Shown: piece by piece, positions 1 through 64,000 of the stretch
How the letters are laid out: every line of letters begins with the position of its first letter
How positions within the stretch are numbered: position 1 is the first letter of the stretch
Origin: Trichosphaerium sp. ATCC 40318
Lineage: Eukaryota; Protista; Tubulinea
DNA: 64,000 bases
Assembly (NCBI GenBank): GCA_038496445.1
Contig: JALMLS010000571.1
Coordinates: 62,001-126,000 of the forward strand
Direction of reading: 5' to 3'
Position numbers and translations under genes: made by a program
Notes under the pieces: model-generated
What the model was told of the DNA's origin: nothing
Databases searched by the model: none
The model's input: only the letters and a program-made list of their open reading frames with translations

Positions 1-137
1 TAGTTCCACCTCACGCCAACAGCGAATCTGTTACTTTGGTTTTAAGATGATTCACATATATAAGTACACAAAAGGGAAAAAGAAAAACGTTGAAACAATA
101 AATAAGGATTAGTTTTTACATCAGATTTTCTTTTTCA

Positions 138-2162
138 TTACGACGATATTCTGAGGACGTCAAAGTCATTTCGTTGTGTCAGTTGATCTATACTGATTGG
201 TATTGCCCTCGGGTATACGTTGGTGTGTATAGGATATGATTCTATTGCTGTAGTTGCCTGTAGTTGACTGTCGAGTATTGAGAAAGAAGAGTTCGAATCG
301 CTCTTTGCTTCTGCTTCAACCTTTCCTGGGATAAAAAGTGGTTGTGGTTTTACAACACCTGACCGTGACAGACGTGCACGTTTGCGTCTGTGTATATGTG
401 CTTTGATGTCACTATTCTTTTGGATGTCAGATGACTCTGGTGGAGTTGGTTTTTTTCGTTTCAAGTTCAAATTTGTACAGAACTTTGGCGCTTTGATTTG
501 TTGGTGATGAAGTGGTGAACATTGTGTAGGATGTCTCATACGATCTTTCAATAATACCAGAGAGTTTCTTAACATGCGTATGGTTTTCTAAAACAAAAAA
601 TAAGGTGAGGATCTTTTAAGTTTTTTTTTTTTTCAAGTAAAAGAAGTTTATGTCACGTGAAGAACATGTGATTATTTACCTGTTGTTCAGATATCGTTTT
701 TTGGTATGATACAATATTTTTTTCAAGTTGATGTCTTTTGGATTCGCGCACAGTCGCACGTGCTCTCCATAGATCAACGTTCTTTGTTATCTTTGATACT
801 TCATGTTTGCTGTATTGTTTTTTTGTTTTTGTCATCTTGTTTTGATTTTCTAGGATTAGTCAGTTTTGTCTCGGTGGTATTGGGTCTTTAAAGTAATACC
901 TATGCTCACTACAAGCTTATACAGGCTTTCAGGGATATCAAAATCTAAACCTGAGGTTGGATCTGTCAGTACAATAATGTCGTCGTTTCGTTGAGCGTTC
1001 TAAATAGTTAGAGTTAGTATTATAACGAGTGTACGTGGAGTTCTTGCCATTGTATTGGGTTTTGTTGTTAGAATGAACCTAGGGCACGCGACACATCAAA
1101 TAAAGGAACTTCCACAAATTTGCATTGTGATATAGTGACTCACATGCACTGAATCCGTACCATCCCAGAACCGTTGTTTCAGTTATCCCTACTTTGTTTT
1201 TGTGAGTTTTTACCTTAATGAAATAAACCAAAAGTGAAGTGGTACGATTGTAAGTATGCCTTCATCGCAATAAATACAGTTTTACTTGTTTAAAGCTTCG
1301 AGGTTTTTCGTGACGGTCTCATTTCACTTAACATTTCCTGAAAGATCGTCACTATTTTAATGATCTGTAATGCAACATAGACATACCACACAGTGGGTAA
1401 CTTTGCATAGCAACTTTTTATATTTTTCGTATAAATCATGAGAAGTGTATTTTTCTCCGAAGTGCGAAGCTTTCTTGAACAGCTATTCATAAACGATGTG
1501 AGTATGTAAGCACTAGGGCTAATAAAAAACAATGAATCTGAATAATTGCCGTTTGAAGGTTTCACGTGATTAGTGTACTTTGTTTTTTCTTCAGCAAATT
1601 GTGTTTTTGCAAGTTGCAAGTTTCACAAAAAAAGATTAATACTTAGAAATCTGTTTTATTCAACATACAGCGGGCTGCTCCAGATACCCTCGTTTTCTAT
1701 ACAAACACATTTTGTTCTTAATAGTAAAGAATACAGCAACACCAATAATACAACTACCAGTTAGATATAAAAAAGAACAATAAAAAGTTGTTTGATTCTT
1801 TTCACCTCTATTTGTGATTCACTTATCTGCGTCAATGCAATACTTCAAAGGTACAGGCTTTTGTATACATAGTTGCTCACCTATGATATCTAGCTTCGGC
1901 AACCATTGCTGAGAACAACATATTCGATACTTCCTATTGCCTACAAATATGAAAATCCAGTTGTTAGCTTGCCTTGCATGTGGAGTTAATTGAACAAAAC
2001 GAAATACCTACAATCACACTTTATGTGAAAAAATAAAATACGTATAAAAAACTTCTAAACTTTCACCAGGTCTAAGCCAACAGTTGTAGCATAGAACCTT
2101 GAAAGGTAACCGTCTCTAGGAAGTAGTTTGACTCCATAATCTAAGGCAACTTTAAACGGCAT
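138..2162 (-). CDS. Hypothetical multi-exon protein (model unresolved)
   Basis: Co-oriented minus-strand exon-like frames (138-575, 653-850, 900-1000, 1290-1619, 2060-2162) with GT..AG boundaries. The join SGLDFDIPESLYKLVVSI|ENQNKMTKT is in frame, but the 5' half could not be spliced cleanly. No family recognised. Confidence 0.4.
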
Positions 2163-2235
2163 TCTGAAATGTTGTACAATTTGACGCAGTTAAGCCAGGA
2201 TATCATTCTTTTAACCTCATGGGCAGTATTACTGT

Positions 2236-4233
2236 ATGAGCTCTAAGTTGGTGATATTTGGAGATAATTTCAAGAGCTACTTGGACAGCCGAAGCTACGC
2301 AGACGTTACTATTAAATTAGGCAACGGCAAAGGTATATTGACGCGTAATTAGAGGGTTTATTTGACGTTTTGTAGAGTTTGCGTGCCATAGAATTATTCT
2401 TAGCCTAAACTCTGCCTACTTCTGTAAAGAGTGCAAAAAGTTTGAAAAAAGAGATAAACGGCAACTCTCGTTTGATATCAAGTTCGATAACGAAAAATTG
2501 TATGATGCGTTTCCAGATGTGCTTAATTACATCTACGGCAAACCTATAACGCTCACAACCGAGTCGTTGTTCCCTGTAATTACGCTTGCGAAACGGTTTG
2601 AGATTGAACAGCTAAAACACCTCGTTGAGGCGTTTCTAGAGCATGAACTAGATAAAACAAAGGCTGTCACGTTCTTAAAGGTATTTCTAATCAAATTTGC
2701 TTTCTAAACGTCAAACTATGCTAAAACAAATAAAAAAATAGGAGTCATTGCGTTACGGACAAAAAGAAATCATGAAACAATGCGTAAACGTCTTGGCGCG
2801 TAATTTTCAAGTAATGGTTGACGAAAACCCAAAGTTCACCTTGGCTTGGCTCCCATACGAACTCTTCATCGCCATCACCAAATCAAGCTTATTGTATGTC
2901 ACAAATGAAGTCTCTTTGTTAGAATTTATTAGGTATGAAAGCTCAGTAATCACGTGTGTTGTAGTTTTGTTTGCTGAGGTTTTTTTTTTTCACTCTAGAA
3001 ATTATATTGTTGCAAGGAGCAAAGCAGATAAAAAATTGAAGCCTAAACAAATCACAAATTTATGGAAGACAGTTCATTGGCCAGAGCTTGATTATACTCA
3101 ATTGGTTAATGTATATCAAGATGATAGCTGCCAAGGAGTTGTAAGTATAACTTGAAATTTATTTTTATCCTTTCTTTTTTTTTTCTCATCTGTATTCTTA
3201 TGGATTTTAGGACGACTACCTTGCGGAAGGTATAATATACAGAATAGCTAAGTTAGAAGGGGTTATTACAAACTCGGATCTTCCTAGAAGGTAGACAGTA
3301 CTGTAGTTTTAATCGGATTTTATTATTAATATTTTGCGTTTTATTTAGATCTCAAGTCCGTTCCAATCGTGGCAGACTTTTTGTCTATAAAAATGATCTG
3401 GATGAGAATGGTATCATGCATTTTCTTGGTGCAAGTTCAGTAATGCTTGGGTATAATTGGTGTAACCCTACAATACCTGGTACGTTATAAAACAAACTTT
3501 TTTTGAATTTACTCCTTGTGTTAGGCAAAGTGTTGCTTGAGGCTTCTTCTAAAGCAAAGGGAGATGTACGTAGTTCGCCTCTTTTATGATTTACTAATGT
3601 TATGCCATCAAGGTTAACGACATCGTTGGGAAAGGGTTGACTGAGTTTTGGACTATGGGCATACCAGCGAGCTGGATTATGGTACTTTTTTTTCCAATTT
3701 TCTTGTTTCATGTTGCTACCCTTCTTAATGTGAATCAAAAGGTCAACTTTGTGGACAAGAAGCTAGCACCAACCGCTTATACTATGAGACACGGAGCAAA
3801 CTCGCGCATGGACGCACTGAGAAGCTGGGTGTTGCAGGTATGAAATAGATTGAAAAGAAGGCAAATCAACATGAACTCATTGTTTTACTTCAAAGGCAAC
3901 AAATGATCCCACTGGTGAGAGATGGACAGTACTTTCTCGTCATACGAATGATTGTTCTCTTAATGGAAGATTTGCTTCTCATACATGGCAGATAAAAGAA
4001 CCAAAGAAGCCTTATCAGTATTTTAGAATTTTACAAACTGGAAAAAACTCTGGGTAAGTTGTTGGTTTTTTTTTTTTGTTTTGTAGACATCCTTGTGCTA
4101 AATTGTTTTGTGTTACTCAAGTGGTAATGATTTTTTGGCATTGTCAGATATAGAATTTTATGGAGAGCTATTCCTCCCTGCCAAATGGAAAAGAAAAGAT
4201 AAGAAACAACGTGTACAAAAGAAGAAAGACTAG
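2236..4233 (+). CDS. BTB/POZ-BACK protein with C-terminal F5/8-type (discoidin/galactose-binding-like) domain, At2g30600/HECTD1-domain-like
   Basis: Spliced: MSSKLVIFGDNFKSYLDSRSYADVTIKLGNGKEFACHRIILSLNSAYF (BTB); BACK-like LLYVTNEVSLLEFI; C-terminal DLDENGIMHFLG...PTAYTMRHG...DALRSWVLQ...YQYFRILQTGKNSG...LSDIEFYG; TAG at 4231-4233. Confidence 0.85.
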
Positions 4234-4552
4234 AAATAAAATAATAAAAAAAAACACATGTCAAATGTGTGCTCGTTGTCGTACCTCATAGAACTAAACA
4301 AGCTCTTGAGGTTGTTAAAATAACTTTACCTTCGTACGCGGGGTTATTGGGGTTCAATTGGTTTGGTCTATTGTCAACTTCGCGTTGAATACAAAGGTGC
4401 GCTTGGTTGTAGGTAGGAATCTCGTTCATCTGCTGGAATACCTAGAGACCAAGAAAAAACCCCATAAAACACACGGCCAGTAAGCCTTTTGGGTTCTTAA
4501 GACAGGAACTTTTATGAGAGGATAGAATATCTTTATTGAAGACATTTTATGT

Positions 4553-6227
4553 TTATAGCAGACCGTGGCGTTCCAATATCGCATCTACAGCAATCTCTAC
4601 ATCATCATAAACGTATTTGCCTGGGTTGGTAGGATCATTATCACCTTGGAATACGCCTGTGCGAGTTAATACGGACACCCATGGATCTCCAGCATCGTTG
4701 GCACCCTAGTCATTTTATTAACAATCACAGACTTCAAAACAGTTTATTTGCTTACCTTGATGTCAGCTTGTGGGTTGTCTCCAATGCCGTAAATAACATC
4801 AACAGACGGTAGACCAACTTGTTTTGCTTGATCTGTCAAAATAGATCTAACATGATCATATGTGACCTTCTTTGGCTTTCCGAACGTTGTGTATTTAATA
4901 TCATTACCAGTCATATGTTTAAAAAGCGCTTGAGTAAGAAAAAATGATTAACAGTCCTACAACATTTCAAAGTACCTGAGAGGCATACTGCAAACGCTCC
5001 TTCTAAACAAAAAATGAGACAACGAAAATAACGGATAGTTTTCTTTCAAGCTACAAGACGCGTACGTGCAAATCGTGGCCATCCAAATTCTGCTGCCCAA
5101 GTCACATCAGGGTTCGACATCTGCATAAAACAAGTTAATTAAGACTGATGCTTCCAAATTATTGTAAAATACGGACATATAAAGGGATGTGTTGTTCATC
5201 GCTTAATTCATCAATGCCTGGTAACCCACGTGACCGTAGCACATCAACTATAATCTGCAAAGAAACACAAAATGATTATGCTTTCAATCTATACTATTGT
5301 ACCTGCATGTTGTTACCCCAGTCCTCTGGGTCACTAAAAAAAACATATTAGACGAAGTTGCACGGCCAACTTTTTTCTTTAAAATCACGTGACTTACTTC
5401 ATGACAAATACAGCTCCAATTTTCCTAAGATCAAGTAAGTATACGTAATGGTAGCAAAAAAATCGATGTGGCATACTGTTGTGGGTCTGTTGGGTTCGCT
5501 GTCACATCAACTTTGTATTTATTGAACGGATCAATATGTGGTAATTCTTGATTGTACCCCAAAGCTGTCACTACATTATTGAAGCCGTACCTGTACAGGA
5601 TGTTACAATAACATTATCACAAGGTACATACGATCTTGCTACTGGTTCTAGGTCACCCAAACCTACAACAAGTATGCGTGTGTCACGGTACTTGTCAACA
5701 AGTTGTTGCATTGGAGAATGTGACAGGCAAATTTGAGATGGACATATCTGCTTTAACATTCAACACTGACACCTTTAAAGCATTAAATCGTACGTCTATA
5801 CCAAACCAAGTCGACAACTGCGTTGCTGAAGGTATGTTAGCAAATACCAACCGTTGTTGTTGCTGTCGCACCTTTTCGGGCTTCTGTCATTCCGCCACCG
5901 TTCTATTTGCGTAATAAACGCCGGTATAGTGTTACTAGGGAACGTACAGTCATAAATGCTATAGGGATTTTAGATTTTAGCTCGTCAAGCTTTTTTAGCG
6001 ACTGTATTGCTTGTGGAAATATTTTTCGTCCCCTATGACATGTTTTAGTTAATTTTGCGCTTACAAACAAGTGACACGCACCTAATTAATACGCCATCTA
6101 TATCAAACGCAATAGCAGGTGTTTTGCTTGCATCTTTAGTTGAGTAAGTTCGTTTGCGTTTCAGAGATGTTCTAGAGCATCTCGATGCTATTTTGGTGCA
6201 GGTTTGTTGGCGTGTAAGTGCTCTCAT
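4553..6227 (-). CDS. HDHD5: HAD-superfamily IIA hydrolase, CECR5/HDHD5-like, with probable mitochondrial presequence
   Basis: Motif I AIAFDIDGVLIRG, SNPD, FGKP, and YGIGDNPQADIKGANDAG..WVSVLTRTGVF; Arg/Ser/Thr-rich N-terminus. Confidence 0.9.
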
Positions 6228-6728
6228 CTTGTACTTGCTCCAGTTGCATGAACTTAAGTCAATTTCTCTGAATGTTGTTTATCATTGTCACAAACCAATA
6301 ATTACACCAAATGGGCAACTGTTGCGAGCATGTAGAAGTAGATGAGAGCCTGGGCAGTACTACATACATGCCAAGGTGTTGTGCAATATTTTCATGTGGC
6401 TTGGCGCCTATTACTGCTGTTCTATGTAGGTCATGCTGCTGCGTGCGCGTACAATCTAATGAGTACGATTACCCAGGCAGTTAGATAGGGAGTGTATTAT
6501 AAGCATCCTACGGGCTAAAACTGGCGCAAACAGACACTAATAAGCGCTTTCGAACAATAATGAAGAAAATGTAAATTTAGACCAACACAAAAAAATGTTG
6601 ACAATTCACTTAACAAATTGCATGGATGTTTGCGATTACAATGTAAATAAAAGACGATGTAGTATCACCATTTTGTTTGTACAACTTGTGAAATCACCAA
6701 TCACGTTTTCTAAGCCGTCAGTATCGAT

Positions 6729-8121
6729 TCAAACTCGAGTTGACATTTCACTGTCCAAATATTTTGCTGTTGACCTCCTTCTCCACCAACCGCTTTTTAA
6801 TAAAAATAGTTTCTTGAGGGTATGAAAAAATTGAATGCGAACACTCGGTGTTAATCCGAAGTACAACGCTGCATTCACGAACCCTTGAAGTGGGTCAAAA
6901 ATAACCTTAATAAGAAGTTAGAAAGAAAACGAAACAACTAGAAAAATGAAGGAAACCTGAAAGAATGCAACCCAAACATTACGCTCAGTCTGATCTACAG
7001 TAGCATTAAAGAATGTTTGTTATGCGCAAAAAAAAACTCCACGTGCTTAAATTCGCAAATTCGAGCATGTGATGTATACTTCCAGGTATGCGAACAAGTA
7101 CAAACACTAGAGGAATGAACAATAGAGTATGTTGTAATGTGAGATTAGATTCAGAATTTCTATCATTTAAGAACCTAGGAAAGAGCAGAATCCACATGGG
7201 AATGCAAATTGAAGGAAGGCGGTATGCGAGCCAGTAGTGTACTGTTTTGCCCCTTGTCATTTCAGTTGATATCCAACACCTAAAATTATATTATTATTTC
7301 GTCTTGGCGATATCTCAAATATTTCGCAACGCAACGCTGCTCGCACATAGCAAAAAAACATCGAATGGTATTTATTACTTACCATGGTGCTTTATCTATC
7401 AAATCCGACACTGGATCTTGCAAGTAGGCAAAACCCATTGCAACTGTAGGTAGTAACTATAAACTGTGAGTACTAAAACAGTCGACAACGGGGATATACC
7501 CAAGCGACTATGTAACTCAGTCTCAAGTACTTTATCCACTTATTACTTGGCCAAATTAAAGAAGCAATCATGTACATTGAAACGACCACTAACCATGATG
7601 AGAACAAATCAAACACTAATAAAAACGTGCAAAACTGAAATATACAGTACCCGTTAATGTACAAGATGCAGTACCAGCTGCGCCAGACACGAGTGCTTGA
7701 ACAATGCTACTACCATCCTATTTATTAGTAGACACGTGAGATGCATTCGCTGGCGTTTTCTATACTCACATTGGCGTGATGAAAAAGTGACCACAAGAAT
7801 GCAGTTACAAATATAAAATCGGCAAGACTACAGGTTATGAGCTGTTGTGAGTCCAGCTGAACCTTCTTTACCTTATCATCACTAGTCCCTCGGCAGCAGG
7901 CGATTTTTTTCGGGAAACGCAAATCGATACAACAATAGAGAGGGCGCTAAATGCGGATAAAGTCCTAAACAACAATTTTTAATGTGCTATCCCAAAAAAT
8001 TCGAAAGATAGGATCCTCATCAAACTTACGAGCTTGTATACATCACAACTTCAGCAATACCACCCTCTCGTTCCAAGTATATCGCTGGAGCCACATCAGT
8101 AATGCTGTTTTGTGACAACAT
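6729..8121 (-). CDS. 7TM GPCR, cAMP-receptor-like (cAR/Crl/GCR1 family)
   Basis: Spliced TM segments with family motifs LVMISLADFIF, ASLIWP, WCWIS, LFIPLVFVLVRIPGSI, LDPLQGFVNAALYFG. Confidence 0.8.
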
Positions 8122-8370
8122 CGCAACGACAATTTATACGCCGCACCACGTGTACAACGTGCGTAACTTATAAAGTCTTGGCGTTTCTAATTCAACAAAG
8201 AACAGCATAAGCCAAAAAACCTTCCGTCCATCACATTCACCAACCTGATATTTATCGCTCTTTAAATTCATGGGTCATCAAGCCTGAATCTAGACTAATT
8301 ACTTGGTTTGTAGTTCCGTTCTTTATTTTTTTTTTACATTTCTACTTTACAAATTTTTTTTTTTTCCTTC

Positions 8371-9093
8371 TTACTCATCTGCATCTTCCTCGTCTTCGTC
8401 ATCATCAAAAGACAACATTATCCTTTTTTTCTTTTCAGCGGCAGTCTGAGCTTTACGGGCCTTGGCGGATGATGGCTTATACTTGTTTGTGCTTGCTAAT
8501 TTTTGTTTTTTTCGCATCTCGGTTAACTTTTTGTTTTCTGGTTTCCTCTTCTTTAGATTCTCTGGAATAGCTTCTTTCTGTGGTACGTAGTTAATATCCT
8601 CCATTTGCTTTGCTTTTGGCTTGAAAACATGAGTCGTTTCTTTAGTAACGGCGAAACGTGAGTTTGCTCTTGCTATCTCGCCCTCCTCTTCTATCTTCTT
8701 TTCAAGCTTGTTTTCGTGTTTTTGTTTCTCCTCTGTCCAATTGTTAATACACCACCTGAATACGCGAAATTTGGTTACTGCGCAACCCAGAAGAGCATTT
8801 ACAGGCCAAAATAAATTCGAAAAACTCATTTTTATGACAGAATACTATGTCGTACCTACTGACACTTCAAATCGATCATTCATTAAACGTTGTTGCAATG
8901 CGTATTCGCTGACTAAATGTTTTGGTGCCAGAAACGCTGGAGCTTCTTCAGGCATATCAGGTCTCTCCCTGGCTTGCATTTCGTGCTCTCGCGCGGCTCG
9001 GTTAGCCCTATCATCAAAACGCTGTAAAAACGACGGTTTAGCGCTCATGTATTCTAAAGTACGGCCTGCTAAGCCTTTCTTTTCCTTTGACAT
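8371..9093 (-). CDS. DUF4604 / KIAA1143-like small charged protein
   Basis: N-terminal LEYMSAKPSFLQRF, central RPDMPEEAP, Lys-rich C-terminus ending MLSFDDDEDEEDADE, the typical layout of this family. Confidence 0.65.
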
Positions 9094-9205
9094 GCTTATT
9101 GTATTACTGCCTTTGGCAGATGAAAAGTCAACGCTGTTAGCGACTTTTTGTACAACTACATTCAAAAACCAACGGTTATTTTACCGCCATTTGCTCTAGC
9201 ACATA
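9094..9205. promoter_or_regulatory. Putative bidirectional promoter (DUF4604 / 53BP1-like)
   Basis: Divergent ATGs only 112 nt apart. Confidence 0.6.
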
Positions 9206-12200
9206 ATGAGCACCAACAGTGAGTATCAACGACTTGTGGTTCCCGCTAATTGTTTTAGATACGAATGTTAGCTCTTTTGAACCTTTCGAGAACCCAGACG
9301 ACATTTCTGGTACGTTCATGCCTATGTAATTGGCTCTAAGATGTTTTAGACGACAATTCGTCAAGTGAGTCTGAAGGTGGGATAGAGAGCCCAGGTAGTT
9401 CTGAAGATGAAAGCATGATGCCTAGCGCCGTGTTTGGTATGTTCTAACACTATTTTTACCGGTATGTGTTCCGCGAATTGACACTTTTATTTGCAGAAGA
9501 TATAAAAATGCCGGTTGGAGATGATGGTACTCGAACATAGCAAGTACAGCGTCTAAAACATTTTTATTAGGTTCATTCGTTATTCCTCTCAACGACGAAA
9601 CACCACGTACGCTAGAATCCTTGCAAAAACGTGACAATAAGTAACCGACATTAGAGAAACCAAAGATACCCATGATAGCTGATAAAACCTCTGAAGAAGA
9701 CGACGAGGAAGCAGAAGCTTCGCTACCACCTGAGCAGAGGTATGTCGCTATAATCCTTAGTTTGTATGTGTTGCTAACACTCGTACAGTCTGACACCAGA
9801 AAGAGCGTCATTTCGTGAGCCTCTTACTTGTTCTCCAACACAGGTACTTTTCTCTTTTTTTTCAGAATTTTGAACCAGTTTGTTAATCAGTTTTTATAGC
9901 GTCCACCAAGACCGGAAATATCCTCTGCATCTGATTCTGAGACTGTAGTTACACCTGCAGCAGAGCTTGCAAAGGCCCTTAGCCGTGCTGCTGATAGTGA
10001 AAGGAGTGATGGGTCTGTCTTTGGTGAAGAGCTTATCATTGATGAACCAGAACCAGAAACACCTAAAAAGAGGATTGTCAAAGTACCCAAGGTAGTCAAA
10101 AGAACACCCAAAGTATGTAGCCTTATTGTATAATACCATGCGGATACTTACATTTACATCAAAGCCTGTACTTCGCAAGGCGGGTAACAGAAAAAAAGGT
10201 GCAAAACATAACAGACGAGTTTCTTTCAGTGATGATGCCAAGAACGTCAAGAAAACGCCTGCGCCTATTGTGTCAACGTCAGAAGGCAGTAAGGACGAAC
10301 GAGAGGATGATTTCCAACTTCCTTCAATGTCACCTTCGTTGCAACGTGAGAATATATTCGGTGGGTCAATGTTCAACACGGCAAGACTTGGAAAGAAGAA
10401 AACTTTCAAAAAATCAGCGGCAAAACCAAAAAAGAAGAAAAAACCTCAACTCAAGCGTACTGTTGCCAGTATAAGCGATGACGTACGTATACTCTGGCAT
10501 ACAGTGTTGTTAAGCAAATTACTAAACCAAGTTTAACGTACACCTAGGATGACTTTTCATTAAAAGAAAATAAACCATTTGCTCCTGAACCTACACCGCT
10601 GAGCGCCTCCCTAGCTGGTCCTGTGACTTCTGACAGTGATGAAGCTGATGCCAGCGTACCTGACGCCCTTGATTCTGCTCCTGAGGAGGCACCAGATCAT
10701 GATAGCCCAGACTCAATGATGGAGGAAGATGACGTACGATAAAGAAAAAAAAACACGTGGTATTTATAATTTTTGAAATAGAACACGTGGTTGTCCAGTA
10801 GAACGAAAATACCAAATGTTGCACCAAAGAAGAAGAGAAGACGAACCATTACTGTAAAACGAAGTAAGCCAACACCAAAGAAGCGTGTGGAGAGCCCTGT
10901 GGAGATAGAAGAACTTGAGTTTCAAGAGCCAGAAGAGTCTGCAGAAGAGAGTGTTTCAGAGACGCCAAAGCAAAAACCAAAGAAGGTTATTGCTAGTAAA
11001 CGCACAAAGCCTACGCCTAGGAAGATTGTCAAGATTAAAAAAACTACGAAAGCAACGCCAAAAAAGACAGCATCAAAACAAGCTGTAACTGAAAAGCCAC
11101 CAAAGAAGAGACGGGCAGTCAAGACTGTATCCAAAAAGACACCGAGGAAAGTACAGAAGGCGCCGTTAAGAGAGAGAAACCTAAACGTTAGTGAAGCTGG
11201 TGCAATGGAGGTACTAAACTGGCAATGAGGTTTTTTTATTGTGATGTTAATTTAACATGTTTTACCTAGACGACCAAGAATATTTCTCCAGTCAAAACAA
11301 GGCGTAGTAGACGCCGCAGAGAAGTCAGTAAGAAACCTGCACAAGAAGAAGAAGAAGAATCTAATGAGTCTGGTTCTAATAACACAGAACAGCAACAACG
11401 TGAGTACATTTACATTTCGGTTTTTTTCTCTTTTTTCTTGAGGCTCATTTTCTGTTTTTAGATACATTAGAAGATTTGAAGGATTGTTTCCCTGCGCCTA
11501 ATGTATGCTCTTCTTGGGTTTTGATTATTAGTAACCAACATACTCTAGGATCTTGGAGCAGGCGATGCATGTGTCAAGCCTTTCAAGGGCATTTCTTTTC
11601 TTGTATCAGGACTCAAATTAGTTCAGGATGGTGATGCCATTTTCCGAAATGTGTATAGAGCTATCACGAGTAATGGTACGCTTGTGATTATTCTCTATTG
11701 GTTTTATAAGTAACCATAAATGTAGGAGGTAGTATAGTGTCTCGAATCCAACGTACCAGAAAGTCAAGGTTAGCAATAACTTTTATACGAGGTTGTAGCT
11801 TAATTTGATTGTAGACGCAAACTGCCTTCGACTGTATTGATTGGTGCCACGCACTCTACATCAAGAAAGTACATGCATGCACTTGCTACAAAGACACCTT
11901 GTCTGCACTACAACTGGGTGCTTCACTGTGAAGAAAACGTGCGTTTATTTTAAGTTGTCGATTCTCCTTTTAACCTTATCTGTAGCAACGCATTTTGGAT
12001 CTTAAAAACTATCTGCTACCTGCAGGTATATCCCTGGAAACAGGCCGAACACTTAAGATGTACGATAGTTATTTCGTAATGTACATCTCCCCTTTCTCAT
12101 CTTTTATAGCCCTGCTGATTGCCTTGATAATGATGTTGAAGAGTCGAATGTATTTGAAGATAAAAGGATAGAACTTAGCGGCACCAAAGACTTTGTAGTA

Positions 12201-12535
12201 AGTACCGAACTCTATGTTACTTTTTATGACTCATGTTTTTACAGGCTGGGTGGAAACAAATTCTTATTGATGCAGGAGCAGTGCCTACTAGTAGGCTGTT
12301 TACTGGTCACGAAAAATTTGATTATGTTTTATGTAATGGCGAATGTTCTGCTCGTGTTAAGTTAGTACCCCTTTTTTTTTTATTACTATTTTGCAAATTA
12401 AAGTTTTGATTGTTTGTTTAAAGGGATCATTGCAAGGAGCTCGGAAAGCCTGTTGTTACGCCAAAGTGGCTACACAATTGCTTGCTTGCACAACAAATTG
12501 TAGATGTGTATGGAAGCCCTGAATACTACTTGTAA
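9206..12535 (+). CDS. TP53BP1: 53BP1/Crb2/Rad9-like DNA-damage checkpoint mediator (tandem BRCT C-terminus, long K/E/P/S-rich low-complexity N-terminus)
   Basis: PFKGISFLVSG...RKYMHALATKTPCLHYNWVLHC...KNYLLPAGISLE matches the 53BP1 BRCT1/linker signature (NYLLPAGYSLE); BRCT2 WKQILIDAGA...PVVTPKWLHNCL. ATG 9206 splices in frame through the first exons. Confidence 0.75.
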
Positions 12536-12801
12536 TTTAACAAAAAACCAGAAAAGTCTACATCTTGCTAAGTCCTTTCAAAAAAAAGCAAGTCAGTTTG
12601 TACAATAAAATAACAAAATAGTCAAATCAAACTTGTTTACGAGGTCTACAAAGCTGTTTTCATACTCAATGAATCTGCAACTCGGTTTAAGTCAATTTTT
12701 GCTTGAAACAATTGAGGTCCTTGGTTTTGGCTGGCAAATCACTGTAGGTCCTTATTTGTACTTATTGCGGTTTGTGAAACTCTTGATTGGTTGCAAGCAC
12801 C

Positions 12802-15800
12802 ATGAGGTTACTTGTTGTGGCAATTGTGTGCTTTATTGCTTTTGCAAGTGGACAAGTGATTAACCAGAGGGCCACAGCACAGAGTGCGTTGTTTAGATAT
12901 ACATGACGTCAAAAAACGAAACTAATTACGACAAAAGGATTGTGCCGTGGGCACAAGCGTTAGCAGACTACTTTACAGACGCAGCAAGCACCCTGAAAAC
13001 TCCCGAGATACAACAAGTACAATTCAATTTAACAATAAGCTTATCGCCTCGTATTAACCCTCCTTGAGCTCTACGATGAAGCTACTTACGCTGCTGAAGA
13101 CAGAAACCCAGAAGAACTCTCGGAGCGTCTAAAAGAGTTTATTGAAAACATTTTCAACAAGAAAACAGCTTCAGCTGAGGTACAGTTTCCAAAACTATTA
13201 TTTGGAGTTTCTGCGTACAAAAAATTTTTAAATACCTCTGTAGCGTATCGCAGAGCAAGTACGTACGTCATGGAGTGCATATCAAGCGAATCCAAGCAGT
13301 GTTGTAAAGTCCGATTGGTACGATTCTTCGGACGTCAACAAGCTCCCAACAAAATTGGCAGATGATACTAGGTTTCCAAACGTTGCTGGAGGTATCGATA
13401 ACAGCACCAGTGTAATTAAAGTACGTAAATTTTTTTTGTCAAAACAAAAAAAGTGGCGGTTAAAAAAAGCAACGTGACGCTCCCTTCTCTTGATAGCAAC
13501 AACGCATGAACACTTATTAATTTTTTTTGAAAGATTGCAAGTACTGTAACTTTGGGTGAAGTAGAAGACGCTATTCATTGGAGTGATTCGTTGAATGATA
13601 TATTCGTTGAGGTAACCGAAGGAATGCTTTTTTGTTTGGATTGTTGAAGGTTTTTTTAGAACTTGCAAAATGATGACAGTCTTAAATGGCAGTATTTTGG
13701 TTCTGTAGTTGGTAATGCATAGTAGATTATACATAAAACGCTCTTTTAATTAACGCTTATGTAGGACTACATAGAACCTATCCTGGAAAAGGTATTACTA
13801 TTTTATGAGTTTTATTTATTTATATTGTTTTAGAATGGTCTCATAAAGTTGTCAATCAAAATAAAGTCTATAACAATTATGACCCCAGATTTCGACCTTG
13901 GTACATATAATATAAACAAGTTATGATGTTTCTAATTAAGTTTTAGGTTTGTAGAAGCTTCATCTGGCGCTAAAAACGTTATCATTCTTTTGGATGTTTC
14001 TGGATCAATGACAATTAATGGAAGAATTGATTTTGCAAAACAAGCTGCAAACACTGTGATAGATACCCTCACTGAAAAAGATTTCTTCAATGTTATAGCT
14101 GTACGTAGGCCAAACTGGACGGAGGTTTGTTTACTGACAATCTGGTTTTTTTATAGTTCAGAGATCAAGCTTTCTTTGTGAGTTGTTTGAACACTTACCT
14201 CGTCAGAGGTTCTTCTAGTAACCGTGCTTTATTTAAAGAAGCTATTTCTGAATTGTACGTTTGCACGTGTTTATCAACCTCACTCCCTTTTGTTAACAAC
14301 TTGTCTTTTTGTTTAGAAGAGCTGAAGGTGGTACAAATTTCGAAGCTGGATTTCAAGAAGTCTTCAACTTATTGGACAGAACATTTGCCCAACACAATCC
14401 AGATGAAAATATCATTACTCACTCGGCTTGTTTAACTTCAATCCTCTTTTTAACTGACGGAAACTCAATTGAGTACGTGTATACATTAAATAACAAGGCT
14501 ACCCTCCGTGACAATCTTTTTTTTGTTTAGTCCTGAAGACCTCATCAAAGAGTATCAAGAAACGCATCCAAAAAATAATGTTAAGGTATTCTCATACACC
14601 ATGGGCAACAATATTGATAGAAGGATACCTCAAAAACTTGCATGTGATCTCAGTATTGGTACTTATAACCATATCCGTGAAGGTGGAGATTTGACGACAA
14701 TCATGGGCCTGTACGTCAAAATGGATTATTTTAAAAGGCTTACATAACATTGCAGATACTACACGTTCATGGCTGAAGGTGTTTCTGTATGGAGTGCACC
14801 TTACTTTGATGCATCAGGACTCGGTGTTATGGTAACACGTGCTATTCCTGTTTACGTAGGAAGAGAATTTATTGGTACCGTCGGTGTAGATATCACACTT
14901 AACGAGATTGATCAGGTAAATAAAAAACGTTTCACGAACTTTACACAAATTAATGGCTGACTTATTCCTTTTAGCAAACACGTAATTTCATGGAGAGTTA
15001 CTTTTCAGAATCGTCATATGCTTTTGTTATAACTGGCGAAGGAAAAACGGTAATCCATCCACGTACTAGGGCACTCAAAAAGTACGTGTTAAAAAATCCT
15101 TCCTTCTGCAATTCGGGTTGCTAATCAATTGTCTAGCCCCATCTTCCGTGATATAGCAGAGTTGGAGATGATAGATGGCGAGCCACAAGCGTTTTTGCAA
15201 GATGTTAGGCGTCCAATGTTATTCAAAAACACAGGAACTGTTGTTATTGATGGAGCACCACAGGTTATACCACGTGGTAACTCACTAGAATCAGGCTACC
15301 GCGTAAAATTTGTAAGTCAGAAAACCCTCATCATTTTTAGAGTCTTAACCTGGTTCAAATAGGTTCGTAAGACATACTCCTACCGTCCTGTGACTGGTAC
15401 AGATTTTGCTGTTTGTATTGTAGTACGTTACAATCCTGTAATATAGTCAATAGGCCGCGTTAGCTAACAAAAAACTCTTTTAGATTCCAGAGAATATCTC
15501 TTACAATTTAAACCCAAAGCAAGATTTTTCTTCTCAAGAACCTAAAATTGTTTATCACAGGTAACCACCGTACATTCAAGCACTTGATTAACAATAGTAA
15601 ATTAGATTGAGCTTCTACCAAACTGTTCCATTGACGCTATCACCATCTCACAAAGGTCAACCTATTCTCAATGTTCCCGGACGCACTGCTGTACAAGTAA
15701 GGCACTTTTGAAACAAAGTCAATGTTGGCATATGTTAATTGTTCTTGTAGGTGTCTCCTTTTGGATTCTGTAATCCTTCAGCATACCTTACAAAGGAAAA

Positions 15801-17627
15801 AGAATCAAATGAAGACATTGAACGTGTGCTAGAACAGTTAGGTAATACGACATTTGACCCACTACAAAAATGTCCACCACCTTCCTCAACGGATACCACT
15901 ACCATTAAAAGTCAAGTGAGTGGTACTGTCCAATGGACACAGGCCATAGATGAGCTATGGACAGCCGAACCTTTTAGAGACGATGTAGCATTCATGTACT
16001 TTGGCGCAGAAGACGGTGTATTCAGGCACTCACCTAGCTGTTTTTTCAACCAAGACTAACTGTCCGTTCATTTAGAATATATCCAGGAATACAAATCTTC
16101 AAAACATATGACCACACACGTCGTCCATGGTACTTGAGGTCGCTAGCATTTCCTTCACAAACAGCTGTATCAGTGCCTTACTTTGATGAGACAGCCAAAG
16201 ATACCGTACTACTAATCTTTAGCTATTGTACTTTTGTTAATTGGTTTCTTTTTAGGTGATTACTATCTCTAGATCTGTCTTCCAAGGCTGTAGAGCTTCG
16301 AACAATGGAAGTTCTCCATCATGTGTCCACACGCCTGAATCTGACAGGTACGGTTAAATACACTTTTTTTGAAAAATTAAAACTATAAATGTTAACCTAG
16401 TGTTTTAGTGTTGCAGGTGTTGCTGGTGCTGATGTGTACTATACATCTTTCTGGGAATATGTATATGGGCCTACAGGTGTATTAGGACTACCATTTGAAG
16501 ATGAATCAAAGTCTTGTACTAATCCAAGTACGTCGCACCTCATTTGCTGAACTGGCGCTTTTTAGTAAAACCAAAAAAAAGGGTAACAAACAAACATTGT
16601 CTTATTTGATTCTTAGATAACTTATGTTATGTCATTGACAACCATGGATACTTAATCGTTCATCCTGATTACAGCCCGTACGAGTTTTCTGATAGTATGA
16701 CCCTGACAAGTGCTAACACATTATGTTTTAGTGATAATTACACGAGCAAGTTCTTTGGAGAGAAAGAAACGCCTCTACTTCAGGAACTCATAAAACTTGG
16801 TGTTTTTTACCAAGATGACTCTGAAGATTTCTTCTCTGGTTGTGATATTGAATCAAGCACCAGTAAACGAGATTTCAATACTGTTTTCAATTCATTCTCA
16901 GATGGTGGAAATGAGGACACAACAAATCTTGAAAACTGCATCAAACAAATTAAGATTTACACACTTAATAGCACAGTACTACCTGAAGGGAAGGTTATTA
17001 CAAGTACGTTATACAGTAATACTTCACTACGAGATATTTATTTACTGTTATTCAATAGGTGCACTGAACACAAGGTGTCAGAGTGCATTTTTCACTATTA
17101 CGAATATTAAAGGAACCAATCTTTATCTTGTCACACTTCTCGACAATAAGAATTTAGTAGATGATACTAGTCAACAATGTGATGTTATATTACCTACTGT
17201 TACACGTAAGCAACAACACCTATTTTGCCAACACCTATCACAAATTTTATTTTTTGTCTAACTTTTTTTCCTCTTTTTTAGAGAAAGATTTGGCTCCTTG
17301 CGATCAAGACCCTACCAAGGAATTTCAGAGAATCTTACCAACGTGTAATCGTAGAGTAGACGTACCTTGTGCAAAGACGTGCCCTGGTACATCTGAGGAC
17401 GGATTCACGGTACGCTAAGCACCCTGTTTTGTGGCAAACGCTCATTTTTTGGTTTTTTTCAGGTTTGTTCTGGAAGAGGAGATTGTTTCAATGGAAGATG
17501 CCTTTGTGGTATTAACGAAGGTGTTGTAATGAATGGAACAGATTGTTCTCATGGATTTATGCCAAAGAGTAATTTATGGATCTTGATCTTAGGCGTACTT
17601 GCGGTGATAGCGAGCATTGTCTTGTAA
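12802..17627 (+). CDS. alpha2-delta / CACHD1-like protein (signal peptide, VWA_N, VWA, dCache domains, EGF-like domain, C-terminal hydrophobic/GPI-type signal)
   Basis: Signal MRLLVVAIVCFIAFASG; YDPRFRPWF..KNVIILLDVSGSM (MIDAS); LFLTDG; WSAPYFDASGLG; GVFRIYPG; YDHTRRPWY; YVIDNHGYLIVHP; CSGRGDCFNGRCLC; ends LWILILGVLAVIASIVL*. Confidence 0.9.
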
Positions 17628-17730
17628 GAACGAAAAAAATACGGAAAAAAAAAACAAAGCAAAAAAACACATGTTTTTTTTTTTTTGAATGATGTTGTGT
17701 AAATAAATAAAACCTGAAAACTTTTTCCTT

Positions 17731-20700
17731 TTATTCCTTGGATTGAGGTTCTTTATCGTCTTTTTCTTCCTCTTTCTCTTCTTTCTTTTCCTTCTTTTCC
17801 GCGCCTTCATCGTCAACGTTATCATTTTCGGTGTCTTCTGTCTTCGCAAACGGATCACAGCCGGACCACCCCTCGAAATCTCCCTCTTTTTCAGTACTTG
17901 CTGTATCTTTTTCAGCCTGCTTGGTGTTATCGCTGGCACCAAAACCCGACGAGCTGCCAAAACCACCTTGAGTATTACCAAAGCCAGTGCCTTGATTGTC
18001 GCCAACGCCGCCTTGACTATTACCGAAGCCGGCTGTATTATTACCAAATCCACCGCCTTGGTTATTACCAAATCCACCTGGATTGTTACCTGGATTAGTA
18101 CCAACTGCTCTTGTATTACCTAAGCCGCCTGTATTATTACCAAATCCACCGCCTTGATTATTACCGAAACCGCCTTGATTATTACCAAAGCCACCTTGAT
18201 TATTACCAAAACCGCCTTGATTATTACCGAAGCCACCTTGATTATTACCAAAGCCACCTTGATTACCGAAGCCACCACGATTGTTACCGAAGCCGCCTGT
18301 ATTGTTACCGAAGCCTCCTGTGTTATTACCGAAGCCGCCTGTATTATTACCGAATCCTCCTGTATTATTACCAAAGCCACCTTGATTATTATCTCCTGGA
18401 TTGTCTTCCCATGGAGCAGGATTGTTACCAAATCCACCACCTTGATTATTGCCAAAACCGCCTTGATTATTACCAAAGCCACCTTGGTTGTTACCGAATC
18501 CTCCTGTATTATTACCGAAGCCACCTGGATTACGCCAACGGACTTTGCGTTTCTCACTACCTTCTACATATGGTACAGCACTGTATTCATTCCATCTGAG
18601 TTCTAGCAATAATGTAAACAAAACAGAAAATAAAATGATAACTGGTTTTTTTGTAAAAACGATCTTGACAGACCTTCATGCGAAAAGTTTTGAAACAAGG
18701 GCATATTCACTATTGACTGAAAATAATCGACTGATACAAACGGACTCGGCTGCCTTATATATCCATCTTGCGGAGAGGGTTGCAATGATATCGCAGAAAT
18801 GGCATTCTGTGCTTGCTCACCATGCAATTCTTTAAAAAAAAAAGTGAATTTAGTCCATTGGTCAAAACAGTCGACGAGGAGTTAACTCAACAGAGTAGTC
18901 GAAAAAAAAAAAATCACACACTGATCTTTCTGTATGCTTGAAAGTCTTTCAGGTCAATCACATTTTTAGGTAAATTTTGTTTGTGTAAATTTTTTTGGTT
19001 TTCTTAAGTGAATAAACAGGTACCTTTAGCTCCTTTCAAATACGTAGATAGCTCATCTAATCCAAAATAATCAGCCTCACGTATCATAGAGTCGATGCCT
19101 ACAGCACTAGGTACATCCAAAAAACCGTCTCTGAGGTAATTCAATATGAACTCTACAGGTTACAAAATCAGAAAAAAAAAGGAACAGTACGAGACATACC
19201 AAATCGCTCTGGTGATCTATCAATAAACACACCATCGCCATCATCTTTAATTTCGTGTCTCCCAGAAAACATAGCACCAAGCATGGAGTATGGATATCTT
19301 GTGAGTGTCGACTTCGTCGTCTCAAACCTAGTCCGAGTTAAAAACAATCAAAAGTTGTTACATCAGATATAGTAGTTAACTCATACCTTCTGCCACCAAC
19401 GTTAAGTACAACACGTCCTCCCTTAGATTGTTGTTTGTAAACAGCCATTTTATGTTTCTCCAGTTTAAATAATTCTTTCTGGTGTTCAAGCTGTGCCTCG
19501 GCTAAAGAATGACGTCAAAACAACAATTGTTTTCAAGTTCTTACCTTTCTTCAATCTGTCATTTTTTTTTCCGAAATCTTGAATGATTTTGTCTTGTTTC
19601 TTTTCGTACTCAAGCTCCATGTTTTTTCTGTAAAGAAACTATAAGTTATCTGTAATGTACATACATTACAAAAATATATTGTGCCGTACCTGATGTCCCC
19701 AGCGATAACTATAAACTCATCTTTTATTTGACTTAGTCTGTCTTCAAACGCTCTTTTTGCCTTGATCAGAACAGCATCAACCAACTGTGCAGTAGTCTCA
19801 CAGGTGGCAGTAGACTTATTATTCGAGCTATTCCAGCTATTTGAATTACTTTGAAAGTCAACTGGTCCCCAAAAGCCTGCCCCTGTGCCAAATCCATTCG
19901 AAGTATTGCCAAACCCTGTGTTGTTACCAAAGGAATTTTCAGCTTTAGGAACACTTTCGTAAGCTCCGTCACCGTTGTACTGCGGTAGGGGGTGGCACTT
20001 GTAAATTTCTGTAGTCGAAGTCAAGCCGTCCTTCATCCATGCGAATACATGCTTATCTTTAGTTGAACCACTCTCTATTCTACGAACTTTACAGTCCTTC
20101 CCAACACCTGAGAGGATATTAATCAAACCTCCTTGTGGCAAATAGAAGACACCATGGACTCCAGGCTCCATTTGCCAAACACACCGTGGATTTACGGTTT
20201 TGGTGCTATTTACTAAATACAGAACGATATCCGATTTTGTAGCAGAAGAAGAAATAAGCAAGTGCTTGCTAAATAGAAATAAGATTAAAAACTGAACAAC
20301 TTTTTTTTTTTTTTGGCTTACTTTTCTGGGATGTATGTGAACAGACATGTAGGTTTCAGTTGGTCTGAATGAATGGAGAATGATGATGCGACGTTGGTAA
20401 GAATATTTACCAAAACTACGGTTATGTCGCGATCACCACTTGGATATGCAAGAAAGTATTCAGTAGCAGAAGGAAAACAAATCCACTTTGGCTTTTCTGT
20501 TACTGCTACACGTTTGTGTGTAGTGCGCAATTTCGATGCGCCATCTTCAAAAATTGCATACACTTCTACAGCGGAATCTAAAGATTGTGTTAGGAACTTT
20601 GGGTTCTTTAAACAACGGTAGCCTTAGAAAAGAAAAAAACTTTGCAATTTGTGCTTTGCGTACCTTCACGTGCAATAGCGATACTATCACTTCTATGATG

Positions 20701-21426
20701 CCAAGTAACTAGTTATATATGAGACTTAGTTAGAGGAAGTAATTCACGTACATGCTGCCACGTCAGAGAAGATAAGTTTTCCATCATCACCACGTAAAGG
20801 TTCATGACTCGTTAAGTTTCCTAATCCGACACGTGTCAAGAAACGTCGTGTTGAATATTTGTGTTCCTGCCGTACCTTTATTAGTAAGCACAGCAAACCT
20901 CATTTTAGATTTGGTATCCCACTCAAAGTGTTTGATCTCTTCTTCCTTTGGAAAAACTGTTTCGTAGAAAGGGGTTTGCTACGAAAAAAAGTGAGGTTTT
21001 AAGCCTGTGAAGAGTGCTCACGTACAACTGCTTTGATGTTTTTCAAGTCATATACCGAGACAACTCTAGAATGCACTAACGCAACTGCTACGTGTGTTGG
21101 AGATATATGTACGCTAAACGGCCCATCGTTGAACGGTTTAAACATATAATTGTGCGCATTGTTACCGTTTGTAATAAGAACTATGCCAGCGTTAATGACA
21201 CTTTATAAACATGACCAGTACCTTTGTTTTCATACAGTCGTACAACAAAATTTGAATATTTAGCAACTGACACCGTTTGATTCGCATACGTTGTTGCTAG
21301 TGGTACATCGACGCCTACTTCACACTGTGCAGACAGACTTGCAACTGGTTTTAAAACTCCACGCGCAAACCCTGGGCTAGGTACGCCGATCGGAACAACA
21401 ACGATTGCTTCAGGTGTTTCTGCCAT
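17731..21426 (-). CDS. Large KCTD/T1-type BTB protein with beta-rich N-terminus, coiled coil, GGFGNN(Q/T) repeat domain and acidic/basic tail
   Basis: BTB ~19030-19420: RVVLNVGGRRFETTKSTLTRYPYSMLGAMFSGRHEIKDDGDGVFIDR...MIREADYFGL. Upstream exons splice in frame from ATG 21426; last exon is ORF 17731..18621. Confidence 0.8.
17935..18530 (-). repeat. Coding minisatellite, 21-nt unit (GGYGGYTTYGGTAAYAAYMMA) encoding GGFGNN(Q/T)
   Basis: Directly visible tandem units (ccaccttgattattaccaaag etc. on the + strand); about 23 GFG motifs. Confidence 0.95.
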
Positions 21427-21614
21427 GGTTGTATATATTGGGTAAAAAGAGTGAAAAAGAAGAACAGAAACTTCGTTACAAAATCTGTGCTTTCACGTAA
21501 AGTTACAATTCACTGCTTAAGTTTTGTCGTTGTGACAAATAAATGCCAGTCAAAGCCAATAAAAACGCTCTGTGCAGTGAGCCTTGTCTTTGAGTGGTAG
21601 CATAAATAGCTGCG
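21427..21614. promoter_or_regulatory. Putative bidirectional promoter (KCTD-FG protein / ScaA-like)
   Basis: Divergent ATGs 188 nt apart. Confidence 0.5.
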
Positions 21615-24600
21615 ATGCTTCCATCGAGCGGAATGAACCAATCGGCATCGCCTGCGCGTAGGCGTCCATCCCCACGCAGGCGTGCTAACGACAACATGCC
21701 AGGAGCAGAAATTGAAGAGGCAAACGAATTTAGAAGGCTAAAATGCGAACTACGCACCTTTGTTGGGCTAGGCACGTTACCTTGGTGTCCAACCAATTAA
21801 TTTTAGTTTTTAGATAACCAGAAGTACACATCACCCAGCTACAGTCAAACACTCACCAGCGACAATGTGGCCAAAAGAACGGCTGTATACGTATCTGGAA
21901 ACGGTACAAAAAGAGCCTAATTGCATTATGTACAACTTAAACCACTGTAGGCGATCTATACGATGTAAACTATCGCTTGAAAAAGAAACGGGATCAAAAG
22001 CGAAGAGTAAAGCCAATGCCACTCCCAGATAAATATACAACGTACACAGAGTACGAAAACGCAATGCTAGAGTGGAAAGAAGAAACAGAGGCGGTTGTTG
22101 GTGACGTTAAAGTGCGTTAAACTAAAAAAAAAACAACTTTGTAATTTACCATCTACAAAGCTCCCCGACGTTATGGGGCGATTTTATTCCCGCCCACGTA
22201 TGCCTGGTATCACTGGGTTTGAAAATTTTGAGTGCGAGGACTCATTTGACGATGACGACACGATCCGCAAACAGTACAAACTTTAGTTGTTTTTAAAATA
22301 GACAACAAAAAATTTTGACATTTTTTTTTTTTCAACAGACCAAGCATGACACGAGGAAAATCAAGAATAAAGATGCTTGGGTACGAGATCTCAACATGCT
22401 CTTATAGTTTTGAACGTATTAACATAATCATTTTAGCAGTAAAGGAATACGACGAGCTGAGTCGCCATCTGTACGATTGCTGAGTTTTGGTTTTTTTTTT
22501 TGATCGTTATTCATTTTTGTTGTAGAGAGGCTCACCACCACCTTCGCCTTCTTCGGCATCTCTTCGCACTCTGCGCGGTGTTCCATCACAGCCTGATAGC
22601 TCTCGTAAGCTAGCCTCACCAACTGATCAACTCCGTGGTAGATCCACTTCAGATATCATTCCAGCTTCATTGCAATCAAAGCAAGTCCCTTCTATTCTTT
22701 TATTGTTAATTAATTTTTAGCCATTTCGAGTCTCCGAGATGGGAAGCAACGTTAGTACCTCCAGAGCCACAACCTTGCGATTTTGATACCTACAGAGGTA
22801 AGTCATTATATCGTTTGTCAGTAAAAGTGCTAAAAAAACTGTTTTTTAGAATATGAGGGTGCCTTCCGTCGTTGGACAATTGTATGCTCCAATTTGACTT
22901 TCCTTCCTCCGCATGCAACACAATTACATACGCTGCTGCCTATAAAATATACAAACACAAGCGATGTTTTCGACAAGGACATCTTCGAGTTGAGGAAGCA
23001 AGTCAGGTTTATCAAGTTTCCTTTCTTTGAAGCGACGATAGTTCATCACCCACCACTGTCAAAGATAAATCATGATTATGTTTCTAAAATACCAGACGTC
23101 AGCTTAAAAAAGGTACAAAAGAGAGTCAGAGAGAGCAAAACAAAACTGTGTTTCCTTTTTTGTTTTTTTTGTTTTAAGCTGAATTGCTCGCTTTAACACC
23201 AAGTTCTAGGCTAAGAGATTATGGAGATCTATGCCTGATGCTGATAGAAATAAAATAGTGGAATTGATAAATAAGTGGTACCGCATTGTAGGCAAAGATA
23301 AGTCCACAAGTGTGAAACCAATGTACAATTCTTCACGTTTTGATAATCTTTGTTGTTTACTTTCTTTTAAAAGATTGCATGGTACCTGGCCTATAAAGAC
23401 AGGTAATACACAAGAGACATTTCAAATGATGTCATTCAGTGGGCCTAAAAAAGAAGTTTCACACTTTCACAACAATGCCTTCCGTAAGTCTTAACTTTGA
23501 AAAAAAAATTGTTGACTTAACAATTGTTATGCAGGTCTTTTAGGAGCTGATATCGCATTACGTGACTGTAAAATGACTATAGACCGTCATGCTATGCAAT
23601 TTGATATTTGTGATTTTGACCTATACGATCTGAATTATGAGGTAATTTTCGTTACCTTGATTTGGTTTTTTTTTCATTTTTTTCTGTTAGAAATTGGTTA
23701 CAGATAAGTCCTATTTTATAAAGAAGCGTAGTTTGGTGAAAAAACTTCATTTCCAGCAAATGAATGATCCAATTAAGTCGTGGTATTACAACACAGAGAA
23801 CCCAAATGTACGTGATCATCCAGACAGCTACAAAATACAAATTGTGTTTAAACAAACATACCTTGCGCCTTACTGACGTTTTTTTCAATAGAAAGCCGCG
23901 ACCGTTCATCAAAAAGAGATAGCTACACTTCTCGCAGCTCCTAACTTCCTAAAAACGTTGAAGACATCATAAAAGTGCTTAAAGTTCCAATGAGATTTGA
24001 TAAGTTTTTGGTACGTTGCGCGCTTCAACACTTTCGGTTGTATAGCTGAACTCATTCTCTCTAAAATTAGGAATATATGGACACAGATACATACGATACT
24101 AGTTCTTCTGCGAGCCAGAAGATTGAAAACATTATCGTAGAGGGACTAAAGAAAGCTGGTGTAACAAGATTTTTAGAAGAGTTTTCGAACACCAAAAATA
24201 GACTTTATCATGCCAAAGCTTCACACTTTTTGCACGCATTACTTTCCAGTAACACCAAGTGGTTAATGAGACTTATTGCAGCCGAAGGTAAGTTTGACAG
24301 ACTCAATATGGATCGTCCCTCATTGCTCTTATCATTTTTTGTTTTCAATCAATTAATAATTCTTTTTTTAGACGTCAAAAGCATATCTCTTGCTGCGTAT
24401 GGCATCGCTTTTAGCGATGATGAACCAAGAGATTTATTTCCATTTAGAGAAGATATTTATTATTTGTTAAAGCAGGTACACGTGTGTCTTTAGTTTTTAC
24501 CGTTAGTTGAATGAAAGATTTCTTTTTATTTTTTTTGATATTATTAACTTGGTGTATTTAGTTCGTTGGAGCCCCTATCCTCCCTATTGTTAGAACATTC

Positions 24601-26805
24601 TTTATGGAGTATTATATGAGAGAAATAAGTAGGGTTGTAAGGCAGAACCCAAGCAATTTCACTGCTGTTTACAGCTCAGTCGACAGCATCTCCAAAGTAC
24701 GCATTTATGTATTTGTGATGAGTACTTACTTTAATAGAAACTTACAGCAAGGCTAACACAACTTGCAAACGAGAACCCAGATTTCTTTAGGGTCAAGATG
24801 TTTGATGGCGTAGGCCACCGCTCTCGCAAGTTATCAGCAGTACTCTTTCTATTTGCTGTACAAACAATTCGAAGTAATGAGCTTAAGGTCTGGTTTTTAT
24901 ATCTGCATTGAATGACATCTTAATCTGTTTTTAGAATGTGTTAATGCATGATGACTCCAACATTCATGGTAAACTGAGAGCACTGAGTAAATCAAAGTTC
25001 TCTCATGCACGTGTACGTATTGAAACTGATCAGATAGACTTCTTATATAGTTAGTTTGCTAGTAGACGTTTACTTCAAATCATTGGATCCTCTTTACTCT
25101 GGAAGGCCTTCTTTTGCAGGTTAGTAGATACAAACTGTTCTTTATACAAGAATATTGACGTTGTCCTAGGAGCTATAACACCAAGAGGAAACGATTTGTC
25201 AAGGATGTTCTTGAAACTCACGTATGGCGGCACAAATCAAAGAATTTACCTGTCAACTCACTTTATATTTTAGAACAATAAGCCTACAATTTATGCTGAG
25301 GAGCTTAAAGCAATATGTATTGACTCACTTGAGGTACTAAACCATCTCCCTTTTTATGGAAAAAACACCCAAAAATGTCGTCCTGACCATCCATTTTTTC
25401 TTAAGAGAACGGACGAGAAGAGCAAAGGAATGCACTTTTTGAATACTAGAATATTCGATGAGCTCAAACTAAGCATTATTTCAAAGACGAAGGAAATTGA
25501 CCTGGTAAGCAATTTTTATATTATCTAGTTGTCTCGCTCTTCAACCTTACTCCGTTTATTAGTCTGTTGCTACTGCCAGTGAAATATTAGCTGCACTTAC
25601 ACGTGCAGCTACTACAAATATACAGCGTCTAGAGTTCACAGCTGCGCATACGCAGTCTCTTGTTAGACCAAAGAAGGAAACTGTTAGGTATGTCTTTAAA
25701 TACTTTTTTGGCGATCACAATTTTTTTTGTTTTCTCATTTTTTACGCCGCACTAGAGTGGCTATGGGTGATATTATATCACTTGCAAGATTCCTTGAGGA
25801 AGGGGCAGGTCCAAACGCAAAGCTTACCTTCAGAGCTAAAGCTAGTATCCTCAAAACAAACCCTGACGTTTGGTTGCTTTTTTTGTGTCCAAAAACTAGG
25901 AATACAAGATTATTTTGTCTTTGACTTGTTGAGATGTATTGAAGTGTTTGGGTCACTTTTTGAACCATACAGAGGTTTTATCTCGTATTGTAGAGATAAA
26001 GACATTACATCAAACTATAACCAAGTTCTGTCGCAGCCATTACAGCCGTACTCCTTACTTTTCTCCTAAACATTGAAAACTTACTGTTCTTTTAGCATTA
26101 TGTAAACAAGCATGGCACTTCTTTTACAAGCTTCTCAGTCATACACCAGGTACCTAAATCTCACATCCGTATACACTTAACAGCGCTAACAAAAAGTTAA
26201 GGATTGATGGCGTCACTCATCGCTTCTGGCGTTTTTGAACGTTACATTAATCTCATCAATGTTGGTAATCCGCTACCTGTTGTTCGCCATTCTTTGCACT
26301 ACTTCGCCAAGGTACGGTACCCAAGCTATGCTATTTATGATGTGATATTCACTCTTGGTTATGAATAGATGCTGCAGTTGACTGGTGATACAAAGGAAGC
26401 GAACAAACTCTTCGAGAAAGATCTTAAAGAGCTTAATGCGTTTTGTATTGGAAAACGTATTTTTATCAAAATTCACATTATCTATCGTCGATTAGTGAAC
26501 GATGATACTTCTATAACATATCACGTACGACCAAGAGTGTGTTTTTAATTTTTGCGTTTCACCATCTCGAATGAAGCACGTGTTGACCAAAGATATTTTA
26601 GGAACTGGTAAAACTGTATAAGATTTTGGCTAACAATTCGAATTGTGCCAAGCTTTACAAGGATGTAGTAAAGACTACTGAATATAAGGATGGTATTAAT
26701 AGGTCTATTGCACTTATACCACCTCCTTCTGTACACTCTAAGCAGTTCCTGAAGAAGAAAAAGAAAGAGAAAAAGAGCAAGAAACTAGACAAAAAAGTTG
26801 TGTAA
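21615..26805 (+). CDS. scaA: Large scaffold protein, probably Sca1-complex scaffold ScaA-like (repeated P-x-P..Y.EYE.A...W motif, helical-repeat C-terminal half)
   Basis: Two copies of the motif (PMPLPDKYTTYTEYENAMLEW; PEPQPCDFDTYEEYEGAFRRW...LPPHATQL) recalled from amoebozoan ScaA; many exons, helical C-terminus. Family call is from memory, not a search. Confidence 0.5.
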
Positions 26806-27065
26806 AGAAAAACAACATATAAATAAATTGTTTTTAAAGAACGATTTACATCAAGTATTTTTTTTGGATTGACTCAATCATTACCGCAATTTTTTGCGAA
26901 AGTCAATCTAACACTGTGACAAGGTCTTAGTTAAACTCTGAATAGGAGGTTGTCTAGCTTTAGTAGTTCCATAAAAATTGCATTTAGTTTAACGAACATT
27001 GAATCATGTCACTAAAACAACAACCTTGTTTCAAACACATACTGTATTTCGCGCACTAGCAAATA

Positions 27066-28717
27066 TTATAATTTGGAGCAATGTGCAATTCGCTTTAAGC
27101 CTTGTATGTGATCCGGCTCAATACCAACATAAACACGAGAATCCCGTGATGATCTGGCACTGAAAGCCATGCGTGGTGTATTGAATGATAAACCAAGACG
27201 TCCCAAAGAGTCCTACAAGTCAATCAGCAACGAGGCACAATCAAACAATGATCACCATTGTAATGAATCCACCTAGCCCATTAACTGTTTTCAACACTTT
27301 AATAGTATCTACTGAAGCTTTCCAGGGACAATCACCATACTCTAACTTGGATACAACGGTCCTAAGGTTCGATAAGAAATAATGAAATAAAAACAGAAAG
27401 GACGAGGTTGACCTTGTCCCAAGAATGCGAATGAGATCCTCCCCGTAGCCTAAAAAGTCATTTGTTAAAAAGTCAACTATTGCATCCTACCAGTGGCTGC
27501 ACTAGCACCAACACCATCGAGTAAATATGCGCCTGCTCCCCACAAAGGAGTATCTTAAGTGGATTAGAGATTTAGTACGTCAGTTTAGCGCGCACCTCCA
27601 ACTATTAGAGCATTAGTGGCACAGCTGCCTGTATTGAAGTACCTCTGCCAGGACGTTTGAATGGTGTTCCTCCTGTAGATACAGCAACAGCCATGTCTCC
27701 TTGAGAATCTATGCATATACATCCGACTGTACCCTTTTTTTGCATGTTAAACTCCTGAAGAGCTGGTGATTTGTCAAATGCTGATTTTGGTTTAAAAGAA
27801 GGATCCTTCATTATCTTCTGATACCGTTGAAACTCGCTTTCCAAACAAACATCAATAAAGTTGAAATAACCAAATTTGTTGACAAACTAATGATTCTAAC
27901 CTGGACGTCAAGAGCTCTTTTGGTTGTAAAGTGGTGATACCCTAAAAACAAAAGGTTAACTCTTTTTTTTATGGAGAACCACAATAACGCACTTGCTGTT
28001 TTGCAAATCTGTTTGCACCTTGGCCTACGAGCATAATCTCATCTGTCTTTTCCATAACCATGCGGGCTATGCGGATAGGGTTCTGGAAGGCCATTTTAAC
28101 ACATACTTCAGAAACATGTGGTTTCTGATTTTTTTCTTACCTGCAGATCCTGAATAGCACATACAGACCCAATGTTGTATCCTTTGGTTGCAATAATCTA
28201 TGAGCCTTGTTAGGCTGTCCCGTTATTATTATTTTGTATCACGCACTGCATCCATTTCAATCTGCCCGGCACTGTGTAAAAAGTTTAGTTAAAATGATGT
28301 ATTCTGCGAACAAAAATGTGGGCTTTTTGTTAGTTGCACGTGCCTGTTCACAAAACTACCTTTACCTGCATCAAATGTAGGATCATCTATATACCTGTAA
28401 AGCCAAATTGTGGCCGATTTTAGTACCTTCCATAGAAATGACTGCCTATTGCCGTTTTAATTGGTTTCTTTTGTCGCAAACGCTGTTTTCGTGCATCTAT
28501 GTCCCAAACGCACCTGTTCTACGGCGTCTACGCAATTTCCGCCATCAGCAAGAATATCGTGAGCAATACTAGCAGCTACGCCAACGCCACGCTTATGAGC
28601 ATCCACAGCGTTGTCCTGGGAGTTTTCAATTAAAACTCAGTTATTCCACCTTAGAATTCACATAGCAAAGCGTACAGGAATATTCCAAGCGCCACCGTGT
28701 ACAATTACGCTGTGCAT
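27066..28717 (-). CDS. ASRGL1: Isoaspartyl peptidase / plant-type L-asparaginase (Ntn hydrolase) ending in SKL
   Basis: VIVHGGAW, MEDDPTFDAGKGS, IEMDA, NPIRIAR, autocleavage GTVG, STGGTPFKRPGRVGDTPLWGAG, ATGYGE, FNTPRM; ends ..AHCSKL*. Confidence 0.93.
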
Positions 28718-29587
28718 GCTGATAACAGGTCAAAGTTTCTCACTTTGGAGCTTTAATTCGTAAAAACAAAACATCTCATTTCTTTGGAATAAACAGCTGG
28801 GCTTAGTGGTTTATTGCTTTGACGAGTGTTTTAACTATCCGTTACAAACTGTCCCACAAGGAATTGGCCGTGAATATCGACAAAAAAGATACCGATAATC
28901 ACGTTTTTCAGTGTTCGTCGTAGGCATAAATAACCTGAACAATTTCTGCCTTTGCACTACCTGAACGCTGCTTATACGATAACTCGCGCGCTTCAGAATC
29001 CTCGGAGGATCAACTTTTACTAAAGGAAAGATTCATTGAAAGGTACTGAAATAGTAAAAAAACAGTTTGTTTCACAAGTTATTATTGGTTTTATAAACAA
29101 ATCACGCAAATTACACCCGTCATTACAACGTATTATGTATATGTTTGGTTTAGTTCCTGTACTCTTGCCGCCTGTCTTCGGCTTACAGCTGATATGTGCT
29201 CTTCTCTACCGCTTACTCCAGTCAGGGCTGAATATCAATTGATAGGCGAATAAAGAGAGGAACAGGTGCTAGTAAGTCAGCTAATGGTCTTGTTGGAATC
29301 CTTCGACAAGAGTCAGCTCCCGCGAGTCGCAAGAAGAATCCTACTATTTACGCAAATAGGAAGGCTCTTAGAAAGAGACTACGCTTGGACGCATACACCG
29401 CGTCTTTTTTGCACTTTTGTACAATCAATTAAGAACAAACAAAGCATACTTGCAGGGTTCGCATAATTCTAGGTCGAAGCCGGCACGTCTAAATCGTGCG
29501 AGTTGAAAGACGATTGAAAGAAGAGTTGTTTTTATTTGGGTAAACACCTTAGAAAGCAACCGATATCTTTTGTTCAAGCAATTTAAT

Positions 29588-31256
29588 TTAGCTGTCTTCT
29601 TCTGGAGCTTCGGTATCAGTATCCAAAAGGATGTCTTGAGTGGCTTGGGTCTCTTCAATTGGTGACTTTTCTTCTTCGCTCTCATCCGAGGACGAGTCAT
29701 CTGAATCATCATCATCTTTTTCTTGAATGCCTTCATCGTCACTTGGTACGATTGGTTCTCCCTCATCTTGAGCAGCAATAACAACCTTCGAGAAATTACC
29801 CCTATACACGTGAATGAGCACGTGTTGTTTAATTCCAAAAATTGTGGTGCGCAAAAAAATCTTTTACGTACGACTTTTTCTTTCTGTTCACAAAGAAAGT
29901 CATGTAAACTACCCATGCGACAATGGTTGCGATAGATATTAAAGTAGCTAGATAAAATATCAGTAGATGTCATATTTCTAATGCATACCAATTACGACAA
30001 TAACGACAACAGATACCTTAGCTGTAGCTTTTTCTTCGACCTATGATACCAAACGGTTAAAAATAAACTCATCAAAAAAAAAAATAACAAAACTAACCTC
30101 TTGGATTCCCAATGCGAGTGGGATACCTTCAGTGCTAATGATTTTAACGCCAGCTGATGCCAAAGCAGCATCATCAGCATCAGACAAACCAGCGACAGCA
30201 TCGGAGATGACATAGGCGTCAAAAGAGAAAACTTTTGCGTCACTGGCAGTAGCGACAAGGCTCACACCACCAAGACCAACGATTAGAAGGGTGTTGATGC
30301 CTGCAGCCTAACGAAGAAGTTAGATATGACCAATATTCGAAGAGAACCGTACCTCCAAGTCGTTTTCAAGGGTAGTAAAGTTGAGGTGAGTGTTATCACG
30401 GAACGCGCTATCGGAACCTGTCGCGCACTCGATATTTTTCTTCATTATTACGTCACTTGGTTTTTGAATGAGTTGCTAGTAGAAATCAGTTTTAGAGGTT
30501 TTGTTTGCGGTTTATCTTTTTTTTGTGTATCACAAAAAAAAAAGATTCGGCTGTCTGGTTTAATACCTTTGAGAAATCAGATTCGGGCTGTCCAGCAACA
30601 CAAGAATCTTCAAGAAGCTAAACACGTGAACGGTGAGTCGTAAAAGGTTTTCGGTGGTGATAAAACCGTACCACTTGAACTAATTTCTTGCCACGGCTAG
30701 CTGGATCAGCTGCTGGGCATGGGACAGTGTATTCTTGCTAAAGCAGATATTAATGGTAACGCGGCTAACTTTTGAAAAAAAAACGGCGAAAGCGCTTAGT
30801 TTCAAAAAAGCGGTTTGTATGGATGCGTACTTGGTTAATTTCAGATTCACAGAGTTGTCCGTGTGCGTTGTAAAATAGCTCAACCGAATCTCCGGGATTT
30901 TTGCCCACGTGAACAGAGGCAAACGATATGTGTGTTGAACACTTCCATTCCTAGAGAATGACGTTTTTGAGAAGAGAAAAAAACAGGGTATCGTAAACCA
31001 ACCAAGCGGTTATTCAAAACCTACGCACCTGCGTCAATACCACTCTGGTAAACTCGTAGTCGTATTTTGTTCTGATATCATTAATAGCGAGGATTACTTC
31101 GTCTCCTCCCTTCACGCCAGCTGCTCCTCCAGGGAGGCTACAGTACTGAGCGTCTATAACGATGAGAGCTGCTTTTGTCTCAGTTGCTTCAGCGGCCTCT
31201 TGAGAGGCAACGAAGCTTACAAATACAACCAAAATAAGCGCTAAGGAGATGTTCAT
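29588..31256 (-). CDS. Type-I membrane protein with nicotinamidase/isochorismatase-fold ectodomain (predicted inactive) and acidic cytoplasmic tail
   Basis: Signal MNISLALILVVFVSFVAS; ALIVIDAQ..LPGG; TQEWKCSTHISFAS; SAFRDN; GINTLLIVGL..ATASDA; TM VSVVVIVVIATLISIATIVAWVVYMTFFV followed by RKKK and a D/E-rich tail. Confidence 0.85.
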
Positions 31257-31460
31257 TGATGCTGGCGATAGATAAAATGAGTGAGCACACGACGGACATT
31301 TGGCATCTACTCCGAATAAATGCGACAAAATCTACCCGAGAACGTTGTTTATGGTATAAGGTTGTTTATTAAAAGGTATGGTTAATGTAAGCAACCATTC
31401 GTTGGACAAGATTCAAAAAATCTTTTTTTCAATTTTTTTTTTGTATTTTTCGAGTACGCT

Positions 31461-34400
31461 TTAGTCAAAATCGCTGTCTTCGCCATCGTCAGTAGCCGTT
31501 TCCAACTCGATTTCTTTACCGGTATTGCCACCACGGGCATTGCTAATAGCAATACATATAGCGCCTATTATACCAACAAGAACGATGCTGAGACCATAGC
31601 CAAGCAGAACGTAGGCGAATAAGAGTGTGCTTCTTGCTGCTTGTTGCTGGAACTCGATAAAACCGGATACCCAACGTTCTAGGGCACGACGTAAGTACTA
31701 GGGACTACATATAATGAAAGTAAAGAAAACGTACGTAAAGTAACCGATGTGCTGATCGCCACTGAGTCAGGGATGTACAAGAACGTTGGTGCTCGTATGT
31801 ACGGTGTAATATAAAGAGGATACAACTGTAAGTTATTTGCCATGTATCTACGCGTGTTAAAAGAGTTTTTGATGCTTTTAGAACGCAGTAGCTACGTACG
31901 TTAATACTTCCAGTATGGTTTCAACTCCCAAGATACATTGAGCGAGATCATTGAAAATAGTGGCAAGGAACGATACAGATTGAGCGCCAAGCTCGTCTCT
32001 AATGTACCTAGTGGCTAACTCCTCTGGCCAAGTTTCAGCCTTGTCCGCAACAACTTCAAGCCATCCTCGCGGTTTATTAAGAAAGTTGTCAATGTCGGAA
32101 GCCAAATTCACAACGGTCTACGCGCATAGATGTCAAAAAAAAAAATTGAGTTTTTTCAGGTTTGACGTACACCGTTGAATTCATCAGTCCATTTACCGAC
32201 AGTATCATTAATGAGGCCATTCCAAGCGTCAGATTGATCTTGAACAAAACCCTTTACTTCAATGTTGATCCAGGTGTTTGCTGTTGTTTCGATCAAGGAC
32301 AGTTGCCAAACAAGTAGAAATACGAATACAATTGACAATATAGCCAACATGATAATCATTACAGCGGCAGGCCAACTGATGTATTCGAGGAACCACATGA
32401 GTGGTGAAACCTGTCCAGATTCAGCTGCTTTGCCTTCAAGCTTGCCTGAAAGCCAAGTTCTGAGGCGCAACATCTTTGAACGGACCCAACGGCGAACACG
32501 TTTCCAGAAATACAGCCAAACAAATACCGCAATGATGCATATAACGATACCAATGAGGTAACCCATAAAGAGCCAGAGTAGTACATCTACAGCCTCGTCG
32601 TAAGATCCGAATGGAAACTCGTGACAAAAAGTCACATTTTGATAAGTTAATACTGGGAATAGATCCACAGTAACATTTGGAATGGTGGCCCTAAGAAGGT
32701 TAGAATATTATCAGAAAAAGTCAAACACAAAAAAAAGTGAGTGTAGAACTCGAGTTGATCAACGGTAGTGGCGGCATTCGCTACGAAAATAAAAGCATTG
32801 TTTGACCAATCCGCAGGGAAAAGTGTCGTACTGAAAGTCTGCAAGGGCACCATCTAAGAATTCTTCTCTGAGTGTTCTGATGATAAAATCAGATAATTCT
32901 CCATTTCCAAAATCAACAATGCTTGTTTTATTTCCTTCCAAGTCGTTTGTTGCACCTGAAGCGGCATTCTTAGATACATCTAGAACACCACACATCTACG
33001 GAAAAGAAATGAGCTTTAGAACGCAACTTTGAATAAAAATTACGTCTTGTTTAAGTATTTCCCGTTGTGTTTCAGGAAGAGTAGCAATATTATCCTTGAA
33101 ACTGTTGACAAAATCTTGGATGCCAAACTGTTGAATATCACGCTTATTCCTCAAGCTATCAAAGTGGTTCTTGACTTGATCTTCCAAGAATGAGTCGAAC
33201 ACAGCTGCACGTTTCTTTGCAATAGGTGCTGCAGTTGTTGGCGCTGTTGTTGTTGGTACAGCTGGAGCTTCAGTTGTTGGCACGGCTGGTGCTTCTGTTG
33301 TTGGTACTACTGGCGCTTCAGTCGTTGGAGCTACAGGAACTGTAGGTGCTTCAGTTGTTGGTACAACAGGAGGTGTAGGTCCAGTTGGAGGTACTGTAGT
33401 GTTCGTATTATTGTTGCTTGGAGGCTCAGGTGGAAAACAGAATTCATTGATAGTGTCAGAATCTATGTTCGATATCAATTGATCTAGCTCTGATACACTA
33501 ACTGGCGTAAGCATTTCACAAACTCTTTTTTTAATACTCCCTGTTGGTAGACGTACCCATTCTCAACTACATTAACAGCAGCCTTGTAAGCACATATGTA
33601 GCTGTTAAACTTAAATTGTATCGCTCTTACAAGCAACTAAGGTACAGAATAAGTTCAAGTTGTGTACCAATAAAATGAATAGTAGAAAACTCAAAAAGGA
33701 TTTTTTTTTTAAGGCCGTACCGGGACAGCATAGTCCACTGTTGAGTTTACAATATCGTAACTTTCTTCTATGATTGTATTTAATAAGCTAGCAGCTTGTT
33801 CGTTCGCTTCTCGCGCAGCTATAACATGTAGATTGAATACATTCGATACTGCAACCTCCATAGATGTGCACGTCTCTCTCATTGAATCCTTGCTTCTGTT
33901 TGCATCACGATTAACAACTTGGAAAGTCAACACTGAAGCTGCCCTAAATTGAGATTGATTAAATGAGAAAACCAGATCTGCAGTAAACAATATTTGAATT
34001 TCAAAAATCTGTGCCAGAAACCGGCAAAACTATTTACACAAATGTCCATAAAAAGACGAAAGGGAAAAAACCGTACAATAAAGTTAACAAGCCAGCAATG
34101 TACATGTGCCAAAACACTCTTGAATCTGCCCATCTTGACCCGATATACTTTGGGTGGACTGCCGAACAAAATTTTCCACTGCGCACTTTACGCTTCTTCT
34201 TAACAACGACACGTTGTGGGCTTACTTGGTCCGCTTCAATTGTGACGACATCGTTACCTTTACCAGCGTGTTTTCTGCCATATCGCGGTACAACATTTCT
34301 CTTGCGGCTGTCTTGAGATGCATGTAGATTTCCCATAGAGGGCAGCAAATGAGACTTGTTCTTGTCGAGTTTAGCCTCATGCTCCCCTCTGTCTCCTTCA

Positions 34401-34714
34401 CTCCAATCACTATCCCAAGAGGCCTACTGCGCGTTAAGAAGTGTTTTTTCGGAGTACAAACTCGTTTTGGTGTAAGAACTTGTATAGGACAAGTAGAAAA
34501 TTGCAGTTTAAGGTGAGGACACTGTTTAGCCCGCGACGAGCGTTTTAAGGTTTTTTACTGCGTACGTTACTAGCGGCTCTCATAGGCCGCATTTGCTCTT
34601 CCTCTAGGCTATTGTAGTTAATACAACATGTACGTTAGTAATCGTGAAAAGTACAATTACTGGTATTTGTTCGCACCTTGCACTCCTACTACGCGTAGAT
34701 GAACTCGTGCTCAT
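31461..34714 (-). CDS. PRM1: Prm1-like multi-pass plasma-membrane fusion protein (start uncertain, 34336 or 34714)
   Basis: Colinear similarity to fungal Prm1: PKYIGSRWADSRVFW+TM; TCTSMEVAVSNVFNLHVIAAREANE; YIC; MWFLEYISWPAAVMIIMLAILS; NDLAQCILG; C-terminal TM. Confidence 0.7.
33228..33365 (-). repeat. Mucin-like PTTEAP(A/V)V tandem repeat (~24-nt units) in the Prm1-like ectodomain
   Basis: VVPTTEAPTVPVAPTTEAPVVPTTEAPAVPTTEAPAVPTTTAPTTAAP in ORF 32996..33514. Confidence 0.9.
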
Positions 34715-34924
34715 ACTAGAACCTTAGATGTATTAACTTGGAGAAAAAGCACTAATTAACTATCACTCAGTTTAAAATATGATGGTCCACATTTTTCTGT
34801 GCACAAATTAAATGTTCTACAGTCCAGTTTGTAGTCTTTTTACCAGTTTTTTTTTCCGCTCTTACCCGATATGGAACTTTTTTTTTGGTTATGGAAAAAG
34901 TAGAATTCTGAACAATAACTGCTT

Positions 34925-36533
34925 TTAAAACACTGTTCTTATTGTGTCATAGTTATTTACAAGTTCGCGCAACATTTTAGCCACGTGTGGAACATTTTCT
35001 TGAATCTCTTGTTTCGTTGTGGAGCCTACCATCAAAGGTCCAAAAATAATTACTAAAGCAGCCAAAGAGTTGCTAGAATCGTCAATATTGCACAAAGCGT
35101 GTATTGTTGCTACTACACTCAGCAAAACAACGCGATTGTAGGCATCAATAGTGTCTAGGAATTGCTTCATAAACGTGGAGAGTGACATGTCAACCTTGTT
35201 TGTAACAAACGTTGTAAAATATGTCAACATGCGAAGAGGAATGATTGGTTCTCCCAATATCAGGAATTGTTTCAATACAGCTGCTACAGAATGCACTGAA
35301 TATTGACTCAGTTGTAAGTTAGCTGATTGAAAAAAACCTGTTAGTAAGGTGCCAAAGTACTTTGGTATAAGCGTACGTTTTGTGTGGTATATTTGCAATA
35401 GCTCAACTACTTCGCGATAACTAGTTACTATTAAATCAAAATCCTACAACGAGATGATCAGGCGTACACCCCAGGTTTTATAAACAAGCTTTCTGTACTG
35501 GCTAAGAACTACTTAGAAAGGGCGAGTACTATTAACACGAGGAAGCATACCGTGAGATTGTAAGTGAGCAAACAAACGGGTATAGTCATTTCCTTTATTC
35601 GGTTGAAGCGGTGGTACACCCACCTGTGGTTCGACTCTGGGCTAATCAGTTTGTTAACATGGCTTGCTTATTGCAACAGAGTAAATAACAAACCTTGAAG
35701 AATCTGGACTTGCTGAGTACTAGGACAGTGTCAGGTAATTTTATCATTTTTCTTTGACTTAAAAATCGTACGTGATTTGACATGACTGACAGCGTTTGCA
35801 GGCTCCTTTATAAAAGTTGGTCTATTATTAACCTTTGGTGAACCAGCTGCAACTGCCTTTGTTTGAATTATATAGTATTGAGCTCTTGCATTGAATGCCC
35901 TGTTTTTGAAGATTAAATACAAATAAGTAAAAGAAAAAGCAAGAAATCAAATACTCACTTTTCTGGATGCACTTCTACCTTAAGATATCCAGTTGCAACG
36001 CCATTATATGTGCTGTTTCCGAGGCTGGGATTACTAAACTTGAACGTTACTGTACTATGCCCTAAAGAGAGGATTTAGTTTGTAAACCCCTTCTTTTTTT
36101 GGAACAAACAATCAAAATGACCACGTGGTCTTGTAAAACGTACTTTTTCTGCTTATATCGAATGTTTGATATGTAACTACTCCTCTACATCCAGAATCGA
36201 TTTCAGGGTGAGCAGGCATGACCCCAAATCTAATTGTCGTTTGTCACACAAATTTGGGAATGCGAAAACGTACTCCACAGATGTATTCTGAGGTATTGAT
36301 TGTGGTGGCGGACGAGACCATTTACTCTACATTGTATTAGTGTTTACACGGTTTCAAAGTCGATAAATATGTTGAAGCCGCGTTGTTTATTCTAGTGGCG
36401 CTTTTTTGAGTACCGTTTGGGTTTCTGTTTTAGAAATTAATTCAAATGATGATGGCGTTGTGTTCAATACGCTCACTAGCACGCTCCGATACTTTGTAGT
36501 GGCATGATATGTTCGCCAGTCGTCCTCTTGCAT
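34925..36533 (-). CDS. Aegerolysin/ET79-like beta-sandwich fused to a RhoGAP domain lacking the arginine finger
   Basis: Spliced N-terminus RSVLVSVLNTT..KWSRPPPQSIPQNTSVEFG..GCRGVVTY..TFKFSNPSLGNSTY; RhoGAP TESLFIKPG, VHSVAAVLKQFL..EPIIP, LVIIFGPLM. Confidence 0.75.
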
Positions 36534-36641
36534 ATTACGGCCAAGGAACTGCTGCGCAGCGTCAAGGCGTGGTGTAGACGTGCTGGGTACAGCTACAGGT
36601 ACTTAAAATGGTGTTAAGTACAATACAGAAAAACAGCACAG
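36534..36641. promoter_or_regulatory. Putative bidirectional promoter (RhoGAP / DUS4L)
   Basis: Divergent ATGs 108 nt apart. Confidence 0.55.
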
Positions 36642-38017
36642 ATGGCGGAGCAAAAACACCACAAAACACCTTTACAAATACTAGAGGAGAAGGATTTCGT
36701 ATATGTACAAGCACCTATGGTGCGCTACTCCAAGTAATAATCGTTGAATACCATAAATACTAAACAAACGGCGTGTAGGCTCCCATTTCGCCTTTTATGT
36801 AAACGGTAGGGATTCTTAATTTACAGTGTGGGAATAACAAGCCTAGATGGGGTGCTGACATATTGTATACACCAATGATAGTCTCACAGGACTTCCTACG
36901 CGTGCGTTACAATGAAATAACAAGATAAACGGAGTAATATGACAATAGAGCCCACAAGCGAGAAAATTCGAATTTACATCGAATAAATGCACGTAAACCA
37001 CTTTTAACCATAATTGACACTGACAGATGATCATCCGTTGGTAGTACAACTAGCAGGGTCGTCAGCACATGACGTCGCTACAGCAGCAACGTATCTTGCA
37101 GAGTACGTAGTGTTGTTTCTATCCTGGAATCTATTAACATCCTTATTAGCTACTGTGATGCCATTGATATCAACTGTGGCTGCCCACAACAATGGGCAAT
37201 AGATAAAGTAGAATCAATGACGCTCCAACATTTCATTAACATACCATCGGATAGGGTTATGGATGTGGCATGTTAAATGATCCAGAGAGAATTAAAGAAA
37301 CAGTGCGCCTTACAAAAGAGATGTCCGGACTCCCATGCTCTGTAAAGATTAGAATACAACCGGATCTCAAGCACGACATGTTAAGTGTATGGCAATCAAT
37401 ACTAACACTAACGGTAGAGACACTGTAAATCTAGTTAAGCAAGCTGAGAGCGCTGGCGCAGCTTGGATAACTGTACATGGACGCACAGTGGAGCAACGTG
37501 GAGATACACCAGTCAATTATGAGGCAGTAAAACTTGTACAATTTATTTGGAAGTGGATCATTACTTTGTAACAATAACAATAGGTTAAAGATTCAGTATC
37601 TGTCCCAGTTATAGGCAACGGACATTGTTTTAATCTGCAGGTTTGTTTATTTAATACAGATGAGTGCTAATGCTAATTACAGGATGCAAAAATTTGGAAG
37701 GAAAAGACTGGAGTTGATGGTAAGAAAATTTTGTTAAGAAAAATTGTTTACACGTGTTAGGTGTGATGGCTGCAAGAGGTCTTCTTCACAACCCAGCTCT
37801 TTTTGCCGGTCATAAAATAACACCAAAGAAGTGTATAGAAGAATTTGTAGACTTGTCACTGAGCTATGGGATGCGCAATGACCTGTTTCATCAACACTTA
37901 ATGTTCATGCTCTATTCGATTCATGGCAAAGTTGAAAAGTCAGTATTTAACAACTTACGTGCAGTGCCCAGCATGCTCGACTACTTTCAAAAACGAGACT
38001 ATAAATTCGGTACGTAA
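36642..38017 (+). CDS. DUS4L: tRNA-dihydrouridine(20a/20b) synthase
   Basis: QAPMVRYSKLPFR, YTPMI, DHPLVVQL, DINCGCPQ, WITVHGRT, GVMAARGLLHNPALF. Confidence 0.93.
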
Positions 38018-38367
38018 AGGCTAATATGTATGTGGCACATCTCATGCGACTATAGACGAAGTGTCATTGACACATGAACAAATCTATCGCGCAACTTGGT
38101 CTTGATTGTTAATAGCCATAGCGAAAAACCACTATTGGCTATACCACAAAACTAGTGATGCAGGTCACAGTATTGGAATCACGACATGTACTTTTGACTA
38201 AGGTGCATACCAGCGGTAGTTATTAAATTGTACAATAAACATTTGCTTCTGGCTTATCACCGGCCTCCTGTGAAATTAGCTCAATTTTGGTTAAAACCAG
38301 TGTTGACCTTAACCCGAAATTTTACGTCAATTATTTGAAAAATTACAGTACACCTTGAGCATACACC

Positions 38368-40848
38368 ATGAGCGTAATTAAAGCAATACGCGACTATGTC
38401 ACAAAATTAGTGAGAACAGCGCATGGCATGAAAGTGTTGCTCCTAGATAATGAAACGGTACATAAATGCGTAAACGAATAATAACGACAGTTCTAATACA
38501 ATTTTCAGACGGGCATTGTATCAATGGTATTTCCTCAATCTGAGATCCTACAAGAGGAAGTGTACTTGTTTGAACGTTTAGACACGCCAAATCGCGAAGT
38601 AAGATTATTTTGCATTAAAGTCACTAAAAAGATACTAGATAATGGCACACTTGAAGGCTGTAGCGTTCCTGAGACCAACGGAAAAAAATAAAGAGTTACT
38701 TCGCAAAGAGTTGCGTAAACCAAAATACGGTCAATACTTTCTCTGTACGTCACCCCGCCATCACAACTAAACCAACAATAACGCCCACGTCACAACAAAA
38801 AAAAAAATACCGCTGACACTTCGTTAGTTTTCACCAACGTTCTCCCACCAAAATACTTGGAGGATTTGGCTGCCGCAGACGAACATGAAGTCGTAGAGGA
38901 GGTTCAGGAGGTATACGGTGACTACTTTGCCGTAAACCACGATACATTCACGCTAAACATGGGCCCTTGCATGTCCAGCAAATCCGCAAATTGGCAGGCA
39001 TGTCAAATTTTGAATTCAAACATCATTCCGTTGATTAACATTTTGTGCAGACGAACATGGCGCGAATAGTAGATGGACTCTCTGCCTGTTGCTTATCACT
39101 TAAATTGAAACCATACATTAGATTCACAAACTCGTCAGCTATAAGTAAACAAATTGCACAGGAGTTTAAACACAGGATGGAGTCTCAAAGGTCTTTGTTC
39201 AATTTTAGATCTCAAGGTACCTTTTTTTTTTTCTCTTATTGAAAACAAGTTGTATCTGTTATTTACTTTAAAAATGAATTGACTTGTGTACATAGTTGGT
39301 ACGCCGCCTGTCATGCTTTTATTCGACAGAAAGGAAGACCTAGTAACGCCGCTACTGTTGAACTGGACATACCAAGCAATGGTGCACGAATACCTCACTA
39401 TAGACAATAATCGTGTAGACATGAGAGGCCGTCCAGGCGTCCGCAAAGAATTAGAGGTACCTAGCAACCCAACAAACGAACTGGACAAAAAAAGAAAAAA
39501 AATCTATTTTGACATGTTGCTCACGTGATCTGTAGCAAATCGTGCTTTCTCCGACTCAGGATAGTTTCTACAAATCGAGCCTATACAATAACTTTGGTGA
39601 CTTGGGTATTTCAATCAAACAGTTGGTTGATGAATACGCTGAAAAGACGAAGATTAACCAGAATATTAAATCATTGGATGACATGAAAAAGTTTATTGAG
39701 AGCTACCCAGAGTTTAAAAAACTTTCTGGAAATGTATCAAAGCATATGGCAATTATGGAGGTCCTTCAAACACAAGTTGCTGATCGTAAGCTCCTCGATA
39801 TTTCAGAATTGGAGCAGACACTTGCTTGCTCTCACGAACACGCTAAAGCGTCAAAGGTACAAAAAATTGGATGTCCCGTGAATGGATTTTGATTTGTTTT
39901 TTTTAGGCAATTTTTGAGCTTTTGGATAACCCAGCTATTGAGCCAAAGGACGCTCTACGGTGAGTAATACAGTGATATATATTTTTTTGGTAATGTTATT
40001 ATTTTGTTGGCTGACATTGGGTGTAGTGTTGTTATGCTTTATGCGCTACGATTTGAGACACATGCGTCTTCCAATTTATCACAATTCATCAGTTTGTTGC
40101 AAAGCAAGAAAGGTCTATCTGATGTAGCTGTCAGGGTACGCATACCTCATTTTGATTAGCGTTATTATACTTATGATTACGGTCAGCCTGTGAGACATTT
40201 AATTCAATATGGCGGCGCAAAGAAGAGATCTGAGGATTTGTTCGAAAATAAAAATTGGATAAAGATCGCGAGAGGACAAATCAAGCGTGGACTCTATGTG
40301 CGATCTTATTACTTCCACTTTCATCTCTGTAGACTCACATGTTTTTATAGGGAGTAACAAACATTTACACGCAACATACACCTTTGATTAAACGTGTAGT
40401 CCAAGGTATGTCCCATTAATTGAACACTTCGAGTCAAAGGGTAACCATTCGAACTAGATTTAATTAAAACTCGACTACGAGAATCGTTGTATCCCTTCGC
40501 TCTTGGCTCTCCTACTAAGGATAAACCAGCAGATATTATTTTGTTTGTCGTTGGTGGCATCACATACGAGGTAATGATCCTTTTTCTACGCTACCGCACA
40601 TGTTACATCACCATGTTGAATGAATCAAGTTCGAACCTTTTTTTAACGTGGAATTTTAGGAAGCTGCTGCGGTTCACGATTTGAACGTCGAAAACCCTAA
40701 TGTAAATATCTTCATAGGCAGTACCACCATCTTTAACACTGAGAGGTACCTAAACACTTCATGACTTTTTGAGAATCCTGAATATCGTTTTACTCATTCT
40801 ATTTGTAGTTTTATTGAACACCTGGAAGCCACAAGTAAAAGGGAGTAA
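38368..40848 (+). CDS. VPS45: Vacuolar protein sorting 45 (Sec1/Munc18 family)
   Basis: [91 protein letters not shown]. Confidence 0.96.
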
Positions 40849-41777
40849 ATTTGGAAGTGTGTACCCTTTTGTAAACCAGAACAAAAAAGTTTTATCAACC
40901 AAAATCTGTCAGTTGTATTGTTGCATCAAAAAATCCACGCATTGTGGATTAATACCAACTAAAGCCGTTGCATCCTTTGAAGAACATCTACATTAAACGG
41001 TTTTGTAAATTTGCTCAAATTAAGAACGTGGCAGCAATCAAACTTGAAGAGACTTGTGTCCTACAATACGATCTGTAGTGAATAACCCATTATCGTGCAT
41101 TTGTCTCTTGTTATCTAGTCAGTCCCACGATGTGTTGTGTATAGCTGAAAAGTTATCGAATGTTGAAATAAGGAACTGGAGAAAACGTAAGACAATAAGA
41201 GAAAAAAACAGGATTTGGATGTGACAAATCTGCTATGCCACAGTTCACAAGAATGTGATGTGATTTTAGAGTGCAAAATCAGTATGAGACGGTATCTTAA
41301 AGGCTTCCGTAAATGCATTAGAGAATGCTGAAAAACTGTTTAGTGGATATTTATTTGAAAATAAACACTCAAATCACTATATCCAAGCGTATAAAGGAGT
41401 ATCTATCTCCAAGCAAAGTAACGGTGAAGATAGTGCCGCGCCTTCAAACAATGAGGATCATCAAAAGCTTGCTCAAGAAGCAAAAGCGTACACTGTTGCG
41501 GGTTCATCAGAGTTAACAGAGCTAATCTTGGTTTGCATAGCATTTGCTTCATTTCGCAGTTCATCAACGCCTTTCTCTTTCCTCGTTGCCTTTTTTCTGC
41601 GTGTTCTATCATTGTCCGTTCTATCAAATTGTGGGACAATTTGCAGGATAATTATCCCTAAAGTGGTATCCTTAATCCCATATTGATCCGTTTCATACTT
41701 GCTCAAAACAAGCGGTCAACCCGCCTTTTGCGAAGGCTGTTGCGACTATTGCGCCATACGTTGCGGCATCATTACTT

Positions 41778-43873
41778 CTACATGCGTTTAATGGTATTTT
41801 GAGGATAAGGCTTACCTTGAGTACTGGGAGCTAAGGCCCACGCAACACTAGCATGCTTCTTTCTTGGGATGACATGGAGTTTAATATCTGGCTTTTGCCT
41901 GTATATAAATTCGGCTAACTCCTCTGGGCTGGAATCCCACCAATACGGTATGGTGATCAAGGACAATCCTATCCAGGAATAGTCAAGGCGCGGCACTATA
42001 TTGAGGCATAACAAAAATACCTGATTGTTTGCAAACAAAGTTTTTCTCCTGATCTCTCGCCTCATACACCCTTGAGGATGGTATGAACGGCATATTGTCC
42101 TTGTAGTGATGCTCACCTATTTTACTATTACTCAAATAGGGGCATGAGTGTATGTACTGAACCTTGGTATTCAAAAGCAAGGTTGTATCTTGGTACAAAC
42201 ACATCAATGAAGATTGGTGCTCCATTAGATGGTCTGTTGCCCATACAATGCTCTTCCTCTATTGACACGCCAGGAAGCACTCTGGACACCATCTCGTATA
42301 ATAGTCTTGTATAAATGAGTACATAAGACCTCATTGGATTAAAACGTGTTAGGTACCTTTGTTTTGCTTTTTTATTGCAATCAGAAAACTTAGCCCATTT
42401 CCACTTGTAGTCTGGGTGAAGGGCATTCAAGATGCGCGGAAAGTAAGCCATAATGCCACCTCCACCAACTGACTGTATTTGTTCCTGAGATACACGGTAC
42501 CTTGTAAGGAATTGTTAATATGGCTTATTGCAACGCTTGCGGCGAACCACGTGGATGGAGAATCAATCTTTAATGCTTTTTCAGCTCGCCGCATGAATCT
42601 TAACTGGTTTTTACGTCGACTCCAATAGTTTCTATTGAATCCAACATGGCCCCTGCTATAGTAACTATTAGTACGCAATAACTAATGGATTTCTTTTGGT
42701 ACTTGAATTGCCAAGTGTACGATGGATAAAGTGCCAACATAATGTTAGCCACTGAACTGTTGTATCTGAAACATTGGTCAACATACATAAAATAGAAAAC
42801 TAGGATGATCACCTCTTCAAAATCGAAGCTCCTCCTGCTTGTGCTACTTGTTCGCCGTATACACCATGCCACCCATCCAGTACCTTTACGTCCAGTTCCT
42901 GAGCAATTCGTTCTATCTTCTGCCTTTGATGACCAAGATGATCCCAGTAACCAGCTGGCATATTCCTGTCCATATGAATAAGTGATACACTTTGAAATTA
43001 TCACGTGTACCGTGAGGGCCACAGATGACCTGGATATATCGAACGTAGAGCATCCAAAGCTGAGTAATTGTGCCTGTTGTTACAAATCAGTTGAATCATC
43101 ACTCAGATGCATGACTTGCCTGTTTGGTGGGTGAACGCCACTATCTCCTGAAGCTGAAGTGATGATGTGGGCTGGTAAGCTAGTCCAATCGTCTAGTATC
43201 TTGACGTTGTGGTAGTGTCCCAAAACGTCCATGCGTTTTCTCTGATAGCCTCTAAGATCAGCAAATTCTTCAACGCGCCATGGGTTGTCAGGGTAGATTG
43301 TTTGAACAGCCACTGACAGCACACCACCGTACCTATCACGTGCTGTTAAACGCAAAAGGGTCATGCTTAAAAAAAGACTTGCTTGCTCGCTAATAGCCCA
43401 CCAGCACGCTTGGCTATAGCCTTCTGGGAAGGTATTGTATACCAAGCGTCTAGCGTCTTGATTGACAATGACATTGCCAAACTGTCAAAAAAAGCCCTTT
43501 GGTTTGGCAACTCGTCCCAAAACCCATTAGGCACATATCTAATGGGCGTTACACAATTGCTGTCGTCACATTGTCTCACCTAAATTTCCATCCAATCCAC
43601 TCATAATTGGGAAAAATAGATCGTATGGCGTCGGAAACAGAACCTTTGTATCTACTATGTAAAAATGACATTCTGTTTAACTGCGCACTTTGTTACAAGT
43701 ATCCCTCCGCCGCCAAAACGATTTAAATCAGCACAGGTACACCTATACCAATCTTCAAGGACCTTGTAGCGCAATAACTCCCCAACAGTTTCAAAACGTT
43801 TCCTTTGACTCTCAAGCGTATGCCAACGCTTCTCAGGCATTTCTTTAGCCCATAATCGCGCTGAAAAGCGCAT
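41778..43873 (-). CDS. Five ~70-aa W..QR..DWY..GG..Y..YP..W repeats plus C-terminal PD-(D/E)xK/Vsr/RAP-like nuclease domain
   Basis: Hand-spliced in frame over 10 introns; nuclease core IDVFVPRYNLAFEYQGEHHY..RDQEK..C..GLSLITIPYWWD. The end may be 41746 if the last GTAAGC donor is used. Confidence 0.85.
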
Positions 43874-43978
43874 AACAAGTGCGAGTAGTTGTTCAACAAA
43901 CGCAACAAAAGTATTTTTTGTTTCAGTCAAAATTTGTATTTTTGTTGTTATTTTCTTTCTTTTACAACTTTTTTGGTC

Positions 43979-45569
43979 CTACAATAACATTGTCTGTGGG
44001 TTAGCCAGGTAACCAGCCAACTTGCTCAAAAATTGTGCAGCCTCATCTGAAGTGACAGCACGACGATCACTTGATAAAGTGACTCTCATGTTAGTAAGCT
44101 GCTTTGGTTTTCCGTCCTCTCCAACAATCAATGTCTTCTTTGATCCGCCGACAGCCAAAATACATGCCTATTTTCTCGTCAATTACCGCCACTGCCCTTA
44201 CAAGGTGCCTTACCTGAGGGATATTGATTACTGCTGTAAACTCTGAGATACCAAACATGCCGAGATTTGATATGGTGAAGGTACCACCCTATAAAAAGTG
44301 TTACAACCAATATTTATTCAACGAACTCGCTGGGTTTTTAGCGTACTTGGTACTCTGCAGGAGCGAGGGTACCTGCCTTTGCTTTACCAGCCAAAGTCTA
44401 TACATACAATAAACGTTGTGCCATCAACAATAGTACAATACCTTGACCATCTGACCAATTTCACGTAAATTTTTGTGGTTTGTGTTAGGTATGATAGGCG
44501 TAATCAATCCTCCGTCTGTTCACCCAGTTAATTTGCAAAAAACCAATTTATGACGTACCAATAGCGACAGCAACAGATACATCTACAGTGTCATATAACT
44601 TGGTCTTGGTTGTGTCGTCAGAAAAGGCAATAAAGACAAAAAGAAAATAAAGTACCTCTTTTGTTTTTTCATTAAAAGAAGCATTGACTTGAGGTACATC
44701 AGCAAGCGCCAAAGACGCTGCTTTAATAATGAAATCATTGAGAGATAATTTGACCTCTCCAGTTGCTATGTTCGTATGTATAAGCCACAAAGAATAATAG
44801 ATGCAGGTGGGTACCATTGATAGCTTTTCTGAAACTGAGAAGTTTGGAAATGTCAATATCTTGAGTCGTGTACTCATGTGGAACGGTGTATCTGTCAAAG
44901 TGTCAAAAAGTTTTTTACGCTCAAAAGGCATGTACAAAAAATCGTACTTGGATTGTGTGAGCCTGTCAGCGATGACACGTCGCATTTGGGATGTGTCCAT
45001 GTCTTTGAACTGAAAAATGTGTTAAAGTTGCTCGTGCGCTGTTTTAACTGCACCTTTGGTTTCTTTCCAACTGGTTGACTGTGTTTTTGTTGTGTAGGTG
45101 TTGGTGCGGCCTATTATCGTTATAAGTAAATCAATGACCACTGTGGTCATAGAGTGTACCGATTTTGATGGTTTTGGCGCTGCAGCAGATCCTCCGCCTA
45201 CATACAGGTTATTCACCTCAAGCTCGAAAAGAACGGTACCCATACCTTGCAAGTACGCTAGGACGTCTCCTTTCAACAACATTCCTCTCTTTCCCGTTCC
45301 CGTTATTGCTGATGGTGCCAAATTGTTCTCAAAAAGTAGCCTGCGCACTGAAGGAAGTAATACTGGGCTGTTGGACGCGGTTGCATTTCCTACATGTATG
45401 TCACAAACTCGCCAAGCATTAAAAACCGCTACAATATGTTCATAAAGTTATAAATAAACGCACTCGTAGGTGTAGAGTGGAAATATTTGGATGATTTACG
45501 TGAGTTTCTCTTCGCTGCAACACCACCACTGAGCTGTCTGGAAGCTACTCGTAGACCGCTTGTTAGCAT
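43979..45569 (-). CDS. PDHX: Pyruvate dehydrogenase E3-binding protein (protein X)-like, no lipoyl domain
   Basis: Presequence [14 protein letters not shown], then [29 protein letters not shown]; 2-oxoacid acyltransferase fold ([33 protein letters not shown]); DHR replaced by DRR. Confidence 0.85.
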
Positions 45570-45695
45570 GGTAGGAGAAAGGCCCGCTAATTAATGTTAC
45601 GGCGAATGTTAAAGACTTTTTTTGGTTTTCACGCAACCTTTACACTAAACAACAGACCGAACAACACAAAGCAGAGAAACTAAGTTACGACCGTT
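45570..45695. promoter_or_regulatory. Putative bidirectional promoter (PDHX / PH-like gene)
   Basis: Divergent ATGs 126 nt apart. Confidence 0.45.
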
Positions 45696-46814
45696 ATGAG
45701 TAGTAAAACTGCAAACAGGCACAAAAACAACAATTGCAACAGAACACAACAGTTTTAACTCTGTTGCGTTTGTAGAATATCCTCCAACCCATTCCTTGAT
45801 GTATCACCGCTTGATCTACAGCGTATCAAAACTACAGCTCAACCTATTGGAATCCAAGCCGGAGAAATATCATTTCCTTGCAAGGTACCAACGGTTCATT
45901 GTCGGTTATTTTGTGACGTGATATTTTAAGGTTGTATTCGAAAAGCAAAAAGAAGACCGAATGCTCGTGTTAAATACTTCAGGTTGCGCAAACTGATATA
46001 AAATACTGTTTTATAACATAAAGTACACAGGAATTCGACTTTTGTGGCCTCGATCTCTAGTATGGACAACTTCACATAATTGCAATAACTTGTCATTTTT
46101 TAACGTTCATTTAGGAACAAATAAAGGTGTTCACGTGGACCAGAATATGGAGCTTCGATTTTAACATCCATAAATCTTTTCACTTTGTCTGGGCTCCACG
46201 AGTACGTTCTACCTAGATGGAACTACACGTAGCTCATCCAACTTTATAGGGAGGGGAACGGGAAGCATACACATTTAGGATGTACAATGATAAAGATGTT
46301 AGTTAGTTTGTTGGTAAATCAATTGATTCTTACTGCCATTGTAGGTGGAAGAAATAAAGACCTACGTGGCTGAATTTGTTACAAAAGTGGTTCAAAAAAA
46401 GAATCCAGAAATAGGTACTGGGCGTGTTGCTATTGAGAGCGCTAAACAAAAGTACAATAGATGCAAAGGAGGTGGCAGAATCTTTAGGGTACAATTTCTT
46501 TAACCTATGTTATCTGACTTGGAATAAGGCGAAAGAAACCAAAGTCTTCTCGATCACCTGGAGGCATACCTCCATTGAGTTTTAAAATAGAAAAAGCAAA
46601 GTCAGCACGGGTAATGTCAAAAACAAAGGACATATTAAAGTCTCCACGCATATTTCACCGTAAAAAGTCGCCTCGCGCACTCCCAGATGTCATGGAAGAG
46701 ACACAAAACTTTCCACGAAGCCGCTCAATGGTGTACGTTAGAGCCAAAACAACAATCAATCGTATTAAACTTGTAAATAGGAGCGATGACAGCGTGGTTG
46801 GCTTGGATATTTAG
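45696..46814 (+). CDS. Hypothetical protein with PH/PTB (FERM-C)-like domain and basic SP-rich tail
   Basis: Spliced FPCKVVFEKQKEDRMLVLNTSGIRLLWPRSLEQIKVFTWTRIWSFDF has a PH-fold-like strand pattern; C-terminal KSPR repeats. Confidence 0.55.
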
Positions 46815-46920
46815 ATTAAGATATGGATTGCCTATCCAAAAAAAGATAAAAACTTGTTGTAAATCCGTTTGGTTTAATGTTACAATAAACAAACATGTAT
46901 GTAAGTATGATGTATATAAA

Positions 46921-48986
46921 CTATACTCTTTGGAGGAAAAGACGCTTCTCATCATCATTGTCAAAATGTGGTACAAATTTGATCTAGATATTGAAAACAG
47001 TTTAGTTCAAATCCATTTGTAACGCTACAATACAAAGACGTACCGTGTAGACCTTTTCAAAGCCTTCGTCTTCAGTAGGCGGAGCAAGTTTCTTCCAGAA
47101 TATGCGGTACGCTACCATAGGTACACGACGCGTTGCTCCATTTGTCATTTTCTGCAAAAAGAGCAATTAGTGAATGAATACACGTGCATAAAAAACAGTA
47201 GTAAACGTACAACACGGAAGTAGTTGAGGTGGGCAGATAATTCTTTAGATGTATCAAAATAGAGCGCACGTGCTGTTATGCCAGCATTTTCAGCAAGTGC
47301 CAGGTACTTAGCGCGGGTAGCCGCATCAGGATTAGTGTTGTCAATGATAACGCTCTTTCCTTCAGCCAAAGCAGCTTTTGTACTCTTAATACACTTTGCT
47401 GCTGTATGCAAAGTATCCTATCAAGAGACTTAAATAAACCCAATCAAAACAAGTTGGCGTACTCGGTTGATGTGTACATAACCTTTTGGGACAAAATGTT
47501 TTTTGGCAAATCGCGATTTACCAGATGCAGCTTGACCAACTAATCACAGGACAATCAGTAAACAAACAGTCGAACAAAAACTTACCGTTAATGATCATCT
47601 CTTGATCATCAACACTTAGAAGTTCTTCTAGATCAACTTGCTCTTCATCTACATACACGTGAGCAATCATTTGTTGTGCGTAATGCTTGTGTCAATCACT
47701 TACCTTCGTCAAACTCTTCTAAGAACGCTTTGGGATCCAGTCCACCTACTCAAAGGGTTAACTAGGTATTAATGGTAATACACTTGCCCCATTCCCATTT
47801 GTCAGTGGGTTCTTCGCCGAAAAAGAATTCTTCTGGTGTCTGAAATTCTACACCAACATTGAATGCAAATTTCCTTTTTACAAGAATTTTTAGCAAATAT
47901 TTAAGAAGGATGTGCAATCTCTAACCTGTCACCACAAGAGAAGTCCTTCTTAGAACCAGTACCATTCCATCCTTTTGCACGGCCTGCAGCATCACCAACA
48001 TACATGCACTGATCTACATCAATCTCAACGCCGTCATTGTAGTCTGACACCATTCTCTGGAATTTACTAAGGTCAATACAACTCAAACATAGTGGTACAC
48101 GCACATCCCACATGGTGGTGTTGGGTTTACGGAACGCATCTTCAGCGGCCTGAAACAAGAAGCATTAAGATACCAAGAAAAAAAGGACGATTCTTGGCAC
48201 GTACTGCGATGTAGCCTTGTATTGGGAATCCCAAGTCTCTGGCTATATCCAATATCTTTCCAGTAATATCTATACGGTATTTTAGTGAAATTTAGGGAGC
48301 GTGTCATTTCGAGGTTTGCAATACCTGAAAGTTTTTGCCTTTTCTTCTCAATGCCTCCTTGATTTGTAAAGATAACAATTTTTACGCTACACGTCTTAAT
48401 TTAAGGCACTGGGAAGCATTCTTGTACGTACCCTTCTTTGTTGAGTTCTTCTAATTTTGGTTTGACCGTGTCATCCAACCACTCCCAATCTCTTAAAGCA
48501 AAGTTAGTTTGCTATAGATAAGTAAACGCGTACCCTCGCGATTGAGGAAATTTAGCACCGCTTGAAGGTTTGACAAGGGTGTGATCCATGTCAAAAGCGA
48601 TAATTTTGCTGTTGCCCTTTATTTTTGAAGAATCGCATACGTAGAATGTTTCGTCACCATTAACGTTTTCAATGGCTACCAGGAAATTAACGAACTGAAA
48701 AATTTTGCTTGGAACTTTTTTAAATGGCATCAAACGTTTGTAATGTCGTTGGTGAGTGCGAAATGCGCATCAGTTTTTTTTACAGATGTTCATAAAACAA
48801 ATTCACTTTGTGCACTAGCTACGTATGCGAGCGCGCGACGTACCTTGCCATTGCATCCCAAAATCACCTGATACAAGTGTTAAACGCCAAAACGAAAGGT
48901 CTGTTTAACGCACCTTTAAATGCGTCTGTCTTTGCCTTTTTATTGGCGGCGTTTGCTGCTCTCGAACTACGTTTCCTCTTAGACAT
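46921..48986 (-). CDS. PNKP: Bifunctional polynucleotide 3'-phosphatase/5'-kinase (no FHA domain seen)
   Basis: AFDMDHTL, IFTNQGG, FRKPNTTMW, YVGDAAGR..KKDFSCGDR..FQTPEEFF, P-loop VGQAASGKS, IIDNTNPDAATR. Confidence 0.95.
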
Positions 48987-49085
48987 GTTGTGGCTGTTGT
49001 ATTTTCTTGAAAAAAACAGCTTTGGCGGTTTAAAGTTAAGTCGTCATTGGCATGTTGATTTAAGGGAACATAGCGTTCAGGCAAG
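48987..49085. promoter_or_regulatory. Putative bidirectional promoter (PNKP / EIF2B2)
   Basis: Divergent ATGs 99 nt apart. Confidence 0.6.
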
Positions 49086-50692
49086 ATGAGCATGTTGACA
49101 ACTAAGCTCAAACAGTTCACTAGTTCTCTACAGCGAGGGTACATAGCGCCTCACAGCGATTAAACAAAGAATTAACGTTGTTTGTATTAATTCAACATAG
49201 AACAGTTACAGGCTCCTTTAATACAGCTGTACAGACTCTTGAAATATTAAGAGGTACCCAAATAGATAACCTATACCCTGACTAACAGTACAGAGTTTAT
49301 CGCTGCTGGAAAATGGGCTTCGGCTGAAGAATTGATCAATGTAATAAAGACAGACTGTAAAATCGTCACTGACGCAAAGCCATTGGAACTAGCTGTCGGT
49401 AACATGGTTAGACGCATATTACACATAATTCGTGAAGAGTACTATGAGTACAGTGACGAAGAAGCGCGTGAGCAAGAAGATGCCCCAAACGCTGAACAAA
49501 AGTTTTCTGCAGTCAAAAGGGCTTCCTCAATGATTGACATATTGGAGAGAGATTCCAGTGCGTTAATAGTCAAATCGTTTTATGCCTGACAAGACTGTAC
49601 AGAACGTCAATCCTTCTCAAACACATACACAAACCTCAAAACAAGGATTTTAGAAGGTGTAAACGCAGAAAAAGCTGACTTAGACGATGTTTATGTTCAA
49701 ATAGCCGACCAAGGTAACACAACTTTTACGCCTGCTGCAACTTTCCTAACCCCTCTACTCGCATAGCACTTGAGCACATACACTCCAAGTACGCCACCAA
49801 AACAATGAATATTGGTAAATTGACAGCCGTGTTAGTGAAGTAATTTTGACATTTGGCAAATCAAGAACTGTTACAGAGTTCCTAAAGGCTGCTGGTAGAA
49901 AAAGAAAGTTTGAAGTGCTCGTAGCAGAGTCAGTACCTTCGTATGTCCTTTTTACATCCACTTGCCATTCACAATACACTCCTTGACTTTTTTTTAGATA
50001 CTACGGACACGAACTCGCTCTTGAACTGTCAGAGTCCAACATTCAAACCACACTAGTAACAGGCACGTTCTCATTGCATTAAAGTTGCATTTTCAAAATA
50101 TTTTGACCATAACTGCTGACGCATACTCGCAGATTCGGCAGTCTTCGCCCTGATGGCACGTGTTAATAAGGTAATTGTTGGGACGCATGCAGGTACATGA
50201 CACTTGCTGCTTCTACAGGTTAACGATATTTTTTTTCAGTTATGGCAAATGGAGGCCTCATTGCCCACCCAGGTACACACATGCTCGCTCAAGCTGCAAA
50301 ACATCACTCCATCCCATTTGTGGTGTGCACTGGCCTTTACAAATTAAGTCCAGAATTTCCACAAAGGTAGGTCATCAATACAACACGTGCACATGTTTGA
50401 AATAGTGGTTCTTATTGTGATTATCTAGCTACACAAAGCTAGGAACATTTAGCGAACTGAACAACCCTAACGAAATCATGGACTTTACAGAAGGTGAAGC
50501 TGTTGCTGAGGTTCGCGTATGTAATCCAGCTTGGGATTATGTCCCTCCAGAGCTCGTTAGCCTATACCTCACAAACAGGTGCCCTTGTAGCTATTTTCTT
50601 TATTAAATTTTAACAATCATTGTAGCGGTGGTCACTCGCCAACGTATATTTACAGGCTGTTGGCTGAGGTTTACTCGCCTGAAGACCTTTAA
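49086..50692 (+). CDS. EIF2B2: Translation initiation factor eIF2B beta subunit
   Basis: [84 protein letters not shown]. Confidence 0.96.
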
Positions 50693-51108
50693 AATAAAAT
50701 AACATCACTCAACACATGATTTGTTAGTAACTGTACTATTCTCGACAGCAAAATCAACGTAATACGAGATGCTACACTATTGGAATTAGAAGCGTGTTAC
50801 ACCCACACAACGCTACACGTGCACCACAAACTAGTTGCGTGCGGTTGAATGCAATGCCCACAATATAGTCAATAAGCTCAATAACATGTTGATGAAAACG
50901 TGAATCCTCACGTGTAATGGTGATGGTCAGACCCATCCTTATGACGTTTCCAGTAAGGCTGCAGATTCACCACTGTCACGTCGAGTCTCTAGGAATTAAC
51001 TTTCATGCCACAATTGCCGTGCCTAGTTATTCAAATAAGCATTTGACTTTTTTTGAAAAAAGTGTAGTGTTGTTTTTTTCTCGCAGTTATTTTGCTTTTT
51101 CTTTGGCA

Positions 51109-51462
51109 ATGGCGAGAGCAAGAGCAGCTTCAAGGCTACCACCAGAGGTCAACAAAATCGTATACGTTAAGCGTTTGCCAGAGAAGATCACTGCAGAAGA
51201 ACTCTACGATGTATTCGGTAAATTCGGTGCTATACAACAAATAAGGCTCGGAAACAAGGCAGATACAAAGGGAACCGCTTTTGTAGTGTTTGAGGACATT
51301 TATGACGCCAAGAACGCTGTGGAACATCTCACTGGTTTTAACGTAGCTGGACGCTATATTACGTGTTTATACTACGACAGAAGCAAAATGGATACACGCA
51401 TTGACATGAAGAAGAAACAAGCCGAAATTGATAGGCTCAAACAAAAATACAGCGTAGACTGA
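51109..51462 (+). CDS. SF3B6: Splicing factor 3B subunit 6 (p14), intronless CDS
   Basis: RLPPEVNKIVYV..ITAEELYDVFGKFGAIQQIRLG..TKGTAFVVFEDIYDAKNAVEHLTGFNV. Confidence 0.97.
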   Translation: MARARAASRLPPEVNKIVYVKRLPEKITAEELYDVFGKFGAIQQIRLGNKADTKGTAFVVFEDIYDAKNAVEHLTGFNVAGRYITCLYYDRSKMDTRIDMKKKQAEIDRLKQKYSVD

Positions 51463-51762
51463 TTTCAAAAACAAATATCTACAACTGCTTCTTTATTTTA
51501 TTTTTGAAAGTTGTACTGGAGTGCCACCACCTCCTTGTTCGACCGCTTGTACATAACAATAAAACGACACTCTAAGCAACAATCATTCAAGATTCTACAA
51601 GTAATGGACAAGGCAAGTTAGAGCGCGGAAATAGGTTGATGCAATATTATGAAACACGTCATTTTAGTAAGTACAACACGAAAAAATAATTGACATGATC
51701 TCAACTTTTTTTTTTCTTTTTTCTTTTTTTTCTTTTTGGGTTCAGCCACTAGCTCTTCACTT

Positions 51763-54700
51763 TCACTGCCACCCAAAAACAGCAGTCTTGCGGTGTGACA
51801 TGCGCTGCACGATAAGCGTGAGGATGATAGCCGTGGTGATGGCGAGAATCAAGGCCTCGTGGTTAAAGTCATGACTCAGCTCGTCAAAGGCAGATGGTTG
51901 CAACTGTCTGTAAAACAAGTCAATGCCATGCGCAATAATCAGTGAAGTAGACTCGAGTTGTGTAGAGTACGACTGCAAGTGAGATAATTGGGCGATAGGC
52001 TGGTTGTACGAGATGATGCTGGTGGCCGGCAATGAGAGGTATGGCGTGTACACCATCAAACCTTCCTTTTGCTCTTCCTTCGTGATCTGGTCTGGTGGAG
52101 GACGACGAGGATCCAAGAACATGTGTGGTACAGACGCAATATCTCCAGATTGAAGGCCCATTACCAAGTACTGACCAGCCAATCCATGCTTGGTTCGCAT
52201 AGAGGTCAAATGTGTGATTTTCTGCGTGAGAACGAATGAATTTTGCAGGACGATAGGCAAAGTATGCGAGAAAGACGAAAACTTGTCGCTAAGCAAGGAC
52301 ATCTCATCAGTACGACACGTAGTAAGAAAAATGAAAGCGTATCTAGGACGTACTTTGTGTAGTCTATTTGAGGCTCAAAGAGCTGCATCGACAACACTTC
52401 GAACCTGTGGAGCTTTACATTCCAATACGAGAATATTGCAGTGTGTTCAAAGGTATGCACGACCAAAGGTGGACTGGCATTGCGTACAACACGTCGTACG
52501 AGTACCTGACCAGTAACAGAATCAAGAAGGGTGCACTCAACAACGTCAGTGCCATCAGATGCGGTATTCTTCTTGGCTATGGCCACGCCCAATAGTCCAG
52601 GGTTGATGTACTTGTACAATGCAGAACGATTGCCTAAAACAAGCGCAGGAGAGAACGGTTTGCTTGGGACTTGCGAGGCAATCACGAGTTGAGAACCCTC
52701 TGGCGCTGCCAGGTTCCACACTGGTTGAGCGGTCAAGCTACCTGCTTTACCTTGTATGTGGTATCCGACAACCTCGTCGCTGCTGCCAATCCACACATAC
52801 AGCGGTACTGATAATTCAGCAGTGCTTGGAAACATGGTTGCCTTTACGGCATCACCTTTTTGGCTAACAAGAAGCATTGCATCCAATTTGGCCAAATGGC
52901 GTGTCAACACCAACTTCCCTTCAATGTTGAGGTCTTGCTTGGACAAAGTGTCTCCGCTGTCCGACGATATTGTCCATGCGCTGTAACCCTATAATTCTTT
53001 GTGAGAAAGGAATTACATTGATAAGATGCGTTATTATACGTACACGGCCTTGTTTTACGAGGAGGTAGCCAGTAGTACTAACTGAGTGTGCTGGTACAAG
53101 TGTGACTAATTTATTCTCGGGTTTAAACCATCTGCTCCACAAAACGGCTCCATCACGTGCGCGTAGACCGATTACTGTATTGTATTTAGTGCTCACAACA
53201 CAAATTATCCTGGCAGTGTGCATAGCAGTCCTAAAGCCGGAAATGGTTACACGTCAATTTATTTTGTTCAAAATGAGAAATGCGTACTGTTTTGGTTGAG
53301 CATCGATAACACGCTCTAGAAGGGTGGCTATACGATCAGGATATAATGTACGCCAATCTATACCAGTCCATTCTTGTAGGGCAGTGAGCATAATGCCAAA
53401 TGGAGAGGGCTTGTTCGATTTTAATACAAATTCATCTTCATGTTCTGAATGCAATAACACTATTTTAGCTGTAGGATCAGATAATGCCTCATGACGCGTC
53501 CATTTAATAGCAGCGCCCGCAATAAGGATTGCTTGGGCATCACGCATAACGACTAGAATGCGATGTCCTACAAGTGGGTGAGGTCAGGGCAATTAATGTC
53601 ATAGAGACAATGAATGAACAGCGCCCGTACCTACAACGCCATCTCGCTTTGAGAAACACTTGGCGTGCACGCTATCAATTTCTGCGCTAACATTGAGTCT
53701 GAGCGTATCCACCAAGTTGAGTTGATCTTTCTCCTGAGAATGTACAAGAAGAGCGTAATACCCGTCATCGTGAGATTCTACGGACACTACACAAGGAAAC
53801 GACGAATCTCCTCCAACAGTAAGTCCTGAAACGGGACGAATCATTGGGCGTAGAGAACGGTCAGCGGCGTAAAAAACACCGTTATCTGTAGTGGCAAATT
53901 GACCATTATTGCCAAATGAGGTGACTGGTTGATCAAGAGGATATGCACTGTCTTTGCTGTAATCAGACGATACAAAGCGAGCTGAAGCGTCTGTAATCAC
54001 GTTCAATGCGCCTTCTGAAGCCACATGGATACTCTTGATAACAGCGGACATATCAAGAGACTTTCCTTTCTGCACAATCTTGCCGTCCGCTAAAGTGTAC
54101 ACGGAAATGGCTGTGTTTTTAGATTGACCGCCAACAATCATCACTTTGCCCTTGGCGTTAATAAAACTACCTAGCAGTTCAGTGTGTTCAGGCCTAAGCA
54201 CATGTCAAAAAACCGATTAATTTCAGATTTATGCGATTAAGGTACCCTTTGACAGTGACAATATTATTCTGTTTCTTTTTAGTGTCAATAAGCGTAACTT
54301 GAGATGGTCCCACAACTATTTGTATGTTGCCCGTAACCAAGAATCTCGATGGTGCCGTAGTGGGTTGCGGAATACTACTACGTGGCCATGACCATTGCCT
54401 AGCATGTCAAATGAGTCAACTTCCTTTTCAAGTTTTGGCTTTTCGAATTGCCACTCCTGCCACGTACTTTTGTACACCACCTTCAACGCCAAACACCTTC
54501 AATGTTGTAGATGACTCGGAGTCAGAGACACTGACCAGATCTACGCACGTGTTAAGAAGCAGTTCAGAACATAACAAATTCAATTCGTAAGTACGTACAC
54601 TTGTCCTGTAATGAGAGCGCTGTTACTTTATGCTCTTTTGGAAGTACGTGGCGCCAAACTACAGCCAGAATAAGCCTCACCTCGATATTTACACGTAATC

Positions 54701-54985
54701 ACGCGTACCTGTAGCTCCTGTCTTAAAGTTAAGCTGCGCTATTACACCCTCAGACGTAGAGACAAACAAATGTTTAGGACGCGCATTGTCAGGCGTCATA
54801 ACTACTTTTTCCACTTTTCCGAACCCTTGACGCGTCCTTGTCAAGTGTAAGTGAAAGGGGAGAATAATTGTTCAATATTTTTGTTTAACATACCAATCCT
54901 TCTGGCCAACCTCATCTCTGTACTGTACCATAGCGCTCAGGGCTGCGACGAGGCCCAACAGCAGTATTACCGAGGCTAGTCGCAT
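51763..54985 (-). CDS. EMC1: ER membrane protein complex subunit 1
   Basis: Signal peptide + DEVGQKDW, WTRHEAL, VLGNRSALYKYINP, LDPRRP, TQLESTSL..GIDLF..FDELSHDFN, C-terminal TM. Confidence 0.95.
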
Positions 54986-55150
54986 TTCTAAATTTTATTT
55001 CAGCTTTGTGATTAGCGTCACAAAAATTGTACCACAATTATAAGTGATGACTGGCTATGTAAATAGAGAAAAAGAGGCGTCACGGCGGCAAGTCAAGCAA
55101 AATCTTGCCTGCTATTTTTTATTTTGTTTTTCCATCCCTATTTCGCAACA
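54986..55150. promoter_or_regulatory. Putative bidirectional promoter (EMC1 / RPL27)
   Basis: Divergent ATGs 165 nt apart; contains the dyad TTTGTGA-n6-TCACAAA. Confidence 0.55.
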
Positions 55151-55879
55151 ATGGTAAAGTTGTAAGTATAATGCTGTTAACCGTATCGTGCTAACTCAGT
55201 ACTTAGTTTAAAACCAGGTAAGGTAGTAATTGTAACCAGAGGCAGACACGCCGGTAGCAAAGCCGTAATTGTAAAAAACTACGAGCCAAGCGACTCTAAG
55301 CTCAATGCACCAACTTCATTGATTGTTGGACTTCAGAAATACCCAAAAAGTGTTTCTCAAAAGGTATGTTATGCCGCAATAGCATTGCGAGTATTCAAAT
55401 CGCCGTATGAACGAGTCTAATTGGTCTATTCAAGATGAACTTGAAACAACTTGCTCGTCGCTCCCGACTCAAACCATACCTCAAAATGGTAAACCACCGT
55501 CACTTTATGCCAACCAGGTACAATTTAGAACTGGGAAGAAATAGTGAAAAATAACTGGCTATTGCAGGTATTCTTTTGATCTCGGCGTACACGAAAACAC
55601 CGTTCAAAACATGGAGCGACCAGAAAAGAAAAAGGCCGTCAAACGTCACTTGAAGAAGGCCCTTAGCAAAAAGTACATGGCAGGACAAAACAGATGGTTT
55701 TTCACCAAATTGAGGTGCGTAGGCGGAAAAGTACAAAAATTAAGGCGGAAATTTTGCAAATAACCAGGTTTCTTGCTTGTTTTCGTGGAACCTCGTTGTT
55801 AAAGCAAGCCCGCGTTTTTATTTTGTTTTTGTTTGCAATTTGTGGACGTTATTTATTAATTTCAATGTACAGGTTCTAG
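55151..55879 (+). CDS. RPL27: 60S ribosomal protein eL27
   Basis: [46 protein letters not shown] using last intron 55715-55872. Confidence 0.95.
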
Positions 55880-55923
55880 ATGTTGACACAGCGATTTTCT
55901 ACAGAACTTAAAGTTAAGGCTTG

Positions 55924-56687
55924 TTAATAAAAGCAAAGTGTATGTAAAATTGGCAGCTCGTTATTTTGTTCAAACTCCTCAACAAGATCATCAATGTTGT
56001 CACGCCATTCGTCATCGCAATGCATGATCTGTTGCAGACAAATTAATTTATTGCACTTGTAAAATGCTTGGTTGTCACACGTGTAAAACCAAAATAGTAA
56101 CCAACTTGAGCGTACCAATTCTAAAAGTGTGTGGCAGTGCTTAGCGCCGATGGCAGCATCTGAATGGTTATCTGGCGTCTCCACGTTCAAAACATTGACT
56201 GGTTTATCTCCGTCTCCGTCGTTTCGCTTATTGAGCTCTATGTTGCGTTACGTTATGCCCAAAGTGGTAGCAGTGCAAGTGTACCGTGTACTACAATGTC
56301 AAAAACACGTTCTTCAAAAGTAACAATGATGTCGAATTCGCTCTGCTCGTCCTGAAATCGCTCTGGTCCCTTTTTAATGGCGCTATTACGTTGTAACATT
56401 TGCAATAAGCCTTTTTCCGTGTAACTACGTCTATTTAGCATCAAATGTTAACTTACTGGCGCGTACAAGCGTTTATCAGCTGCTTGGAGCTCATCGTGCA
56501 TGTGTTGGTATGATGTACCAAATGGATAGACATGAGGAGTGTTAATACTCTTCCCAGGCAATTTAATATGCGTATTAGTCCCGTAGGACTTTATTGTATT
56601 AAATCCTTTGCGGTTGAGAAGCTCGTGGGCAGCCATTGACCTATTTTGGTTTGAGGCGCATACAACCGCAATTGCCAACTCGCTCAT
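55924..56687 (-). CDS. SSU72: RNA polymerase II CTD phosphatase Ssu72
   Basis: VCASNQNRSMAAH, GLLQMLQRN..IKKGPERFQ, DNHSDAAIGA, LHTLCFY*. Confidence 0.97.
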
Positions 56688-56865
56688 GCTGTTCTTGAAG
56701 AATGATTGTTTTGCGATTGTTGTTCAATCAAATAAAAATAAAGACCAAAAGGAAAAAAAACCAACTTTATTTTTTACAAGGAATAGTGTGCAAGTATGTA
56801 TAGCTAATGAGAGTGTTTACCTTTTTCGAATATAGGTCGGGTGCTGTACTTTTGATAGCATGGCG

Positions 56866-58157
56866 CTACTTTTCAGGAGGTACGACATTTACCATGATTT
56901 GAGACTTCATGCTCTGTATCAGTGGAAGTGTCAAGTCTAGATTTTTGGACCTATCGCAGATTTGTTAGCACTGTTGTGGTTACTATAGAGTGGGTACCAG
57001 CTATCATGCTTCCATGCCGCTGAGCGTTTTAGTTTTCTGTCTTCCATATCCTTGTAATGCCTTCAATATGAAAGTGAGTGTTTGGCGAAAAACTCGAACG
57101 GCAACGTACCAAAGGTGCCATACTGTATTTAATGGCCCAATCTCAGAGAACCTACATTCAATTAATGAGTTGAGGGGTGGCCTAAATAGTAAAGAAGCGT
57201 ACCATGCTCCAACAGGTTTGGCGTACTTGCCTCGCACGCTTAGCCCTTCTTTCCAGTGTTCCTATTTGAACCGTGTTAACAATCCTCCTCCGCTTGACAA
57301 TAAGGTAATGGTGTACCTGCCATATCCACACTTTACCAGGTTGTAGCGTATACGTTCTTAATTCAAAGATACCTACACATGGTCACGTGTTTGTTACCAG
57401 TCAATCACCAATTAAAACCGTTTTGTTATCAACTATTACTTCAAGGGCGTACCTCCCTCTGGGGCATCTTCTGCTGTAGGCCAGTAAGGGAATGACTGCG
57501 AAATGATATTGTGTTGCTGGCGTATTAAAGGTCTTATTTTGTTTACTAGTTTTTGCCATTCAGGGTCGCTGTCTAGCTGTTTCCTTACATCCACTTGGTG
57601 CTTGTAGTTGTCGTATTCCCTGGCGACACATTAGGGAACCAACAGTATACCGAGTATACAGCCTCTAACGGCCCATATACATTCAGTGAGGCGTAGTAAT
57701 AACCGTTGGCATAAAAAATGAAGTGGATTTGACATGTTTTGTCTCTAGCCTAACGTACGTACCATATATGAACCAATTGGTGTGGGTCGTCGCCCATCAA
57801 GTTCCTCCAAAAGCCAATACAACGGGAAACTTGCTAAAGTAGAATTACAACGCACTGAGAAGTTAACGGTTTGTACCCTTCGTTTAGGCACTGCTTGGTT
57901 GTTTAATCTGTGCATGTATAAGGTGGAGGGGTAGTATTTAGTGCGTACTCGATGTATTCTGCCCAACGTTCAGATTTGATAGTGGAGAAGCGCATTTCAT
58001 ACACACGTTCATCTATTTGCTTCTCTTCCGCAGACTTCCAATCTTTTATTAGCGAGTCGCTCAAACTCAGCCAAGACGACTTGTTACGCGCAGAATTTGT
58101 AGTGCGCGGTTTTTTTACATAACAAGAGCGCGACGAGGCGCAAGTGAAGCGGAGCAT
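56866..58157 (-). CDS. NIPSNAP: NIPSNAP family protein with mitochondrial-type presequence
   Basis: Two NIPSNAP halves: VYEMR..CIGFW..LVHIWEYDNY; FELRTYTLQPG..VGAWFSEIGPLNTVWHLWHYKDMEDR..RSAAW. Confidence 0.9.
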
Positions 58158-58286
58158 TGGACTTTTTGATTTTAATTGAATTTCACAACAATGATGACTT
58201 AAAGCAAGGTACAAAATTCTGTGTCAATGCAACTCAACTCTTGTTGTTTTATTGGCTAACGTGTTTTCTCAAAACGCTACTAACAT

Positions 58287-59274
58287 TTATTCATTTTTGT
58301 ACTCTTCTTTAAGCAGGTTTCGCCTAAGCGCTCGTTATTGCGTTAACTTTGTTCATACTTACTGTTTGAGATAGTGCGCAATGTCATCTACATCAAAGTT
58401 GTATCCCAAGTCATCGGTGATGCGCAAGAGGCTCGCTTGTAGAGTGCCGTCTTTATATACTATCATGGCAGGTAGACCTACTTTGTCGAAGGTGGCGATT
58501 GCATCCGTCGCCAGAATGGTCCCAAACTTGACTTGAATGTATCTGTTGCTAAAGTTAACGCGTGTTAAAGGCACTGCAATAACGTACTCTTGTGCTAATT
58601 CTTTGATGCATTCTTCCAATCGCATGGAAGGCCTATTGGACTAGTCCACGTCAGGAATAGGTAGTTTGACGGATTAAGACGAAGCACGCTTACCTCATCG
58701 CGTAAATGTACAATTACAAGGCCAGAAGAACCACCCTCTTATCTTGTCAGTAATGGCTACTATTTACAAGACGGATTTTACGCGCACCATCCACAAAATC
58801 AGGAAAGGAGTTTCGTTCAGCAATTGTAAAGAGCTCACCAAATGTATCTTTTTTCTCCCTGTTGCCAACTCATGAGTATTTATGTGTCGTACAAAAACTT
58901 GTAATTACTGTTGTTGTCTCATTTGTTTCAGTCTCATAAGCCTCAGGCGCCTCAAAACCGCCTCGTCATCCTCATCAACGTCATCTGAAGGGTCAACAGT
59001 AACCAATTGTTTTGTGATGGCGGCCATCGTCTGCTTTCGCTCTGCTTCCATGTCCCTTATCATATCCTCCTACACAAGGTCATCAACAGCAGTAAATTGT
59101 AAAAAAAGCACCTTCGCCTCTTTATAGTCCGCCAATACGCCCTTGATACCGGTGTTATGTTCTGTGACGCCATCTCTAACTGTAATGGAGTACTAGAATG
59201 TGTAAGCACTATTTATAAACATAGTAACGCAAATAGCGTACAGTAGGCTCGTTTGGCTCGTTTGTAGGTTCCAT
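58287..59274 (-). CDS. PDCL: Phosducin-like protein 1 (PhLP1)
   Basis: NTGIKGVLADY (TGPKGV motif), thioredoxin-fold VIVHL..LAQEY..VKF..LPAMIVYKDG. Confidence 0.88.
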
Positions 59275-59444
59275 GATCGCTGTTGTACCGAAAAAGCAAC
59301 GCTACTTAAGCCACCCAACTTGCTCGTACACAAAAGTGGTCACACCGCATCAACGTCAGTATTAACGAAGGTATTTTTATTTAACGTTTTTTTTACAAAG
59401 GAAAAAAAAGTTGATTGCCCTTTTGGTAGATTTGCAGCATCAAG

Positions 59445-60579
59445 TTAAACGTGAGCAGCCAAATCTTTGAACTAAGAAAAAGAGTAAGGATTGCAAACAA
59501 GTACGATAGTTTTGCCATACCTTGAGCTTGATGATCAACACAGCAAACTCTTCAGGATCGAGCTCTCCATTGCCATCGTCATCGGCATCTTTGAATAGCT
59601 TTTGAGCTTCTTCCTTTGAAGCACCCTTCAAGAATGTTATAAAAAACCCCATAAACCTGCAGCACGGTGCATGTAATGGAACGTACGCCAACACCCATCC
59701 ATGGAAGTTTTTCATAGAGTTCTTCAAAGTCGAGTGCGCCATCACCGCTTGTATCAGCATCCGCAAAGTGAACAATTGAGAACCTGAAGAAGACTAGTCC
59801 ACCAACCAATCCAAGGTAACTTGAATAAAAGACAGGTGAGACCAACATGATAGATAGACAAACGCGTGGAAACAGTGCACGTACGTGAATTTGCCAGTAT
59901 TTTCTCTGTCGCACATGATGGCCAAGTACTTGTACGTTTGCTCATGATCAAAGTTGTATCCAAGCGCTTTCCAGGCGTCCTCTGTCTTTGCACGAGGGGC
60001 TGAATCGCTACCTCCAGAAACTGCTGCAAATGCGTTCTAAACCCTCCTTCAGTCACAAAACCAGCAATATTGAGGGCTTGAACGAGGTGGATCACTGTTT
60101 ACCCACACTCGGCAAACCCGACAATCAAAAAAAGTTACCTTTGCCTCAGTAAGCATTGCAATTGTATCCAAGTACAATGGGTATGGAAATGGAGCGGCTG
60201 TAACGCGAATAAGAATTATAAAGTGGCCAGTCCAATTTTACCTGGGTCGGGTGTTCCAGACATGAGCGTGCGTAGGTTGTCCAATAGCTTGCCCTCAATA
60301 GGGAAACCCGCATTAGCAAGAACTTTACCAAGGTCGTTACCCTACAAAATGTTGGTTCACGAGAAATTACGATAGAGGGCACATACAGGAATAGCACCTT
60401 CAGTTTTAAGGTCAAGTTTTTTGAATATTTCGGTTAGTTCGCCAACGCGCTCTGCAGTGAGGAGTGGTGCTATTTGGGTAAGTAATCACATGAATTTTCG
60501 TGTTTTACCTGGTGCGTCTTGTGTTTCTGCCTAAAGACTGTGTTAGTTGTCACAAATACAAAGGTTAAACGTGTACCAT
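59445..60579 (-). CDS. Multi-EF-hand calcium-binding protein (degenerate N-terminal hands, two canonical C-terminal hands); first coding exon is ATG only
   Basis: DTSGDGALDFEE and DDDGNGELDPEE canonical loops; DLKTEGAI and DRENTGKF degenerate loops; spliced in frame from ATG|GT at 60579. Confidence 0.85.
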
Positions 60580-60929
60580 TGTTGTTTTGGTGCTTGCAGT
60601 ACTGGTTACAAAAAAGGAGTGGCTTAACGCGTAAATTAGCGCTACTTGTCAGTGTTTTGTGTAAAACAACTTTACCAAAATTGCTGGTCTTGTTTTTGTA
60701 ACTTGTGGGCAAAACTAACGGACTGCACAAAGAGTAGGCACCAAACAAAGGGTTTGCTGGCCAGTGAGGGACGTTTGGATCCTGTTTTTTTCTCGTATAG
60801 CGAGACGACGCTATTTGCCTTAGGGTTCACGTTGCAACATCACCAAGACACAAACCGGCAATTTACCAATCTATATTAGTTTACAATACTTACAGTAAGA
60901 ACCACAGCGCCTCTAGGCTTGTGTGGCGT

Positions 60930-63900
60930 TTAAATTTTCTTTAGTTTTGCATCTTGAACGAACGACGACAAGACAGCATTGCGCGTTCGTTTAATTTTAA
61001 TTTTAAATACGGGACTCTCCATAGCAGCCCGCTCTGCGTTTAGTACTAATGACACAAGTCAGCCTTGCCAATATGGTTTCAAAAGGGTGGGAAATTGCGT
61101 ACTTTTAGTGAGTAAGAACCGGCGAAAATCTTTGCCCTTTGCGAAAATGGGTTTCTTTGGAAGCTTTGGGCCAAACGGTCGGACCTACAAAGGTGTTAGA
61201 CGCAAGCTACAGGGACATTGATTATGTACCCCTTGTTTACTGGCAACTGCGACCTTATATCTCAGCTCACCGTCCTTGGTGTAGCAGACGGATACTATAA
61301 TAAAGACATCTACGAGGAACGTGATGTTAGTTAATAAAGACAAATAGCAACAAGCTGCAATGGCATTGTCTTTGCTACATACGTATAAAATTGGACGTGA
61401 GGAGAGTTGGGTCGAATCGATCACCGGCCTCCATGAATACTACAACGACGATATCATTGCCAATGTGTCTCTGCTCTCTTGTTAGAACTTATGGTGTACG
61501 GGGAGGGGAGGCAACGTACCTTTTTGCCTACTTGTTGTGCATCCTTTGGATTGAACGGCAACATCGTAGACACATGAAACATCACTTTGTAGTGCATAAA
61601 TTTTGTGAAAACGGACTCTGTACCAGTCCTGTCCTCTGTCATTGGCAACAAAAGTTAATGATAAATCAGCACCAATCAGGAAAACAAAAAAAAGTGAATA
61701 CCCTTGACATCAAGGCCGGCTTTGAAGTCGTTCCATCCCAATAACCGTATTCTTGTACCAATACACTCCAAAAATTCGTCCAAAAGTCGACTGTCATCTA
61801 TTTCGGGTAAGATTAAATCGCAGCTTATTAATGAAAGGTCAGTACTGTTGCCATAGAACTCATTCTCGGTCGTCTGACCTTCTTTAACGACGAGCACACC
61901 AATTTTTATATTTGTTTCTGACTACAAGGCAAAGTTATGACAAGGTAGTAGTACTAGGTCAGGTAATAAGGACGGTACCATGTCATTCTCAAATTTTACA
62001 AGCTTGTTCTCTAGCTCTAAACACCAGTTGGTCATTATTGTCAAAGGGTCATGTAAATGGGGAACGCACGCGGATCAAACATTTTGTATAGTTTCATAGA
62101 GGCGTATTTGTCTCCTAGATCCTACAATACAGTGTTAATAATGGCCACTTGTACCACTTTTATTGAAGATTCAGGTCGTACTCTTTTGATACAAGATATA
62201 GCATCTCGCAACTTTAATTGTGTAGGAACAAACAACCACAACTCACCCTGTCTGTGCTTTAGAATTTTTCGAAAAAAATATGGGTGTTTATTACCTCCCC
62301 TGTTCTCACTAAGACTCGCGTGTTTGCCACCCGTTGTTCATCTGGTTTCTCTATGGATATAAGGACCACTTTGTTGGGACCATCAACACCGCCAATGTTG
62401 TAGTGAGGCTCTATTCATGATAACGTTAGAAGTGATCTGCTAATCATTTGCAGCAACTAAAACATGCACGTGCTATCTTTGAAGTGCTGCGCGTAGTATT
62501 TTTCAGCCATGTCGTCCTCTTCGATGTTTAACCAATTCATTTGCTCCTTCAATAGCAGTCAGTGAGGTCACAGCAGTAACCAAGGACCGAACGCACTTTC
62601 AAGTTTGTAGTTCTGTCTCCGAGTTCCACATTCATGCTTGTGTCCGAGGGGTATATCAATGGTGCTGCAGACGCACTTAATTTGTACTCTTCGATAGTTT
62701 GTGGAATAGGTATCGTTCTGAGAAGTTAGGCAAAAAAAAAAATAACAGCGAATAAAAGTATCTTACTTTGTTATAATCTCACTCAGCTTGTTGATGGCGG
62801 TTGGGTGTTTGATAATAAAGCTATTGATACGTCTCTTCTTTTTGCCTAGATCCAAATCATCCCAATTGGCGACAGACGCTTTCGGATCCTTTGCAAAAAA
62901 AAAAAATGAATAAAAATAATTCCAAGTTGCAATGGCTGTGCGACTAACTGCCATCCGACGAAAGAAGAGAAACGCGTACAGGTAGAGTCATTGAAGCTAC
63001 GTTGCTTGGTTTAGGATTACGCCATAGGATGCGTTTTCTTCTGCGCACTGGTGTGACCCTTAAAGTCCGTCGCGCAAACAATTTGTTTATATCTTCTATT
63101 GACAATTCTGATTGTTCCAGCTCTTCCATCACTTTTGGTGTATTTTCGAGGTACTCATGTTCAAAAGCCGCGACGACCTGCAAACAACGTGTTAAAAATA
63201 TTTTTTAGGCTAAACGGTGTTATTGATCTTAAAGAATACCTGGGTTGTACTGAAGTCCTCCAGAATTTCAACGGGCGGTTCTGTTAATACCACGTGCTTT
63301 TTATCGTTTTTTTTCGACCTTTTGAACACTTGCGTCAGCTAAACTACCAAATGCAAAAGCCTTACTTTTTGTCGGGAGTACCACTTCGTTTGTTGTATCT
63401 ACAGCAACATTGAGAAACAAACTTTTTGGTTTTTTTTTTTTCATTAATTGGTTTTGGGTTAACACGGCAGCCCCACTAATTCAGTTTTCTTCGTGCACCG
63501 TACTTGTTTTTGTCCTTGCCGCGACCTAACTTGCTCGCGTTGCCGTTTGTGTCAGGAAAGCGATGTATACCAGCAATTGAACCTGATCTCATTTGTCTGC
63601 TGCGTGGTGTTTCTGAATCAAGTCCATTTTTCGTGGGCATCTCGGGCATGGCTTGCGAATTGAATAATTATTTACCCAAATTACAGAGGAACTACAAAAA
63701 ACGTTTTTTACAGAATTATACTTACACCTCATACTGAACATCGACAAGGTTTCGTCATCCGTGTCGCTATCAGAACTATCATCACGTGGTCCCGTATGTA
63801 AGCCTGCGTGACCTCTGGTTAAGAAGTTGCGGCCTTTGAGTTTGTTTCGCCCGCCGCGCACGTATGGAATGCGAATGGCGCTATTTTCTTCTTCGTCTGC

Positions 63901-64000
63901 CAACCCAATTACATTACTACTGCTCCCTTTTGACACAAAATTAGACGCTTTACTGCATGGTATATCCTCGCTGCACCTTCACCAGCTATAATGCTACCTT
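60930..64000 (-). CDS. Rap/Ran-GAP domain protein (5' end probably outside the window)
   Basis: YKIGVLVVKEGQTTENEFYGN, GWNDFKAGLD, MFHVSTMLP, KRHIGNDIV (catalytic Asn intact), PFGP, LNAERAA..RTR. Confidence 0.93.

Follow-up and report, generated by a model that had tools for sequence, protein, structure and literature searches.

Nicotinamidases form one branch of the isochorismatase-like superfamily, and among the known systems close to the locus considered here are the soluble PncA and Pnc1 enzymes, for which there are solved structures from A. baumannii (2wt9), yeast (2h0r and 3v8e), P. horikoshii (1ilw), M. tuberculosis (3pl1), Leishmania (3r2j) and Drosophila (9u8m). That a nicotinamidase can act outside the cell is exemplified by C. 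elegans PNC-1, which is catalytically active and reportedly has a secreted isoform. Nicotinamidases are commonly oligomers, pseudoenzymes often regulate active paralogues, and the re-use of pseudoenzymes as binding modules is a known theme. For the nicotinamidase branch we found no such module described, and full-text searches yielded neither a described pseudo-nicotinamidase nor a transmembrane or secreted nicotinamidase.

The gene described here lies in a stretch of 64,000 nucleotides from the amoeba Trichosphaerium sp. ATCC 40318, hereafter the window. Its product has the same fold as the soluble enzymes (TM up to 0.90) at 22–28% identity, and shares with them the Asp and Lys of the catalytic triad and the H-x-SF motif. 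Unlike them, it lacks the nucleophile Cys, the metal site and the aromatic cage, and has in addition a signal peptide, Cys residues of the disulfide type, a transmembrane (TM) segment and a tail. On balance, we think it probable that this is an expressed type I pseudo-nicotinamidase, derived from an anchored and active clade, which would serve as a non-catalytic binding or sorting module. It offers a clean case, combining an RNA-proven gene model, an intact fold, selective removal of the active site and an added cytoplasmic tail.

Gene model, transcripts and predicted membrane topology

The window, at about 40% GC and with short introns, is eukaryotic in character. The gene occupies its minus strand from 31256 to 29588, where nine exons make up a 1140-nt CDS for a 379-aa product, and all eight introns, 41–93 nt in length, are GT..AG (Table 1). 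Every one of these introns is skipped at its exact borders by transcript contigs from runs X1, X2, X3 and X15, which belong to three studies. The X15 contig (1406 nt) extends from 31426 to 29514 and then enters a T-run on the plus strand, corresponding to poly(A) on the minus strand; the X2 and X3 contigs end at 31259 and 31261. The poly(A) end of the X15 contig shows that the mature mRNA includes the TM and tail exons, and thereby settles a doubt raised in the sequence-only reading, namely that cDNA might lack the TM exons. An apparent second junction, 29949/29991, is best attributed to that same intron together with a T-to-A change at 29990, which turns one Ile codon (ATT) into another (ATA). 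An exhaustive HMMER search with exon 1 recovered P0001, a 379-aa ORF from an MMETSP transcriptome that is identical to the joined-exon translation and on which the later full-length analyses were run.

Table 1. Positions in the window of the gene, its exons and individual residues of interest
Feature	Position	Strand	Remark
Transcript extent (long 5' leader to poly(A) site)	29514..31426	-	longest contig, run X15
Exon 1, aa 1-76	31029..31256	-	start ATG 31256-31254; first strand; gene model and transcript contigs
Predicted signal peptide, aa 1-18, exon 1	31256-31203	-	
Retained catalytic Asp35, exon 1	31154-31152	-	invariant in 47 sequences
Exon 2, aa 77-116	30831..30950	-	EWKC replaces DWHC; His83 kept; holds Cys80 and Cys110
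Glu77, exon 2	30950-30948	-	replaces metal-binding Asp
Lys79, exon 2	30944-30942	-	replaces metal-binding His
Exon 3, aa 117-138	30672..30737	-	clade-specific insert loop with Cys123
Exon 4, aa 139-155	30567..30617	-	LLEDSC replaces LWPDHC: Trp to Leu140, Pro to Glu141
Ser143, exon 4	30605-30603	-	replaces metal-binding His
Exon 5, aa 156-196	30353..30475	-	Gly to Asn169; Cys172; GSDSAF for DSYSAF; sequon N187-F-T
Retained Lys168, exon 5	30439-30437	-	
Exon 6, aa 197-266	30098..30307	-	GLGGVSLVAT for GLAxD[YF]CV, one residue shorter; domain end
Ser212/Leu213 at nucleophile Cys position, exon 6	30262-30257	-	alignments differ on match
Exon 7, aa 267-284 (split codon)	29989..30040	-	short stalk and first half of predicted TM helix
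Exon 8, aa 284-309 (split codons)	29872..29947	-	second half of predicted TM helix
Predicted TM stretch V275-V303	30016-29889, including intron 7	-	
RKKK, predicted stop-transfer, exon 8	29885-29874	-	
Exon 9, aa 309-379	29588..29801	-	acidic, Ser-rich, predicted disordered tail: DDDDSDDSSSDESEEE cluster and DILLD di-leucine
Stop codon, exon 9	29590-29588	-	

The signal peptide and topology calls rest on rules and hydropathy. Residues 1–18 are predicted to form the signal peptide, with a 14-residue hydrophobic core (ISLALILVVFVSFV) and likely cleavage after V-A-S and before Q. A globular domain follows at about residues 28–262 (pLDDT >90 in the AF2 model), carrying a single N-glycosylation sequon (N187-F-T) and six Cys residues (39, 80, 110, 123, 144 and 172). 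The hydrophobic stretch V275–V303 lies inside an AF2 helix spanning 266–311 and is followed by N-RKKK. Its length of 29 aa is commoner among proteins of the plasma membrane and the late secretory pathway, and the protein may reside at the cell surface or in endosomes or phagosomes. Of the 70 residues in the tail beyond, which would be cytoplasmic, 27 are acidic (14 Asp and 13 Glu) and nine are Ser; with pLDDT below 50 from residue 312 the tail is predicted to be disordered. Together these features support a type I single-pass membrane protein with a predicted nicotinamidase-fold ectodomain that has neither nucleophile nor metal ligands. The signal peptide, nicotinamidase domain, TM helix of about 29 aa, RKKK motif and acidic tail had all been proposed before, and each was found in place on the minus strand.

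In the tail, DDDDSDDSSSDESEEE places Ser in a CK2-type context within an acidic cluster, a resemblance to known sorting tails that is one of composition only. Neither canonical di-leucine form, [DE]xxxL[LI] or DxxLL, is present in the tail, as the spacing of QDILLD fits neither, and Pfam recognised no signalling domain there.

A nicotinamidase fold with a changed active site

The ectodomain was compared by sequence and by structure. By sequence, the protein matched the solved A. baumannii nicotinamidase 2wt9 (E 2e-19), with 1ilw, 2h0r, 3r2j and 3pl1 also matched; exon 1 alone matched 1ilw in the PDB (E 0.0017). The Pfam model of the isochorismatase-like superfamily, PF00857, was matched at 34.6 bits against a gathering cut-off of 27 (E 2.6e-08). 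When exons were searched one by one, Pfam returned a single weak match, to exon 6 (17.9 bits), because the exons are too short. Among NCBIfam models the sole match was the nicotinamidase equivalog NF008623, at 70.6 bits and under its curated cut-off of 174, which the active relatives P0024 and P0035 exceed with 186.5 and 184 bits.

The AF2 model has a mean pLDDT of 83.4, with values above 90 for the ectodomain at approximately residues 30–260, and both the model and its Foldseek matches display a three-layer alpha/beta fold with a parallel sheet. In a Foldseek search of the PDB the best 11 matches were all nicotinamidases (target-normalised TM up to 0.90), and solved members of the superfamily were matched at probability 1.00 and TM 0.80–0.90, so the nicotinamidase fold that had been claimed from the letters alone is borne out by comparison with solved enzymes. 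Other isochorismatase subfamilies (YcaC, RutB, BiuH and isochorismatase proper) were considered for the domain and ruled out by the sole NCBIfam match and the top 11 structural matches. The ESM Atlas cluster nearest by shape is eukaryotic, mainly mollusc, and nicotinamidase-like; a feature search of the same atlas gave no usable match.

Among 46 homologues, 55 columns reach a conservation of 85% or more, and the window protein deviates at 18 of these columns. All three metal-binding positions, each 100% conserved in the homologues, are replaced (Asp to Glu77, His to Lys79 and His to Ser143), as are three ring-binding aromatic residues (Phe to Ser40, Trp to Leu140 and Tyr to Asp177). In the oxyanion-hole loop, which is shorter by one residue, Ala has become Gly209 and Asp has become Val211. 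At the nucleophile column every one of the 46 homologues has Cys, where the window protein has Leu213 or, depending on the alignment, Ser212. Four further conserved columns, with no role assigned, are also changed (Pro to Glu141, Gly to Asn169, Asp to Gly175 and Arg to Ala235), and Asp35, Lys168, His83 and Asp142 are kept. The motif changes reported in the sequence-only reading (TQEWKC, LLEDSC and GLGGVSLVAT, with IDAQ retained) are thereby verified, with one amendment concerning TQDWHP, the motif used there for comparison. The substitution itself is real; in the protein's own clade the motif reads [ST]QDWHC, which makes the Cys that follows the lost His an ancestral residue.

We take the active-site roles of these columns, including the aromatic sandwich of the pyridine ring and the oxyanion-hole Ala, to be those of the Pnc1 and PncA structures. 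With roles assigned on this assumption, changes fall on eight of the 11 active-site columns, compared with 10 of the 44 other conserved columns (Fisher one-sided P 0.003), which points to a loss focused on the active site with the structural core kept. The protein scores under the NF008623 cut-off and is without the Asp-Lys-Cys triad, the Asp/His/His metal site and the aromatic and oxyanion residues of a nicotinamidase. Since the metal site, nucleophile and aromatic cage are lost, hydrolysis of nicotinamide is very unlikely, and the protein is most probably incapable of it; for the same reason even the binding of nicotinamide is doubtful.

This bears directly on the proposal of the sequence-only reading that the protein is a cell-surface chemoreceptor for nicotinamide-like metabolites. 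A receptor-like layout of ectodomain, TM segment and phosphorylatable tail suits that idea, as does the derivation of the domain from a nicotinamide-binding enzyme. However, the metal ligands and the residues now Ser40, Leu140 and Asp177 have gone, and the tail is disordered and lacks a recognisable signalling domain, so that we regard it as a very unlikely explanation. The sensing of nicotinamide itself, in particular, looks unlikely, given that the pyridine-ring residues and the nitrogen-binding metal site have both disappeared.

The retention of Asp35, Lys168 and His83, with a possible Ser at the nucleophile position, makes a changed chemistry possible. The protein could still be an enzyme, either a metal-independent hydrolase using Asp35, Lys168 and Ser212, or one in which Asp35 acts as a general acid, as an Asp does in true isochorismatases, on some other exoplasmic substrate. 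Asp35 and Lys168 are invariant residues, Ser212 falls at the Cys position in one alignment, the remodelling of the pocket is coherent rather than random, and the gene is under purifying selection (see below), all of which would fit. Yet in other alignments it is Leu213 that takes the Cys position, the oxyanion-hole loop is a residue short and its Ala is now Gly209, and the score lies far under the nicotinamidase cut-off with no other isochorismatase subfamily model matched. The Foldseek matches 6xjm and 6xj4 are also relevant here, as these are Cys-to-Ser variants of superfamily sister enzymes with substrate bound. Mutants of this kind serve as inactive traps for the substrate, and, if Ser212 is indeed the Cys position, these complexes would by analogy be consistent with binding without turnover and would speak against a Ser-based enzyme. 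We therefore consider retained catalysis of a new kind unlikely, and prefer a non-catalytic binding or sorting module.

Probable descent from a membrane-tethered clade and selection on the gene

Relatives were collected by the exon-1 search, which besides P0001 returned signal-peptide-bearing nicotinamidases of other eukaryotes, such as Babylonia areolata XP_076459421 (P0035). The motifs [ST]QDWH[CP], LWPDHC and D[YF]C are kept in all matches that reach them. Six of the ten full-length relatives end in a hydrophobic stretch followed by no more than 10 residues, an ending that resembles a GPI signal or else a TM anchor with a short tail. In eight database fragments homology stops right after [ST]Q and is followed by V, the pattern expected if a GT intron, of phase 0 and placed like intron 1, were read through; by this evidence intron 1 has its position in common with other eukaryotic members.

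Four of the Cys residues mark this group. Cys80, 110, 123 and 172 occur in 7–8 of the ten clade members and in none of 36 other nicotinamidases, and the window protein has all four; where they are lost in the clade they go in pairs, 80 with 172 and 110 with 123. This pattern suggests two clade-specific putative disulfides, Cys80–Cys172 and Cys110–Cys123. The six ectodomain Cys highlighted by the sequence-only reading are thus all present, and only these four are particular to the secretory clade.

A maximum-likelihood tree, from a quick search in which long branches are hard to place, puts the window protein inside the signal-peptide-bearing eukaryotic clade (SH-aLRT 95 for the ten-row group). 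Its terminal branch measures 2.58 substitutions per site against a median of 0.54, an approximately five-fold excess. Members of this clade (among them P0035, P0024, P0049, P0021 and P0020, all metagenomic or transcriptomic save P0035) resemble the window protein in their signal peptide, fold and insert loop, in the Cys at the DWHC, LC, xC and KGxxC positions, in the anchor (six of ten) and in the position of intron 1. They differ from it in keeping DWH, LWPDHC and D[YF]C and in ending no more than 10 residues past the anchor, compared with 76 residues past the 29-residue TM stretch, or 86 past the best-scoring 17-residue window, in the window protein. Because intact relatives carry the signal peptide, the extra Cys residues and, in six of ten, an anchor, the exoplasmic, membrane-tethered layout is ancestral to the clade and older than the catalytic loss. 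The picture of a cytosolic enzyme moved to the cell surface is not supported by this comparison, as the nearest relatives already have that layout and are catalytically intact. New in the window gene are the catalytic death, the long branch and the acidic tail.

An active clade tethered to the same face of the membrane also invites another explanation, in which the protein is the regulatory partner of an active ecto-nicotinamidase paralogue, anchoring, trafficking or inhibiting it within a hetero-oligomer and so tuning extracellular nicotinamide. The fold and surface-forming core have been kept while the active site was lost, as might be expected of such a partner, but a branch of 2.58 substitutions per site suggests that the surfaces diverged too, and we judge this quite unlikely.

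The contigs of runs X2 and X3, which carry a second strain or organism label, differ from the window at five coding positions, all synonymous (5/5), and at three more in about 75 nt of 3' UTR. Four of the five are transitions and one is a transversion; for such a mix in this CDS, the probability that all five would be synonymous is approximately 0.002; the evidence on selection comprises five or six variants from assembled contigs, and the difference at 29990 was excluded from these statistics. Purifying selection on the gene is supported, and because all coding strain differences are synonymous (P ~0.002) the gene is not decaying. A pseudogene was considered and rejected in view of the intact frame, the spliced polyadenylated mRNA and the synonymous differences.

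Searches for orthologues were negative. Exon 1 had no other match below E 1e-10 among 1.84 billion representatives, and neither this nor the whole-protein search found an orthologue. A word-based search with the full protein gave only the protein itself and bacterial nicotinamidases at ≤36% identity; a similar search with the clade alignment returned mostly bacterial sequences, and most of its own query rows were missing from the results. With amoebae thinly sampled, this is weak evidence that the gene is restricted to one lineage. Its practical value is limited for now, as that of a gene so far seen in a single lineage, for which no orthologue was found.

A functionless or decaying duplicate with an eroded active site could account for the very long terminal branch, the failure to find an orthologue and the vanished active site. 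It is nevertheless very unlikely when set against a 379-codon frame intact over nine exons, a spliced and polyadenylated mRNA seen in four runs from three studies, a confident structural model in which the core and all four clade Cys are kept, and strain differences that are all synonymous in the CDS with three in about 75 nt of 3' UTR.

A possible binding and sorting module, compared with known receptors

The reading that we prefer, a non-catalytic binding or sorting module, begins with descent from the eukaryotic clade whose active nicotinamidases enter the secretory pathway and are anchored at the C terminus. The fold and the two additional putative disulfides (Cys80–Cys172 and Cys110–Cys123) have been kept, and the Cys nucleophile and the metal and aromatic residues lost. 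The remodelled pocket is predicted to be more polar and acidic, with Glu77, Lys79, Glu141 and Asp177 new, Asp35, Asp142 and Lys168 kept, and Lys79 occupying the place of a metal-binding His. We infer that the ectodomain binds without catalysing, on the exoplasmic or lumenal side of the membrane. The acidic tail of 70 aa, newly gained and bearing CK2-type clusters and a di-leucine, could direct adaptor-mediated sorting between the surface, endosomes and Golgi. Such a module might resemble a cargo receptor or a sensor, in a manner comparable to the dead-esterase neuroligins.

As a separate observation, the tail is unique in the clade. Save for the LL spacing, it resembles those tails with acidic clusters, CK2 sites and a di-leucine that are borne by receptors shuttling among the Golgi, endosomes and the cell surface.

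More speculatively, and on the unlikely side, a nicotinamidase could here have been turned into a receptor for the first time. Its vacated pocket, with Lys79 in the place of the metal and new acidic residues around it, would then bind a cationic or pyridinium-type metabolite (such as NR, NMN, NAD or N-methylnicotinamide) or a protein partner outside the cell, and through the phosphorylated tail this binding would be linked to endocytic sorting or to uptake. If true, amoebae would have gained a non-enzymatic means of capturing or sensing vitamin-B3-related compounds. Independently of that idea, the locus draws attention to a little-studied eukaryotic clade of ecto-nicotinamidases, membrane-tethered and apparently active, which occurs in molluscs and other invertebrates as well as in protists and bears on how cells handle extracellular nicotinamide.

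Two established kinds of membrane protein offer further comparisons. The acidic-cluster tails of the furin and MPR type share the acidic and Ser-rich composition of the tail of the window protein, whereas their canonical di-leucine spacing is not matched in it. Neuroligins and gliotactin, the cholinesterase-like adhesion molecules, are single-pass type I proteins with a dead alpha/beta hydrolytic-fold ectodomain and a short regulatory tail; by analogy, the predicted layout of the window protein is alike, although the fold family and the organisms are unrelated.

The 5' leader and the neighbouring genes

The 5' end of the pseudo-nicotinamidase mRNA varies by run among the transcript contigs (window 31253-31426, minus strand), with one contig, from run X15, extending to 31426 and others reaching their limits at 31259 and 31261; adapter letters lie directly beyond the 5' limit of one of these shorter contigs. 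The long leader contains three upstream ATGs (31398, 31306 and 31299), the second of which opens a short reading frame. A Prm1-like gene on the same strand ends approximately 35 nt upstream of the long-leader start (window 31426-31461), which may reflect either very tight spacing or transcriptional read-through. The downstream neighbour is a gene of the Asparaginase_2 (PF01112) family.

Features in and near the pseudo-nicotinamidase gene (window positions)
Feature	Position	Strand	Detail
uORF	start 31306	minus	17 codons; its TGA overlaps the main ATG as ATGA
Asparaginase_2 (PF01112) family gene, exon	27608-27844	minus	E 3.5e-11; GTVG motif present

Two forms of the intron 7 junction

Transcript contigs from run X1 carry the intron 7 junction in two forms, and runs X2 and X3 show the shifted form only. 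This fits a synonymous T-to-A polymorphism (minus strand) at window position 29990, which changes the final complete codon in exon 7 from ATT to ATA.

A probable shared intron position and a clade of anchored relatives

Eight ORF fragments from the DNA of other organisms (P0003, P0005, P0006, P0013, P0018, P0019, P0029 and P0042) lose homology immediately past [ST]Q and read on with V; this pattern implies that their source genes carry a phase-0 intron in the same place as intron 1 of the pseudo-nicotinamidase gene. Five signal-peptide-bearing database relatives from outside the window (P0024, P0035, P0049, P0021 and P0020) belong to a little-described eukaryotic clade of apparently active nicotinamidases. 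Besides the signal peptide they have two additional pairs of Cys that co-vary, and they end in an anchor of either GPI-like or TM type, which makes these mollusc and protist proteins candidates for ecto-nicotinamidases.
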